Below are positions 1 to 64,000 of a DNA stretch of 64,000 bases, piece by piece; the stretch's first letter is position 1; the number at the start of each line of letters is the position of its first letter. Position numbers and translations under genes: made by a program. The stretch spans positions 576,001 through 640,000 of the forward strand of contig OZ245040.1 of assembly GCA_965224195.1 (NCBI GenBank), in the 5' to 3' direction. A model generated the notes under the pieces. It searched no databases. It saw only the letters and a program-made list of their open reading frames with translations, and had not been told where the DNA came from. Source of the stretch: Nitrosopumilus sp. (GTDB taxonomy: Archaea; Thermoproteota; Nitrososphaeria; Nitrososphaerales; Nitrosopumilaceae).

Positions 1-15
1 TTCTATCAGATTTGG

Positions 16-549
16 CTAATTATGCAAGAGGTCTATTGACTCAATTCCCCATTTTTCGGGATTGTTGTGTTTAAACATTGAATCTGATTTTTTAAATTGT
101 ATATTGTCTATTGTGAGTGTAGAGTATGTTGTTTTTAACAAATGAACAACCCCGAATGTCCAAAATACGATTGCAGTTTTTGTGAAAATATTTGGAACGC
201 TAGGGTAACTAGCAAGAGAATATGGTTCGCCTCTTACAATTTCAATCAATATTAGAAATACTGATATCCATAAACATACCAGCGACACAAAAATATTTTC
301 TCGCTTATTTCGTAATGATTCTCTCTTTATAGCAATTGGAATTATTAATGAAAATAATGAATTGGCTATCACAAAAATTGTTAAAATTCTAGCAATTCCT
401 GCTTGATCTAAGGACGTGTTTGATAAATTTGGAATACTCCAATAAATCAACATTCCTGTTATTGTGAAGAGAATAAATGGAATAAACCAAGATTTGTATA
501 TTTTATAATGTATTATCTTTTTTGTAAATAATACTATTTCTTTTTTCAT
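16..549 (-). CDS. Hypothetical membrane protein (about 4 TM segments)
   Basis: 177-aa ORF with four hydrophobic stretches; no family recognised. Confidence 0.6.
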   Translation of the reverse strand: MKKEIVLFTKKIIHYKIYKSWFIPFILFTITGMLIYWSIPNLSNTSLDQAGIARILTIFVIANSLFSLIIPIAIKRESLRNKRENIFVSLVCLWISVFLILIEIVRGEPYSLASYPSVPNIFTKTAIVFWTFGVVHLLKTTYSTLTIDNIQFKKSDSMFKHNNPEKWGIESIDLLHN

Positions 550-584
550 AAGTTAACAATCTCATCTTTATTAATCATAATAAT

Positions 585-986
585 TTATCTACAAATTTTG
601 TTTAGTCTTTCTAACAATTCATTTTTTGACTTCACATGGAAATCTGAAAAATATAATGGCCAAGGAGTAGGAAGGGGATTTGGTGAAAAAAGTATTATTT
701 TTTTACCTGCTTTTTTAGCTACAAACGCCTCTATAGCAGTTCCAAAACTAGGAGTATCAACTAAAATTATAAGAATATCTGCTTTTTCTATAAATTCTAA
801 ATCATGCTCCACAATCTTTTTTGATAACTCTAATTCATTTCTAAAATCTTTGATATGTGAATAATCCATGTTTTGTGATTCTATATGGTTGATTGTGTCA
901 TACCCTTGATTTTTCAACCAATCATAAAATTCCTTTATTACATTAATCCCGCCAAATCCTATAGAACCACATACCATTATTTCCAT
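585..986 (-). CDS. Nucleoside 2-deoxyribosyltransferase-like protein
   Basis: IMVCGSI N-terminus, HDLEFIEKADILI and PSFGTAIE motifs typical of the NDT/Rcl fold. Confidence 0.7.
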   Translation of the reverse strand: MEIMVCGSIGFGGINVIKEFYDWLKNQGYDTINHIESQNMDYSHIKDFRNELELSKKIVEHDLEFIEKADILIILVDTPSFGTAIEAFVAKKAGKKIILFSPNPLPTPWPLYFSDFHVKSKNELLERLNKICR

Positions 987-1053
987 TTTAATTCTATTTG
1001 TTCATCCATAAAATATAGTTTAATGTGTTAACCAAATTCTATTTTCAAGAATT

Positions 1054-1980
1054 TCATAATTCATTCCTTGGATCTAAATTTAATTCAATTAATCGTTGAA
1101 TGCATTCATTACAAAACTTTTCAGCCTCTTTTTTTTCAAACATGATACTTTTTTCAGGATCATCACCATACGCCCAGTTATTCACTAATGATAAATGACA
1201 AAAAAAGCCCATGAAAAATGATGGTAATTGCTGCCAAAATTCTGGAATTTTTGTTATGTCCATAAATAATTCCATATTGATTAAATCATAAAAAACATAG
1301 GTAGAGTTTATCAAATTTGTTTCAATTTTTATTTTTGGAGGGGTGATATCATAAAATCCGGATAACAAAAGTGATGCATCGTGGTATTTTTTATTTTTTA
1401 TCAATTCGTAAACATTTACTAAAATTTTATCAGAAGGTTTTTGATAACCTGCATATTCTATTGTTCTACTTCTAAAATTCTCCAAAATTGGATTTTTTAC
1501 TTCTTTCCCTTCAAGGATATCTTCAACTCGTTCACTGTCATTTAGTCCTTGAATTGATTCTTCCACCATATCATCAATGTATATTGAAATCATGTCTGCA
1601 TAATTTTTCCAATTAATATTTCCTTCCGGTAGTAATAGTCTATCATACGCAATTATCAGATAATCCTTGGAAGGCGTCACCATATTGTTAATTTTGCTCT
1701 GAGTACCCTCTTCTCCTTTATTTGGAATTTCTCCCTCACTCATGTATTCTTGCATGTCATCTTTTACATACTCTACAATATCATTTACTTCTTTTTTTGA
1801 AAATTTTGTTCCATCTTGCTTCCAAATAATGATATATTTTGAATTAGGTAAAGAAAATTTGAACTCTATTGATTCCCACGTTCTACCACTTTGTAAATCA
1901 TCAGAAATATGGAAATCATATGGTTCTCCATCCTTATCTGCAAAACCAAAAATATATGATGAAGAATACTTTTTCAACAT
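1054..1980 (-). CDS. Hypothetical acidic protein
   Basis: 308-aa ORF; no recognisable motif. Confidence 0.6.
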   Translation of the reverse strand: MLKKYSSSYIFGFADKDGEPYDFHISDDLQSGRTWESIEFKFSLPNSKYIIIWKQDGTKFSKKEVNDIVEYVKDDMQEYMSEGEIPNKGEEGTQSKINNMVTPSKDYLIIAYDRLLLPEGNINWKNYADMISIYIDDMVEESIQGLNDSERVEDILEGKEVKNPILENFRSRTIEYAGYQKPSDKILVNVYELIKNKKYHDASLLLSGFYDITPPKIKIETNLINSTYVFYDLINMELFMDITKIPEFWQQLPSFFMGFFCHLSLVNNWAYGDDPEKSIMFEKKEAEKFCNECIQRLIELNLDPRNEL

Positions 1981-2022
1981 AATTATGAATTTGTTTCCAA
2001 TAATAAAAATTCCATTTTTAAT

Positions 2023-2292
2023 CTAATTTGAATCTGCAAATTCTTTGATTCGTTTTGCATAGTCAGTCAAATCGTTAAAAACACACTTGACTCCAAATAA
2101 TTCACATTGCTTCTTTAGCTTATCGTCATTTGTTAACACCACTAAATTTTCTTTATCTGCATACTTGGCCACTGTTGGATCATCGGATTTTAAGGGAGGA
2201 CAATTATCGTCACCTATTTTTCTATACTTGATATCCAAGGTGTCTAGATATCTTGCAAGTCCTAAGACATTTTCATCTATTAGGAATTCCAT
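2023..2292 (-). CDS. PIN-like protein (Mut7-C N-terminal / DUF5615-type)
   Basis: MEFLIDENVLGLARYL...SDD...A..ENLVVLTND.KL pattern; start moved to ATG at 2292. Confidence 0.7.
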   Translation of the reverse strand: MEFLIDENVLGLARYLDTLDIKYRKIGDDNCPPLKSDDPTVAKYADKENLVVLTNDDKLKKQCELFGVKCVFNDLTDYAKRIKEFADSN

Positions 2293-2375
2293 ATCTGACA
2301 AACAGTATTTCCTTATTGAATCATGGATTAAAGTTTTCCAAATCAGCGCAATGTACTCAATCATCTATTAAAATT

Positions 2376-3239
2376 TCATTCTAAAAGAATCGAATCATCT
2401 AATTCTCCAGATTCAAATTTATCTAACAGTCCTTCTGGCCATTCTGACTTGTCACCGTGTTTTTGGATTAATTTTTCCTCAATCTCATCCATTTTTTCAA
2501 CATCAGCCTCAATTTTTGCGCGCTTTTGTATGATTTGAAATAGTTCATTCGTTGTTACATAACCTCGCAGACCTGCAAATTTTTCTAAATTGTATGTTTG
2601 AGAAAGATCACCAGATAATGAACTGAGATAGTTCATTGTCATTTTAGTTTGTTTGCACAAAACCAATCCATCCCCAATCATTTTTGCTAAAAGATTTTCA
2701 GCATGATTTACATCACATTTTGTTTCCCGTATAAAATGAAACTTCAAATCATTTTCAGAATACAGTTCTTCAAGTCCCCCTGAAAAAATCAAACCTCTAA
2801 CCAATTCTTTAATTTCATTTTCATCAATATCATCAACTTTTACTGTTGGCTCTAGTGTTTTCATTCCACTTTGAATCATCTTAGAATAGTATTGCATCAA
2901 TTTATGGTCAATATCTGAGATGAACTTTTCAATTTTGAATTTTTCATCCAAGCTTGCATCATCTAAAAATTCCAAGAGCCTGTCTCGCTGCATTTCCATT
3001 CTCTGAATCTGTTTTGTCATCTTTGCAGGAATATTTTGAGCATTAAATTCATGTGCAAGCTGAGAATGCCAATATGCAATGTCACCATTTATGGTATTAC
3101 GATTTACATCAAGTAATTCTGAAATTTTGACCGCAGATCTGTTTTCTTCAAAATGTAAATGATAAACTTGAATTCTTCTTTCCTCTTGCTCTTTTACTGT
3201 ATACCTTCCACCTTTCTTAATCGGCTTAACTAATGCCAT
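2376..3239 (-). CDS. Hypothetical protein with N-terminal HTH and coiled coil
   Basis: SAVKISELLDVNRNTINGDI is HTH-like, followed by a coiled-coil region. Confidence 0.6.
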   Translation of the reverse strand: MALVKPIKKGGRYTVKEQEERRIQVYHLHFEENRSAVKISELLDVNRNTINGDIAYWHSQLAHEFNAQNIPAKMTKQIQRMEMQRDRLLEFLDDASLDEKFKIEKFISDIDHKLMQYYSKMIQSGMKTLEPTVKVDDIDENEIKELVRGLIFSGGLEELYSENDLKFHFIRETKCDVNHAENLLAKMIGDGLVLCKQTKMTMNYLSSLSGDLSQTYNLEKFAGLRGYVTTNELFQIIQKRAKIEADVEKMDEIEEKLIQKHGDKSEWPEGLLDKFESGELDDSILLE

Positions 3240-3468
3240 AATTCTATTACGTAATTATCTTTCTTCAAATGGATCATGAGTAAACAGCTGACCTCAGGTC
3301 AATACTGAATCAATCCATTTTCAAAAAGTTGCATAGTTCTGCATAGTTACAATCACAACTGCAAAAAATTACAATACACATTACATTTAGAATTTAAAAA
3401 AAATGAAAAAAAGAATATTTGAAAATAATCAAGTTTAAAATTAATCAAACGAAACTAGTCTAAATCTT

Positions 3469-3600
3469 CTACTTTTGTTGTTTTTTCTGGTAACATTCTT
3501 TACAAAATACGTCTCTGTCTGCTGCTGGCTCAAAAGGAACTTCAGTTTCTTTTTTGCATTCAGAACAGGTACATTTGTACATTTTTCTGTCTTCTGACAT
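3469..3600 (-). CDS. CxxC-x17-CxxC domain small protein (43 aa, below the ORF-track cutoff)
   Basis: Hand translation MSEDRKMYKCTCSECKKETEVPFEPAADRDVFCKECYQKKQQK; CSEC-x17-CKEC spacing is exact, with the VPF.P signature. Confidence 0.85.
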   Translation of the reverse strand: MSEDRKMYKCTCSECKKETEVPFEPAADRDVFCKECYQKKQQK

Positions 3601-3692
3601 GACTCACAAGAAGCTTGGTCCTATAATAACAAGCGTATTTACGATTTAGAGTTTAGATTTTTTCCAACAATTGCAAATTCCAATTATCAAGG

Positions 3693-4019
3693 CTATTTTT
3701 TAAATTGTTTTTCTAAAAAATGAAAAAATGATTTACCCTCAAACTCTACATAATCATCTATGGTCTGTGTTTTAAAATTAGTTAGAAAACTATCATACAC
3801 AATTGCTTGTTCATGCTTTAATGGAGTAGGACAAAAACACATCTCAGACCACTCTATTGTTTTTGGTGCAGTTATTTTTGCACGTTTCATAGAACTAACT
3901 ATCTCCGGACCATCTGGTTTCTGATTACTAATTGTACCATCAGTTAATTTTTGATAAAATTCACCTAATTTTTCTTCAATAAACTGCGCCTTTACGGAAT
4001 AAAACACCATTATTACCAA
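3693..4019 (-). CDS. Hypothetical protein
   Basis: 108-aa ORF containing WSEMCFCPTPLKHE; true start may be a downstream ATG. Confidence 0.6.
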   Translation of the reverse strand: MVIMVFYSVKAQFIEEKLGEFYQKLTDGTISNQKPDGPEIVSSMKRAKITAPKTIEWSEMCFCPTPLKHEQAIVYDSFLTNFKTQTIDDYVEFEGKSFFHFLEKQFKK

Positions 4020-4131
4020 ATTATCCCATCATTAGATAAATTCTTGGCTATTTGCAAATCTCCAAATTTCAATAAAACAAATACGTACAATTACTACGAA
4101 AGATCTTTAAAGTAAAAACCAAACTTTCATC

Positions 4132-4236
4132 ATGCTTGATTTTAGAAAATATCTAAACTGCCCTGATTGTAAAAATTCCCCGCCCTACTGCACTACACAT
4201 AGAAAGGAAGTAAAGGCAATACTTGCAGAAGAATAA
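4132..4236 (+). CDS. Small putative Zn-binding protein (34 aa)
   Basis: Hand translation MLDFRKYLNCPDCKNSPPYCTTHRKEVKAILAEE (CxxC-x6-CxxH); TTTAAA box about 25 nt upstream. Confidence 0.55.
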   Translation: MLDFRKYLNCPDCKNSPPYCTTHRKEVKAILAEE

Positions 4237-4285
4237 TTTCTAAGAATTGTGAAAGTTTTAATCAACGACTATAATCATATGATAT

Positions 4286-4435
4286 ATGGCAGATCTCAAA
4301 ACATATGAAAAAATAAATGAAGAGATTAAATTCACCGAAGAGGAAACAGTAGAACTGTTAAAGCTAAGTGAAAAGGAAATCCTAGTTTTGATTCTATCTG
4401 AATTAAAAAAGATAACAGCAAATACTGAAAAATAA
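4286..4435 (+). CDS. Small hypothetical protein (49 aa)
   Basis: Hand translation MADLKTYEKINEEIKFTEEETVELLKLSEKEILVLILSELKKITANTEK; amphipathic helix pattern. Confidence 0.5.
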   Translation: MADLKTYEKINEEIKFTEEETVELLKLSEKEILVLILSELKKITANTEK

Positions 4436-4466
4436 CACAAAAGTTTAGAATTTCTTTATTTTTAAA

Positions 4467-4505
4467 TGTGGACTGAATAGGTCTTCGACTCCTATCTAGC
4501 CCACA
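4467..4505. other. Hairpin resembling a tRNA T-arm plus acceptor 3' strand; possible terminator or att remnant
   Basis: TGTGGACTGAATAGG-TCTTCGACT-CCTATCTAGCCCACA lies between convergent ORFs and is flanked by T/A tracts. Confidence 0.4.
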
Positions 4506-4556
4506 AAAAACAGCATTTCTAAAGGGATAAAAATCATTTGAAGAATTTAAAATCCA

Positions 4557-4745
4557 TTAATTATCATAACCAACAGTTCTCATACCCACACAAGGCTTGT
4601 TTCCTTTGCTCCAACATTTACAAGAACAAGAAACAGCTTTTCCACTTTTCAAATCTTTAACGACTTTATGAAAAACTCCCTCTCTAATTTTTGATTCAAT
4701 AGATATTGTTTCATATCTATCAGGTTCTTTATCGGGCCCACTCAT
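4557..4745 (-). CDS. Small Cys-rich protein (SWIM-like CxC...C)
   Basis: VSCSCKCWSKGNKPC; start overlaps the stop of the upstream gene (ATGA). Confidence 0.5.
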   Translation of the reverse strand: MSGPDKEPDRYETISIESKIREGVFHKVVKDLKSGKAVSCSCKCWSKGNKPCVGMRTVGYDN

Positions 4746-6286
4746 TTTCTAATCCTCATTATTGCAAGTACTGGAATTCCAACATACATCATTGCATTAA
4801 GTACAATCAAACTAATCCCATATCCCAACACTGAACTTTCAGAATCCATATTAACATAATTCAAAATCGACAGACTAGAAATCATTGGAGTAATTGCAAT
4901 CTTTACCATCTCACGGAATACTGGATTTTCTCTTTCATAGTCTGCAATTACAGGAGAAAAAGAATAGTAGAAATCATTGAATGCCCCCATGAAACTAGTA
5001 CCTGATTCAGTTTGAAGTAAGGAATTATCTCGAATTTCTCTAAGTAATTGTACTTGTGGTGCCAACTCTGAACCATATGTTGCAGTTGCGATTAAACAAC
5101 CTCCACCTTCAGAATCGACAGGGTCAACTGTATTTGCAGGTAATATTCTGAAAATGGCACTCTCACTTAGTGACACCACATAAAGAAATCCATCCGGACC
5201 TCTTTCTATATCAGTGACACATCCAAATCCAGTTCCTATTACAATCTCATCCATTGTTTCATTTTTGTTTACCATATTATCTTGAAGAAAATCACTAGAA
5301 AATTCAAATCCATCTCTATCTTCATTTAATTCAAATTTGTAAAGATTTCCAGTATTACAATCCCCTACAAAAAGAGAATTATCATATTCATCAATTTCAT
5401 GGAATTGAGCAAAATCCAACCCTGTTGGTGCCACAACTTTTTCCCAAGTAAATTCTGGATCATCATACACATAATCCTGATACCCAGGAAGTTCTTCCAG
5501 TTCTGTCTCTGTTGCAGGACCCATGATTACAATCCATCCACTATTAAATTTCTCAAAAACTAAATTGATTTCATCAAAATCATCATCCCCATTTTCAGTT
5601 GCCCATAAATTCCCAGTTACAGGATCAATTGCTAGTCCAAAACTATTTCGAATACCCATAGCAAAATACGGTTTTTCAGTTTCTAGTTCTAGAATTACAC
5701 CATTATCTTTGAAATCAATCTCAGAATCATCCAACCACTCTATGGGCTTGTTTTGTAAAAGTGCATATCGTAAAGTATCACCAATCACTGCATACACTTG
5801 ATCATCCAATCCTGCAACCATCGCCCCTCCATTATGAGAAATATTTGAAGGAAGTTCTTCAAGAAGTATTGGATTGATTAATTTTTCTCCATTCCAAGTA
5901 TACTTGTAAATTCTATTGCCTAATGTATCGCCTCCATCTTTTTCAGATTCTGTAAAGTAAAGATAAACAAAAGACCCAACACTAGTAATTCCAAGCATCC
6001 CTTTCTCACCCTTAGAATTTACATTTACATCAAGTACAGGCTTTGTTTGTAGTGTTCCATTTTGAATTAAACGAACTTGTCCATCACTTTTTTGTAAAAA
6101 TAAAATATCATCTCCAACAAAAGTCATTGTAGTTATCATACAACACAAATCTGATACATACTCTTCAACAACCAAATCTTTTACATTCAATGTTGGTTCA
6201 TCAAAAACTCCTGCAAAAGCATATGGAATAATATTTACAAAAATAAATCCAATTAAGAATATAGGAATTATCACTAAGAATTTCAT
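4742..6286 (-). CDS. PQQ-dependent sugar dehydrogenase (GSDH family) with CFI-box-CTERM domain
   Basis: Signal peptide; GEKGMLGI, HNGG, GIRNSFGLA, ENG..DEIN and GPDG.LYV motifs; C-terminal GGGCLIATATYGSELAPQVQ plus TM. Confidence 0.9.
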   Translation of the reverse strand: MKFLVIIPIFLIGFIFVNIIPYAFAGVFDEPTLNVKDLVVEEYVSDLCCMITTMTFVGDDILFLQKSDGQVRLIQNGTLQTKPVLDVNVNSKGEKGMLGITSVGSFVYLYFTESEKDGGDTLGNRIYKYTWNGEKLINPILLEELPSNISHNGGAMVAGLDDQVYAVIGDTLRYALLQNKPIEWLDDSEIDFKDNGVILELETEKPYFAMGIRNSFGLAIDPVTGNLWATENGDDDFDEINLVFEKFNSGWIVIMGPATETELEELPGYQDYVYDDPEFTWEKVVAPTGLDFAQFHEIDEYDNSLFVGDCNTGNLYKFELNEDRDGFEFSSDFLQDNMVNKNETMDEIVIGTGFGCVTDIERGPDGFLYVVSLSESAIFRILPANTVDPVDSEGGGCLIATATYGSELAPQVQLLREIRDNSLLQTESGTSFMGAFNDFYYSFSPVIADYERENPVFREMVKIAITPMISSLSILNYVNMDSESSVLGYGISLIVLNAMMYVGIPVLAIMRIRK

Positions 6287-6532
6287 TTAACTCAAATCCT
6301 TGTTTTTTTCATTGTATTTTGACACTTCATCCAGTGGAATAGTAATTGTTCTATCAGATCCTTTGCAATAATTTTTTCCTTTGAAATGCTTGTGGATTTT
6401 AACTTTAGCCATCACGACACTATCTATTCCATAGGCTCCCTGATGATCTGAAGTTTCTTGACTAACAATATGACAATTTTGAGAAACAGTACACCATTTA
6501 CAGATAATTTTCATTTTTTTATCATTAGTCAT
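6287..6532 (-). CDS. Hypothetical protein, possible Zn-binding
   Basis: CKWC...H...C motif; abuts the GSDH start. Confidence 0.55.
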   Translation of the reverse strand: MTNDKKMKIICKWCTVSQNCHIVSQETSDHQGAYGIDSVVMAKVKIHKHFKGKNYCKGSDRTITIPLDEVSKYNEKNKDLS

Positions 6533-6597
6533 AGAAGTTTCTACAAGAATTAGAAACTTGAACGTATTATCTATTGTTAAAAGAATTTAGAATAAAA

Positions 6598-6813
6598 TTA
6601 TTTTTTATCTTTATTCAAAATATCAATAACTTCTGTATTACTTTTAATCCAAGTTTTAAGATATGCATAGAATAGATTTTCTAAATCATCTACTAGTCCT
6701 TCAAGACGTGGATCAGAGCGAATATCAGCTAGTTGCTCATCAAGATTATCTAAAAATACTTTTAATCCTTGGTTAGATACTTCTAGCTTCTTGATTGCCT
6801 CTTCTGCACCCAT
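6598..6813 (-). CDS. Hypothetical helical protein
   Basis: 71-aa ORF with typical host codon pattern. Confidence 0.6.
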   Translation of the reverse strand: MGAEEAIKKLEVSNQGLKVFLDNLDEQLADIRSDPRLEGLVDDLENLFYAYLKTWIKSNTEVIDILNKDKK

Positions 6814-6869
6814 AGAATATCTAAATTGGATCTAGATAATAAACTCACATCATTACAAAATGTTACACT

Positions 6870-7472
6870 TTAGAAATGGTTCTCAAAAAATACATCATCT
6901 AAGGCTAATTGCCTACCACGTTGTGCTGCATCCTCTGCTCTTTTACCAACTACTACCATCATGACAATCATGTGGTCTTTTGGTAATTGGATAATTTTCG
7001 CTAATTCATCATACTCAAAACCTACCATCGGACAAGAATCAAGACCCATCTGACGTGCTGCAAGCATTATAGTTTGAGCTGCAAATCCGCAAGAGCGCAT
7101 TGCCTCATCGCGTCTGTTCTCAGGACTGTTCTCATATTTTCGAGCAAGAGCATTTTTCACCAGTTCTTGTTTTTCTAGAGTATTATTTCTCCAGTAACGT
7201 AATGGTTCTTCTTTCCATGCATTTAGATTTCCACAAAGAACAATTACCAAGGAACCATCTTTTGGTTGGGCCTGATCACGGGCAGCCTTTGAAATTTTAT
7301 CTTTTACCATCTGATCAGTGACATAGACGAATCTCCAGTTTTGTTGGTTGTAGCTTGTAGGTGATAGTATCGTCAACTCTTGATGTGCTTTAACATCTTC
7401 AGGTGACATTTTGTATGTGCTGTCAAATTTTTTTATTGCACGTCTAGTCTTTATGGCATCAAAGGTATCCAT
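6870..7472 (-). CDS. Nitroreductase family protein
   Basis: AIKTRRAIKKF, SPTSYNQQNWRF and MLAARQMGLDSCPMVGF motifs; start set at ATG 7472 with TTAAAT about 26 nt upstream. Confidence 0.9.
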   Translation of the reverse strand: MDTFDAIKTRRAIKKFDSTYKMSPEDVKAHQELTILSPTSYNQQNWRFVYVTDQMVKDKISKAARDQAQPKDGSLVIVLCGNLNAWKEEPLRYWRNNTLEKQELVKNALARKYENSPENRRDEAMRSCGFAAQTIMLAARQMGLDSCPMVGFEYDELAKIIQLPKDHMIVMMVVVGKRAEDAAQRGRQLALDDVFFENHF

Positions 7473-7508
7473 AGAATAACGGGAAAAAATTCCCAAATTT
7501 AATTGAAT

Positions 7509-7652
7509 GAAAAGGTAACTGAGCTTAAGATCAGTACCTAAACAGCACTGATGACAGCTCACCACTTTAGATCAGTAACTAGAGTTATCTGATGAAAGCG
7601 ACTTGTCTTAAGATCTGAAACCATTGTACTCAGACGAGAGACTCACCTTTTC
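7509..7652 (-). ncRNA. Candidate structured ncRNA: closing stem plus three homologous hairpins
   Basis: GAAAAGGUGA/UUACCUUUUC terminal stem; three hairpins share an RUCWG/CWGAU helix and a UC/CU(U)A internal loop; plus-strand A-C mismatches become G-U pairs on the minus strand; TTAAATAA box at 7681-7674. Confidence 0.7.
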
Positions 7653-7673
7653 TGAATATACTATGTGATTTTG

Positions 7674-7681
7674 TTATTTAA
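7674..7681 (-). promoter_or_regulatory. TATA-like box upstream of the candidate ncRNA
   Basis: TTAAATAA on the minus strand, ending about 21 nt before the 5' end of the terminal stem. Confidence 0.5.
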
Positions 7682-7768
7682 CCCGCACTATCTTTTCCTA
7701 CTATTGAGAATTTATACGAACAAATTCAGATAGTCTATTTATTACACCTCAAATTCATTGAAATCATC

Positions 7769-8782
7769 TTGAAGATAGCAGTAATGGGAATGGGAGTAGC
7801 AGGCTCTTATCTTATGGCCAGATTAAAGGACACAGAACATGAAGTTGTCGGATATGAAAGAATGGTTGAAGAAAGACATGATTCCATTTGTGCATGGGGG
7901 ACAATAAAATCAGAATTAGCAGGATTTTGTAAAAAAACTGGAAGAGATTTTAATGATTTTCTAATTCATGATGGTAAAAAAATGCATGTCAGAATGAGCA
8001 ATGATGTCAAATTCGACATCGGACTCAAAGGATTATGTACATATAACAAATTAGGATTAATCAAAGATTTCATCAAAGATTGTAATGTAATTTACGGTAA
8101 AGCACCAAAGTTAGAAGAATTAGAAAAAGAGTATGACATGATAGTTGATTGTACAGGATTTCACAGAGTATACTTGCCAAAATTAAAAGAAGATTTCTTT
8201 TTGCCAACATATGAGTACAAAGTAGAATATCCAGACAAGGTTCCATATGATGACTTTTACATTGAACCATTTCCTGGAATGTCAGGTTACTTTTGGTATT
8301 TCCCACTAGGTGAAAAATGGGCACATATTGGAGCTGGAGATTACAATAAACAACACATGAAAGCAACAAATGACTTTTTAAAAAAACATGGAGGTAAAGT
8401 TCTTCAAACAAAGGGACGCCCAATTAGATTGGCAACACCTGACAGATGCAAGCCGTATTATTCAGGGAAAGTAGTCGGAGTTGGAGAATCAATTGGAACT
8501 GTTTATGCATTGTTAGGTGAAGGAATTATTCCATCAATGGAATGTGTTGAGATATTTTTAGAAAACATGCAGGATTTCAAAGCGTATGAGAAAGCAGTAG
8601 AAAAACATTACAAAGTATATGCCAAAGTGTTTAATTTCGTACATGCAAAGATTCAGAAAAATTTTAGTTTCCTCAAAGCATTACCAGATTTTATTGCAAT
8701 ATTCCTTTACATGAAAAAGCATGAAGACAGATTTGGAATGAATATCAAAATTGCAGATTTGATGAAAGTTGCAAAAGCTTAA
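7769..8782 (+). CDS. FAD-dependent oxidoreductase, geranylgeranyl reductase-like
   Basis: GMGVAG Rossmann motif, CAWG, GYFWYFP, and VGESIG..YALLGEGI. Confidence 0.8.
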   Translation: MKIAVMGMGVAGSYLMARLKDTEHEVVGYERMVEERHDSICAWGTIKSELAGFCKKTGRDFNDFLIHDGKKMHVRMSNDVKFDIGLKGLCTYNKLGLIKDFIKDCNVIYGKAPKLEELEKEYDMIVDCTGFHRVYLPKLKEDFFLPTYEYKVEYPDKVPYDDFYIEPFPGMSGYFWYFPLGEKWAHIGAGDYNKQHMKATNDFLKKHGGKVLQTKGRPIRLATPDRCKPYYSGKVVGVGESIGTVYALLGEGIIPSMECVEIFLENMQDFKAYEKAVEKHYKVYAKVFNFVHAKIQKNFSFLKALPDFIAIFLYMKKHEDRFGMNIKIADLMKVAKA

Positions 8783-9483
8783 CTAAAACTTACAGAACCA
8801 AACCCTTCGCGATTAGTTCTATTTGATGCCATGTTATAGTCATAGATTGTAGTAGAGTATGCTTTGAGTTCATCTTTCATTTGATCTAAATTGTCTGCCA
8901 AGTAAAAGCCAGGGCAATCACCGGTGAATTGGTATGTTGCATGAACTCGTGCTTTTCCTTTTTCATTTTCTAACCAACTTGCAAATGGGTATAGATAGCA
9001 AACTCCAGGTCTATCAGGATGCATGCTACATCCACCCTTGTCATCTAAGAATCTACATGAAATGTGAGTTCCATCTTCGTCCATAGTCTCATCTGTCTTT
9101 CTTTTCAGATTGATTGTAGTCATGGTAGTCATTTGGCCTGAGGGTCCGGGTTCCCGATATGTTACGGTAAGAGTTTCTTTTTTGATAAATTCTGAAGTAC
9201 TTTTGTATTTCAAACCTTTTCCAATAATAATTAAATCATCAGAAGTTAGGGGGAGTCTTCCTTGTCTATCACAGCAATTGTGACAGTCAGGCCAAAAACA
9301 TTTCCACAAGATGTATTTTTTTTCAGAATTCAAATATGGAACATGAAAAACCACATCCTTGACTTTAATAGCATAGTCAGAAACATCCGTAATTTTACCT
9401 AACACAAATTTTCGAATTATTGGATCAATATCCCAATCTTTTTCCAATAAATTTAATGATTCTTCAATTTCTTTTTGAGACAA
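8779..9483 (-). CDS. YkgJ-family (CxxCxxCC) Zn/Fe-chelating protein
   Basis: CFWPDCHNCC, CRFLD..GGCSMHPDRPGVCYLYPF and CPG motifs. Confidence 0.85.
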   Translation of the reverse strand: MSQKEIEESLNLLEKDWDIDPIIRKFVLGKITDVSDYAIKVKDVVFHVPYLNSEKKYILWKCFWPDCHNCCDRQGRLPLTSDDLIIIGKGLKYKSTSEFIKKETLTVTYREPGPSGQMTTMTTINLKRKTDETMDEDGTHISCRFLDDKGGCSMHPDRPGVCYLYPFASWLENEKGKARVHATYQFTGDCPGFYLADNLDQMKDELKAYSTTIYDYNMASNRTNREGFGSVSFS

Positions 9484-9503
9484 CTATTAAGTTATAACAT
9501 CTT

Positions 9504-9839
9504 TTGCAGATGTTATTAATGTTGAGTGAAAAAGGGAAATATGCCTCAGCTACAGAAAATCGAAGATGGGTATGGAGTGAAATAATTTGGCCCTTAATTT
9601 TACAAATCAATGATGTAGCGTTTTCATTAAAACAATTTCAAGAAAAACGTGAAAAAGTGTGCAATGAAAAAAATATTTCAATCAACATTCCATCAAGAGG
9701 ACTAGTATCACTAATGCAGAAAGGTATTATCAGAAAAGAAGGAAATGTATACTCTATTCATTATAGATTAATTCCATACATGCGACTAAAAGCAACATGT
9801 AATTATGCAACTGCAATTCATGAAGTCAGACTAAAATAA
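9504..9839 (+). CDS. Hypothetical protein, possible winged helix
   Basis: SRGLVSLMQKGIIRKEGNVYSI wing-like motif; start uncertain. Confidence 0.55.
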   Translation: MQMLLMLSEKGKYASATENRRWVWSEIIWPLILQINDVAFSLKQFQEKREKVCNEKNISINIPSRGLVSLMQKGIIRKEGNVYSIHYRLIPYMRLKATCNYATAIHEVRLK

Positions 9840-9884
9840 TTACAACAAATGAATATATTCTAAAACATCAAAATTTCTTCTAGT

Positions 9885-9972
9885 AGCCCGATAGTCTAGT
9901 GGTCAAGGATTCTGCCCTCTGGATCTCAAGAGTGGATAGGCGGGGACGGCAGTTCGAATCTGCCTCGGGCTA
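9885..9972 (+). tRNA. tRNA-Gln(CTG) with a 15-nt intron at the canonical 37/38 position (about 9923-9937)
   Basis: Acceptor AGCCCGA/TCGGGCT; anticodon stem CTGCC/GGCGG; loop CT-CTG-G[ATCTCAAGAGTGGAT]A; T arm GGCAG-TTCGAAT-CTGCC. Confidence 0.9.
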
Positions 9973-9998
9973 CCTAAAAAATTTCTAAAATAAAACTA

Positions 9999-10598
9999 CT
10001 ATCTTGATGCTTGAGCAATACGTTCCAACTCATGTCTTTTCTTGACAGATGAAGAACTAGAGTCATTATTTGCTGCAAGGATTAATTGTTCAGCTAAATG
10101 TTCTTCAATTGGTTTAGGATTAGAAAATGTTGCCTCTTTAACTGAATCAGCGATAAATTTCAAAGCCATATCAACTCTTCTGATTGGAGCAACATCAACT
10201 GATACGTGATATGTGGTACCACCATAAACAATTCTAGTAGTATCTTCAGTTGGAGCAGAAAATTCTATTGCTTTAACCAAAACTTGAACAGGGTGTTGCC
10301 CTGTTTTTAATTCAATAATTTCAAAAGCAGTTTTTACAGTTTTAATTAATTTAGTTTTTTTACCAGTCATTCTACCAGTGTTCTTTGCATATTTTTTTCC
10401 AAAGTGCATTGATTTATTGATTAATCTTTCAACAATGTTGACATCTGCTTTATTGAATCGTTTTAATGCCGAACGGCCAAAAGTATAAGGTAAGATTTGT
10501 TTTCTCAAAGAAATAGCAGTTTTTAATCCAGGATCCACAACTTCAATGTTAGATAAATCCCATTTTCTAAATAATAACAAGTTTTTAGTTTCTGCCAT
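9999..10598 (-). CDS. rps7: 30S ribosomal protein uS7
   Basis: Archaeal S7 motifs (GRMTGKK, YGG..YH.SVDVAP.RR, ELERIAQASR). Confidence 0.97.
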   Translation of the reverse strand: MAETKNLLLFRKWDLSNIEVVDPGLKTAISLRKQILPYTFGRSALKRFNKADVNIVERLINKSMHFGKKYAKNTGRMTGKKTKLIKTVKTAFEIIELKTGQHPVQVLVKAIEFSAPTEDTTRIVYGGTTYHVSVDVAPIRRVDMALKFIADSVKEATFSNPKPIEEHLAEQLILAANNDSSSSSVKKRHELERIAQASR

Positions 10599-10600
10599 CT

Positions 10601-11038
10601 CTATCTCCTTGGTTTCTCTTTCTTTCCAATTACTAGTTCATGAAGTGATGTACCATTAACTTTAGAAACTTTGAATCTAACACCAGGAATATCTCCCATT
10701 GCACCACCCTGTGTTGCACCCATTCCTTCAATTGTAACCTCATCGTGTTCATCAATGAAATTCATTGCACCATCTCTTGGCAAAAAAGCTGTTACAGATT
10801 TACCATTTCTAATTAATTGAACTCTAACACATTTTCTAATAGCAGAGTTTGGTTGTTTTGCTGCAATACCAACTTTTTCTAAAACAATGCCACGTCCTTG
10901 TGGTGCACCACCCAGAGGATCTGATTTTTTATCAATACCCAGTTTTCTTCTTTTGTAAGTGGAGATTGCCCATCTTTGTTTCTTCTTTTTAATTGTAAGA
11001 ACTCTGCCAGCAAATAATCCAAGTGGTGATTTTCTCAT
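10601..11038 (-). CDS. rps12: 30S ribosomal protein uS12
   Basis: [15 protein letters not shown] and [10 protein letters not shown]. Confidence 0.98.
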
Positions 11039-11041
11039 CTT

Positions 11042-11506
11042 CTACAGCTCCATAGTTGCCCGTTCAGGGCTATTAATCAATACACTACTAATATCAAAAT
11101 ATCGTTTTGCAAGAAGTCTTGCTTTCTCAGCATTTCTACCTTCTCTTCCAACTACAATTCCTTTCTTTCTTGGGTCTACCATCACTATTGCCTGTTTTGT
11201 CCCGTCAGCTCGTTTATTTATTTTTACTTCAGAAATTAGTTTAGAATTAAGTAAATTGGTCAAGAATTTGGCTGGATCTTCATCAAATTCTACCAGTTCA
11301 ACATTTCTCTTAACAATATTTTGTAATGATTTGATATGGATACCACCCTTACCAATTGCAAGCCCCATTTTACCAGTATTAACTACAAAAATTACTCTAT
11401 CTTGCTTTTCATCTTCTATACAATCACGTGCTGTTGCACCAGTAACATTTTGGAAAAGAGACATCATTCGCATTTGATCAGTTGAGAGTTTAATTGATTG
11501 TGCCAT
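11042..11506 (-). CDS. nusA: Archaeal NusA (two KH domains)
   Basis: MGLAIGKGG and GIVVGREGRN KH motifs; canonical position upstream of rps12. Confidence 0.95.
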   Translation of the reverse strand: MAQSIKLSTDQMRMMSLFQNVTGATARDCIEDEKQDRVIFVVNTGKMGLAIGKGGIHIKSLQNIVKRNVELVEFDEDPAKFLTNLLNSKLISEVKINKRADGTKQAIVMVDPRKKGIVVGREGRNAEKARLLAKRYFDISSVLINSPERATMEL

Positions 11507-11570
11507 AATAATTCCTTTTTATTTACGACCTAAAAATGTCTCATTTAAACTAACATCATAGAAACTACAG

Positions 11571-11894
11571 TTATTCATTTTTTTCCTCATCTTCTGTATC
11601 TTTTAAAATTGATTTGATGCTTGCATCATCTATAGAAGTAAATGAAATTGTCGAAATTCTAAATTGTAAGCCACATAGTCTACCTAATGCGACTGATGTT
11701 CCTTGAAAGTTAACTAAGGGTATTTTTTCTTTTTTTGCATCTGATTCAATTTGCTCAATCATTTCTTTTTTAATTGATTGTGATAATACAATTAGCTTGG
11801 AATTTTTTATAGAGCTTAAAACTTGTTTAGCACCAAAGGTTAGTTTATCTTCTTTGCGGGCATCTCTTAATGATTTTTCAAGTATCTTATTCAT
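11571..11894 (-). CDS. rpl30e: 50S ribosomal protein eL30
   Basis: L7Ae/L30e fold (GAKQV...GTSVALGRLCG); position before nusA. Confidence 0.9.
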   Translation of the reverse strand: MNKILEKSLRDARKEDKLTFGAKQVLSSIKNSKLIVLSQSIKKEMIEQIESDAKKEKIPLVNFQGTSVALGRLCGLQFRISTISFTSIDDASIKSILKDTEDEEKNE

Positions 11895-11969
11895 GCGTTT
11901 TCCTTATGTCGATCGTCTTGCCAGGGCTTTATAGGTTTATTGAAAAGTTATGTGTAGTTTTTTAAGAAA

Positions 11970-13574
11970 TTAGTTTAGAAAACCAAATAGAGAACCCAAA
12001 GTTGAAAATGCAATTCCTACTTCGTCAAAAAAATTTCCCGGGTTTTGTTTTTCTAAATCTAAAATAAGGATATTTTCAGAAAATGATGGTTTCGGATCAA
12101 ATATATTTTCAACATTAGATAAAGAGTCAATTCTGTCAATATCAAAATTTGAAGATAATAAAATCTCAAGATTTTCTCTAGCAGTTAGATAATTTGGATT
12201 TTCTTCCAATACTTCATCATATAGTAAAATTGCACCTTTGAAATTTCCTAGATTTGCAAGTGCATTGGCTTTGTTATTTTTTGCAGGGAGGAAATCAGAA
12301 TCAACCCTAATGGCATGATCATAGTATACTATAGCTTCAGAGAAATAGCCAAGTTTCCCTAAAGTAGAACCCTTGTTTACAAGAATTTCTACATCATTAG
12401 GGTTTTTGATTAATGATTCATTAAAAAAATTCAATGAGTTATCAAATTTGCATAAACGATACAAGGCAGGGCCCATTCCATCATAATATGAAATAGTATC
12501 AGTGTACATACTAGAGTCACATTCTAGTTTTATCTAATTAAGTAATTTTCCCAATTCTATATCTTCCACTGTTAGATTATTTTCTTTTTTTATTTTACTT
12601 GATAAAATTTCTTCTTTAATTATTTTAGTTTCCTTAATTTCTAAATCATTTGTTTTTTTGATTGAAGTTTTCTCTGAAATATTCTTTGTACTCACAATAC
12701 TATTTTTTGGAATTAGTTTAGACTCATTTGATGTAGATTCAATTACAGAATTAGAATTATCTTGTGAATTAGATGTTTGATCTTTTAAATCGTTTATGTC
12801 TTCATTGACTGTATCTGCATCATGAGTTGATTTATCAATTGATTCATTTTCATCTATTTGATTTTCTGAAGAATCTTCAATAACTATTGGAACTTTATAG
12901 TAATCAAAAAATAAAATTGCTTCAGATTCAGCATAATGTGCTTTTACAGAATATATTCCATCAACTCGAAAATTTACACCATCTTTAACAAGAAAACTTG
13001 TGCTAAATTCAAAGTTAGAATCAATTGAACCAAAATAAAATCCCGCAGGCATTCCAAATGGATCATAGATTCCTATCAATGCCGTTGGAGAATCTATTGC
13101 TGAAACTAATCCAGTGATTTTGACTACATCTTTGTCAGCATATTGTTTTTCATCTGTGTATAGTAGTATAATTTCAGGTTCCACAATTTCTTCAATTAAA
13201 ATTTCAGGCTCAAAGAAATTCCCCTCTACCATAAAATAGTGATTTTAAGAAATTATACCATAATCAAGTTTAACTAAATATTCACCAGTTTTTTCATAAA
13301 ACGAAGAATTAAGAAGGATAGTTTTATCAAATGTTTTTTCAGATGAAATTTCTAAATTATTTGCAGATATAATTTTGCCATCAGGATCATAAACACTCAT
13401 GGCAATTACAGGCATTCCAATCTCTGGAATTTCACCTGAAATAGTTAACGAATCACCAAAGTCATAAAATTGCTTATCAAAATTTATAATTAATGAATCT
13501 GCAAAAACTTCTGTAAAAATTACAGAAGAAAATACGGCTAACACTATGGTAGCTCCAATTACAATTCCTAACAC
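11970..13574 (-). pseudogene. Secreted Ig-like/TPR protein interrupted by two in-frame stop codons
   Basis: ORFs 13245-13574, 12534-13232 and 11970-12509 share one frame and are separated only by TAA (13245-13247) and TAG (12534-12536); N-terminal signal peptide and C-terminal TPRs. Confidence 0.8.
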
Positions 13575-13625
13575 AAGGGTAAAAACATAAATTTCTATTT
13601 AATGATCACGTAGAAATTATTCTTT

Positions 13626-14804
13626 TCAAGGAATAGTAATCATAGTAGACATAAATGGAGATAGAGGGGTCGGATCATTAATTGAATTCCAAACAAACGT
13701 TTCAATTTCATAAATTCCGGATTTTTTCGGAATCCATGATTGAGAAACGTCCAAACTTTGTTTAGAAGAAATTTCGCCCTGAATCCACGATAAAGATTCA
13801 ATAACATTTTTGTCATTTTTTACTTGAAACACATAAACAAATTTTTGTTTAAAATCATGTTCATTTGAAATAGTTCCAACTATTTGCATTTGTGAATTTT
13901 GTAAAAAGGATTGTAAAGAATTTCCAAATCCATCAGAGAAAGTCACTGATGAATTTTTAATTCGTTGAATTGGAGGGATTGATAGATCAACTCCTGCAGT
14001 AGTTTCAATTGCCAAATTATCTGATTTTGAGTAAGGTTCAGGTAAAGTATAATCATCATATTTGGCAAATATTTCATCTCCAGGAAGAGAATAGAGCCTA
14101 TTTCCACTAGAATGAGAATTTTGAGATAATGAAATTGTCGCAATAAAAGATCCTGAACTTTCAGATGTTTCCACAGCATTGACCTCAATTCCCGCTACAT
14201 CAGAATCAGAAAAAATTTGTACGAGTAAATTATCTAGCGCTTCAGGATTCAAATTCATATCAACATCAACTACACGAACTACTGCAGATTTTTCCAAATA
14301 GAAAATATCTTCAATGAAATTAATTGTTCCAACATTCCAACTAATTGGAACTGATTCAACTAATACAACTCCATCTGCAAATTCAAAAGAAATAGTTATT
14401 GCAGAATCCCTATCAACTTCTAAAAATCCACTAGTGGGACCATTTCCACTAGTTCTAGGAGTAGTGTCAAAATCCCCATCACCATCAGCATCATGAGTAA
14501 AACCTGTAAGAATAACTTCTGCAGTAAAAACACCAGAGTTTACATCAGTTTCAGTAAATCGATACGGTTCTAGAGAATGCTCTGATGTAGCAATTTTGAT
14601 TGCATGTTCATTAGTTTCCCCAATTGAATCAATTAGATGTCTATCAGAATTCCAACTAGGTGATATTATAGTAATTTTCATTTTGTCAGTCCAAGAATAA
14701 ACGGGTTTGTCTGTAAAAATTGGTGAGTATGGATCATCATAATCAGGTGCAGATTGTCCAAATGCTGGAAGTAATAACAAAGAGAATAATAAAAATGAGA
14801 ACAT
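13626..14804 (-). CDS. Secreted surface protein with S-layer-like repeats
   Basis: Signal peptide; two ET..nSG.F.A motifs and D.D.NLNP motif as in thaumarchaeal S-layer-like proteins; C-terminal Ig-like domain (W.P...G.Y.IE.FVW). Confidence 0.7.
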   Translation of the reverse strand: MFSFLLFSLLLLPAFGQSAPDYDDPYSPIFTDKPVYSWTDKMKITIISPSWNSDRHLIDSIGETNEHAIKIATSEHSLEPYRFTETDVNSGVFTAEVILTGFTHDADGDGDFDTTPRTSGNGPTSGFLEVDRDSAITISFEFADGVVLVESVPISWNVGTINFIEDIFYLEKSAVVRVVDVDMNLNPEALDNLLVQIFSDSDVAGIEVNAVETSESSGSFIATISLSQNSHSSGNRLYSLPGDEIFAKYDDYTLPEPYSKSDNLAIETTAGVDLSIPPIQRIKNSSVTFSDGFGNSLQSFLQNSQMQIVGTISNEHDFKQKFVYVFQVKNDKNVIESLSWIQGEISSKQSLDVSQSWIPKKSGIYEIETFVWNSINDPTPLSPFMSTMITIP

Positions 14805-14849
14805 GATAATAATTATGATTTATTAGATTTATTGTTTGATGAATAATTT

Positions 14850-15080
14850 CTAGGATTCTTCTTCAGACAATGAAAGTGTTAAGAGGTTATCACCACGAAG
14901 TAAGATTTTTCCTAATTGCTCATGCTTTTCTTCTGTAATATCTTCAGCATTGTCTAATGTAAGATTCATGTGAATATCAAAATCTTGGAGAACACCTTGA
15001 ATAGTTTTAGTATTTCTTAATCGAAGCAAAACAACTTTGCCTTTATTTTTACTCATTAATGTTGAAATTTCATCGGCCAT
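14850..15080 (-). CDS. Sm-like (Lsm) protein
   Basis: Sm1 G.L..FD.HMNL.L..A and Sm2 ILLRGDN motifs. Confidence 0.93.
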   Translation of the reverse strand: MADEISTLMSKNKGKVVLLRLRNTKTIQGVLQDFDIHMNLTLDNAEDITEEKHEQLGKILLRGDNLLTLSLSEEES

Positions 15081-15085
15081 AATTC

Positions 15086-18000
15086 TTACTCAGTTTTTTT
15101 GTTTTTCTTGCTTACTTGCATGTATAAGTCAACAGTACCACTGCCGATTGGAATGTTACTTCCAACAATTACGTTTTCTGTAATACCTTTGAGTTGTTCA
15201 ATTTCACCACCAAGTGCAGCACGGGCAATTGTTGGAACTGTAATTTCAAATGCAGCTCTTGCAAGAACACTATCTTTAGTACCTGCAATTCCATGTCTAC
15301 CAATTTGTTGCATGTAACCTCTAGAGCACATCAAATCAGATACCAACATAATGTATCTATTATCAACTTCCAATCCCTGATCACCCAAAGTATGATTAAG
15401 TTCATTAATCAATGAATTTCTTGCAGCCTCTATTCCCAAAGTTCCTGCAATTTCAAAGACATTATTTGTTCTAACATTCTTTTTGTCAATGCCTTTTACT
15501 TCAAGTACTTTGGCAATGTTAGAACCAGTTGTTTGAATGACCCACTCTTCATCTTTTTGAACTAGTGTAACTCGTTCAACATCTGGAACTCCTTTAACAG
15601 TGGTATTGAGAACTTTATTTCTAATTGCGATTGCAGTTGCTGTATCAGCTTCATCTACCAAATTCAAAGTGATTAATTCGCCTATAATTTCCATTTTGAA
15701 TTTTTTATTAGATGAAAGTGCTGCTTCTACTTCTGCGATAGAACAACCTCTTTCATTTAGTCTGTTAGTACTCATAATTAATTTGATATTTGTAGAATAG
15801 TCTGTTTCAGTATCAGCAACCAATGCACTTACCTTAGTTTGTAATACATTTCGTGCAACTTCAATTGCTTTTTCTCGGGATTTCTTTGATTCCTCATCAA
15901 GATAAATATCCATAGTTGGAGTTACAGGTTTCTTTCTAGCATCAACTAATTCAATTAATCTTGGAAGACCCAAGGTAACGTTTCTTTCTTTAATTCCTGC
16001 AAAGTGGAAGGTTCTCAAAGTCATCTGAGTACCAGGTTCACCAATAGATTGTGCCGTGACAATTCCTACTGCTTGACCAGGTTCGACCTGTGCTTTGTTA
16101 TATAATGAAAGTCCTTTCTTACATACTGCTTCAACACCACCTTTACTCAAGTTGGATTTCTGTAAAGCGTCAGTTACAAGTTGAGTTAATCTTGGATTGA
16201 ATGTTTTTGTATATTTTTTGGCTAACGTATCAATCTCGTCTTTGGTTGCTTTCTTTCCAGAATCAATAATGGTTTGAGATTCTGCCAATCTACTTGCATT
16301 GAATGCTTCACCATGATCACTTTTTTGCACATCGATTCCATCTTCACCATAAAGGAATTGAACAATGTGTCCGTGTGGATCTCTCACAGTTCCATCATAT
16401 TCTAATCTAATGTGTTCTAAAGCGTTAATCAATCTACGCTGCATGTAACCACTTTGTTGAGTTCTAACTGCAGTGTCTACAAGTCCTTCACGTCCACCCA
16501 TTGCGTGGAAGAAGAATTCTAAAGCTGTAAGACCTGTTCTGTAATTTGATTTTACAAATCCATGAGCATCAGGATTACTATCATGTTCTTTGTAGTGTGT
16601 TAATGCACGATTACTATAACCATAACTCATTCTATTTCCTCTTCTTGATTGTTGGCCTAATGCTCCTGCCATCTGACCTACATTAAGTGCTGAACCTCTG
16701 GCACCAGTTGTAGCCATGATTTTTCCAGCATTACCATCATCTAGAGAATCATTGGCAGTAGCACCTGCTTTCTCTCTTGCTTTACCTAATTCATTGACAA
16801 TGTATGCTTCTAAGGCTTCTTCTGCTTTCATACCTCTTGTTAGTTTTAGAGTTCCTTTTTCATATTGATTAGTTAAATCAGATACGGTATCATATGTTAC
16901 CTGAATATCATCTAGAATTTGTTGTACGTTCTTTTCTGGTACTTCAAGATCACCATAACCATAACTGAATCCATAATGAGTGATGAATTGTTTTACCATA
17001 ATTAGAACAGAGTTTAAGAAAGTCTTACCAGCTGCATTTCCATAGTCTTTTGTAATTCTGTGTAAAATACTTTCAGGTTCCTCAGCACCAATTGATGTTT
17101 TGTCAATGACACCACTGATTAATTCACCGTTTTTAATTACAACATCTTTTTCTGGACCTTTTGTTCCCTTTGACCATTTTGAAGTAAGTACATAGTTGAA
17201 GTCGTTTGGAAGAAATAATGAAAATAGTTGTTTACCAGTATATACAGGACCATCTTTTGTTTTTGTTCCAGGTTTTGGAAGTGCATCAGTATAACCACCT
17301 AACATTGCATAGTTTGAAAATTCTTGAACAGATAGAGTAGTGTCATCTTTAGTTAGAAGATATGCACCAGTTACAAAGTCTCTTAGGGCTCCAATAATTG
17401 GACCACCATATCTCGGAGAAATTAATTGATCTTGAACTCTCATCAAAAGAATTGCTTCTGCTCTGGCTTCCTCACTTTGAGGAACGTGAAGGTTCATCTC
17501 ATCACCATCAAAGTCTGCGTTGTATGGTGGACAAACAGATGGATGTAATCTGAAAGTTTTACCTGGAAGTACTCTAACATAGTGAGCCATGATAGACATT
17601 TGGTGCAGTGATGGCTGTCTGTTGAACATGACAATGTCACCATCTGCAAGATGTCTTTCAATCAAATATCCAACCTCAAGAGTTTCAGCAATAGTAGAGC
17701 GGTCTTCTACGAAATCTAATCTAATCTTTACGCCGTCTGGTCTTACGATATAGTTTACACCAGGATGTTTTTCAGGTCCATTAATTACTAATTTTCTCAT
17801 TCTATCAATATTCCATTCAGTAACAATTTCGGGAATAGTTAGTTTCATTGCAACTTGTTCAGGAGCTCCAACTTCAGACAAATCCAAGTTAGGATCAGGT
17901 GAAATTACAGTTCTACTAGAAAAGTCAACTCTCTTTCCAGATAATGAGCCTCTAAATCTTCCTTCTTTCCCTTTTAATCTTTGAGTTAAAGTTTTGAGTG

Positions 18001-18889
18001 GACGTCCAGAACGATGATGAGCTTGTGGAATTCCAGAAACCTCGTTGTCAAAGTATGTTGTAGAATGATATTGTAGCAAGTCAACTAAATCTTGAACAAT
18101 TAACGGAGGAGTTCCTGCCTCTTTACTTTCCTTTAGTCTTTGATTAACTCTAATGATATCTACCATTTTGTGGGTTAAATCATCTTCAGATCTAATTCCA
18201 GTTTCAAGAATAATTGAAGGTCGAACAGTTACTGGTGGGACAGGTAATGCTTGTAGAATAAACCATTCTGGTCTTGCAGTAATTGGATCATAAGATAATA
18301 ATTCTAAATCTTCATCAAGAATTTGTGTAAATCTTTCTCTAATTGTAATTGGTAATAATCTATGTTCACCGATTTCAGTTTTCTCTACAAAGATTGTTGG
18401 TTTTGTAAAGACTAGCTCGTATTGTGTTTTTCCACAGTGAGGACATTCTTTTGCTTTTTTTGCTTTTTCTATAATTTGTTCAGGAATTCGTTTTTGTGAA
18501 ACTACAGTGTAAGCTGCATGTTTGTCTTTAATTTTTTGGAATTCATTTAGATCATCTTGAGGGACTTTGAGTCTTGCACAAGAACGACATGTTGATTGTA
18601 ATAATTTGTAGATGTTATCGATAAAGGCAATGTGTAAAATTGGTTCTGCAAGTTCAATATGTCCAAAGTGCCCAGGACATCTTGCAGCTGTATTTCCACA
18701 TGTAAGACATTTTTGTCCAGGCTCAAGTGTTCCCAATCGTCCATCCATAAGACCTCCTTGAACAGGCATTCCATCTTCATCGTATGTTTCAGGTGCAGTG
18801 ATTTCAGCTACAGAATATTTTCTAATTTCAGTTGGAGACCATACTGAAAATCTAATTCCATCAATTGCTTTAATTGCTTGAACAGACAT
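15086..18889 (-). CDS. rpoA: DNA-directed RNA polymerase largest subunit, unsplit A'+A'' (Rpo1)
   Basis: NADFDGDEMN catalytic motif; A'' region (GEPGTQMTLRTFH) in the same 1267-aa ORF. Confidence 0.98.
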   Translation of the reverse strand: MSVQAIKAIDGIRFSVWSPTEIRKYSVAEITAPETYDEDGMPVQGGLMDGRLGTLEPGQKCLTCGNTAARCPGHFGHIELAEPILHIAFIDNIYKLLQSTCRSCARLKVPQDDLNEFQKIKDKHAAYTVVSQKRIPEQIIEKAKKAKECPHCGKTQYELVFTKPTIFVEKTEIGEHRLLPITIRERFTQILDEDLELLSYDPITARPEWFILQALPVPPVTVRPSIILETGIRSEDDLTHKMVDIIRVNQRLKESKEAGTPPLIVQDLVDLLQYHSTTYFDNEVSGIPQAHHRSGRPLKTLTQRLKGKEGRFRGSLSGKRVDFSSRTVISPDPNLDLSEVGAPEQVAMKLTIPEIVTEWNIDRMRKLVINGPEKHPGVNYIVRPDGVKIRLDFVEDRSTIAETLEVGYLIERHLADGDIVMFNRQPSLHQMSIMAHYVRVLPGKTFRLHPSVCPPYNADFDGDEMNLHVPQSEEARAEAILLMRVQDQLISPRYGGPIIGALRDFVTGAYLLTKDDTTLSVQEFSNYAMLGGYTDALPKPGTKTKDGPVYTGKQLFSLFLPNDFNYVLTSKWSKGTKGPEKDVVIKNGELISGVIDKTSIGAEEPESILHRITKDYGNAAGKTFLNSVLIMVKQFITHYGFSYGYGDLEVPEKNVQQILDDIQVTYDTVSDLTNQYEKGTLKLTRGMKAEEALEAYIVNELGKAREKAGATANDSLDDGNAGKIMATTGARGSALNVGQMAGALGQQSRRGNRMSYGYSNRALTHYKEHDSNPDAHGFVKSNYRTGLTALEFFFHAMGGREGLVDTAVRTQQSGYMQRRLINALEHIRLEYDGTVRDPHGHIVQFLYGEDGIDVQKSDHGEAFNASRLAESQTIIDSGKKATKDEIDTLAKKYTKTFNPRLTQLVTDALQKSNLSKGGVEAVCKKGLSLYNKAQVEPGQAVGIVTAQSIGEPGTQMTLRTFHFAGIKERNVTLGLPRLIELVDARKKPVTPTMDIYLDEESKKSREKAIEVARNVLQTKVSALVADTETDYSTNIKLIMSTNRLNERGCSIAEVEAALSSNKKFKMEIIGELITLNLVDEADTATAIAIRNKVLNTTVKGVPDVERVTLVQKDEEWVIQTTGSNIAKVLEVKGIDKKNVRTNNVFEIAGTLGIEAARNSLINELNHTLGDQGLEVDNRYIMLVSDLMCSRGYMQQIGRHGIAGTKDSVLARAAFEITVPTIARAALGGEIEQLKGITENVIVGSNIPIGSGTVDLYMQVSKKNKKTE

Positions 18890-18890
18890 T

Positions 18891-21800
18891 CTAGATTTTC
18901 TCCTTGATTAACAATCGTGGTGCAACGTTAAGACTTTGCATTTCTTGTAATAACAGCTTGAATGCATAAGCTACAGATACAGAAGATACTTTGGCTTTAT
19001 CGCCACAAACTCTACAAACATATTTTCTTTGTTTAACATCATGATATGCAACTAGTCCACATCTCTCACATACAAAAATATCAGCTTTATCAGACTCGTC
19101 TAATAATCTATCTTTAAGAATCATTGAAGCACCGTAAGCAATTAAACAATCTCTTTCCATTTCACCAAATCTTAATCCACCACCTCTTGCTCTTCCTTCA
19201 GTTGGCTGTTTAGTTAACATCTGAACTTGCCCACGAGCTCTTGCATGGATTTTATCTGCAACCATGTGGTGTAGCTTTTGATAGTATACAACTCCAATGA
19301 AAACATCTACTGGAAATGGTTTTCCAGTTCTTCCATCATACATTATTTCTTTACCAGAATATTCAAAACCATGTGCATCCATTACTTCTTTGACTTCAGA
19401 CATTTTCTCTCCAACAAATGCAGAACCATCAAATTTTTTTCCACGTAATGCTGCTGCTTTACCACAAATAGATTCCATCATCATTCCAACTGTCATTCTT
19501 GAAGGGAATGCATGTGGATTAATCAAAACATCAGGAGACATTCCACTTGCAGTATATGGTAAATCTTCTGCTTTAGCTAAAATTCCAAGTACACCTTTTT
19601 GTCCATGTCTTGATGCAAATTTATCACCAATTTCAGGAATTCTCATATCTCTTGCTCTAATTTTATACATTTTTCCTCCTTCATTTGATTGAGTCATAAC
19701 TACAGTGTCAATTACTCCAGTTTCAGAAGGTCTTACGCCAATTGAAGTATCTCGTCTGTATGGACCGGATGATTCGAATTCTCTATACTCTTCCATAAAT
19801 CTCGGAGGACTAGTTTTTCCAATTAAAATGTCTCCACCTTTAACTGGAGATTCTGATGCAACTACACCATCGTCTTCAAGTAATCTGTATGCACGTTCTC
19901 CTTTGTAACCTCTAATGTTATCTTCAGCATTTGGAATTTCAAAGCTATCACGCATTCCACCAGGATATTGTTTTGCTTCAGCATCATAAATTCTAAAGAA
20001 GAATGTTCTACCTAGACCTCGATCAACAGATGATTGACTCAATACAATAGCATCTTCAATGTTGTAACCATCAAATGGTAATACTGCAACAACACAATTC
20101 TGACCAGCAGGTCTATCTTCCAATCCTAAAAGTTTCATTGCTTTTGTATTAACAATTGGAACTTGAGGATATAACATAAAGTGTTGTCTAACATAAGTAC
20201 TAGTATTCATCATAGGAGTAGAAAATCCTAAACTTTGTTTTGCCATTGCAGATTCGTATGTGTTTCTTGGAGATTGGTTATGTTCAGGATATGGAATAAT
20301 TGAAGCTCCTGCACCTAGAATGGATGGTGGGAAAACTTCTAAGTGAGTGTGTTTCTTGGCATCTTTTTCATCTAGTGTAACATAACAATTTTCTTCTTCG
20401 TTTGCATCAATCATTTCCAAGATACCCATTCGCAAAAGATCAGTCCAAGAAAGTAATTTCTTTGAAATTTTATCTAATAATTCTGAAGTTAGCAATGGTT
20501 TGTTATCTTTGATAATAATTAATGGACGTAATACTCTACCAGCATTACAATTGACATATAGTCTTCTTGTTGATCCTTCAATGTCAGATTTATGAAAAGA
20601 TACTCCAACATGTGGATGAATCTTTGAATTTCTTCTTAAGTCTCTAAGGGATTGAGCTAGTTCTCCACCATCTTTGTAATAACCAATTAATCGACCATCT
20701 ACAAATATACGAGTTCCATCTTTTTTCAAATCTTCTTTTGCATCAAAGAAGTGAACAGTTCCAAGATCATAGAGTTTTTCTATAATTTCTTCATTTGGTA
20801 CATTTACCGAGATGATTCCAGATAAGGCTAAATTTTTCACCAAACCACAGTTTGAACCTTCAGGAGTTTCACTGGGACAAATTCTTCCAAAGTGAGTTGC
20901 ATGCAAATCTCTTGCTTCAAAGTTTGGTTGAGTTCTACTTAGTGGAGATTGAATTCTTCTAAGATGACTGATCGTTGAAAGATAATTGGTTCTATCAAGT
21001 AATTGTGTAACACCAACACGTCCTCGTCCCCAGTTTCCTGTTGCAATTGCATTGTTTAATTTATCAGTAATAATTCCCGGACGTATTGCTGCAGCGACTG
21101 CATTAATTCCACGTTTTTGACCAGAACGTTCAAGTTGATATTTCATGTCTCTAACTAAATTTCTAAATGCAGTTCTAAACAGATCTGCTAACATTTGTCC
21201 CGCAAATTTGATTACTTTATTTCCATAATGATCTTTATCATCAGGAGTAATCCAATCGAGTTTTAATTCTAATAATTTACAAGATGCTTCACCTAAGAAC
21301 TGGGCTTTTTCTTTTCTGTTTTCTGGATGTTTACCCAAGTGAGGTAAGAGTCCCCAATCAAGTAATGTTTCAGCACGTTTAATCTGGAATTCCTCTAACA
21401 TTCCAGGTGCAATTCTTTTACTTATGTAAACAATAGCGTCTTTGGATGTTGGAACATCCCCTGCTTTTTCAAAAGAGCCTTCTAATTCATCTTGAATATC
21501 ATCAACTAGTGAAACTACAGATGCAATTTCTCTATCAGATTCTAATCCAAGTGCTCTCATTAATGTGACAACTGGAATATCAACTGGTGAACCAGGAATT
21601 CGGGCTACAATCAAACCATCGTTTTTCATGACAAGTTCTAATTTTGCACGATAACCAACAATTGAAGAATATACTTTGGCTTTGAAAACAATATTTCCAC
21701 CTACAGTTTCTTTATCAACAATTATTTTGTTATAAGAAAGATCTTCTAATCCAACAATCACACGTTCTGAACCGTTGATAATAAAATAACCGCCAGGATC

Positions 21801-22238
21801 CTGTGGATCTTCACCATGTTCAATTAATTTTTGAGAAGAGAAATTATGTAAGATACATGCATTGGATTTTGCCATCACGGGTACGTCTCCAATATGTACA
21901 AATCTAGATTCTAAAATTTTTCCATCTTCTACAACACTGGCCTCCATCATAACCGGTGCAGAATAAGAAACATTTCTCAATCTTGCTTCAGCTGGAGTAA
22001 TGTGTGTGATAGAACCATCAAGTTCCATCATTCTTGGTTGTTGAAGTTTAACTTTACCTAGTTGAATTTTGTAAGGGTATTCTGCATTTTCGATATCAAT
22101 TTGTCCAACTTCATTTATGATACTTTGAAGTCCTCTTTCAAGAAATTCATCAAATGAGTTTAGATGTTGACGTGCAATACCTTCTCGTTTTAAAATGTCT
22201 TGAATTACTGGCCATCTTTTAGTTGAAGGATCTGCCAT
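18891..22238 (-). CDS. rpoB: DNA-directed RNA polymerase subunit B (Rpo2)
   Basis: GDKFASRHGQKG, GGLRFGEMERDC and C-terminal Zn ribbon. Confidence 0.98.
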   Translation of the reverse strand: MADPSTKRWPVIQDILKREGIARQHLNSFDEFLERGLQSIINEVGQIDIENAEYPYKIQLGKVKLQQPRMMELDGSITHITPAEARLRNVSYSAPVMMEASVVEDGKILESRFVHIGDVPVMAKSNACILHNFSSQKLIEHGEDPQDPGGYFIINGSERVIVGLEDLSYNKIIVDKETVGGNIVFKAKVYSSIVGYRAKLELVMKNDGLIVARIPGSPVDIPVVTLMRALGLESDREIASVVSLVDDIQDELEGSFEKAGDVPTSKDAIVYISKRIAPGMLEEFQIKRAETLLDWGLLPHLGKHPENRKEKAQFLGEASCKLLELKLDWITPDDKDHYGNKVIKFAGQMLADLFRTAFRNLVRDMKYQLERSGQKRGINAVAAAIRPGIITDKLNNAIATGNWGRGRVGVTQLLDRTNYLSTISHLRRIQSPLSRTQPNFEARDLHATHFGRICPSETPEGSNCGLVKNLALSGIISVNVPNEEIIEKLYDLGTVHFFDAKEDLKKDGTRIFVDGRLIGYYKDGGELAQSLRDLRRNSKIHPHVGVSFHKSDIEGSTRRLYVNCNAGRVLRPLIIIKDNKPLLTSELLDKISKKLLSWTDLLRMGILEMIDANEEENCYVTLDEKDAKKHTHLEVFPPSILGAGASIIPYPEHNQSPRNTYESAMAKQSLGFSTPMMNTSTYVRQHFMLYPQVPIVNTKAMKLLGLEDRPAGQNCVVAVLPFDGYNIEDAIVLSQSSVDRGLGRTFFFRIYDAEAKQYPGGMRDSFEIPNAEDNIRGYKGERAYRLLEDDGVVASESPVKGGDILIGKTSPPRFMEEYREFESSGPYRRDTSIGVRPSETGVIDTVVMTQSNEGGKMYKIRARDMRIPEIGDKFASRHGQKGVLGILAKAEDLPYTASGMSPDVLINPHAFPSRMTVGMMMESICGKAAALRGKKFDGSAFVGEKMSEVKEVMDAHGFEYSGKEIMYDGRTGKPFPVDVFIGVVYYQKLHHMVADKIHARARGQVQMLTKQPTEGRARGGGLRFGEMERDCLIAYGASMILKDRLLDESDKADIFVCERCGLVAYHDVKQRKYVCRVCGDKAKVSSVSVAYAFKLLLQEMQSLNVAPRLLIKEKI

Positions 22239-22490
22239 TTAGATTTCCACCACATATCGATAATAGAGACTTTCACCAGCAGTTGGACTTTTTCTAGTGA
22301 TTTTTATCATATCACCTGGTTTTACACCAAGTCCCAAAATTGCAGGATCGTTTACAAAGATTAGTGGTAATTCAGTTGGTTTACAATTGTATTTTTTTAA
22401 AACTTCTTCGGCTTCTTGTTTTGTAATAATTTCATGTTTTGGGACATAGATATGATCAGGTACTAGTACTTGATTTTTCTTAGTTGCCAT
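22239..22490 (-). CDS. rpoH: DNA-directed RNA polymerase subunit H (Rpo5)
   Basis: H.YVPKHE, LP.I...DP and I.RKSPTAGE..YYR.V. Confidence 0.96.
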   Translation of the reverse strand: MATKKNQVLVPDHIYVPKHEIITKQEAEEVLKKYNCKPTELPLIFVNDPAILGLGVKPGDMIKITRKSPTAGESLYYRYVVEI

Positions 22491-22664
22491 TTAGAATACC
22501 CCACATCGAACATAACATGTAACACTAATGAAAACACACAAACTGTCAAAAATTCACGCTCGGGTTAATATATATGTAATTTGAAATTGTGTGGAAAACA
22601 GTCTTTTTCTATTTAGTCAACAAATTTTTTCACAACCTTAAATAGTCCAGATCTGAGCGTAAAA

Positions 22665-23501
22665 ATGATGAAAGATCATCTATCGGTGTTTGCCTTAACT
22701 GCAATTTTGATTGTAAGTATTGGTATGGCACCAGCATTTGGACAAATACAAAGCTCAATTGTTGTTACTACAGACAAATCTTCCTATTCAGAAGGTGAGA
22801 CAATTCTAGTAACAGGTGAAGTAAGAGATCTGTATTCAGGAACTCCAGTTAGTATAATCATCAAGGCTCCTAATGGAAATATTGTAAGAATTGCACAAGA
22901 AACAGTAGGTGCAGACAAGAAATTCAGTATGGAACATACAGCCGGTGGAGGATTAATGAAAACAGAAGGAATCTATTCGGTTACAGTAACTTACGGAACT
23001 GTAAATCGAACAGCAGAAGCATCATTTGAATTTGGAGGTTCTACAGTTATTCCAACTGAAGATCCATCCACAGTAACTGATACTACATTTTCAGTTCAAG
23101 GTTCTAGTGATTTAGTAGGATATGAAATTACAGGTGGAAAACTATTAGGTGTTTCACCTGATGTGGAATCAAATTCACTCATCATATCTATTGATGCTAC
23201 AAGCGATGGTTCACTCACACTCACAATCCCTAGATCAGTATTAGATGCAACAATCAATGGTGGAGATGACGACTTTTTCGTCTTAATTGATGGAGAAGAA
23301 GGAGACTTTGATGAAACAACGTCATCAACGGACAGAACACTCACCATAGCATTCCCAGCAGGGGCTGAAGAGATTGAAATAGTTGGTACCTTTGTAGTCC
23401 CAGAATTTGGTACAATCGCAGTTATGATTCTATCAATTGCAATTATCTCAATAATTGCAGTTTCTGCAAAATCAAAACTTAGTATTATACCAAGATACTA
23501 A
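22665..23501 (+). CDS. PEFG-CTERM sorting-domain surface protein 1
   Basis: Signal peptide, Ig-like domain, VVPEFG-TM-basic tail. Confidence 0.9.
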   Translation: MMKDHLSVFALTAILIVSIGMAPAFGQIQSSIVVTTDKSSYSEGETILVTGEVRDLYSGTPVSIIIKAPNGNIVRIAQETVGADKKFSMEHTAGGGLMKTEGIYSVTVTYGTVNRTAEASFEFGGSTVIPTEDPSTVTDTTFSVQGSSDLVGYEITGGKLLGVSPDVESNSLIISIDATSDGSLTLTIPRSVLDATINGGDDDFFVLIDGEEGDFDETTSSTDRTLTIAFPAGAEEIEIVGTFVVPEFGTIAVMILSIAIISIIAVSAKSKLSIIPRY

Positions 23502-23563
23502 ATTTTATCTTTTTTCTCATTTTTAAATATACATAAATAGCAATAATGCTGGGTGAAATTAGG

Positions 23564-24424
23564 ATGAATTTTAAACGTTCTACAACATCAATGGCAATAG
23601 TCATCATGACATTGTCATTAGTTTTAGTGACTTCAATTCAACAAGATGCTTTTGCACAACAAAGTCAAGGAATGTCGATCATGGCAACAGCCGATAAAGG
23701 CTCAACCACAATCACCGTAACAGGTGAAACAGTTTCAGATCTTACAGATGTCACATTTAGGATAACATCTCCGAGTATGACTGTAGTAGAGATTGGTCAA
23801 CTTTCACCAGACGTTGATGGTAAGTTTGTAAAAGAATTCAAAGTCGGACCAACATGGACTGAGGATGGGCTTTACAAAATTACAGTAATGCAAGGTATAG
23901 GAAATAATTCATTATACACACTAAATGTTCTTGTTGAAGTAGTAAATGGTATGACTGAAAGAACTTCCGTAACAGAATCTAATATGGAAGGAGTTTTCAC
24001 AATACCTCAAAACAATGCTGCAACAGATGCAGGACTCATGCTCGATGCAATTGTTATCGAAAATGGTTCTACAATGTTTGAAGTCACAGGATTGACTGAT
24101 AGAGTAAGTCAAGATATCACAGTAACCGTAACAGCACCAAATGGAAATGTGGTAACAATTGATCAAATATCACCAATGCTTAGTGGAGAATTCGCTGCCG
24201 AAATTGCAGTAGGTGGATCATTATGGAAACAAGATGGTTTTTACACTGTAACTGTACAACAATTTGACGATCCAAAATACACTGATTCAACTGAAGTAGA
24301 CATATTGGACGGAGTTGTAGTACCAGAATTTGGTACAATCGCAGCTATGATTCTAGCAGTAGCAATTATCTCAATAATTGTAGTTTCTGCAAAATCAAAA
24401 CTCAGCATTATACCAAGATACTAA
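23564..24424 (+). CDS. PEFG-CTERM sorting-domain surface protein 2
   Basis: Two Ig-like repeats (W..DG.Y.V.V), VVPEFG-TM tail; start set at MNFK. Confidence 0.9.
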   Translation: MNFKRSTTSMAIVIMTLSLVLVTSIQQDAFAQQSQGMSIMATADKGSTTITVTGETVSDLTDVTFRITSPSMTVVEIGQLSPDVDGKFVKEFKVGPTWTEDGLYKITVMQGIGNNSLYTLNVLVEVVNGMTERTSVTESNMEGVFTIPQNNAATDAGLMLDAIVIENGSTMFEVTGLTDRVSQDITVTVTAPNGNVVTIDQISPMLSGEFAAEIAVGGSLWKQDGFYTVTVQQFDDPKYTDSTEVDILDGVVVPEFGTIAAMILAVAIISIIVVSAKSKLSIIPRY

Positions 24425-24443
24425 AAGTCACACAACTTTTTTC
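24323..24443 (+). repeat. 121-bp exact direct repeat, copy 1 (PEFG tail plus 3' flank)
   Basis: Identical to 25277-25397 by direct comparison. Confidence 0.9.
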
Positions 24444-24490
24444 TCATTTTTAAATATACATAAATAGAGACGGATGCAAATCGCAACAAG

Positions 24491-25378
24491 ATGAACAACC
24501 GTACGACGTTCGCGTTACTAGCCTTAATGACTGCAGTCGGTACTTTAACTATGTCATCAGCATATGCAGCAGATATTCCTGAAGCATGTGTAGGATGTTC
24601 CATGGAGGACGCAAGAGAAACCGCAAAACAAAGTTTACTTGATGCAATCCCAGTATCTGTTTGGACAGACAAAACAGATTATGGTCATAATGACATAATT
24701 ATGGTAACAGGCCAAGTAGCAAACACATCTGGATTTCCAGTTACAATTACTGTGATTAGTCCTCTAAATTCCATTGTTACAATTGATCAACTCGTTGTAG
24801 CAGCAGATGGAACTTTTGAGACAACACTAAACACAGCAGGTGCAATGTGGAAATACGACGGTACCTACACCATTAAAGCAAACTATGGTAGTGTTGAAAA
24901 AAGCAACAATGCCAAAGTTGAACTAACTGGTGGAGTTGCATATACACCAATTTACACAACACCAACACATGACAAACAATGTAGTTCTGATGAACTATCT
25001 GCAAGTGGTCAATGCGTACCATTTAGCATTTCAGGTGGAATGGTAACTAGTGCAACCCTCAATACTAATGATAATTCAATTGTCATTAGCATCAATGCCG
25101 AAGATGACGGAACATTAACAATATCACCATCAGCAACAGTCCAAGAAGGTATCTTCATGGTACTAGTTGACGGAGAAGAATGTAATGAACCTGAATGTGA
25201 AATTACTGGAAACAAAGTAACAGTAATGTTCTCAGCTGGCACTGAAACAATTGAAATAATCGGTACCCATGTGATTCCAGAATTTGGTACAATCGCAGCT
25301 ATGATTCTAGCAGTAGCAATTATCTCAATAATTGTAGTTTCTGCAAAATCAAAACTCAGCATTATACCAAGATACTAA
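24491..25378 (+). CDS. PEFG-CTERM sorting-domain surface protein 3
   Basis: Signal peptide, CVGC motif, Ig-like domain, VIPEFG-TM tail. Confidence 0.9.
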   Translation: MNNRTTFALLALMTAVGTLTMSSAYAADIPEACVGCSMEDARETAKQSLLDAIPVSVWTDKTDYGHNDIIMVTGQVANTSGFPVTITVISPLNSIVTIDQLVVAADGTFETTLNTAGAMWKYDGTYTIKANYGSVEKSNNAKVELTGGVAYTPIYTTPTHDKQCSSDELSASGQCVPFSISGGMVTSATLNTNDNSIVISINAEDDGTLTISPSATVQEGIFMVLVDGEECNEPECEITGNKVTVMFSAGTETIEIIGTHVIPEFGTIAAMILAVAIISIIVVSAKSKLSIIPRY

Positions 25379-25397
25379 AAGTCACACAACTTTTTTC
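25277..25397 (+). repeat. 121-bp exact direct repeat, copy 2
   Basis: Identical to 24323-24443. Confidence 0.9.
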
Positions 25398-25443
25398 ATT
25401 TTTTAATAGTAAAGGAAATATACAAACAAGTATTGAAAAGTTT

Positions 25444-26256
25444 GTGGGTTTGAGAATATTTTATGGCCTCATATTATTACTGATGATTTCCACTGGAACA
25501 GTTTTTGCTCAAGAATCCCCAGTTTCTGTTCAAACAGATGACAATCATTATGATGAAGGAGATACCATCGTAATTTCAGGAAAAGTAAATACGCCAATAG
25601 ATGGTGTAAATGTTGTATTACAATTATTTTCAGAAGGTAACATGGTAGAAATTGCACAGATTACGGTTGCAAAAGATGGAAGTTATTCACATACAGTACT
25701 TGCTGAAGGTCCTCTATGGAAAAAAACAGGTACATATCTAGTAAAAGCCTCATATGAAGTTGGAGGAGGAACTTCGGTGGAATCAGAATTTTCCTATTCT
25801 CCAAAATCAGAAGTAATTACAACAACAACGAATTTTGAAGTAGATGCAGGAAATCATGGAACGTTTGATGTAGAATACACTATCAAGGGGGGCACACTCA
25901 AAAATATGATAATAGACGCGGAAATATTTGCATTAATAGTTCAAATAGATGCTACTGACGAAGGAGTGATCACATTAGATATACCAAGGGAATTCATAGG
26001 AGCTGAAAAACAAGATGGAAAAGATGACACATTCATAATACTAATAGATGGAATTGAAGTAAGTCCAGAAGAGACGTCAATAGTAGGCGGAGATTCCAGA
26101 GTAATATCAATTGGGTTTGAACAAGGAGATTCAGATATAGAGATAATTGGAACTTATGTAGTTCCAGAATTTGGAAGTATTGTTATGGCAATATTGATAA
26201 TAGGAATAATGACCACTATACTAATTTCAAGAAACAAATTAGGAATTAAAATTTAA
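25444..26256 (+). CDS. PEFG-CTERM sorting-domain surface protein 4
   Basis: Signal peptide, Ig-like domain, VVPEFG-TM tail that is more divergent than in genes 1-3. Confidence 0.88.
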   Translation: MGLRIFYGLILLLMISTGTVFAQESPVSVQTDDNHYDEGDTIVISGKVNTPIDGVNVVLQLFSEGNMVEIAQITVAKDGSYSHTVLAEGPLWKKTGTYLVKASYEVGGGTSVESEFSYSPKSEVITTTTNFEVDAGNHGTFDVEYTIKGGTLKNMIIDAEIFALIVQIDATDEGVITLDIPREFIGAEKQDGKDDTFIILIDGIEVSPEETSIVGGDSRVISIGFEQGDSDIEIIGTYVVPEFGSIVMAILIIGIMTTILISRNKLGIKI

Positions 26257-27422
26257 TTTTTTGGTGTAAAAGAATATTTTTCTTTAAATGGTGATACTGA
26301 TCTTAATTCTTCAATAATTTTTTTTAATGAATCCACTATTTGATCAATTTCTTTTTCATTATTAAAAATCCCGAGAGTTAATCTTAAAGAACCAGTAATC
26401 TGTTCATGAGAAAACCCCATTGCATGTAAAACATGTGAAGCCCTTTGAGTATTTACAGAACATGCTGAACCCGTAGAGGCAGCAATTCCATATTCATCAA
26501 GTTTGATAATTAGATCCTCACCATTAACACCTAGAAATGTAAAATGAGCATTGTTGGGTAATCTTGATTTAGGATCTCCATTTAAAGTAACTTCAGGAAT
26601 TTCATCAAAGACTTTTTTAATTAAAAGATCACGAAGTTTTGTGACATATGATATATTTTCACTTAAATTATTTTCAGCAATTTCACATGCTTTACCAAAC
26701 CCTACAATATTTGCAACATTTTCAGTACCAGAACGTAATCCATGTTCCTGACCACCTCCAAAAATTATAGGGTCAATTTGGATACCATTTTTGATGTATA
26801 ATGCACCTATACCCTTAGGACCATGAAGTTTATGAGAAGAAATAGATAGTAAATCTATGCCTAATTCTTTCACATCAATAGGAATCCTGCCAATGGCCTG
26901 AACAGCATCAGTATGAAAAGGGATTTCTTTTTCATGACAGATTTGAGCTATTTCAGAAATTTTTTGAATAGTACCAACTTCATTGTTTCCAAACATTATT
27001 GAAACAAGACAAGTATTGTCAGAGATACAGTTTTTGATCTCAAATGGGTCAATCATTCCAAATTTATCAACAGGTAAATACATAATTTCTAATCCATTTT
27101 GAGACAATTTTTTACATGGTTCTAAAATTGCATCATGTTCGATTGAAGAAGTAATGATATTACTTGTAATATTTTTCATACAGATTCCTCTCAATACAGT
27201 ATTGTTTGATTCTGTACCACCAGAAGTGATCAAAATTTCAGATGGATCAGCATTAATCAATGATGCAATTTGTTTTCTAGATTTTTCAATTGCCTTACGA
27301 GACATCCTACCATATCGATGGATTGATGATGCGTTGCCATATTGTTCTTTAAGATAAGGTAGCATTGAAGCTAAAACATCCTCATGGATTTGAGTAGATG
27401 CCGCATTATCTAGATATATCAA
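26253..27422 (-). CDS. iscS: Cysteine desulfurase (IscS/NifS group I)
   Basis: YLDNAAST, TSGGTESNN, HTDAVQ, SSHKLHGPKGIG and STGSACS. Confidence 0.93.
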   Translation of the reverse strand: MIYLDNAASTQIHEDVLASMLPYLKEQYGNASSIHRYGRMSRKAIEKSRKQIASLINADPSEILITSGGTESNNTVLRGICMKNITSNIITSSIEHDAILEPCKKLSQNGLEIMYLPVDKFGMIDPFEIKNCISDNTCLVSIMFGNNEVGTIQKISEIAQICHEKEIPFHTDAVQAIGRIPIDVKELGIDLLSISSHKLHGPKGIGALYIKNGIQIDPIIFGGGQEHGLRSGTENVANIVGFGKACEIAENNLSENISYVTKLRDLLIKKVFDEIPEVTLNGDPKSRLPNNAHFTFLGVNGEDLIIKLDEYGIAASTGSACSVNTQRASHVLHAMGFSHEQITGSLRLTLGIFNNEKEIDQIVDSLKKIIEELRSVSPFKEKYSFTPKN

Positions 27423-28216
27423 TCTGCAATCACATTAATTTTACCAGGTTTATAGCCTTCCGGATCAACTTCAACAGAAGTAAAACCAATTATCTGTAAT
27501 TTTTCAGTGATTTGTTTCAAAATAATTTCAGTAAATTTAGATAACATTTGTTTTTCAACTTCAATTTTTGCAGATCCATCAATATCTCGAACTCTAACTT
27601 GTTTTACTTGTGTAAGTTGTTTAACTATAATTTCACCATATTCAATTCGAATTAATTTTTCAGCAGTTACTCTTTGACCCCATGGAATTCGTGAAGCTAA
27701 ACATGAATTTGATGGTTTGTCAAATACAGATAATCCAACTGTCTTAGCAAATTTTCGAATTTGGGATTTTGAAAAATTAGTTTCTACAAGAGGGCTCCTA
27801 ATTCCATTTAGTTTTAATGCCTCAATTCCAGGTCGGTAATCACCTAAATCATCAAGATTGGTTCCATCTACAATAATATCCACATTTTGATCTTTTGCCA
27901 ATTTAATCAGATGATCTCCTAATTCCATCCTACAGTGAAAACACCTATCAGAGTCATTTTTTGTAAAGTTTTCATTCTCAAGTTCACTATAATCCAAAAG
28001 AAGTTGTTTGATGCCTATTTCAGTGCACACTTGTTTAGCGGTATCCAGTTCTTCAGCAGACAAAGTCTTGTAATCAGCAGTTACTGCAATAGCTGAAGAT
28101 CCAAGTTTTTGAAATGCAGCATATGCAACAAGTGCACTGTCAACTCCACCTGAAAGGGCAATCATAACTTTGTTTTTGTCTTCAAACCAATTTACAAGAT
28201 CATCAAGTTTTGTCAT
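27419..28216 (-). CDS. larE: ATP-dependent sulfur transferase LarE
   Basis: SGGVDS PP-loop, RCFHC, DGTN.DD..DYRPG and KPSNSCLASR. Confidence 0.92.
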   Translation of the reverse strand: MTKLDDLVNWFEDKNKVMIALSGGVDSALVAYAAFQKLGSSAIAVTADYKTLSAEELDTAKQVCTEIGIKQLLLDYSELENENFTKNDSDRCFHCRMELGDHLIKLAKDQNVDIIVDGTNLDDLGDYRPGIEALKLNGIRSPLVETNFSKSQIRKFAKTVGLSVFDKPSNSCLASRIPWGQRVTAEKLIRIEYGEIIVKQLTQVKQVRVRDIDGSAKIEVEKQMLSKFTEIILKQITEKLQIIGFTSVEVDPEGYKPGKINVIAD

Positions 28217-29439
28217 TAATTAATCTCCAATTTTTCAATTTCTTTTCTCAATAAAACTTCTGTTTCTTTAATTGATTTATCAATAATATTGGAAATTTTT
28301 TTCAGGTCATCAAATTCTATTTTAAAATCAATTTTACCTTTAAATGATGATTTTTTGTAATGCACTTTAAATGATTGATTATTCATAATAATTGAAACAT
28401 CATGCTTTGTTCTAGGAACAAGAAATCTATTAGAATCTGAAATTCTAATTCCCAAAGTTCCAGTTTCTAATACCAAAGTGTCTATAATTTCATCAACAGT
28501 TTCATTAGTACAAATTACAGAAACCAAATTTGTTGGTCTGCCTTTCTTTGTAATTCCATGGTAAATTGAGACATCTCGTGCCCCTTTATCCATAATTTTT
28601 TCAATCAAATTTCCTAAAATCTCACCTGAAATATCATCAACATTTGTTTCAAGGATTTTTACAGAATCTATTTCAAAATTATTACCGGTGCCTCTTACAA
28701 TTTTTAAAACATTAGAAAAAGTTTCAAAATCTTTCTGCCCTGCACCATATCCAATAGATTCCAACTTTAGTTGAGGATAATATTTTGCAGATTCATCTAC
28801 TAAATTTACCAAAATACAGGCTCCAGTAGGAGTTGTAAGTTCTTCATTTGCATCATTTCCTTTAATTTCAAGATTTGAGTTTTTGAAAATTTCAAGAATA
28901 GCACTTGCAGGATTTGACATGGTACCATGAGAAAAGGTTACAGAACCACCTCCAACTGCAACAGGTAAACAAATGATTTTTTCATCAAACAATCCCAAAT
29001 CTTCCAATGCAATTGTAATTCCAATAATATCCACTAGAGTGTCAATACTAGATGTTTCGTGAAAATGAACAGATTCTGTAGGAATTCCATGAATTTTAGA
29101 TTCTGAAAAAATCAAAGTATCAATGCACGATTCTGCAAAAGATGCTGCTTTTGGGGACAAGTTGATTTTTTGAGCAGATTCAATAATAGCACTTTTAATT
29201 TCAGAGCCTTTTCTTTCATGAATATCTTCATCAATTTCTAAAACCAAATGAAGGGATTCAACTCCATGTTTTTGGATTTTTTCAAAATCAATTTTTTTTA
29301 TTGTAGAATTAGAAAGGAATTTTTCTGATTGTTTGATTCCTAAAATAATCTTATTTTTGTCAGCGCCAAGATCCACTAATGAGCAAAGAAGCATATCTCC
29401 AGATATACCTGCAATCTGAGGATCAATTACAAGAACCAT
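28216..29439 (-). CDS. larC: Nickel insertion protein LarC
   Basis: GISGDM, HG...E.VHFHE, EL.TPTGA, GYGAG, ETNVDD and ETGTLGIR. Confidence 0.92.
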   Translation of the reverse strand: MVLVIDPQIAGISGDMLLCSLVDLGADKNKIILGIKQSEKFLSNSTIKKIDFEKIQKHGVESLHLVLEIDEDIHERKGSEIKSAIIESAQKINLSPKAASFAESCIDTLIFSESKIHGIPTESVHFHETSSIDTLVDIIGITIALEDLGLFDEKIICLPVAVGGGSVTFSHGTMSNPASAILEIFKNSNLEIKGNDANEELTTPTGACILVNLVDESAKYYPQLKLESIGYGAGQKDFETFSNVLKIVRGTGNNFEIDSVKILETNVDDISGEILGNLIEKIMDKGARDVSIYHGITKKGRPTNLVSVICTNETVDEIIDTLVLETGTLGIRISDSNRFLVPRTKHDVSIIMNNQSFKVHYKKSSFKGKIDFKIEFDDLKKISNIIDKSIKETEVLLRKEIEKLEIN

Positions 29440-29528
29440 GATTCAAAATTATCAAAAATGCTTATAAATTCGACTAATATTTCATGAATTTCATTAGATT
29501 TAATTATTCAAAATCAACACAGATTTTC

Positions 29529-30443
29529 ATGATTACCATAATTGGTTCAGGTAAAGTAGGTGGAGATGCAGCATTATTTTCAGCTTTAAAGCGATTGGAT
29601 GATCAAATATTATTGCTTGATGTTGCAGAAGGACTTCCTCAAGGAGAAGCAATGGATATCAATCACATGTTATCTGAACAAGGAATCGATGTTGAAGTGA
29701 AAGGTTCAAACAATTTTGCAGATATGAAGGGTTCAAAAGCTGTAGTTGTCGTAGCAGGTTCTGGAAGAAAACCAGGAATGACAAGAATGGATCTTTTGAA
29801 AATTAATGCATCAATTGTAAAAAGTGTGGTTGAAAATGTAAAAAAATATGCAGATGACTCTATGATAATTCCAGTTACCAATCCATTGGATCCTATGGCA
29901 TACATTACTTACAAGGTATCAGGATTTGATAGAAGCAGGGTATTCGGCATGGGTGGAATGTTAGATTTATCAAGATTTAGACAGTTTATTCATGAAGCAA
30001 CTGGACATTCACGTGATTCAATCAGAGCATTAGTAATTGGTGAACACGGAGAAAACATGTTACCATTGCCAAGATTTTCATCTGTATCAGGAATTCCGTT
30101 ATCATCTTTTCTTCCAAAAGAAAAATTAGATGAATTAGTTCTAAATACAAAACAAGTAGCAGCAAAAGTAATTGAATTAAAAGGTGCCACAGTTCATGCC
30201 CCAGGTAATGCAATTTCTGCAATTCTAGAATCAGTTGTAAGAGATAGAAAACAAGTCATTCCAGTTGCAACATATCTTGATGGAGAATATGGTCATTCAG
30301 ATGTAACAATAGGAGTTCCAGCAATTATTGGAAAGAAAGGAGTAGAGAAAATTATTGAATTAGACCTGAATGATGAAGAAAAACAAGTCTTCAATAAAGC
30401 AGTAGAAAGTGTAAAGAGCGCCATATCAGGCATTGAAATCTAA
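29529..30443 (+). CDS. mdh: Malate dehydrogenase (LDH-like)
   Basis: [18 protein letters not shown] (Arg at the specificity site), TNPLD and GEHG; start set at MITII. Confidence 0.93.
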
Positions 30444-30476
30444 GCATTTTTTTAGACTAAGAAATGAAATTCATCA

Positions 30477-31259
30477 ATGGAAATTTATGAAATTTTAGAG
30501 TTATTAAAAAAAGGAAAAATTTCTGTAAATAATGCAAAAAAGCTTTTGTCATTATATTCAATTGAAGAAGTAGAGGGTTTTGCTAAAATTGATATAAATC
30601 GAAGAAAACGAAGAGGAATTCCAGAAGTAATTTTTGCAGAAACTAAACAATTAGATGAGATTAAAAAAATTACAAAAAAAGTTTTAGAAAAGACCAATTC
30701 AGTAATAATATCAAGAATCAAGAAAGAAGATTATTCAAAAATTTTATCTTTTTCTAAAAAATTAAAAGTAAAAATCAAAACTGGAAAAAATTCATCATCA
30801 TTGTTATTATTTAAAAAACCAATAAAATTTCAAGGTGGAAAAATAGGGATTATGACTGCAGGTACATCAGATATTGGAGTTGCAGAAGAATCAAGATTAA
30901 TGTGCGAAGCAATGAATTGTAAATGTATTACAAGTTATGACGTAGGAGTTGCAGGGATTCAGAGAGTTTTTCCAATTTTAAAAAAAATGATAAATGAAGA
31001 TGTGGATTGTATCATAGTTGCTGCAGGAATGGAAGGAGCATTAGCTACGCTAGTATCCACACTAGTAGATATTCCAATCATAGGAATTCCTACATCTGTA
31101 GGTTATGGATATGGAGAGAAGGGGATAGCAGCTCTTGCATCAATGCTTCAAAGCTGTTCATTAGGATTATCAGTAGTAAATATTGATAATGGGATTGCAG
31201 CTGGAGGGATTGCGGCAAATATTGCAAACAGAGCAATCAGGAAAAATTATTCAGATTAG
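30477..31259 (+). CDS. larB: NPN biosynthesis carboxylase/hydrolase LarB
   Basis: R.GIPEVIF, AGTSD..VAEE, DVGVAG, AGMEGAL, PTSVGYG and VVNIDNG. Confidence 0.93.
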   Translation: MEIYEILELLKKGKISVNNAKKLLSLYSIEEVEGFAKIDINRRKRRGIPEVIFAETKQLDEIKKITKKVLEKTNSVIISRIKKEDYSKILSFSKKLKVKIKTGKNSSSLLLFKKPIKFQGGKIGIMTAGTSDIGVAEESRLMCEAMNCKCITSYDVGVAGIQRVFPILKKMINEDVDCIIVAAGMEGALATLVSTLVDIPIIGIPTSVGYGYGEKGIAALASMLQSCSLGLSVVNIDNGIAAGGIAANIANRAIRKNYSD

Positions 31260-31317
31260 AATTTCAGACTGATCAATCTCGTAAATGATATATAACAACT
31301 AAGAAGAAGGTGGATAA

Positions 31318-32898
31318 TTGGCTGGCAAACGTGTTGTACTTACTGCTGATCGTAGTTTAATGACAAATTATAGAGGGAATTTTCTTTATGGATTTATTGC
31401 GTGTGGGCCATATGAGGTTCTACCTGAATGGGTTTTTGATAAAGTATTTTGTCCTTCAGTTGAAACAGACCCAATTACAGGAGAGGTAAAAGTGGCCCAA
31501 GTGGGATTAAGAAGAATTGAAAGTTCATTGATTCAAGGGGGATACAAAAGAGAAGATGTGTTCATGGCACATCCTGAAATGTTAAACAAATCAATTGGTC
31601 CAGATACCAAAGTTGTCGGAATTAACGTAATGGATCCATTAGGAATGGCACCAGTTACTACAACCATGTCTCCAGAAAAATTATCCTATGTTGCAATGAA
31701 ATTCAAAAAAATGTGTGCCAGTATAATTCAGTTAAAAAAGAAATATGATTTCAAAGTTGTAGTCGGAGGTAATGGAGCATGGGAGTTAGCAAAGTCAGAT
31801 AGAATGAAAATACATGGAATTGATACGGTTGTTGTTGGAGAAGCAGATGAATTAGCAGTAGATTTATTCCAAGACTTGGAAAAAAATGATGCGCCAGAAC
31901 TGATGCATTGTTTTGTAAGAAATCTTGAAAATATTCCAGTCATTGAAGGACCAACAATTAATTCATTGATTGAAGCAATGAGAGGTTGCGGAAGAGGATG
32001 TGACTTTTGTGATGTAAACAAAAGATCAAAGAAAGATCTTCCATTGGAAAGATTACAACATGAAGCTAAAACTAACTTAGATTATGGATTTGATTCTATT
32101 TGGTTGCATTCTGATGAAATGTTACTTTATGGATGTGATAATAGAGACTTTGTTCCAAACAGAGATGCCATTGTTGATTTGTGGAAAGGGCTCAAAGGAT
32201 TAGGAGCAAATTTTATCGGAACCACACATATGACATTTTCAGCAGTTGCAGCAGATCCCACATTGATGCAACAAATTTCCCATATCAACGAACAAGATAA
32301 AACAGGTAGATGGCTCGCAACCAATCTGGGAATAGAAACAGTATCACCTGGAATGGTAAAGAAGCATCTTGGAGTGAAAACAAAACCATTTGCTCCTGAA
32401 GAATGGGGAAGTGTTGTAAGAGAAGGGGCAAAAATTCTAAATGATAATCACTGGTTCCCAGCTGCCACAATCATAATTGGCTGGCCTGATGAAACCCCAG
32501 ATGATGTTCAATACACCATAGATATGATGAGTGACTTTAGAGAAATGGATTTCAGAGGATTGGTAGCACCATTACTTTACCAAGACTTTAGTGAAAAGAA
32601 TTCAATGCACTTTGGAAATTTGAATGAAGCCCAATTCACATTATTTTGGAAATGCTGGGAGAATAATTTACGAGTCATTAATGATATTATACCCATTATT
32701 CTTAGAAACAAAACATACGGTCCGCCAATGAAGGTATTCATGTATGGAATTCTCAAAGCAGGTACTTGGGCAATTATGAGATATTTACGAGGATTGTGTA
32801 AAGATCTTTTCAATGGACGAACTCCAGATCAAATTATTGACAAATATGCAAGAAGTAGATCTGTAACTGCTCCTAAATTTCAAATAAAGAAATTATAG
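31318..32898 (+). CDS. Radical SAM protein with a B12-binding-like N-terminal domain
   Basis: RGCGRGCDFC (CxxxCxxC); VVVGGNGAW...VVVGEAD N-terminal region; TTG start. Confidence 0.85.
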   Translation: MAGKRVVLTADRSLMTNYRGNFLYGFIACGPYEVLPEWVFDKVFCPSVETDPITGEVKVAQVGLRRIESSLIQGGYKREDVFMAHPEMLNKSIGPDTKVVGINVMDPLGMAPVTTTMSPEKLSYVAMKFKKMCASIIQLKKKYDFKVVVGGNGAWELAKSDRMKIHGIDTVVVGEADELAVDLFQDLEKNDAPELMHCFVRNLENIPVIEGPTINSLIEAMRGCGRGCDFCDVNKRSKKDLPLERLQHEAKTNLDYGFDSIWLHSDEMLLYGCDNRDFVPNRDAIVDLWKGLKGLGANFIGTTHMTFSAVAADPTLMQQISHINEQDKTGRWLATNLGIETVSPGMVKKHLGVKTKPFAPEEWGSVVREGAKILNDNHWFPAATIIIGWPDETPDDVQYTIDMMSDFREMDFRGLVAPLLYQDFSEKNSMHFGNLNEAQFTLFWKCWENNLRVINDIIPIILRNKTYGPPMKVFMYGILKAGTWAIMRYLRGLCKDLFNGRTPDQIIDKYARSRSVTAPKFQIKKL

Positions 32899-33216
32899 AT
32901 TTTCAATAGCAATATCGGCTATAGTGTTTCTTATTGGAGTTATAGAAATAAAGTAAACTTTGTCTGCTCTCTCTACGGCTTCAACTTTTTTAAATGATTT
33001 TGATGCAACATCAAATTCATAAATTCCAGGTTCAAGTGAACCTTTTGCATAAAGCATGAGATATGTTTCTCCAGTTGCAGGACTTAATGGAATAAAAGAC
33101 AACACATGTCCTTTGTAAGAATTAATGGGTAAGGTATTTTTCATTGGGGGGGCAGCTGATGCCATATACATTAGAAAATCTTCAATGGATTCAAATTCTT
33201 CGTATTCAATATGCAT
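32893..33216 (-). CDS. Hypothetical protein
   Basis: 107-aa ORF with an upstream TATA-like sequence. Confidence 0.65.
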   Translation of the reverse strand: MHIEYEEFESIEDFLMYMASAAPPMKNTLPINSYKGHVLSFIPLSPATGETYLMLYAKGSLEPGIYEFDVASKSFKKVEAVERADKVYFISITPIRNTIADIAIENL

Positions 33217-33262
33217 AAAATACTAAATGAGGTTTAAGTATAATAACCTAGAGTGAATGTGA

Positions 33263-34270
33263 TTATTTTCTAGATTTGATAATTTGGTTAACTTTGAATC
33301 CAATCAATGCTGGTGCTGCAATATACATTCCCAAGTTCAAAGCAATTACAGAGATTCCCAATCCTAATACTTCAACTTCTGAACCTTCATCAGCCAATGA
33401 CATTATAGATAACGTAGATAGCATTGGAGTAATCACAGTCTTTACAACTTCTTTAAACATTGGGCTTTCTCTTTCCCAATCTGCTACTGTTGGTGCAAAT
33501 GAATAATATAATGTGTTAAAGCTTCCCATGAATGCAGTACCAGAACTTGTACTGAATAGGGTGTTATCTCTAATTTCTCTAAGTAGTTGTACTTGTGGTG
33601 CTAGTTCAGTTCCATAAGCAGCTGTTGCAATAAGACAACCACCATCTTCCACACAAACACCTCCCTTCATTGTGTATCCATCAGGACATTGTGGTTGTGA
33701 AACAACACAAATACCATTTGCGTTAGGTTCAGTTCCTACACCACATTGTACTGGCTCTGGTGTGGTTGGTTCTGGCACAGATGGTTCAGTAACAACTGGT
33801 GGTTCTGGTTCAGTAACAACTGGTGGTTCTGGTTCAGTAACAACTGGTGGTTCTGGTTGACCGCTAATTACTTGTTCTCCACCAACATAATTTACTGAAA
33901 CTTCAGATTTATCAGCGCCATATTGTAATTTTACAATATAATCACCACTTAATTTCCATAATGGACCACCAGCAACAATGCTCTTTGCAAAAGAACCATC
34001 AGAATTTGGAATTAATTGTCCAATTTGAACAATGGTGTTATCAGGGGATACGATAAGAAAAGTTAATCCTTTTCCAGATGAAGAATCATAGTCTGGAAGG
34101 GTTCCATAAATTGATACAGATGCACCGTTAGAAGCAATTTCTATATCAGTAGACACAGGTAATGCAGGATTAGGATCACTAGTTGCAAATGCAGCATCAC
34201 TGATACCATAAGATAGAATTGAAATAGATAATAATGCAAATGCTAAGAATCCAGTAAGCTTCATTTTCAA
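33263..34270 (-). CDS. CFI-box-CTERM surface protein with Pro-rich linker and Cys-rich repeats
   Basis: Signal peptide, Ig-like domain, (PEPPVVTE)x3, two QC...C units, GGCLIATAAYG plus TM. Confidence 0.88.
   Translation of the reverse strand: MKMKLTGFLAFALLSISILSYGISDAAFATSDPNPALPVSTDIEIASNGASVSIYGTLPDYDSSSGKGLTFLIVSPDNTIVQIGQLIPNSDGSFAKSIVAGGPLWKLSGDYIVKLQYGADKSEVSVNYVGGEQVISGQPEPPVVTEPEPPVVTEPEPPVVTEPSVPEPTTPEPVQCGVGTEPNANGICVVSQPQCPDGYTMKGGVCVEDGGCLIATAAYGTELAPQVQLLREIRDNTLFSTSSGTAFMGSFNTLYYSFAPTVADWERESPMFKEVVKTVITPMLSTLSIMSLADEGSEVEVLGLGISVIALNLGMYIAAPALIGFKVNQIIKSRK
33783..33858. repeat. 24-bp tandem repeat x3 (encodes PEPPVVTE)
   Basis: GGTTCAGTAACAACTGGTGGTTCT exact at 33783, 33807 and 33831. 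Confidence 0.9.
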
Positions 34271-35237
34271 TTTGATTCATTGGTTTGAGGTATTTATGTT
34301 TTCAATGAAAGAAAAATTGACCAGATTATATTCTTATGATGCCTTTTTTGACCAAGTATTGAATTGATTTTACAAAGTCTTCATCAGAAATTTGATCGTT
34401 ACTCCACCATTTTGCATTGTTTTTGATCCAATTTGGAATTTCTTGTTCAGAAATTGAAATAGAGGTACCAGATGGAATAGTAATGAGTCCTTGCTCTATA
34501 AAATATTCAAGTCCATTTATAAATTCAGTATCAGAAACAGTATCAGAAGACCACCACTTGGCATTGTTTTTGATCCAATCTGGGATAACAGGATTTGAGA
34601 CTACAAAAGAAACAGTTTTTACAAATGAATTATTATGGAATAAATCAATTTTGTAAACACCAGATAATGTCTTTTCATCAATTGTAATTATAGAACGATA
34701 ATTTCCAACATTAGATAAAATTGAAGCAAAACTTTGAGTTTGACCATCCGGAGTTGTAATGATCACATTTAATGGAATTCCCCTTCTAGGATTATCAACA
34801 TTTCCTGAAAGAATAATTTCTTCAACATTTCCTGAAAGAGGTTTCACTACGTTATATGCACTTAGTCCTGCTAAAGTGTAGAATGAAGTAGAACCACTTT
34901 GCAATAAATTGAAAACGTTTGCATTACCAAAATTATCTCTAGAATCATAATATTTTGCATCAAGACTACCACCGGCTGAAGATATTAGTTCAGTTTCAGA
35001 CTTGATACATATTTTTGAAGGCATTTTAAACACACCTTCAAAGATTCCCGTACTAGGTCCAGTTTCCACCAGAGAAAAGCCAGTATCAGATAAACCACCA
35101 TAGACTACACCATCCACAGTACAACGTTTGAAACGAATATCTTTGATTAAAACTTCTAGTAAAGTAATTCCATCTTTTCCAACAGTATCAACATTTGGTG
35201 AATTAGAATCATTGATTGTAAAGTAAATATCAATTAT

Positions 35238-36131
35238 CAACTAATCCCAAAACTAACCGTTTAGGCAAATTTTGATGATCATCGGGATCTGTCTGCATTA
35301 ACACCAACACTCATTTTCATGAAATTCACAGAAATGACAGATTCGCAATGGAACACAACAAGGCCACATCTGCCAAGACCGGCAAGTACTGGCAGGCAAA
35401 GTGCAGACGACAGGACCACAATTGATGCAATAATGTTTGTACTGATTGCGGGCTGCAGATGGGCTGACCTGCCTTCAAGGTATGGCTCCAAATCATCTGC
35501 ACACAGGAGATTCCAAAATCTGCAGCAGAAAGGAATTTGAAAAAAGATTCTCAGATGTGCAGTAAAATCAGCATGCAGGCAAAGCAAGATTAACATGCAG
35601 AAAATATCAGCTGACTCATCAACAATCCACAATAAAAAAAGGGGGGCAACGTAACTGGATATGACGGATTCAAGAAGATTCTAGGCACAAAGATACATGT
35701 TGCAGCAGAGCAAAACGGATTGCCAATATCAATTGTAATGAGTACTGCAAATATTCATGACAGTACAAAATTCATTGATGTCATGCAAAACATTTCAGAG
35801 TTTTTGGATGATGATGATGATGAGATGGCAGAAGGGACTGTTTCAGTCCATGCAGAGAAGGGCCATGATGCAAGATGCATCAGAGACTATCTGAGATGCA
35901 ACGGAATGGGGTGGCTGGCTGCATTCCATACAGGAATAATTCCAAGCTTGTTGTGCCAAAAAACATGCAAAGCAATTACAGCAGGACCATGTTTGTAGTG
36001 GAGAGATTCTTTGCATGGCTCAAGTGTGGATTTAGAAAAAGTAATAAGATATGAAAGGAACTGCGAGAACCATCTTGGACTTGCTTACCTGGCATCAATT
36101 ATGATGTACTGGATAGTATTGGGATGAGTTG
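35238..36131 (+). mobile_element. Degenerate IS5-family insertion sequence (894 bp)
   Basis: 18-bp TIRs CAACTAATCCCAAAACTA / CAACTCATCCCAATACTA (reverse complement); imperfect TAT/TAA target duplication; transposase motifs GCRWADLP.RYG, DSS, GYDG.KK..G.K.H, VVERFFAWL and RYER; more GC-rich than flanks. Confidence 0.9.
35319..36127 (+). pseudogene. IS5-family transposase pseudogene
   Basis: TGA in place of Trp at 35538-35540; A7G6 slippery site at 35634-35646; ADKGYD-type motif degenerated to AEKGHD; further frameshifts; final stop inside the right TIR. Confidence 0.85.
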
Positions 36132-38502
36132 TAAATCATTTTTTAAATTAAGATCAGGATCATTTAATATCAAAGTAACAGGTTGTCCAAATCGATAGGA
36201 TTTTGAATCAGAGGAAATTACTCCAGCACTTGTATTAATATCAGATTGCGAAGTAGTTGTAAAAATACCAGTAGCATCAAGATCAGAATAAGATATGTAA
36301 ATCCCTTCATCATCAACCAATCTGTCAGTAACAATGAATTTTATTTGATCATCTATTGTTTGAATGGTTTTGATAAACTCAGGATCTAAAATATTCAATT
36401 GATTTGCTACAGAATACTCCATAGTTCCATCAAAGGTAGAAGAATTATTAGATGTCTCTTCTAATTCAAAACAATAAATTGAATTGTTCACATCATTTGA
36501 ATTTTCAAACCCAAATGAAAAGAAATCAAATACAATTGGTTGATCATTTACTTCATTAGAAATTGTTAACACATCTCCAGTTGCCGTAGAATCAAAATCA
36601 ATTACAAGAAATACGGTTCCACTTTGATCAGAAATCAATGCTATATCTTCATCATCAATTTGGATAAATCCATGAGATGTTGAAATATCACCAGCATCAA
36701 CAATAGTTATGTGGGGTAAAGATTCTAAAATTCCGAAAGAAAGAGTGACCGAAGTATCACTAAAGTCAGAAATTCCATAATCATTTTCAAAGGATCTTAA
36801 ATCATAATTAATCCAATTAGTTCCATCAGTGTTTGATTCAGAAACATCAAGTAAAGCAGATGATAAAGTAGATGCAGGAATTCCCAAATTTATTGAAATC
36901 ATTTCATATGAGCTGACCATATTAGACGGATCTATTATGAGCCTGTCAGAATTAGAATCAGGTACAGATGAATTTGAATCATCACCTCCTGTTAGAATAG
37001 GAGATAAAGAGTGAAATTTGACATCTTGTGCATTCTCCAAAGTTATTGGATTTCCAATAGTCAAAGATGGGATTATTGCAGCTGCCCTAAAAACATCTAG
37101 ATCATCGTCTGATCCAGAATTGATATTTTGATCAAGATCAGTTAGAACTACAGGGAATTCAGTACCAGGTTTTAAGGATTGAAAACCAGTTCCAATAGTC
37201 AGTGTAGGATTTTCCAAAGAGACTGAAGCTGATGATGAACCTGTAAGAATTGAAATTGAATTTTTGTTATATGTAATAGAATCGGCTTGTCCCCTTGGAG
37301 CATCATCTAAAATTCCAATAGTTGATTGATTGCTATTATCTCCAGTATCAAAAATTCCTGAATTAGAACCATCTTCAACTAATGTGATAATTTCAGAATA
37401 TGTTGTAGTTCTATCAGTTACACTGGTAGAAGGTTGTTCATCATTAGATTGTAATTCGATTACAGAATTTAGATTTACAGATATTTTTCCATTATCTTCA
37501 AAACCAATGTTTGAAAGATTAGACATCAAATCAACTAACCCAATTCCCCCGTTTGCAGAACTTTGGCCATTTTCATCATATGCTTGATAGAAAGTTGATG
37601 GTGTAGTTCCAACATTAAAAGTCCAAGAATCTTCATCAGTAGGATCTTGATTTAATTGAAAATCATTTATCGTTAAGAAAACTTCAGCATTCTTTGGATA
37701 AAGAGATCTATCAATATTCATAGAAATGTTTTGGCTTTCATCATATTCTAATGAAACAATCTGTGGTGAACCAGCAGGATTGTATTGGATAGTAACATCA
37801 TTAAATGAATAAAGTTGAATTAAAGGCCATGCATTTACATCCAATCCAATTTGTCCTGATGGAACATTAGGATTAGTATTGATAGATTTAGCATTTCGAA
37901 CTATATTATTCAAATTTGTTCCAAATGGGGATGCAGTACATGAAGAAAAAGAAGCATCACCATTAGTAGAACCAGCTGCGCTTCTAGGAATAGCAAATCC
38001 ATCAGTTTCAGAAAGAGATATTCCAATTACTGAGGCCGAAGAATCCCTGCTACAAAAAAACTCCGAAATCTAATCCTTCTCCTGCAAGTCCTACAGTGGC
38101 ATCTGCTTGTTGAGCCTTGTCTATGTTTGCAAAATATGCATACCAACTACCATCAGTTGTCTGGGTCATTCGCAACGATTTTACATTAATAGTTACATCA
38201 GGTTCGCCTTTGTTCTCATCTGTATCAGACAAATTTGGATCAATTACTACAACTTCTACTACCATCGAACCAGAAAAGAAATTATTGTATTGGGAATTTT
38301 CTGCAGAAACAAATAGATTAGAATTACTTGATGCGTCTGCATCAATGTGAGGAATAATCAGTAAAATTAAGAAAGTTGCCACTAAAGCAAAATATTTCAT
38401 CTCCAACACATTCCTAAAACCCAATTTCATCACAAATAACGTTGTCGTAGGAATGCTTCTTAGAAAACGGTAATACGTGATCATATTGTCAAAAAGAAGG
38501 AA

Positions 38503-39855
38503 ATGTTTGTTCAAAGAACCAAAGTTTTACAGATTTCACTTTTAGCCATATTTTCAGCATTTCTAGTTGAATTAGTTTTTGGATTAATCTCTAACAGTCT
38601 GGCATTGATTACTGACAGTATTCATGCATTGTTAGATAGTGTAGTGACTTTGGTTTTACTTTTAGCTGCTAGATGGGCAATAAAACCTCCAGATGCTGAA
38701 CATACGTATGGTCATGGAAAAATTGAATCACTTGGAGGTTTAATTGGAGGCATAGCAATTTTTCTAATTGCATGTTTTTTCATTTACGAATCAATCAATA
38801 GATTACAAAGTCCACCTCCAAGTGTTTTACCAGGATTATTTGCAATAATTGGTGGGTTATACACAATTGGAATTGACTTTTTTAGAATTATTCTCTTAAG
38901 AAGATCTATAAAAAAAATTGGGGGTGCCACTTTGAAAGCAGATTTTTATCATGCATTCATGGATCTAGGTTCTACTGTAGTTGCAATTGTAGGAATTGTT
39001 TTAGTTTCATATGGATTGTATTTTGGAGATTTTGTTGCAGCATTAATACTAGGAATTTTGCTGGCAGCACTGAGTGTAAAATTAATTTATAAAACAGCAT
39101 TAGACTTGACTGATGTAATATCTCCAGAACTTGTAAAAAATGTCAGAGAAATTTCAATGTCAACAGAGGGGGTTGTTGATACAGGGTCAATTCTTATGAG
39201 AAGATCAGGAGATACAATTTTTGCGGATGTCACAGTCTCCCTTAGGGGAAATACTAGTTTTGATAAAGCTCATGAAATTAGTGATAGTGTTGAAAGAAAC
39301 ATAAAAAATAAAATCCCAAATGCATCAACTACAATTCATTTTGAACCAAATTGGAAAGATGTTCCACTAGATGCAAAAATTCTAGACATTGCACAAAATG
39401 TAGATGGCGTTAAAGGAGTTCACAATGTTACCACACATAAGACAAAGGGCAAGATATATTCTAATTTGCACGTAATGGTAGAACGAGAAATTAATTTATC
39501 CTCAGCTCATAGAATTTCAGAAATAATTGAACAAAAAATTCAAGAACAGATTCCGGAGATCAAACATGCTACCATTCATCTAGAACCATTTGTGACTGTT
39601 CCAGAAAATATCAATATTGAAGATGTAGAAACTGAAGAAAAAATTAAAACCATATTGGAAAAATATCCAGACATTAAGAAAATAGGTAGAATTGTATCTT
39701 TAAAATTTGAAAATATTCTCAAAATAGATATTGACTGTTCATTTAACAAAGATTTGTCAATTGAAAAAGTTCATGATTTAACATCAGAAGTCGAACATCT
39801 AATTAGAACAGAAATTAAAAATTCTGTGATTACTATTCATCCAGAACCAAATTAG
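38503..39855 (+). CDS. Cation diffusion facilitator (FieF-like) with three C-terminal dimerisation domains
   Basis: SLALITDSIH.LLD, PPD.EH.YGHGKIE and H...D motifs; three repeats of H...(TIH.EP). Confidence 0.92.
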   Translation: MFVQRTKVLQISLLAIFSAFLVELVFGLISNSLALITDSIHALLDSVVTLVLLLAARWAIKPPDAEHTYGHGKIESLGGLIGGIAIFLIACFFIYESINRLQSPPPSVLPGLFAIIGGLYTIGIDFFRIILLRRSIKKIGGATLKADFYHAFMDLGSTVVAIVGIVLVSYGLYFGDFVAALILGILLAALSVKLIYKTALDLTDVISPELVKNVREISMSTEGVVDTGSILMRRSGDTIFADVTVSLRGNTSFDKAHEISDSVERNIKNKIPNASTTIHFEPNWKDVPLDAKILDIAQNVDGVKGVHNVTTHKTKGKIYSNLHVMVEREINLSSAHRISEIIEQKIQEQIPEIKHATIHLEPFVTVPENINIEDVETEEKIKTILEKYPDIKKIGRIVSLKFENILKIDIDCSFNKDLSIEKVHDLTSEVEHLIRTEIKNSVITIHPEPN

Positions 39856-41030
39856 ACCAAGATACTAGTCAGATACATTACCAACATTCCCACAGCGAAT
39901 CCTGAAACGACGGCCATTGTAGATAGTTTTTGGTCATTTTCATCATAAATCCATTTTAGAATAACTACTATTATCTGAAAAATAGCACCAGCCCCAATTC
40001 CAAAAAAGATTACAGATGTAAATGGTGAATAAGCAAATCCGCCAATCCAGGCCCCAAAAATAGCAGGACTTCCCGCAATCATCCCCATAGCAGCCAATTT
40101 ACCAAGCATTAATTTTCCTCTAGACATTGGGGCAGCAATAGCTAAACCTTCAGTTGTATTATGTAACGCAAATCCAATTATCAGAAAAGTACTAAATGCT
40201 ATTGAGCCCATTCCCACTGCTGCACCAATAGCAAGTCCTTCACCAAAATTATGTAATCCAATTCCAATAGAAATCATCAATGCAATTGCTACAGGCTTTG
40301 TAAATTTTGAAGAATTAGCCTTACTGATAAGTTTGTTTCCAATATAATACAATCCAAGAAAAGACAATACTGTCACTGTAGATACTAATAATGTTCCATT
40401 GAAACTAGACGCCAAATTTAAAACAGATATCTCAACAGCTTCTTCTATAGAATCAATTGCCAAGAAAAGCAGTAGACCTGCAGTTAATGCAAGAAAGAAA
40501 TGATATTTTTGCTTACTAATTTTTTTAATAAAAGGAAGCCAAAGTAAACCAATCATCACAGGTATTATTCCAACATACGTTCCAATTATTACAAAAAATA
40601 TTGCAAGATCTAGCGATAATTCTAATGCGGGAGCAGCTGCTTCAACTTCTTTTTCAAATCGTGTTCCATCTTCAATAGTAATTCCTATAGTGTATGGTTC
40701 TGCTTCATTCCACTCAAATGGGATTCTAACTAAAGTAGTTTCAAATCTTTCAAGAAATCTATCAGGTTCAACTGCAGCAGGTTGAATTCGATCATTTACA
40801 TCAGCCATTACCACTTCAACTGGAATAGGTCCTGTGTTTCTAACAGTTGCTTGAATTTCAGAATCAAGAAAATCTATTTTTTCTATAGTGACTTCAGGAA
40901 GAAGAACTCCAAAATCTAACAAGTCGGCACCTGGACCAAAAATATATGCCATCATCAGAATAATAAAAATAAATGGAATAACTCCACTTGCAATTATCTT
41001 TCCTTTTGATGCGTTATCACTTAGTTCCAT
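39852..41030 (-). CDS. ZIP-family divalent metal transporter with N-terminal extracellular domain
   Basis: IGLHNFGEGLAIG and ALHNTTEGLA. Confidence 0.9.
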   Translation of the reverse strand: MELSDNASKGKIIASGVIPFIFIILMMAYIFGPGADLLDFGVLLPEVTIEKIDFLDSEIQATVRNTGPIPVEVVMADVNDRIQPAAVEPDRFLERFETTLVRIPFEWNEAEPYTIGITIEDGTRFEKEVEAAAPALELSLDLAIFFVIIGTYVGIIPVMIGLLWLPFIKKISKQKYHFFLALTAGLLLFLAIDSIEEAVEISVLNLASSFNGTLLVSTVTVLSFLGLYYIGNKLISKANSSKFTKPVAIALMISIGIGLHNFGEGLAIGAAVGMGSIAFSTFLIIGFALHNTTEGLAIAAPMSRGKLMLGKLAAMGMIAGSPAIFGAWIGGFAYSPFTSVIFFGIGAGAIFQIIVVILKWIYDENDQKLSTMAVVSGFAVGMLVMYLTSILV

Positions 41031-42069
41031 AATCTATCTCCTGAGCACTTTTTTTAGCAGAATCACTTACAAGGAAAATTCCCACCCAGCCTTTTTCTGA
41101 AAATTCAACTTTATGAGCATGAAAGAGATATTTCCCTGGAAAATCATATTGAAATTCCATTATTCCACGCTCAGTTTGAGACAAAGTTATCATATCAGTG
41201 TAAAATGAGGGTACAAGATCAGTTCCCGTAGGATAATACTTGTACAAATTTCCATGAAGATGGAGATTGTTGATTGGATCAAATTCCACCATATTAACAA
41301 CATAAACTCGAATCAATTCATCAGTGTTAATCTGGATTGGGTGATGCTGATAATAAAACGGAATGGTGTTGGCAGCATAAAAATTATTTTCAGTATCAAA
41401 ATCAGTATCTAATCCATTTAACACCATAACCATTTCATCAGCTGCTGGACGTTTTTCTTTTGGATCAACTATGAATACACCATAAAGACCATGAACAATA
41501 TGTTCCTCAAGTGGCATAACATGACAATGATATGGATGTACACCTACAGGTCCGGCTTCAAATTCATATACAAATTGTCCACCATTACCTCCAACTGGTT
41601 CAAAGACACCATCCATTCCAGCAGGGTGAATTCCATGAAAATGCATTGTATGTTCTTTAGAGCCATTATTTATGAAATGAATACGAAGTAAATCACCTTC
41701 TGTTGCTCTAATTGTCGGACCTGGAACGGTTCCATTAAAAGTCCATACGTTGTAAAATACCCCAGGAGATACCTCCATAATTTTATCATCTTCAGCAATA
41801 ATCGTAAATTCTCTTAGAACAGTACCGTCAGATAATTGTGAAATATTACCATAATTGAAATCTCTCAAATACTCCATTGGATCAAATTCCACAGTAGAAA
41901 CAGCATACAGTGGATCAATGATTTCACCAGATGTTTGAACCACTGCCCCTGAATGAGTTACAAATGTTTTAGGTTCAGATTGTGCATCAGAAAAAGTTGG
42001 AAAAATGGCAATTATAGAAAACCCAACAACTAACGAAATCAATAAAATCATTACAGTCGAACGACTCAT
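41017..42069 (-). CDS. Two-domain multicopper oxidase
   Basis: NGTVPGPTIR, HTMHFHG, YHCH....H...GLYG, HLHG and FHAH; start set at MSRST. Confidence 0.9.
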   Translation of the reverse strand: MSRSTVMILLISLVVGFSIIAIFPTFSDAQSEPKTFVTHSGAVVQTSGEIIDPLYAVSTVEFDPMEYLRDFNYGNISQLSDGTVLREFTIIAEDDKIMEVSPGVFYNVWTFNGTVPGPTIRATEGDLLRIHFINNGSKEHTMHFHGIHPAGMDGVFEPVGGNGGQFVYEFEAGPVGVHPYHCHVMPLEEHIVHGLYGVFIVDPKEKRPAADEMVMVLNGLDTDFDTENNFYAANTIPFYYQHHPIQINTDELIRVYVVNMVEFDPINNLHLHGNLYKYYPTGTDLVPSFYTDMITLSQTERGIMEFQYDFPGKYLFHAHKVEFSEKGWVGIFLVSDSAKKSAQEIDYGTK

Positions 42070-42104
42070 TCTCAAGACAAGTAAAAAATTCAAAATTCTT
42101 TATT

Positions 42105-42166
42105 TAAAGTTACCCTAAGCTAACTTTTTTAGCCTAATCTAACTTTGTTGTATTAGGCTAAATATT
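42105..42166. promoter_or_regulatory. Cluster of DtxR/IdeR-like operator boxes
   Basis: TAAAGTTACCCTAAGCTAA (15/19 to TTAGGTTAGCCTAACCTAA), adjacent CTTTTTTAGCCTAATCTAA (14/19), and TTAGGCTAA core at 42153-42161; overlaps the TTTAAATA box of the MCO gene. Confidence 0.65.
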
Positions 42167-42209
42167 CATGAAAAATTAAGTTTAAACTAAAGATAATCAG
42201 CCTAAATCT

Positions 42210-42716
42210 GTGCAAAAATCAGGATTAATTATTGTAATTTTCGGATTGTTGATTGTAACAGGACTAGTAGTGTCAATTGTAGAAAATCAAACAACACTAG
42301 AAGGGATCAATCAAGGGAATGGAAAAGTTAGTTCAATTGAAACAGTTACAGTTTCAGTTGATCTTGATAAAGAAATTACACCTGTAGGGATTTTTGCAGT
42401 TCAAATAATGGAATTCAAAGAAAATACAATTTCCGCAATAATTTTAGACCCATCAAATATAGAAATTATTTCTCAAAAAGTAAATGAAGAAACACTTGAA
42501 AAAGAATTTGATGTGTTTGAAACTGGAACTTATCAATTAATTATTCAAAGTTCTGATGAAGATGAAATTTATGTAGCAGGTGCAATTGGTTCACTACCAG
42601 ATACAGATAAAAAATTCATCCTATCTATAATTTCATTAAGTATTCTTATCATAGGAATGATAGGATTGGCCACTATAGGAATAATTGGAATAAAGAACAG
42701 GAAAAAATCAGTTTAG
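42210..42716 (+). CDS. Hypothetical membrane protein (N- and C-terminal TM)
   Basis: Hydrophobic ends flanking a beta-rich domain; GTG start. Confidence 0.7.
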   Translation: MQKSGLIIVIFGLLIVTGLVVSIVENQTTLEGINQGNGKVSSIETVTVSVDLDKEITPVGIFAVQIMEFKENTISAIILDPSNIEIISQKVNEETLEKEFDVFETGTYQLIIQSSDEDEIYVAGAIGSLPDTDKKFILSIISLSILIIGMIGLATIGIIGIKNRKKSV

Positions 42717-43019
42717 GTAGCTATCCATTTTTTCTAAGCCACTAATTGTTGCATCAAAGTTATCACCATCTTCAATAATACTGGTGAGTTTTTCAGAATT
42801 TGCAGTTAGTGTACATTTTCCACCATCAGGATTTTTTGAAATAAATCCATGTTCAATCAAATATGAAAGCCTTTCAAGAACTTCAAATTCAGAAACAAAT
42901 GATTGTTCAGCCAAAAAAGAACATTCTTTTTTACCATCCTCAAGTTCTGCTAAAATTAATGAAGTAATTGGATCAAACATACATTCAACGATTTTTTCTC
43001 GATCAAATGTATCACTCAT
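42708..43019 (-). CDS. Winged-helix (ArsR-like) protein
   Basis: DP....IL.EL....K....LA......EV..RLSYL.E.G.I pattern; start set at MSDTF. Confidence 0.65.
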   Translation of the reverse strand: MSDTFDREKIVECMFDPITSLILAELEDGKKECSFLAEQSFVSEFEVLERLSYLIEHGFISKNPDGGKCTLTANSEKLTSIIEDGDNFDATISGLEKMDSYLN

Positions 43020-43103
43020 AATAAAATATAAAATTTTCAAAGTAATAACTTTTTGAATTGGTCCTTCCAATAAGATAATTAAGAAATAGGATCCCACAAA
43101 ATC

Positions 43104-43256
43104 ATGCAAAAACTCTGTAGCAAGGATCCATCAGGGAAGGGAACACACTGTTTTTGTGTAGATATTGACGCTCAAAGGGGAGTCAAAAAATGTTGTAAAT
43201 GCAACCTTTGGAATGTCCAAGGCAACAATTGGACCAGTGATGAGAATTTTCGATAA
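43104..43256 (+). CDS. Small Cys-rich protein (50 aa, below the ORF-track cutoff)
   Basis: Hand translation MQKLCSKDPSGKGTHCFCVDIDAQRGVKKCCKCNLWNVQGNNWTSDENFR. Confidence 0.55.
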   Translation: MQKLCSKDPSGKGTHCFCVDIDAQRGVKKCCKCNLWNVQGNNWTSDENFR

Positions 43257-43382
43257 TTAAATTCAACAAAAAACATCAAGATTAGGCATGATCTCAAAAT
43301 CTCAATTTGACTACATTTCAAAAATTAGATAATTTGATGCCTAGCATGGTTTTTATCGGGGATTCTGTGAATTTTTGAATAC

Positions 43383-43973
43383 TTGAGCGCACAAGAATAT
43401 AGACACATTGTTAGAATTGTAGGAAACGATATCCGTGGAGAGAGAAAAATGGTTATCGGATTAACCCAGATTAAGGGTCTTGGCTTCATGTTTGCAACGG
43501 CTATTCTTGATACTCTAAAAATTAATCCTAATTCCAATATCGGTAATCTTACAGATGAAAATGTTCAAGCAATTGAAAAAGTAATTACAGATCCAATTGC
43601 AAATAATATTCCAACATGGTTCCTTAACAGAAGAAAAGATATTGAGACTGGTGCAGATTTACATTTGTTAACATCAGATATTCCATTTACATTAAGAAAT
43701 GATATTGAAAGAGAAAGAATTGCTGCTAGTTGGAGAGGTTATCGTCATCTAAGTGGCCTTAAAGTTAGAGGACAAAGAACTAGAACTTCAGGTAGAAAAG
43801 GTGGAGCAGTTGGTGTCGCTAAAGGTGGATTGGCAGCTCCAGTTAAGAAAGGTGGTGCAGGAGCTCCGGCAGCAGTAGCAGCAGACGGTGCAGATACAGC
43901 AGCAGCTCCGGCAGTAGAAAAACCAGCAGCTCCGGCAGTAGAAAAACCAGCAGCAGCGGAGAAAAAAGAATAG
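43383..43973 (+). CDS. rps13: 30S ribosomal protein uS13 with Ala/Pro-rich tail
   Basis: [16 protein letters not shown] and [16 protein letters not shown]; TTG start. Confidence 0.96.
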
Positions 43974-43982
43974 GTGTTTTGA

Positions 43983-44579
43983 ATGGGAGATCCTAAATAT
44001 CCACGTAAAGTCTGGAGAAAGCCAAAGAGACCACTCAATTATGAATTAAAAATGGAAGAGTTAGAAACTCTAGGAACATTTGGATTAAGAACTAAAAGAG
44101 AATTATGGAAAGCACATACAGAATTATCACGTGTAAGACATCAAGCAAGATCATTACTTGCATTAAGACAAGAAGTCAGAGCAGAGAAAGAACCAATTTT
44201 AATGAAATCTCTTGCAAGAATTGGTTTAGTGTCAGGAGATGCAACATTAGATGACGTACTCAATTTAAATGCAAAAGATTTACTTTCACGAAGATTACAA
44301 ACTATTGTTTCAAAGAAACTTGGATTTAAAACACCTTATCAAGCAAGACAAGCAGTCATTCACGGTCACATCATGATTGGTGAAAGAAAAGTCAACATTC
44401 CTTCCTATACGGTAACAATTGAAGAAGAAAGCAGTGTTCGTTTTACACCAGAATCAAAGATTCCTGAAATGTTAGAAAAAACAAAGAAAGAAGAACCAAA
44501 AATAGAAGCTACAGAAGAAGGAACAACTGAGGCTCCTGCAACTGAAGCCCCAAAAGATAAAAGTTCTTCAACAGAATAA
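43983..44579 (+). CDS. rps4: 30S ribosomal protein uS4
   Basis: MGDPK, GLRTKRELW, RRLQT and ARQ...HGHI. Confidence 0.96.
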   Translation: MGDPKYPRKVWRKPKRPLNYELKMEELETLGTFGLRTKRELWKAHTELSRVRHQARSLLALRQEVRAEKEPILMKSLARIGLVSGDATLDDVLNLNAKDLLSRRLQTIVSKKLGFKTPYQARQAVIHGHIMIGERKVNIPSYTVTIEEESSVRFTPESKIPEMLEKTKKEEPKIEATEEGTTEAPATEAPKDKSSSTE

Positions 44580-44631
44580 TCGAAAAAATAGGCTTATCAG
44601 TAAATAACCCCAATTATCAAAGAGAATCATA

Positions 44632-46392
44632 ATGTGTTCAATTATCGGTTATTACGGAAAGAAATTTGCGGCACCTATCATTGTAAATGGATTAAAAAGA
44701 ATGGAGTATCGTGGATACGACAGTGTTGGGGTAGCAACTGAATCAAATAATCAAATTGAATTAAAAAAAGGAATTGGGAAAGTCAATGAAGTTAATTCAA
44801 AGATTCAGTTAGATTTACTTCCTGGAAAAATAGGTATCGGACATACTAGATGGGCTACTCATGGAAAAGTTACAGAATTTAATGCACACCCACATCCAAG
44901 TAATTCAGGAAAAATTGCAATTGTGCATAATGGAATTATAGAAAATTTTGAAGAATTAAAAAAACAATTAGAATGTGAAGGATATAATTTCAAAAGTGAA
45001 ACAGACAGTGAAATTATTGCAAACTTACTTCAGAAACACTATGAAAAAACAGGAGATGTTAAAGAAACGATTTTGAAAACAGTTTCAGAAATTAAAGGTC
45101 ATTATGCATTTGTTGCAATGTTTGAAAATGGGCAACTGGCTGCTGCAAGATTTCATGAACCATTAATTATAGGAGTAGGACAAGATGATTTCTTTCTATC
45201 TAGTGATGTTTTAGGTTTTATTGAATATACTGATGATGCAATTTATTTAGAAAATGGAAATTTTGTAATTTTAGAAGAAAAGAAATTCCAAATTTTAGAT
45301 TTTGAAGGAGAACATGCAAAATATGGAATTACTAAAGTATCTAAAGAATTTGGAAATACTTACAAAGGGGATTATGCACATTTCACATTAAAAGAAATTT
45401 ACGAACAACATGAAACCATACTAAAAGCTGGAGAGAAAACAGAGGAAGCAATAGAAAAAGCAGCAGATCATATCAAACATGCAAAAAATATCTATGTTAC
45501 AGGCAGTGGAACCAGCTATAATTCAGCACTAATTGCAAAGCAAATCTTTTCAAAATATGCCAAGATTAAAGCAGAACCAATCATGTCAAGTGAACTCCAG
45601 TTTGCACCGGAGAGTATTGAAGAAAATTCTATCATAATAGCATTATCTCAGAGTGGAGAAAGTGCAGATGTTTTAGAGGCAGTGAAAATTGGAAAACAAG
45701 CAAACTGTAAAATCATAGCAATAGTGAATTTAATGACATCTTCGCTTGTTCGAGAAGCAGATATTGTAATTGGAATGAATTGCGGACCAGAAATCGGCGT
45801 AGCCGCTACAAAAAGTTTCACATCTCAGTTGGTGATACTCTACAAAATAGTACAGAAATTAACTGATAATAAAATAACAATTAATTTTGAAAAGTTTGCT
45901 GAATCAATTTTAAAAATATTAGAAAATCCAGTAAAGATTCAAAAAATTGCAAAAGAGATGAAAAATATTTCAGATATCTATGTACTTGGCAGAGGGATTA
46001 ATTATCCAATTGCAAAAGAGGCAGCTTTGAAATTAAAAGAATTGACATACATTCATGCTGAAGGGATTCCAGGTGGAGAATTAAAACATGGACCTCTTGC
46101 ATTAATGGATTCAAATGTATTTGTAATTATAATAAATCCAAATGATTCTACGTATTCAGATACGTTAACCAGTGCAAGAGAAATTAAAGCTCGTGGCGCA
46201 AAAATCATCGGAGTTTCAGATATTGAAAGTGATATTTACGATTATTGGATAGAAATGCCAAAAATAGATCAAGTGTTATATCCAATCTCAGAAATCATTC
46301 CAATTCAATTTTTATCATATTATGCAGCACTTGAGAAAGATACAGATCCGGATTATCCTAGAAATCTTGCAAAATCAGTTACAGTGAAGTAA
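44632..46392 (+). CDS. glmS: Glutamine-fructose-6-phosphate transaminase
   Basis: N-terminal Cys, EYRGYDS, GHTRWATHG, SQSGE, ELKHGP and PRNLAKSVTV. Confidence 0.97.
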   Translation: MCSIIGYYGKKFAAPIIVNGLKRMEYRGYDSVGVATESNNQIELKKGIGKVNEVNSKIQLDLLPGKIGIGHTRWATHGKVTEFNAHPHPSNSGKIAIVHNGIIENFEELKKQLECEGYNFKSETDSEIIANLLQKHYEKTGDVKETILKTVSEIKGHYAFVAMFENGQLAAARFHEPLIIGVGQDDFFLSSDVLGFIEYTDDAIYLENGNFVILEEKKFQILDFEGEHAKYGITKVSKEFGNTYKGDYAHFTLKEIYEQHETILKAGEKTEEAIEKAADHIKHAKNIYVTGSGTSYNSALIAKQIFSKYAKIKAEPIMSSELQFAPESIEENSIIIALSQSGESADVLEAVKIGKQANCKIIAIVNLMTSSLVREADIVIGMNCGPEIGVAATKSFTSQLVILYKIVQKLTDNKITINFEKFAESILKILENPVKIQKIAKEMKNISDIYVLGRGINYPIAKEAALKLKELTYIHAEGIPGGELKHGPLALMDSNVFVIIINPNDSTYSDTLTSAREIKARGAKIIGVSDIESDIYDYWIEMPKIDQVLYPISEIIPIQFLSYYAALEKDTDPDYPRNLAKSVTVK

Positions 46393-47443
46393 ACAATCTA
46401 TGATATTCTTTTTCTGTAATTTCTAAAAATTTTGTAGAATCATTTCCAGTTTTAATCATTGAAGAGATAATGCTACCACCTGCCCCTACTCCTTCTTTTG
46501 CAAATCCTTCAGAAAATGCTTTCAGACCAGCATGTTTTGAATTTTTCAGGCCTGGATTTACAGAGATTGTTGGAATATCAGCAATTTCAGATACAAGACT
46601 AGTAAAATTTGCACTTTCATCATTAGTAATGTACGAAGTAGTTCCAATTGCAGTGTTTTCTTCATTAAAACCAATTTTTTCTGCAAAAGCCAAAACTGCA
46701 GCCATCTGAGTTCCTCCAGCCAACATTACATTAGATACACTAGATGCAGAACTTAGCATTCCGGCTACAAATGGAATCATCGGATCACCAACTTTAGCTA
46801 CAATACTGTATGGATGATCAGAATCTATTCTTTCAAGTGCAGATTTAACAATTTGATTTTTTAATTCAACAGGATTGTTTGGAATGCTGGAACTAACTTT
46901 AGCATCATAACCTAATGCTTTTAGAACAGCTAAAGCAGTAGTAGTTCCACCAGGAATACTTTCACCAATAATCAAACAATCTGTAAGTGATGCCATACTT
47001 CTCCCCATAATTCTACCATAATCAACAGCGTGAGATACTTGTGAATCAGTCATAGCATCCTCAGTTGAAATATTTTTTCCAAAAGACATACCAGTATCAA
47101 TAAAAGGAAGTTGTGGAGAAATTTTACTTCCAGCATTAATTGTCAAGTGTGGAATACTAGCTGATTCTAATGCAGTTTTTGTTAATAATCCAGGAGTGGG
47201 TTTGCCATCAGGAGTCATTGGGATTTTATCAATAGTTTTACAGTATCCATAATGAAGATATTCAGCATCAGCAGGAGGAGTGAATTGAATTGAATCCTTG
47301 TCTGCACCTGCAAAGGTAATTCCAGGAATTTCACAAGTTTCAGTATAAGAAATTACAAAAGAGAAAAGAAATTTTTTAGATTTCATTGATTCAATAAAAA
47401 AATTTCCTTGCTCTACATTTCCAAAAAGTTCAAAATTTTCCAT
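46379..47443 (-). CDS. cobT: Archaeal-type nicotinate-nucleotide:DMB phosphoribosyltransferase
   Basis: TP.ADAE, GESIPGGTTTA, LAGGTQM and KEGVGAGG. Confidence 0.88.
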   Translation of the reverse strand: MENFELFGNVEQGNFFIESMKSKKFLFSFVISYTETCEIPGITFAGADKDSIQFTPPADAEYLHYGYCKTIDKIPMTPDGKPTPGLLTKTALESASIPHLTINAGSKISPQLPFIDTGMSFGKNISTEDAMTDSQVSHAVDYGRIMGRSMASLTDCLIIGESIPGGTTTALAVLKALGYDAKVSSSIPNNPVELKNQIVKSALERIDSDHPYSIVAKVGDPMIPFVAGMLSSASSVSNVMLAGGTQMAAVLAFAEKIGFNEENTAIGTTSYITNDESANFTSLVSEIADIPTISVNPGLKNSKHAGLKAFSEGFAKEGVGAGGSIISSMIKTGNDSTKFLEITEKEYHRLFTSL

Positions 47444-47451
47444 TATATTCC

Positions 47452-48060
47452 CTAACCCATCATATCAAGAAACTGTTGTTCAGTTCTTTTTTGCATCACA
47501 TGATTAGTGATTTTTTCTTTCCCCAAGGTTGAGATTTCAGCACCACCATAATTATGTCCTGAATACATGACTAGATTTTCATCTAATTTGTGCAATACAT
47601 CAAATAGACTATGATAGAGATCTTTTGCACTTCCTCCAGGTAAATCAATTTTTCCACAATTTCCAACAAATAATGTATCACCAGAAAAAATTTTCCCATC
47701 ACCTACAAGACAAACACTATCTTGAGAATGACCTGGAGTGTGAAGCACTTTTAATTTAGAATTTCCAAATTCAATAAAATCCCCATCCTTTACAGTAATG
47801 TCATGTTTTAATTCTGAAGATTCATGTTGGATGATCGGAGCTTTAGTAGATTCAACCATTGCTTCATTTCCCAAAGTATGATCAAAATGATGATGAGTAT
47901 TTACAATGTATTTAATTTTTAGATTATTTTTTTTAATAATCATCTCTAATTCAATTAAATCCCACGAAGGATCAATTATGATTGCTTCACTAGTATCTTC
48001 ATCTTCAACAATGTAGGAGAAATTCTGCATGTTTCCAACTTGAATTTGATGTACTTTCAT
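47452..48060 (-). CDS. MBL-fold metallo-hydrolase (glyoxalase II-like)
   Basis: THHHFDH, HTPGHS, FSGDTLF and GH. Confidence 0.9.
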   Translation of the reverse strand: MKVHQIQVGNMQNFSYIVEDEDTSEAIIIDPSWDLIELEMIIKKNNLKIKYIVNTHHHFDHTLGNEAMVESTKAPIIQHESSELKHDITVKDGDFIEFGNSKLKVLHTPGHSQDSVCLVGDGKIFSGDTLFVGNCGKIDLPGGSAKDLYHSLFDVLHKLDENLVMYSGHNYGGAEISTLGKEKITNHVMQKRTEQQFLDMMG

Positions 48061-48701
48061 AGAATTCCCTCTTCAGCTTCAGGTGGAATTCCAATTTTTT
48101 CTGCAAACAGTTCACCAGTCAAATCTTTTCGTTTAGGAATTCCTTGTTTCATTTTATGAAAAGTAACTGTCATATCACATTTTGAGCAAATATTGGCAAT
48201 TTCACCTGTTTGTGGATCCAATCCAGAAGGAACATCCACTGCAAATTTGTAACAATTCGTTTCATTAATGAAATTAATTGCAGATGTGTATGGTTCTCGA
48301 ATATCTCCAGATATTCCAGTTCCCAAAATTCCATCAACTATTACATCAGGTTTAAAATCAAATTCAAAAGTATCACCGGACATTAATTTTATAGAGGGCA
48401 TTTTTTGTAAAATTGACCAATTCCAATTACTCTCTTCAGTTTTTATTTTCTCAGGACTGCCCAATAGCATTACTGTAACTTTAGCGTCATAGCCAGCCAG
48501 ATGTCTGGCCATTACCAAACCATCTCCGCCATTATTTCCCAATCCAACAAAAATCAGAATATTTTTTGATTTTACATCTATTTTTTCAAGTAAACGCCTA
48601 ACTGCTGCAGCTCCCGCATTTTCCATCATGAATTTTTTCAAAAATCCCATGTCATGACCTTTGTTTTCAATATTGTACATTTGATCAACTGTAATGTCCA
48701 T
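48057..48701 (-). CDS. nnrE: NAD(P)H-hydrate epimerase (YjeF_N)
   Basis: MENAG, G.GNNGGDG, D.ILGTG and DVPSG. Confidence 0.92.
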   Translation of the reverse strand: MDITVDQMYNIENKGHDMGFLKKFMMENAGAAAVRRLLEKIDVKSKNILIFVGLGNNGGDGLVMARHLAGYDAKVTVMLLGSPEKIKTEESNWNWSILQKMPSIKLMSGDTFEFDFKPDVIVDGILGTGISGDIREPYTSAINFINETNCYKFAVDVPSGLDPQTGEIANICSKCDMTVTFHKMKQGIPKRKDLTGELFAEKIGIPPEAEEGIL

Positions 48702-48794
48702 ATCATTGATGAAATTATATCTAAAATAAGAGCTTTGTACATATGATCTGTGCCTTTTTAATTTGATTTGGCGTAATGTCGAAAGGTGTTGTGA

Positions 48795-49281
48795 ATGAGT
48801 AACATGAATGGGATTACTAGGAAGAAATTGTATCCTATAATTGTCAGCAGAGATGGTGAATACTGTAAATGTTGTGGGGTATTATCTACTGAACAACAAT
48901 TAGTTATTGATCATAAAGATAATGATAACTCTAACAATGGTTTACTGAATCTCCAGTTGTTATGCCGTACATGTAATTATCTTAAGAATCCTAGACAACC
49001 ACTCGATAATGTGAGTGAGTGCTTGAATGTACATGAAACAGAATTACAAAAAAAGTCAAAGATCTGAACCTCTTTTCAAATCATTTGTTTTACATGAAAT
49101 AAATGAATTAAGCGAAGTGTCTGAATACGATTTAATTAATTCGGGAGCAGAAGACGTTGGTATTTCTCCAGTCACAGCAAAACGATATTTGAATAAAATG
49201 TGTTCGTCTAGAGGTATTTTACAAAGAAATATGAGAATTAAAACAATAATGATACAATACAAAGATGAGTTGTTTGTATAG
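48795..49281 (+). pseudogene. HNH endonuclease with C-terminal HTH-like region, split by a +1 frameshift
   Basis: RDG.YC.CC...L.IDH.D....NN...NLQLLC..CN..K; removing one A from A7 at 49048-49054 joins ETELQ to KSQRSEPLFK of ORF 49027-49281. Confidence 0.7.
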
Positions 49282-49336
49282 TGAATGATGTTAGATTACA
49301 TAATTCATTTTTAAATAGTTAAAATTTAATTCTATC

Positions 49337-49873
49337 ATGACATTATATCTTGACACAGCTTGCTGGTATCGCCCATTTGAAAACCATACGATTCAAGCAA
49401 GATTAGATGAACAAGAATCAATAATTTCTATTTTAGAAGAAAATGAGACTGGAAGTCCAACATTTGAAATACTTTCTTGTAAATTACAAGTAAATCAAGT
49501 CTATGATAAACTACATAGTTTAAACACATCTCCTGATGAAAAATTGGTTTTACCACTGATCATCGATTCCATTGAAACCCATACTAGAAGCTCAACAAAT
49601 AAAAATCCATTTCAAGTGAAACAATTTCTTAATAATTTTGTGAGTGCTACTAATTTACCTGATAGCGAAGATTCTAAACAAATAATCACATCTTGGATTT
49701 TAAGAGCAGATTATTTTTTAACCACTGATTATTCTACTATTCTTAATATCAATGATAATCGTCAAATCGAAACTTTTCTAGATTCTCAAATTCATCCAAT
49801 TTTAGGTACACATGGAAATATAGTGGAAATTCGTGATCCTGTTACGAGATTAAAAGAACTTTTGAGTAATTAG
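49337..49873 (+). CDS. PIN-domain (VapC-like) ribonuclease toxin
   Basis: LYLDT.C..RPFE...Q.RL.E N-terminus; ED and ADYFLTTD acidic PIN residues. Confidence 0.75.
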   Translation: MTLYLDTACWYRPFENHTIQARLDEQESIISILEENETGSPTFEILSCKLQVNQVYDKLHSLNTSPDEKLVLPLIIDSIETHTRSSTNKNPFQVKQFLNNFVSATNLPDSEDSKQIITSWILRADYFLTTDYSTILNINDNRQIETFLDSQIHPILGTHGNIVEIRDPVTRLKELLSN

Positions 49874-49931
49874 TTTGTTACTAAACACTCCTGACTCAAG
49901 TTTAAATATTGTATATTGTACTTTATTATAT

Positions 49932-50339
49932 ATGTCTTCTGAGAATTCCTCTGATTTTAAAAAATTGATTAAAGAAGTTGGAATAAGAAAAGCAATTGAA
50001 ATTATGAAAGAAAAAGGAATTGTATATTCTGGTGACTTTACAGTTGATCATAGAACTGATTCATTCTTTTCTTGTCCTAATGTCTTTGAAAATCAAAAAA
50101 TGAATAATTCCCTAGATTGTTCATATGATATTGTTTATTCTTCTATTTATCCGTCAGGAAATCTGTTTTTACAAAATTCCTATTTGTTAAGCAATCCTGT
50201 TGAAAAAATTCCTTACCCTAATTCTATTTTTAATGTAATTGATCTTACTATGGTATCAGATAATCATTTAGAATCACAAGAAACTACTTCAGGTTTAATG
50301 TTGACACCATCTCCAAAATACCCAACAGCTAATAGATAA
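49932..50339 (+). CDS. Putative antitoxin-like protein with C-terminal extension
   Basis: N-terminal LIKEVG...A.......YSGDFT.D.R resembles the small partners of this PIN subfamily (from memory); own TTTAAATA box at about 49900; start set at MSSEN. Confidence 0.45.
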   Translation: MSSENSSDFKKLIKEVGIRKAIEIMKEKGIVYSGDFTVDHRTDSFFSCPNVFENQKMNNSLDCSYDIVYSSIYPSGNLFLQNSYLLSNPVEKIPYPNSIFNVIDLTMVSDNHLESQETTSGLMLTPSPKYPTANR

Positions 50340-50340
50340 A

Positions 50341-50811
50341 ATGTCAGCTAGACAATTACCAAATAATTTTGAAATAGTGGAGTTTGAACCAATTGAAGAA
50401 AATTGGAATACATATGAATTACAAAATGGAACTGTTGTCAGAGGTAGAATAATTGTCACAAGATTTGCGAAAGATCCACATGATAATGATCCTAACAAAT
50501 TATCTCTATCAAGTCAGAATATTTTTGTTGTTGATGCTGCTCCAAATCAAAGATCAACTCCAACTGATCCATTATCTCCTCAAGAAATACAAAATCCACA
50601 AGGTACTCCAATAGATATTCTTCTAAACAATGAAAGGTGGAATAAATATAGAATTCCACAACTAGGTGTTGTAATTAAAGTGAAATTAGTTGTTGATGAT
50701 GCAATCAGAATAGATGGTAAATTTGATAATGATGGAATGCCTCAATATGTCTTCCATTCAACGCCTCTTGTATTACCTGATAGAAGGGCAAATCCAAATG
50801 ATCGTACCTAA
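50341..50811 (+). CDS. Hypothetical protein with an internally duplicated domain
   Basis: E.WN.Y.(L/I)...G.V.(R/K).(R/K)..V motif occurs twice (EENWNTYELQNGTVVRGRIIV; NERWNKYRIPQLGVVIKVKLVV). Confidence 0.7.
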   Translation: MSARQLPNNFEIVEFEPIEENWNTYELQNGTVVRGRIIVTRFAKDPHDNDPNKLSLSSQNIFVVDAAPNQRSTPTDPLSPQEIQNPQGTPIDILLNNERWNKYRIPQLGVVIKVKLVVDDAIRIDGKFDNDGMPQYVFHSTPLVLPDRRANPNDRT

Positions 50812-50834
50812 GAAAATAATTTAATCACATTCCT

Positions 50835-51787
50835 TTAAGACGACTTCGATTCTTTTGGAAATGAAATCAGCGTGACAAAAATACCTAATATATATAAAAA
50901 TCCAGCCAATACTAAAACTGTTATTTCGTTTGAATTTGAAATAACGTAAATTATATTTAAGATAATTGCTGGTAAAATTCCAATTGCACCAAAATTAATC
51001 GTATCTAATCTTCTAATTTTTATTTTTTCGTCTTTGGAAGAGTCCATCCAAAAATTTATTCCTATAAAAAATAATAATAACCCTGTTCCTAAAACTGTAA
51101 ATCCTAATGTCAAAAAGGTCATAGCTTTTTGTCCTACTGATTCATCGAGTAAATTTCCCAATGTTCTATTTACCCAATTTTCTCCTATTTCATTTGCATT
51201 TGTTACATTACTTGAAAGTGAATAATGTACAATACTCCCATTTTGAATTTCCATTGATACAATTGCAAAGTTAACTCCAGATTTTTGAAATGTATGTGAT
51301 TTGAATACGTTTAGTGTAAATGGTTCTTTTGTACCTTTAACATCATCGCCTTCCAAATTAAATTTTAAATGAAAAATATTTTCTACACTTATAGCTGGAA
51401 TTCGACCCATTTCATCGGTAATTTTGTAAAAATTATCTTCATTATTATTTTCAAAAAAATTCGTTGCATCTTCGTGATAAATGTGAATTATAGATTCTTT
51501 TGGAACTTCTTTTGTAACAATATGGGCCCTTATTTCCAAATTTTGCCCAACCTCTACAGGATCTCTATCTGATTGTGAAATGACTATATTTTTCATCCAA
51601 TACAACTCAACTGATTCATCTAAATCAATTTTTGAAATCTTTTCATCAGATTCTATTTGTGTTTGATTACTGTCACTGAAAATATCATTCATAGTAAAAA
51701 AAATCCTGCCATTACAAACATCCCTAATGATGAAACCAAAGCAAAACTAGCTAAACCTGATTTAATATTACTATGTGTGATTATCAT
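50835..51787 (-). pseudogene. Membrane protein, probably frameshifted after the N-terminal TM segment
   Basis: ATG 51787 gives MIITHSNIKSGLASFALVSSLGMFVMAGFF; adding one T to the T8 tract (plus-strand A8 at 51696-51703) fuses it in frame to ORF 50835-51692, which has 3 C-terminal TMs. Confidence 0.5.
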
Positions 51788-51986
51788 ATGTTATTTGATT
51801 ACCGTACCTATTTTTAAATCCAAAAACTGTCATCAGACAAGAGAAATTCCACATATTGTGGCTATGAATTTTCTAATAATATCTAAGAATTAAAAAATAG
51901 TTTGTTTTAGCCATAAAACATACGTGAAAGCTAAGAGCTTTGCAAGTATTAAAAATGTCTAAAAAAGGAAATTCTGTGATCAGATA

Positions 51987-52073
51987 CTAACCAAAATAAT
52001 GATTCATTCCAACAATCACAATAGCCATCCCCAATGCAGCATATCCAAGATTTACAATATTTTGAGGTTCCAT
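51987..52073 (-). CDS. 28-aa single-TM peptide
   Basis: Hand translation MEPQNIVNLGYAALGMAIVIVGMNHYFG. Confidence 0.35.
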   Translation of the reverse strand: MEPQNIVNLGYAALGMAIVIVGMNHYFG

Positions 52074-52162
52074 CACACCACAATAGTTAATCAAGTACTT
52101 TAGCTAGATGTTTTGTATTATTCCTAAGTGTTGGCAAACGGCTTTATCCTAGTTTTAAAACA

Positions 52163-52786
52163 TTGGAAAGCATGACATTAAAAAATGTAAAACCATCATT
52201 AAATAAGATTGCAAAGGATTTAGGATCAGTTCAAGATGCTAGGGAATTTCTATTAAAAAACACTAGAGAAATTATTATTCTATGTAGTAAATCAATCATC
52301 GCAGTCCATAAAGGAGATTTAACAACTGGAAAAAATAATCTAAAACAAGCAGAGACATTGTTAAAAAAATATAAGAAAAAAGCAACTGGCGGACTAAGGA
52401 GATATCTTATAACTCCAGAACAAGAATTTGTAGAAGCTGCATGTTTGATTGCAATTGTTGAAAAAAAAGAAATTCCTTCAGATAAAAAATTGGCAGTGAT
52501 GCCAGAATCATATGTTTTAGGATTACTGGATTGTGTAGGAGAATTGAAAAGACAGGTATTTGATAAAATTAGAATTGATGATATTGATGAAGCAACAAGA
52601 ATTTTTGAAACAATGGAAAACTTGTATCTTCAACTGTATACCTTTTCAATGTACGATAAAGTAGTAAAAGAAGCTAGAAGAAAAATTGATGTCAATAGAA
52701 TACTAGTAGATGATGTCAGATCAGTAATTACCGAAGAAAAAAGAAGAACAGAATTAATCAAAATTTTAAAGAAATTAGAGAAATAG
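52163..52786 (+). CDS. Archaeal translin/Trax-like RNA-binding protein
   Basis: RE......R.I, QEFVEA, YVLGLLD.VGELKR and RRKIDV.R. Confidence 0.85.
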   Translation: MESMTLKNVKPSLNKIAKDLGSVQDAREFLLKNTREIIILCSKSIIAVHKGDLTTGKNNLKQAETLLKKYKKKATGGLRRYLITPEQEFVEAACLIAIVEKKEIPSDKKLAVMPESYVLGLLDCVGELKRQVFDKIRIDDIDEATRIFETMENLYLQLYTFSMYDKVVKEARRKIDVNRILVDDVRSVITEEKRRTELIKILKKLEK

Positions 52787-52798
52787 GTAAACTAGTGG

Positions 52799-52883
52799 TG
52801 CGGACGATGGGATTTGAACCCACGAACTCCTGAGAGACTAGCCCCTCAAGCTAGCGCCTTTGGCCAGGCTGGGCGACGTCCGC
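52799..52883 (-). tRNA. tRNA-Leu(GAG); CCA encoded at 52798-52796
   Basis: Acceptor GCGGACG/CGTCCGC; CTAGC-TTGAGGG-GCTAG anticodon arm; long variable arm; GTGGG-TTCAAAT-CCCAT. Confidence 0.95.
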
Positions 52884-52933
52884 AAAGAAATTTTCTTGCA
52901 TGGTTTTTATAATCCTTGGTTACTTTTTCGTTT

Positions 52934-53170
52934 GTGTTAATTCCTGTTAGATGTTTAACGTGTGGAAAATTAATTGCTGATAAATTTGAAGATTATCAAA
53001 ATAAAATTAAAGCAGGAGAAGATCCTACAAAAACTCTCAATTCTTTAGGTCTTGAGAGATATTGTTGTAGAAGAATGCTTTTGACTACTGTAGAAACAAT
53101 ACAACAAGTAATTCCATTTTACGAAGCAATTCAGAGAAGAAAACAAGAAGTTCAATCTGAGTTAGAATAA
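52934..53170 (+). CDS. rpoN: DNA-directed RNA polymerase subunit N (Rpo10)
   Basis: IPVRC.TCGK and RYCCRRM; start set at GTG 52934. Confidence 0.95.
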   Translation: MLIPVRCLTCGKLIADKFEDYQNKIKAGEDPTKTLNSLGLERYCCRRMLLTTVETIQQVIPFYEAIQRRKQEVQSELE

Positions 53171-53171
53171 C

Positions 53172-54410
53172 TTGGCTAAAATATCCTCAATTGAAGGACG
53201 TATTCTATACAATAGTAGAGGTAGCAAAACAGTTGAAATTGATATTAAATCAGACAACAAATTTATCGGAAGAGTATGTGCACCATCAGGTGCTAGTGTA
53301 GGAAAATACGAAGCAGTCAGTTTTCCAAATGAAAACCCTGAGGAAAGTCTCAAAATACTCAAAGATAATTCTCAAAAATTTATTGGGTTAGAATCATCAG
53401 ATCTTAAAGGAATTCATGAGGTTCTAAAAGAATTAGACGGGACTGCAAATTATTCAGTAATAGGAGGAGCATTGGCGTTTGCTGTAACAATTGCTTCAAT
53501 GGATTCAGCAGCAAAGGCATCTGTAGAGCCATTGTTTAGAATGTTGTCATCAGAATCATCGTTCAAATTTCCATTTCCATTAGGAAATATTTTAGGGGGA
53601 GGGGCACATGCAGGACCTAGAACTCCAGATATTCAAGAAATATTGATTTGTGCAACAGGCTCAAAAACTATTGAAAATGCAATTGAAACTAATTTATCAG
53701 TTCATAAAGAATTACGTCGTGTATTAGAAAAAGAAGATCCTAGCTTTACAAACGGTAAAGGCGATGAAGGTGGTTGGGCACCAAAATTAGAAAATCAAAA
53801 AGCATTGGAAATTTCTGTTAAAGCATGTGAGAACTTGGGATTTACTTTAGGAAAAGAAGTATCTTTAGGAGTTGACTTTGCATCATCAACACAATGGAAT
53901 GAAGAAAAAGGCAAGTATCTTTACAACAGAGCAGGGTTTGAAAATTCAACTGGAGAACAAATTGATTTTGCTGCAGATATTATTGAGAAATTTAAATTAA
54001 TTTATGCCGAAGATGCAGTTCATGAAGAGGCATTTGAAGACATGTCAGAATTAACAAAAAAATTTCCCAACACTCTAGTTACAGGGGATGACTTAACTGT
54101 GACAAACAAAAACATCCTAAAAAAAGCCATTGAGGTAAAATCATGTAATGCTGCAATTTTAAAAGTCAATCAAGCAGGAAGTCTTTTTGATGCCTTGGAA
54201 TTTGCTGATGAAGCAACTCAAAACAATATCAAACTAATCACATCACACAGATCTGGAGAATCTACAGATTCACAAATATCACACATTGGTATTGCTACAA
54301 AGTCAAAAATGCTCAAAGTGGGCATTGTAGGAGGAGAAAGAATAGCAAAAATCAATGAATTATTACGACTATCAGAGCATGATTTAATACGCGGTATGGC
54401 AGAGATTTAA
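53172..54410 (+). CDS. eno: Enolase
   Basis: NSRG..TVE, PSGAS.G, GDEGG, GDDL.VT, LKVNQ.G and SHRSGE. Confidence 0.95.
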   Translation: MAKISSIEGRILYNSRGSKTVEIDIKSDNKFIGRVCAPSGASVGKYEAVSFPNENPEESLKILKDNSQKFIGLESSDLKGIHEVLKELDGTANYSVIGGALAFAVTIASMDSAAKASVEPLFRMLSSESSFKFPFPLGNILGGGAHAGPRTPDIQEILICATGSKTIENAIETNLSVHKELRRVLEKEDPSFTNGKGDEGGWAPKLENQKALEISVKACENLGFTLGKEVSLGVDFASSTQWNEEKGKYLYNRAGFENSTGEQIDFAADIIEKFKLIYAEDAVHEEAFEDMSELTKKFPNTLVTGDDLTVTNKNILKKAIEVKSCNAAILKVNQAGSLFDALEFADEATQNNIKLITSHRSGESTDSQISHIGIATKSKMLKVGIVGGERIAKINELLRLSEHDLIRGMAEI

Positions 54411-54417
54411 AATCGTC

Positions 54418-55047
54418 ATGAGTGAACAAACTGAAGCAACGGACATCAAAAAGAAGGTTTTAGCTACCGGAATTAGAGTAGGCACTCAAGTTAAGACGAA
54501 ATTCATGAAACCATTCATCACTAAAGCCAGTCCTGAAGGCCTATACATGCTTGATTTAGACATCACACTAGAAAAAATTAAAACAGCAGCCAAATTCATC
54601 AATAGATTAGGTACTGAAAACCTCATAGTATGTTCAGGTAGACAATATGCAGAAACGCCAATTGAAAAATTTTGTGAAAGTTTAGGTTCTAAAAAATTGC
54701 TAAACAGATTCATGCCAGGTACGCTAACAAATCCATCATTACCATATTACATTGAACCAAAATTAGTTTTAATTTCAGATCCTCAAGTAGATGAACAAGC
54801 AATTATTGAAGCAACAAATGCAGGTATTCCAATTATCGGAATTGCAAACACAGACAATATCACATCTAATCTGGATGTAATAATTCCAGCAAACAACAGA
54901 GGAAGAAAAGCCCTAGCTACAGTTTACTGGTTATTGGTACGTCAAATCTTAATCGAAAGAGGAGAATTAAAAGAAGATGAACCAATGAAAGAAGAAATCG
55001 ACGATTTTGAAACAAAAATTACCGAAGAAGAAATCGACGATTTTTAG
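54418..55047 (+). CDS. rps2: 30S ribosomal protein uS2
   Basis: RFMPGTLTN, DP..D.QA..EA and IPANN.G. Confidence 0.96.
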   Translation: MSEQTEATDIKKKVLATGIRVGTQVKTKFMKPFITKASPEGLYMLDLDITLEKIKTAAKFINRLGTENLIVCSGRQYAETPIEKFCESLGSKKLLNRFMPGTLTNPSLPYYIEPKLVLISDPQVDEQAIIEATNAGIPIIGIANTDNITSNLDVIIPANNRGRKALATVYWLLVRQILIERGELKEDEPMKEEIDDFETKITEEEIDDF

Positions 55048-55064
55048 AATTTTAAAGTGTTTAA

Positions 55065-56006
55065 TTGAAATCCAAAGCTTCTGCACCAGGAAAAGTGATT
55101 CTTTTTGGAGAACATTTTGTTGTGTATGGAGTTAAAGCCATTCTTTGTGCAATTAACAAAAGAATCACGGTAACTGCTGAAAAAATTGAGGGGGGAAAAA
55201 TTTCCATTAAATCAAACATAGGGAATTTAGAATTAGAAACGGGTAAATTAATTTCTGAAATTAATTCACCATTAAAACCATTTTACTATTTAGCAAATAA
55301 AATGTTAAAAAATGAAAATACAGGAATTGAAATCATTGTCGAATCAGACATCCCATTAGGAGTAGGTCTAGGTTCATCATCTGCATGTTGTGTTGCAGGA
55401 GCTGCAGCAATTTCAAGATTATTTAAAAAAACATCAAAAGAAGAAATTCTTGCCCTATCCATAGAAGCTGAAAAAACAATTTTTGAAAATACATCAGGAG
55501 CTGATTGTACAGTTTGTACATATGGTGGAATTATGGATTATAGTAAAGAAAATGGGTTTCATAAAATAGAATCTGAACCTAATTTTCACCTAGTAATTGC
55601 AAATTCAAACATTGAACACTCCACAGAATCAGTGGTAGAAGATGTAAGAAAATTTAAAGAAAATGACGAAGTTGGATTTTCTTCATTATGTAAAATGGAA
55701 TCAAAATTAATAGAAGATGTTTTAGAATTATTGAAAGAAAATAACATCAAAAAATTAGGAACCAAAGTTAAAGAAAATCAAGAATATTTAGAGACAATAG
55801 GAATTTCAAATGAGAAACTAAGAGAAATAATCGAAATAGGGCAAACTGAATCATTTGGTTCAAAAATTACTGGTGCAGGGGGAGGAGGATGTATCTATGC
55901 TCTTACAGATGAATCAAATCTGGAACAGACCATTAACCAATTCAAAGATAAGAATTATGATTATTTTTCAGTTAAAATCGATTTTAAAGGTCTGGATACT
56001 TTTTAA
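55065..56006 (+). CDS. mvk: Mevalonate kinase
   Basis: APGKVILFGEH.VVYG, P.G.GLGSS, SGAD and K.TGAGGGGC. Confidence 0.94.
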   Translation: MKSKASAPGKVILFGEHFVVYGVKAILCAINKRITVTAEKIEGGKISIKSNIGNLELETGKLISEINSPLKPFYYLANKMLKNENTGIEIIVESDIPLGVGLGSSSACCVAGAAAISRLFKKTSKEEILALSIEAEKTIFENTSGADCTVCTYGGIMDYSKENGFHKIESEPNFHLVIANSNIEHSTESVVEDVRKFKENDEVGFSSLCKMESKLIEDVLELLKENNIKKLGTKVKENQEYLETIGISNEKLREIIEIGQTESFGSKITGAGGGGCIYALTDESNLEQTINQFKDKNYDYFSVKIDFKGLDTF

Positions 56007-56020
56007 TTGATCAGATAATT

Positions 56021-56782
56021 TTGAAAAACATGATTCTAATAAAATTAGGCGGATCCATTATTACAAATAAAGAAAAACCATTGTCTCCAAGGAAAAAAAT
56101 AATTGGAAATATATCAAAAAGTTTGAAAAAGATTAATGAACCTATAATTATTGTTCATGGAGGAGGATCATATGGACATTATTGGTCTGTAAAATATGAT
56201 ATGCATACAAAAGAAAAAAAATATAATCCAAAAGGAGTTGCAATTGTTAAAAATTCAATGATTGAATTGAATAAAATAATTCTAGATTCATTGATAAAAA
56301 ATAAAATAAATCCATACTGTCTTCCTCCAACGGATTTTATGTCTGGAAATAAACCCATTACTAAAAAAATTAAAGAAATTAAAAAAATTACAAAATCAAG
56401 ATTGATTCCAGTCACATATGGAGACGCATTATGGTTTGGACAGAATAAAACATACATTTTATCTGGAGATAAGATTATGACTCATCTTGCAAAAATTCTA
56501 AAACCCAGACTATGCATTTTTGCACTAAACGAGGACGGATTGTATTCAGATTTGAAATCAAAAAAACTGATTTATGAATTACATGATGAACGTCCATCTA
56601 TTTCTGAAAATAAAATGGATGTTACAGGTGGAATGACTAGAAAAGTCGAAGAAGCATCAAAAATTGCAAAGATGGGAATGAATGTTTTCTTTGTAAATGG
56701 TAACAAACCTGAAAGAATTGTAAAAGCGATTAAAAATAGGACGTTTGAAGGAACAATGTTTAGAGGTAAAAGAAATGTCTGA
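56021..56782 (+). CDS. ipk: Isopentenyl phosphate kinase
   Basis: KLGGS.IT.K, VHGGGSYGH, SGD and DVTGGM; located in the isoprenoid cluster. Confidence 0.88.
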   Translation: MKNMILIKLGGSIITNKEKPLSPRKKIIGNISKSLKKINEPIIIVHGGGSYGHYWSVKYDMHTKEKKYNPKGVAIVKNSMIELNKIILDSLIKNKINPYCLPPTDFMSGNKPITKKIKEIKKITKSRLIPVTYGDALWFGQNKTYILSGDKIMTHLAKILKPRLCIFALNEDGLYSDLKSKKLIYELHDERPSISENKMDVTGGMTRKVEEASKIAKMGMNVFFVNGNKPERIVKAIKNRTFEGTMFRGKRNV

Positions 56783-57419
56783 AGAATTTGTAATTTTAGT
56801 TGATGAAAATGATAATCCAATAGGGAGTGAAGAAAAGGTAAAGTGCCATTTACCAAATGGGAAACTACATCGGGCATTTACAGCATTATTATTTGATGGA
56901 GATGGCAGGCTTGTTCTAACAAGGAGATCTAAAGGGAAAATGTTATGGCCTAATGATTGGGATGGAACATTTGCAAGTCATCCAAGAGAATCAGAAACTT
57001 ATGTTTCATCAGGAGAAAGAAGAATGCCTGAAGAACTAGGAATAGAGGGAACATTAGATTATTTACATAAATTTGAATATCATGTCCCATACAAAGACGT
57101 AGGATCTGAAAATGAAATATGTGGAACATTAATTGGCATAATTGACAAGTCTACTGAATTAAAAGAAATTGAAGGTGAAATTGATGAAATTAAATGGATT
57201 TCTTCTAAAGAACTAATTGCAGAATTAAAGAAAAATCCACAAATCTATTGTCCATGGATGCTTATTGCATTAGAATTACTGGAAAAATCTGATAAATCCA
57301 TGTTCGAAAAACATGCAAATGTCTTATCTACATGGGTAAGCAGTGAAGTACATGATGAATTACAAAAAGCAATTAAAATTCATCTGCCAAATGACAAATG
57401 GAGATTAGTAAATGAATAA
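56775..57419 (+). CDS. idi: Type 1 (Nudix-fold) isopentenyl-diphosphate isomerase
   Basis: K..CH...G.LHRAF, W....ASHP, RR..EELG, ENEIC and PW; start set at MSEEF. Confidence 0.88.
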   Translation: MSEEFVILVDENDNPIGSEEKVKCHLPNGKLHRAFTALLFDGDGRLVLTRRSKGKMLWPNDWDGTFASHPRESETYVSSGERRMPEELGIEGTLDYLHKFEYHVPYKDVGSENEICGTLIGIIDKSTELKEIEGEIDEIKWISSKELIAELKKNPQIYCPWMLIALELLEKSDKSMFEKHANVLSTWVSSEVHDELQKAIKIHLPNDKWRLVNE

Positions 57420-58392
57420 AACAAAACAAATGGAACAAAATGCAAAAACAGTAAACAAGTATCTAAATTCAAAATTAAAAGGTAATCCTAAAAAACTCTA
57501 TGATGCAGCAGGACATCTAATCATTAATGGTGGAAAAAGACTAAGACCATACATGGTAATTAGAAGTTGTCAAATTTTAAAAGGTAAAGTTTCCAATGCA
57601 ATGCCTGCTGCAAGTGCAGTAGAGATGGTGCATAATTTCTCATTAGTTCATGATGATATTATGGACAATGATGAAATGCGTCATGGAGTTCCTACGGTGC
57701 ATAAAAAATTTGGTATGCCAATTGCAATTCTTGCAGGAGATGTTTTATTTTCAAAAGCATTTCAAATCATTACTGATTCAAAATTATCACCTATTGCTAC
57801 AACTCAACTAGTATCTAGACTTGCAAAAGCTTGTGTTGATATCTGTGAAGGTCAATTATTAGATGTAAAGATGGCTGAAGAAAGAAAAATTCCATCACAG
57901 GCAGAATACATTACAATGATTGGTAAAAAAACTGCAACATTGTTTGATGTATCTTGTGCAATGGGAGCTATTTGTGCAACAAATAAAGTAAAAGATATCT
58001 CAAATCTGTCATCATTTGGAAGAAATTTAGGAATCGCTTTTCAAATAACTGATGATCTAATTGGCGTTATGGGAGATCCCAAGATTACAAAAAAACCAGT
58101 AGGGAATGATTTGAGAGAAGGAAAGAAATCACTTCCAATTCTCATGGCAATAAAATCAGCAAAAAGTAATGATAAAAAGATAATCCTAAAAGCATTTGGA
58201 AATTCAAAAATATCAAAAAAGGATCTGAATAAATCTGTAGATGTCATTAGATCTTTAGGAATAGAGAAAAGTGTGAGAAAACAGGCTCTAAAATATGCTG
58301 AAAAAGCAGAAAAATCATTAGGAAATTATTCTGGATCTGCAAAAACTGAATTAATTTCATTGTTAGATTTTGTAGTAAAACGAAGTGTGTAA
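57412..58392 (+). CDS. idsA: Geranylgeranyl diphosphate synthase
   Basis: GGKRLRP, HDDIMD (FARM), GQLLD, KKTA and FQI.DD. Confidence 0.92.
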   Translation: MNKTKQMEQNAKTVNKYLNSKLKGNPKKLYDAAGHLIINGGKRLRPYMVIRSCQILKGKVSNAMPAASAVEMVHNFSLVHDDIMDNDEMRHGVPTVHKKFGMPIAILAGDVLFSKAFQIITDSKLSPIATTQLVSRLAKACVDICEGQLLDVKMAEERKIPSQAEYITMIGKKTATLFDVSCAMGAICATNKVKDISNLSSFGRNLGIAFQITDDLIGVMGDPKITKKPVGNDLREGKKSLPILMAIKSAKSNDKKIILKAFGNSKISKKDLNKSVDVIRSLGIEKSVRKQALKYAEKAEKSLGNYSGSAKTELISLLDFVVKRSV

Positions 58393-58413
58393 TTGTAATA
58401 GGTAAGAACTAAC

Positions 58414-60123
58414 ATGGATGATGAATTAAAAAAAGAAATTAGAAAAATGGCTCTTCAAAATGCTTTTGAGCATGGAGGAGAAACTAGAGATAAAATAATT
58501 TTAGGGAAAATTCTTGGAACAAAACCGGAATTTAGAAATAAAGTGAAGGAAATTTCAGGAACTATTTCTGAAATAGTATCAACAGTAAATCAGTTATCAT
58601 TAGAAGAGCAAGGAATCGAAATCAAAGAAAATTTTCCAGAAATTTTAATCCCAAAAGAAAAAATTGAAGAGAGAGAAGGTCTTCCAGAATTAAAAGATGC
58701 TGAACAAGGGAAAGTAATTACAAGATTTCCTCCAGAACCTAACGGATATCCTCACATTGGACATGCAAAAGCAGCTATCATTAATTCAGAATATGCCAAA
58801 ATGTATGGAGGAAAATTTATTCTAAGAATGGATGATACAAACCCTGAAGCTGAAAGAATGGAATATCATGCAGCCATCAAAGTGGGATTAGAATGGTTAG
58901 GAATTAAATTTGACACAGTAAAAAGTACATCAGATGACATGAAATTATTTTATGAAAAAGGAATGGAGTTAATTAATTTAGGAAAAGCATACGTTTGTAC
59001 TTGTAAAAGAGAAGATGTCAGTAAAAACAGAAGAGAGCGAAAAGCATGTAAGTGTAGTAGAGAAGACATAGATAAAAATAATAAAAATTGGGAAAAGATG
59101 AATGACAAATTTAAACCAGGAGATGCCATAGTTCGATTCCGTGGAGACATGAAAGCAGATAATGCAGTTATGCGAGATCCTGTTTTGTTTAGAATTATCG
59201 AAGGAAAACATTACACTTTAGGAGAAAAATATAGAATTTGGCCAAGTTACGATATGGCAGTAGCCATAGAAGATAGTATAGATGGTGTAACTCATGCCTA
59301 TCGTTCAAAAGAATTTGAACTCAGAAAAGAGCTAATTGATGCAATTTTAGATGCATTAAACATGAGAAAGCCGACTCAAGGCTTTTTCTCAAGATTAGAA
59401 TTCAAAGGCATGCCAATATCAAAAAGAATCATCAAACCGCTTATTGAAGAAGGGAAAGTTACATGGTATGATGATCCAAGACTACCAACTTTAGAGGCAC
59501 TACGAAGAAGAGGAATCAAACCAGAAGCAATTAGGAAATTTATCATGTCATTAGGATTAACCAAAGCAAATACTCTAGCACCGTTTGATGCACTAGAAGC
59601 ATTTAACAGAAAATTTGTAGATACAGATAGTATTAGACTATTCATGGTAAGCAATGCAAAAAAACTTTCAGTGAAAAATTTACCTGTATCTTCTGTTGAA
59701 ATCCCAAATCATCCAATAAATGATATGGGGAAAAGAACAATCGAGATTGATGGGGATTTTTACATTACAGGTGAAGATGCACAAACAATCAAAGAAGGAT
59801 CACAAATCCGCTTATTGGGTTTAGGGAATATTCACATTACAAAACAAGGAATAGAATTTGAAGGAGAATTTGTCGAAAATGGAGATACAAAAGATATACC
59901 AAAAATCCAGTGGGTACCACAAAAAACAGCACATGTAATAAAGATGATAATTCCAAAAACATTGTTTATTGGTGATGAATTTAATGAAGATAGTTTAGAA
60001 GAATTAGATGTGTATACAGAACCACATTATCTACAATTAAAAGAAGGAGAAGAAATACAATTTGTTAGATTTGGATATTGTAGAAAAGATTCTCAGAATC
60101 AAGCAATTTTTACACATAAGTGA
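58414..60123 (+). CDS. gltX: Glutamate-tRNA ligase (archaeal)
   Basis: RFPPEPNG.PHIGH, SKR, W.DPRLPT and QFVRFGY. Confidence 0.96.
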   Translation: MDDELKKEIRKMALQNAFEHGGETRDKIILGKILGTKPEFRNKVKEISGTISEIVSTVNQLSLEEQGIEIKENFPEILIPKEKIEEREGLPELKDAEQGKVITRFPPEPNGYPHIGHAKAAIINSEYAKMYGGKFILRMDDTNPEAERMEYHAAIKVGLEWLGIKFDTVKSTSDDMKLFYEKGMELINLGKAYVCTCKREDVSKNRRERKACKCSREDIDKNNKNWEKMNDKFKPGDAIVRFRGDMKADNAVMRDPVLFRIIEGKHYTLGEKYRIWPSYDMAVAIEDSIDGVTHAYRSKEFELRKELIDAILDALNMRKPTQGFFSRLEFKGMPISKRIIKPLIEEGKVTWYDDPRLPTLEALRRRGIKPEAIRKFIMSLGLTKANTLAPFDALEAFNRKFVDTDSIRLFMVSNAKKLSVKNLPVSSVEIPNHPINDMGKRTIEIDGDFYITGEDAQTIKEGSQIRLLGLGNIHITKQGIEFEGEFVENGDTKDIPKIQWVPQKTAHVIKMIIPKTLFIGDEFNEDSLEELDVYTEPHYLQLKEGEEIQFVRFGYCRKDSQNQAIFTHK

Positions 60124-60129
60124 TTTAAT

Positions 60130-60999
60130 ATGAAAATAGCACGATTGTCACATGATAATAATGAAACATACGGTTTCGTTAATGGGGACAAAGTATCCAC
60201 GAAAGATGAGATTACTTACTTGACTGGCGTCCCAATTCCTCAAAATGTTAAAGATTTTCTTTTTGATGGATGGTATGACGAAATTAAAAATAAAATTAAA
60301 GATTTACCATATGAAGAAAATATTTCAAAATACAAATTATTGCCACCGATTCCCAACCCCAACAAGATAATTTGTTTAGCATTCAATTATGTAGATCATG
60401 CTAAAGAACAGGGATTAGAAGCACCAGAAGATCCTGCATTGGTAATAAAACCTAGAACTACACTAAATAGTACAAATTCAGATATTGTATGTCCAGACTT
60501 TGTCACACAGTTAGATTATGAGGTTGAATTAGCCTTGATTATTGGTAAAAATTGTAAAAATGTAAGCATAGATGATGCATTTGATTCAATATTTGGATAT
60601 ATGATTTTCAATGATGTTTCAGCAAGAGATATTCAATTCAAAGATAAGCAATTCACGAGAGGAAAAAGCTTTGATTCTTTTGCACCATGTGGACCATGGA
60701 TAACAACAAAAGATGAAATCGAAGATCCTCAAAATCTAAAAATGACAACTAAAATCAACGGAGAATTAAGACAAAATTCTTCATCAAGTAATATGTTCAT
60801 TAAAATTCCGGAGATTGTTTCAAAAATTTCTAAAGTAATGACATTAGAAAAAGGAGACATCATCTCTACTGGAACACCTGCAGGAGTTATATTAAACAAA
60901 CCAAATGCAGTGTTTCTAAAAGATGGAGACAAAGTGGAGATGGAAATTGAAAATTTGGGAATTTTAAACAATATAATTAAAGTTGTTAAATCCGATTAA
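60130..60999 (+). CDS. Fumarylacetoacetate hydrolase family protein
   Basis: KIICL..NY..H, DYEVEL, NDVSARD.Q, KSFD and GD...TGTP.GV. Confidence 0.92.
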   Translation: MKIARLSHDNNETYGFVNGDKVSTKDEITYLTGVPIPQNVKDFLFDGWYDEIKNKIKDLPYEENISKYKLLPPIPNPNKIICLAFNYVDHAKEQGLEAPEDPALVIKPRTTLNSTNSDIVCPDFVTQLDYEVELALIIGKNCKNVSIDDAFDSIFGYMIFNDVSARDIQFKDKQFTRGKSFDSFAPCGPWITTKDEIEDPQNLKMTTKINGELRQNSSSSNMFIKIPEIVSKISKVMTLEKGDIISTGTPAGVILNKPNAVFLKDGDKVEMEIENLGILNNIIKVVKSD

Positions 61000-61790
61000 A
61001 CTAAAGATTTTTTCATTAAATGAAATAATATTTTAAATTCTAAAGTATCAAAATGCAGTAATTTTTCCTTAGTTAAAATTTGAATGCGTTCATAATTTTG
61101 TTCCCAACCAAAATTTTGTAAAAATGAAAGAATTTCACAAGCAGATTCATTCGAATTTGAGAACAACGTAATAATTAGTGTTTTATCAAAATGTTCAGAT
61201 TCAGTAATTATTGCAATAGAGTTTTGGAGGTCAACTGAAGAATTAACAATTCTATTTTGTTCATAAAATGATTCCAATGTTTCATCATCAATTGGAAGCC
61301 ACCTCCAGGATTTTACATAATGAGAATAAGATTTAGAATTAATAGATTTATCAAAAGTGATATTATGATTTGGATTATTTTTTGGTTCGATGGTGTAAAA
61401 ATTCCATGTTTGAAAAATTTCATAGTTTAGAGACTGAGCCATAGAAATTGAAATGGGGTTTTCTGTATCTATTAACATGAATGAAAAAGGTAGATTTTTC
61501 TCTAAACCTGTGATTTCAGCACGTTTTACTAGTTCAGATGCGATGTTTTGGCGTCGAGAATTTGGCTCAATTCTGATTCCTTCAATCCAAACTTGATTAT
61601 CAGAATAAAAGGCATGACAAATTCCAACAGGATCTAGTTTTTGTGCTAATAGTAGATGACCTTCAGATATCCAATAATTCCAAACATGTTCCACATAATC
61701 TCCCCATGAAAAAGTATTTTTGCAGAATTTCAAAACACGTGTTTTATCTGAATTATTTGCTTCTCTAATTCTCAATTTTGTCATATACAA
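60996..61790 (-). CDS. GNAT family N-acetyltransferase
   Basis: IREA...D, WIEGIRI.P..RRQ.IA and N..S. Confidence 0.8.
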   Translation of the reverse strand: MYMTKLRIREANNSDKTRVLKFCKNTFSWGDYVEHVWNYWISEGHLLLAQKLDPVGICHAFYSDNQVWIEGIRIEPNSRRQNIASELVKRAEITGLEKNLPFSFMLIDTENPISISMAQSLNYEIFQTWNFYTIEPKNNPNHNITFDKSINSKSYSHYVKSWRWLPIDDETLESFYEQNRIVNSSVDLQNSIAIITESEHFDKTLIITLFSNSNESACEILSFLQNFGWEQNYERIQILTKEKLLHFDTLEFKILFHLMKKSLV

Positions 61791-61823
61791 AAAATTATTA
61801 AGAATAATTAGATAAAAACTTCA

Positions 61824-62132
61824 ATGGGAAAAATTATTGCCGGTAAAACATCAGATATTCCACCTGGAAAAATGATCAAAGTATCTATTGATGGTAGAGA
61901 TATTCTTGTTGCAAATATTGATGGAGAATATTGTGCTACAGATGACTCATGTACTCATTCAGGCTCTAGTCTATCTGAAGGGAAATTAGATGGCTGTACA
62001 ATTACTTGTGGATGGCATGCAGCCGAATTTGATTGTAAAACTGGTAAATTAATGAAATTCCCAGCAAAAATTAGAGATTTAACATCATACAATATTGTCG
62101 TAGAATCAGACAATGTCTTTGTAGAGATATAA
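61824..62132 (+). CDS. Rieske (2Fe-2S) ferredoxin
   Basis: CTH...L..G and C.WH...FD. Confidence 0.92.
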   Translation: MGKIIAGKTSDIPPGKMIKVSIDGRDILVANIDGEYCATDDSCTHSGSSLSEGKLDGCTITCGWHAAEFDCKTGKLMKFPAKIRDLTSYNIVVESDNVFVEI

Positions 62133-62167
62133 CTATATTCTTCTAATTTTTAAGAAAAGATGTAAAA

Positions 62168-62437
62168 ATGGTTGACGACTCTCAAAATAAAGAATCTATG
62201 AAAGGAGCAATTGAAACACTAGAACAAATTACTTCTAGCAACTCAACTCCAAAAACAATCAAGAAGTCAATTACAGATTTAATTATAGAACTCAAAAATA
62301 CAGAATATTCACTATCAGTTAGGGCAGCAAATACTATCAGCCTATTAGATGATGTAACACAAGATGCTAACATGCCTTCATACGTTAGAACTCAATTATG
62401 GCAAGCAGTTTCAAAATTAGAAAGCATAAGAGAATAA
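62168..62437 (+). CDS. UPF0147 family protein
   Basis: P..I, VRAA..IS.LD....D.NMP...RT.LW..VS.LE. Confidence 0.88.
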   Translation: MVDDSQNKESMKGAIETLEQITSSNSTPKTIKKSITDLIIELKNTEYSLSVRAANTISLLDDVTQDANMPSYVRTQLWQAVSKLESIRE

Positions 62438-62462
62438 ATTCTCGTACAAGATATCAAGCATA

Positions 62463-63224
62463 ATGAAAATTGAAGAATATTTAAAAACTCTTCCTGAAAA
62501 TTTGCTTAGTGGTGAAGATGTTCAATTGCCTGAAAAATCATTTCGTGAGATTTTTAAATTTGTAGATTTAGGTGAAGATGATATTTTTTATCATTTAGGA
62601 TGTGGGAATGAGGAAGGGATTGAACTTGCTCTAAATGAATTTAGAGTTAAAAAAGCAGTTGGAATTGATAATAATTCTAAAAAAATAAAACAAGCAAAAA
62701 AAAATCTTAAAGAAAAAAATACCAAAGCAGATTTGATTTGTCAAAACATAGAAGATTCAATTTTCTCAGATGCATCAGTGATTTTATTCTGGTTTACGGA
62801 TGAAAATATAATTAATAAAATGATGAAAAAATTTGAAAATCTTAAAGAATGTACAAAAATAATTACAATTTGGGGACCTCTGCCAGAGTGCCTTCCAGAT
62901 AAAGTAAATTTTCCATATATTATCAATAAAGTCCCTCTCAAAAAAACACAAAATTTACAAGAACAGCTGTTATCCATTTTTGGTGTGAAATGTGTTGATT
63001 TTGTTACGGCCTGGGAATTCGCTGAAAGATATACCAAATCAATAGGTTCTCCAAAAATTAAAAATGATCGATTTTTGACTATTATTCAAACATTAGTAAT
63101 TTGGATTAATGCAAAAAAACTAGGAGTGGCATGTGGAGAAGGAATTCCAGAATCTATTCAGACATATATCAACATCATGAAGATGCATTTTAACATTGAT
63201 TTTGAATATCTATTAAAAGAATAA
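62463..63224 (+). CDS. Class I SAM-dependent methyltransferase-like protein
   Basis: FYHLGCG motif I variant and VGID. Confidence 0.7.
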   Translation: MKIEEYLKTLPENLLSGEDVQLPEKSFREIFKFVDLGEDDIFYHLGCGNEEGIELALNEFRVKKAVGIDNNSKKIKQAKKNLKEKNTKADLICQNIEDSIFSDASVILFWFTDENIINKMMKKFENLKECTKIITIWGPLPECLPDKVNFPYIINKVPLKKTQNLQEQLLSIFGVKCVDFVTAWEFAERYTKSIGSPKIKNDRFLTIIQTLVIWINAKKLGVACGEGIPESIQTYINIMKMHFNIDFEYLLKE

Positions 63225-63264
63225 TCTGTGTAATCCTTTTATTTTGTTTTTACTTGAATAGAAT

Positions 63265-63612
63265 ATGGTTGGAAGAATTAACATTAATGTTTCAGCAGTA
63301 GATTATGATAAAACTAGTAAAGCACTAACTCATCAATTATCTCTTTTAGAAGAAATGGTTCATGGAGAAAATGATTTTGCTATGACAGATTCAGAATTTG
63401 CATTTGGATGGCATTTTTTTGTATTAAGTATCAATAGATCATTAGTAGAAAAGCTAATAGAAATGATGGGTGCTGATTATGATAAAATTAAGGGCAAGGG
63501 AAACGAAAAGAAGTTTTTAACATGGTTAACTAAAAACTTAGAGAGCAAATCTCCTAGATTCAAACTAGCCATTAAAGAAGAGATGGAATCTAGCAAGTTT
63601 GGTATTTTTTAA
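63265..63612 (+). CDS. Hypothetical protein
   Basis: 115-aa ORF containing EFAFGWHFF. Confidence 0.65.
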   Translation: MVGRININVSAVDYDKTSKALTHQLSLLEEMVHGENDFAMTDSEFAFGWHFFVLSINRSLVEKLIEMMGADYDKIKGKGNEKKFLTWLTKNLESKSPRFKLAIKEEMESSKFGIF

Positions 63613-63712
63613 AAATTGATAGACACTGAACATAATTTGTTAAATTAGATCTAGACCCTAAAATAATACCCCAATTAGATGGATCACATAATTTTATTTT
63701 CTTATTTGCTGC

Positions 63713-63820
63713 CTATTGAGTAGTTGTTTTGAAATATTTTTGGCGGTATTCATCTGCTTTGCAGAAGATTGGAGCAGAAACAATTTCAGTAACAATAGGC
63801 TTATCATACTCTCCTGATTT
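63713..63820 (-). pseudogene. msrA: C-terminal remnant of peptide-methionine sulfoxide reductase MsrA
   Basis: Hand translation KSGEYDKPIVTEIVSAPIFCKADEYRQKYF matches the MsrA PIVTEI...F..AEEYHQ.Y pattern; no start codon or N-terminal part. Confidence 0.7.
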
Positions 63821-63839
63821 TTAATTAAGAAAAATTGGT

Positions 63840-64000
63840 TTATTCTGATAGATTTATAATTGCAATTTCTGACGGATTAAGAAACCTTGGTGCAGGAGTT
63901 AAACCACACGTGGTGTACACATCAGTGTCATTTACAATGTAATGCCGATAATCATGATCTCCTTCAAATCCAACTATTTTTGGCATAGAGCCAACATATG
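63840..64000 (-). CDS. 3' end of a probable metallophosphoesterase (truncated by the window edge)
   Basis: Hand translation ...VYTTCGLTPAPRFLNPSEIAIINLSE* resembles the YkuE-type C-terminal G...RF..P.EI..I.L motif. Confidence 0.5.
   Translation of the reverse strand, partial: YVGSMPKIVGFEGDHDYRHYIVNDTDVYTTCGLTPAPRFLNPSEIAIINLSE

What the first reader, a model, noticed from the sequence alone, without database searches (positions are those of the whole stretch)
7509..7652. Candidate novel structured ncRNA: closing stem carrying three homologous hairpins
Seen, reading the minus strand: a 10-bp closing stem GAAAAGGUGA/UUACCUUUUC encloses three hairpins. H1 (7642-7605) is GUCU-CUC-GUCUGAG..UUCAGAU-CUUA-AGAC. 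H2 (7601-7562) is UCGCUU-UC-AUCAG.UAAC..GUUA-CUGAU-CUA-AAGUGG. H3 (7561-7520) is UGAGCU-GUC-AUCAGUGCU..GGUACUGAU-CUUA-AGCUCA. All three keep the same pyrimidine-rich internal loop (UC / CU(U)A) next to an RUCWG/CWGAU helix, while the basal stems and apical loops differ. H1 has a compensatory U-A where H2 and H3 have A-U. About seven stem positions are A-C mismatches on the plus strand but G-U pairs on the minus strand, which indicates selection on RNA of one strand rather than a DNA palindrome. A TTAAATAA box sits at the expected distance upstream, and the downstream nitroreductase has its own TATA-like box. Inference: an independently transcribed sRNA displaying three copies of one binding site, such as a protein sponge or scaffold, or a multivalent sensor. 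It matches no archaeal RNA class I can recognise.
Basis: partly seen in the sequence, partly recalled or inferred. Interest (0 to 1): 0.88.

Follow-up and report, generated by a model that had tools for sequence, protein, structure and literature searches.

The report
Three-hairpin small RNA gene, Nitrosopumilus
This is a well-conserved, apparently undescribed small RNA gene of marine ammonia-oxidising archaea that shows the same small internal loop three times, and it belongs to a family of one-, two- and three-hairpin RNAs, most of which share a promoter element in this genome; its function is unknown.

Summary
The minus strand of window 7509-7652 folds into a 10-bp closing stem that encloses three homologous hairpins (-51.8 kcal/mol, z -5.56). 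Covariation supports every helix in two sets of genomes (21 of 49 pairs; 33 of 49). It matches no Rfam 15 family, and five full-text searches found no paper. This scan had already found the same RNA on another genome (e1-2522020), with the same verdict.

New here:
- The hairpin is a module: 5' U-NUC-RYC ... GRY-CUUA-A 3'.
- This genome has five module loci: this triple RNA and four single-hairpin RNAs of about 60-70 nt.
- Four of the five loci lie behind one promoter pattern, GTAGRA-N5-YAGTR-N5-TAAATA. It occurs four times in 2.07 Mb, against 0.013 expected.
- The module was found only in the window's family: 66 of 150 genomes, nearly all-or-none by genus, and 0 of 127 genomes in 19 sister families.
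- The stable neighbour is the divergent GGR-like gene, not the nitroreductase.

Best reading: co-regulated small RNAs that present a fixed loop to a trans-acting factor, probably a protein. This is inferred. Transcription and the partner are not shown. CsrA and Ro60 are absent.

The parts
7509..7652 (-). Three-hairpin small RNA (about 144 nt): closing stem P1 plus H1, H2 and H3 around a four-way junction
   Evidence: Fold. Covariance models R1 and R2 match at 164.2 and 151.9 bits. Covariation.
7643..7652 (-). P1 5' strand (GAAAAGGUGA). Its first base is the predicted transcription start.
   Evidence: 6 of 10 P1 pairs and 9 of 10 show changes on both sides. The TATA-like box ends 20-26 nt upstream in 42 of 46 homologues.
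7509..7518 (-). P1 3' strand (UUACCUUUUC), whose U-run probably also serves as the archaeal oligo-U terminator
   Evidence: A run of four or more U at or just after the 3' end in 44 of 46 homologues. That this run terminates transcription is inferred.
7605..7642 (-). H1: module with loop CUC/CUUA and the apical 'UAC-N4-GUUU' top that the single-hairpin paralogues share
   Evidence: Module model R3 at 46.9 bits, E 2.9e-10. The shared top is seen.
7562..7601 (-). H2: module with loop UUC/CUAA in this genome (GUC/CUUA in most relatives)
   Evidence: R3 at 35 bits, E 1.4e-6 on 7563-7600. Alignments.
7520..7561 (-). H3: module with loop GUC/CUUA and a variable, strongly covarying upper stem
   Evidence: R3 at 44.8 bits, E 1.2e-9 on 7522-7559. 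The upper-stem pairs show changes on both sides.
7675..7701 (-). Promoter: upstream box GTAGGA-N5-TAGTG, then N5 and the TATA-like TAAATA (the TTAAATAA box is 7674-7681)
   Evidence: The pattern occurs 4 times in the 2.07-Mb genome, each time in front of a module RNA. Expected by composition: 0.013. A box-like element stands upstream of 40 of 46 homologues.
7495..7504 (-). TATA-like box of the downstream nitroreductase gene (not part of the RNA)
   Evidence: Conserved ATTAAATTT about 27 nt before the ATG in relatives.
6870..7472 (-). Nitroreductase-family gene (a neighbour, not part of the RNA)
   Evidence: Pfam PF00881, E 1.1e-29. Next to the RNA in 29 of 41 loci.
7769..8782 (+). GGR-like FAD oxidoreductase gene, divergent from the RNA. 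It is the most constant neighbour.
   Evidence: Weak Pfam hits to GGR_cat and Trp_halogenase. Next to the RNA in 33 of 41 loci. 49 of 80 named loci fetched with this protein carry the RNA at the same place.

Best explanation
Window 7509-7652 (minus strand) is a separate gene for a structured small RNA of about 144 nt.

Shown:
- The RNA forms a four-way junction whose three arms are copies of one hairpin module.
- In the module the stems covary freely. A 3-nt/4-nt internal loop (NUC opposite CUUA) and its closing pairs (U-A below, R-Y, Y-R and C-G above) stay almost fixed.
- The same module occurs in this genome in four further loci as single hairpins.
- Four of the five loci lie behind the same promoter pattern.
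- The module is confined to a subset of genera of the window's family. Records fetched with the neighbouring gene are mostly named Nitrosopumilus, Nitrosopumilaceae or Nitrosopelagicus.

Inferred:
- Transcription starts at the first base of P1 and ends in the U-run of P1.
- The four RNAs behind the shared promoter pattern form one regulon under a factor that binds the upstream box.
- The fixed loop is the docking site of a trans-acting factor, most likely a protein. The triple RNA is then the multivalent member of the family, either a sponge that titrates the factor or the RNA scaffold of a ribonucleoprotein.

The confidence of 0.5 is for the whole statement, including the inferred protein-docking step. 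That this is a real, conserved, structured RNA gene I put at about 0.9.
For: Fold and strand:
- z -5.56 on the minus strand against -3.27 on the plus strand.
- Seven G-U pairs.
- Model score 164.2 bits on the minus strand against 16.4 bits on the plus strand.

Structure conservation:
- 19 of 20 homologues fold on their own into a closing helix around three hairpins.
- 14 of 37 pairs are compensatory on a plain MAFFT alignment.
- 21 of 49 and 33 of 49 pairs are compensatory on the model-fitted alignments. No shuffle of 500 reached the observed values, and slid controls pair in 32-43% of cells.

Fixed loop, free stems:
- A pattern-plus-pairing scan found 103 module instances in the loci held then.
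- The region enclosed by the loop is 23 or 24 nt long in 78 of the 103.
- In the 42-row module alignment, U4, C10, G28, U32 and A35 are invariant without having been fixed outright by the filter (the filter's pairing rules constrain some of them), while 8 of 10 stem pairs change on both sides.

Family and regulon:
- Model R3 finds seven modules in five loci of this genome. The next hit has E 0.66 and lies antisense in a coding region.
- The promoter pattern occurs four times against 0.013 expected, and every copy precedes a module RNA. The fourth copy, at C1:270263, was not used to write the pattern.
- Single-hairpin loci in two other genera carry the same kind of box (L057, L058 and L072).

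Gene-like ends: TATA-like box, start distance and U-run as.

Distribution: 66 of 150 family genomes, nearly all-or-none by genus, and 0 of 127 genomes of 19 other families of the order.
Against: - No transcript was seen. No run on record as RNA holds the stretch, and the contigs laid say nothing about expression.
- No partner is identified. CsrA and the Ro60 TROVE domain are absent from the genome.
- At E <= 1 the full module is found only in the five small-RNA loci, apart from one chance-level hit at E 0.66. It is in no mRNA leader. A classical decoy would mimic sites on mRNAs, so this favours a ribonucleoprotein or another role over a sponge.
- A fixed loop could equally bind a small ligand or metal, or make a tertiary contact.
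- The fifth locus of this genome and the single-hairpin loci of one further genus have other upstream sequences. The shared regulon therefore does not cover the whole family.
- The model-fitted alignments lean towards the structure they were fitted to.
- The 98.8% pairing in the module alignment was partly forced by my selection filter.
Confidence: 0.5

Rival explanations
1. The module is an aptamer. The RNAs sense a small molecule or metal ion through the fixed internal loop, and the triple RNA binds cooperatively, without a dedicated protein.
For: The loop nucleotides are almost invariant while all stems covary. Ligand pockets behave this way. From general knowledge, not from any call: tandem aptamers and four-way-junction metal sensors are known in bacteria. 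The neighbours are loosely redox or cofactor proteins (nitroreductase, GGR-like flavoprotein, plastocyanin-like protein, ABC1 kinase), but this is a weak theme.
Against: There is no expression platform. The RNA ends in its own U-run and the downstream gene has its own TATA-like box. The downstream gene is not constant. A loop of 3 plus 4 nt is small for a selective pocket. No Rfam riboswitch model matches.
Confidence: 0.15
2. It is a cis-acting leader (attenuator or riboswitch-like element) that controls the downstream nitroreductase gene.
For: The RNA lies 36 nt upstream of the nitroreductase start on the same strand. The adjacency holds in 29 of 41 loci.
Against: A conserved TATA-like box sits between the RNA and the ATG, at the distance expected for a leaderless mRNA. 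12 of 41 loci lack the nitroreductase, including loci in the same genus. The nitroreductases in that slot fall into two divergence classes (50-58% and 72-92% identity). Paralogous module RNAs stand in front of unrelated genes (DUF72, an unknown 127-aa protein) or of none.
Confidence: 0.07
3. The RNAs are base-pairing (antisense) regulators that use the repeated CUUA(AG) loop or the apical loops as seeds against mRNAs.
For: Several co-regulated paralogues with a repeated short conserved motif resemble families of sibling sRNAs in bacteria (general knowledge, not from a call).
Against: The conserved nucleotides lie in a small internal loop flanked by stable helices, and the apical loops are not conserved. 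Four unpaired bases make too short a seed. No target search was run.
Confidence: 0.08
4. It is a DNA-level feature (an array of palindromic operators) or a mobile repeat (MITE/REP), not an RNA gene.
For: It lies in a divergent promoter region. Each hairpin is also an imperfect DNA palindrome. One single-hairpin locus lies near a DDE transposase gene.
Against: There are seven G-U pairs and a clear strand asymmetry in folding energy and model score. Compensatory changes pass through G-U. The 144-nt element is single-copy and only five module loci exist. The position is syntenic across several genera. The element is not enriched in viral contigs: of 32 pattern matches, 3 are weak model hits.
Confidence: 0.02

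Closest known systems
Csr/Rsm-type protein-sequestering sRNAs of bacteria (CsrB, RsmX/Y/Z). The comparison rests on general knowledge, not on a call.
   Same: Several paralogous sRNA genes per genome. A variable number of copies of one short motif, shown on hairpins. A shared upstream element in front of the promoters, comparable to the GacA box of rsm genes. The earlier follow-up in this scan (e1-2522020) named the same analogue.
   Different: The motif is an internal loop (NUC/CUUA), not an apical GGA. The host is an archaeon. No CsrA gene is in the genome. No mRNA copies of the motif were found. Sequestration is untested.
Archaeal guide sRNAs (box C/D, box H/ACA)
   Same: Small, stable, independently or co-transcribed archaeal RNAs with fixed protein-binding elements next to variable parts. 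H/ACA RNAs also come with one, two or three hairpins (general knowledge).
   Different: The RNA strand carries no RUGAUGA or CUGA boxes. The only C/D-like Rfam hits overlapping the RNA lie on the opposite strand, far below threshold (13-19 bits against cut-offs of 40-55). There is no tandem G-A for a K-turn. The loop of 3 plus 4 nt is far too small for a pseudouridylation pocket, and no ACA follows the hairpins (read). The variable parts are base-paired, so they are not free guides.
Y RNAs with Ro60
   Same: Small hairpin RNAs with a long terminal stem and a conserved protein-binding irregularity in it. This is close to the 60-70-nt single-hairpin members.
   Different: No TROVE-domain (Ro60) gene is in this genome, although the search rang in 2 of 14 control genomes. 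No Rfam Y RNA match.

Membership tests
Csr/Rsm-type sponge sRNA | Repeated GGA motifs in hairpin loops or single-stranded stretches | tested here: not met
   The repeated conserved element is the internal loop NUC/CUUA. The apical loops are variable.
Csr/Rsm-type sponge sRNA | A CsrA/RsmA partner protein encoded in the genome | tested here: not met
   PF02599 has no match in G000 (99.85% complete). The control search rang in 3 of 14 genomes.
Csr/Rsm-type sponge sRNA | Paralogous sRNA genes that share an upstream activating element | tested here: met
   Four of the five module loci share GTAGRA-N5-YAGTR-N5-TAAATA. Expected by chance: 0.013. This is an analogy, not homology.
Csr/Rsm-type sponge sRNA | Titration of the protein away from mRNA targets | not testable with these tools
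   This needs pull-down and genetics. No module copy was found in mRNA leaders at E <= 1.
Box C/D sRNA | C box (RUGAUGA) and D box (CUGA) forming a K-turn on the transcribed strand | tested here: not met
   These boxes are absent from the minus-strand RNA. The Rfam C/D hits that overlap the RNA are on the plus strand, at 16.5-19.2 bits against cut-offs of 45-55. One further weak hit (sR5, 13.1 bits, cut-off 40) lies outside the RNA at 7725-7773.
Box H/ACA sRNA | A pseudouridylation pocket of two strands of about 5-9 nt, a K-turn or K-loop in the upper stem, and an ACA box 3' of the hairpin | tested here: not met
   The internal loop is 3 plus 4 nt in all 103 modules, partly because of the scan pattern. 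No ACA follows the single hairpins. No Rfam H/ACA match.
Y RNA / Ro60 ribonucleoprotein | A Ro60 (TROVE) protein in the genome | tested here: not met
   PF05731 has no match in G000. Controls were positive in 2 of 14 genomes.
Riboswitch or cis-regulatory leader | A constant association with a downstream gene class, and an expression platform | tested here: not met
   The downstream gene is a nitroreductase in 29 of 41 loci only. That gene has its own TATA-like box. The paralogues stand before unrelated genes.
MITE/REP dispersed repeat | Many dispersed copies, often with target-site duplications | tested here: not met
   One copy of the 144-nt element. Seven modules in five loci. The position is syntenic in relatives.
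Any Rfam 15 family | A match at or above the family's gathering score | tested here: not met
   None in 7300-7900 at E <= 10 reaches its cut-off. The whole window gives two tRNAs only. The four single-hairpin loci give none.

The most novel reading that the evidence does not exclude
These RNAs are the output of a dedicated archaeal small-RNA regulon. One transcription factor, bound at the GTAGRA-N5-YAGTR box, switches on a set of RNAs carrying one to three modules. Their fixed NUC/CUUA loop captures a protein specific to the module-bearing genera of this family. This would be a functional counterpart of the bacterial Gac-Rsm or Csr circuit, built from unrelated parts, in the main ammonia oxidisers of the ocean.
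Probability: 0.25. Interest if true: 0.85.

Novelty: categorically new. Interest (0 to 1): 0.72.

Why it matters
Few structured non-coding RNAs of unknown function are known in archaea, and I know of none described for the marine ammonia oxidisers, which are among the most abundant cells in the ocean. That statement is general knowledge. My five full-text searches and one preprint check found nothing on this RNA.

Three features make the family unusually tractable:
- a sharply defined fixed loop on freely covarying stems;
- one-, two- and three-copy versions;
- a promoter element shared by four of the five loci in this genome.

The nearly all-or-none distribution across genera, and one complete same-genus genome without any module (G018), give a ready phyletic profile for finding the partner protein and the regulator.

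If the RNAs do titrate or scaffold a protein, that would add post-transcriptional, RNA-mediated control to the known biology of ammonia-oxidising archaea.

Tried and rejected
Expression. The look-up of sequencing runs listed no holder on record as RNA. Laying four runs, all of them contigs, gave no information on transcript ends, strand or level. I draw nothing from either result.

Known families.
- Rfam in E-value mode, on the locus and on the four single-hairpin loci, gave only chance-level hits.
- I considered K-turn, box C/D, H/ACA, bulge-helix-bulge, hammerhead, tetraloop-receptor and loop-E readings of the internal loop. I rejected them by reading the sequence and recalling the consensus motifs. 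Those recalled motifs come from no call.
- The Ro60/Y RNA and CsrA ideas were rejected because the proteins are absent.

Neighbour genes as a clue to function. I found nitroreductase, a GGR-like flavoprotein, DUF72, an unknown 127-aa protein with an ABC1 kinase, a plastocyanin-like protein, a conserved unknown 126-aa protein, and a transposase region. There is no convincing common theme.

Viral origin. 32 pattern matches in viral contigs, of which only 3 are weak model hits at 20-23 bits after pre-selection by the pattern. Rejected.

Partner protein by phyletic profile. Not attempted.

Literature. Searches (listings and abstract starts only) named no paper on such an RNA. In PMC5069720 I read the passages found for five terms. 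In preprint 10.64898/2026.10.21.760802 the term search found no mention of these archaea. Its cluster atlas could contain this RNA and I could not see it.

A first promoter pattern had the wrong spacing and found nothing relevant. It was corrected. A regular expression for the box failed, so the boxes in that call were read by eye.
Full report

Read on the minus strand, window 7509-7652 is a 144-nt stretch.
- a 10-bp closing stem, 7643-7652 with 7509-7518;
- three hairpins: H1 7605-7642, H2 7562-7601 and H3 7520-7561.

The energy is -51.8 kcal/mol, against -31.9 +/- 3.58 for 200 dinucleotide-preserving shuffles (z -5.56). None of the 200 shuffles folds as well. The plus strand folds less well: -39.1 kcal/mol, z -3.27, with 3 of 200 shuffles as good.

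The TTAAATAA box lies at 7681-7674, and about 22 nt separate its end from the first base of the closing stem. A second A/T box (7504-7495) lies about 27 nt before the nitroreductase ATG at 7472. The open frame 6870-7565 is only a GTG-started extension of that gene. The Pfam nitroreductase domain starts at residue 7 of the ATG-started protein.

**2. Is it conserved as a structure?**

BLAST of the 144 nt finds one copy in the window's own genome. Among 60 relatives it finds:
- full or nearly full-length matches in 15 genomes of the same genus (74-90% identity);
- weaker partial matches in four more genomes;
- 41-42-nt pieces at two places in one incomplete genome;
- nothing better than E 0.0186 outside the genus.

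A plain MAFFT alignment of 20 of these was folded with RNAalifold. I left out the G001 locus, which keeps only H1 and a degenerate remainder. The fold gives the three hairpins, with 14 of 37 predicted pairs kept through changes on both sides. MAFFT misaligned the closing stem, which has 1-2-nt length differences. Folded one by one, however, 19 of 20 sequences form a closing helix around three hairpins. The exception is G009.

I built a covariance model from six close sequences and used it to align all 20. On that alignment:
- 94.8% of cells pair, against 88.2% for shuffled partners;
- 21 of 49 pairs show changes on both sides;
- no shuffle of 500 reaches any of the five measures;
- sliding the 3' partners by 1-3 columns drops pairing to 33-42%;
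- every helix is supported, including the closing stem (6 of 10 pairs).

This alignment is fitted to the model, which favours the structure.

A second set gives the same picture. I fetched 80 named loci with the neighbouring GGR-like protein. The model finds the RNA in 49 of them, always 120-280 nt upstream of that gene on the opposite strand. On these 49, 93.4% of cells pair and 33 of 49 pairs show changes on both sides, with 0 of 500 shuffles as high.

The model scores 164.2 bits on the minus strand and 16.4 bits on the plus strand of the window's locus. The RNA strand is therefore settled.

**3. Gene-like ends.**

I looked at 46 of the 49 copies, dropping the three weakest:
- a run of four or more U lies at or just after the 3' end in 44 of 46;
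- a box resembling GTAGRA-N5-YAGTR lies just upstream of the TATA-like box in 40 of 46.

The downstream nitroreductase keeps its own ATTAAATTT box about 27 nt before its ATG, as expected for a leaderless mRNA. That the RNA is transcribed from 7652 to about 7509 is inferred from this anatomy. I obtained no RNA evidence.

**4. It is one member of a family built from a module.**

Searching 150 genomes of the family with the full-length model gave strong full-length matches (E <= 4.3e-12) in 19 genomes besides the window's own. They belong to five genera: g1, g25, g36, g42 and g48. There was also a two-module version in G108 and a weaker match in G107.

The weak matches of 24-32 bits turned out to be single hairpins with the same internal loop. 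They also share the apical 'UAC-N4-GUUU' top of H1. Their long lower stems (10-16 bp) differ between loci, and U-runs follow them.

A pattern-plus-pairing scan of all loci held at that point found 103 modules. The region enclosed by the loop is 23 or 24 nt long in 78 of them.

The module reads 5' (stem)U-NUC-RYC ... GRY-CUUA-A(stem) 3'. In a 42-row alignment:
- U4, C10, G28, U32 and A35 are invariant although my filter did not fix them outright (its pairing rules constrain some of them);
- U6, C7, C31, U33 and A34 are invariant partly by construction;
- 8 of 10 stem pairs change on both sides.

The 98.8% pairing in that alignment was partly forced by the filter and is not evidence.

A 38-nt module model finds seven modules in five loci of the window's genome: the triple RNA, C1:53841, C1:182639, C1:270311 and C1:1588430. 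The next hit has E 0.66 and lies antisense inside a coding region.

**5. A shared promoter element.**

Three of the loci suggested the pattern GTAGRA-N5-YAGTR-N5-TAAATA. It occurs four times in the 2.07-Mb genome with no mismatch, still four times with one mismatch, and five times with two. Base composition predicts 0.013 copies.

All four copies stand 22-25 nt in front of a module RNA. The fourth (C1:270263) was not used to write the pattern, and it led to a module variant that my first scan had missed.

Single-hairpin loci in two other genera carry the same kind of box (L057 and L058 in g36, L072 in g48).

The fifth locus of this genome (C1:1588428) and its orthologues in several genera have a different conserved upstream sequence, a near-palindrome GTCAAT...ATTGAAC. 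The single-hairpin loci of genus g41 differ again. The shared element therefore covers most of the family, not all of it.

**6. Distribution.**

The module model finds matches at E <= 1e-4 in 66 of 150 genomes of the family, nearly all-or-none by genus:
- with the module: g1 8/9, g24 7/7, g25 7/7, g36 9/9, g38 8/9, g41 9/9, g42 2/2, g43 9/9, g48 2/2, g31 1/1, g44 1/1;
- without it in those searched: g23 0/5, g26 0/4, g30 0/5, g34 0/5, g35 0/5, g37 0/3, g39 0/9, g46 0/5, g47 0/9, and smaller groups;
- rare: g27 1/10, g32 1/9, g45 1/9.

In the order-wide sample, 14 of 23 family genomes and 0 of 127 genomes of 19 other families match at E <= 0.001.

Records fetched with the neighbouring gene are mostly titled Nitrosopumilus, Nitrosopumilaceae, Nitrosopelagicus or marine group I. 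Most of the loci titled Nitrosopelagicus are among the 31 without the RNA at that place.

**7. Neighbours.**

Of 41 loci holding the triple RNA (or, in L055, its two-module version):
- 33 have the GGR-like gene divergently upstream (69-92% protein identity);
- 29 have a nitroreductase downstream, at 50-58% or 72-92% identity, which looks like two different paralogues in one slot.

Some loci are cut short, so these counts are lower bounds.

The single-hairpin loci lie next to DUF72, an unknown 127-aa protein followed by an ABC1 kinase, a transposase region, and a plastocyanin-like protein with a conserved unknown 126-aa protein. I see no common theme. The RNAs behave as independent genes.

**8. 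How does it most likely work?**

Shown:
- a small set of paralogous RNA loci;
- a fixed loop on free stems, in one to three copies per RNA;
- a promoter element that most of the loci share;
- restriction to a subset of genera of one family.

Inferred: the loop is a docking site for a trans-acting factor. I favour a protein for three reasons:
- the fixed part spans both strands of the loop plus the three pairs above it and one below it;
- the distance from the loop to the apex is held within 1-2 nt;
- valency varies between paralogues.

Bacterial Csr/Rsm RNAs are the closest analogue in logic: paralogues, repeated motifs and a shared upstream element. The earlier follow-up of this scan on another genome (e1-2522020) reached the same comparison.

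Against a classical sponge, the full module is not found in mRNA leaders of this genome at E <= 1. A ribonucleoprotein role is at least as likely as titration. CsrA and Ro60 are not encoded, so membership in those systems is excluded.

The rivals are less likely: an aptamer, a cis-acting leader of the nitroreductase, a base-pairing regulator, and a DNA-level or mobile element. The reasons are given under each.

**9. Novelty.**

No Rfam 15 family matches. Five full-text searches and two paper look-ups gave nothing on such an RNA. Supplementary tables of PMC5069720 and the cluster atlas of a 2026 preprint could hold it, and I could not see either.

The scan itself found the three-hairpin RNA before, on another genome (e1-2522020). 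The same stretch was also noted from an overlapping window (e1-6366070).

- the module concept, with one- and two-copy paralogues;
- the shared promoter element;
- the family-level, nearly all-or-none distribution;
- the correction that the GGR-like gene, not the nitroreductase, is the constant neighbour.

**10. Verdict.**

This is a real, well-supported, apparently undescribed family of structured small RNAs in Nitrosopumilaceae. Its function is unknown. The best guess is protein docking (sponge or ribonucleoprotein scaffold) under a dedicated promoter element. Interest 0.72.

Noticed in passing
G000:C1:1588428-1588470 (locus L068 1327-1373, minus strand), outside the window: A single-hairpin module RNA with a different conserved upstream near-palindrome (GTCAAT...ATTGAAC). 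It is syntenic across several genera, with a divergent plastocyanin-like gene and a convergent, conserved 126-136-aa protein of no known family.
   Followed up: partly
G018 (same genus, one contig, 99% complete): This genome has no match to the triple RNA or to the module in any search. It is a natural loss within the genus, useful for finding the partner gene by comparison.
   Followed up: no
L112 (NZ_LFTY01000001.1, 1.04-Mb scaffold): The record is titled 'Candidatus Rhodobacter oscarellae'. It nevertheless encodes the archaeal GGR-like protein at 87% identity and a partial copy of the three-hairpin RNA (70.8 bits). The scaffold looks like a mislabelled or contaminating archaeal sequence.
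   Followed up: no
L066 917-1873 (G000:C1:182216-183172), outside the window: About 950 nt have no open frame of 50 aa or more. The stretch lies around one single-hairpin RNA, next to a DDE transposase gene, and has a weak CRISPR-DR45 Rfam hit (25.8 bits, E 0.61), which is probably chance.
   Followed up: no
window 6870-7472 and its counterparts in L012-L016, L036, L038, L040, L041, L043, L045, L048, L049 and L052: The nitroreductase downstream of the RNA falls into two identity classes relative to the window's protein (50-58% and 72-92%), while the GGR-like gene on the other side stays at 69-92%. Different paralogues seem to occupy the same slot.
   Followed up: no
window 9885-9972 (+) and 52799-52883 (-): Two tRNA genes of 88 and 85 nt, longer than a standard tRNA. 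They may have a long variable arm or an intron.
   Followed up: no
L055 1431-1600 (G108, genus g45): A two-module version of the RNA: two almost identical tandem modules inside a closing helix (GUGUAU/AUACAC). A non-module segment stands where H1 would be.
   Followed up: partly
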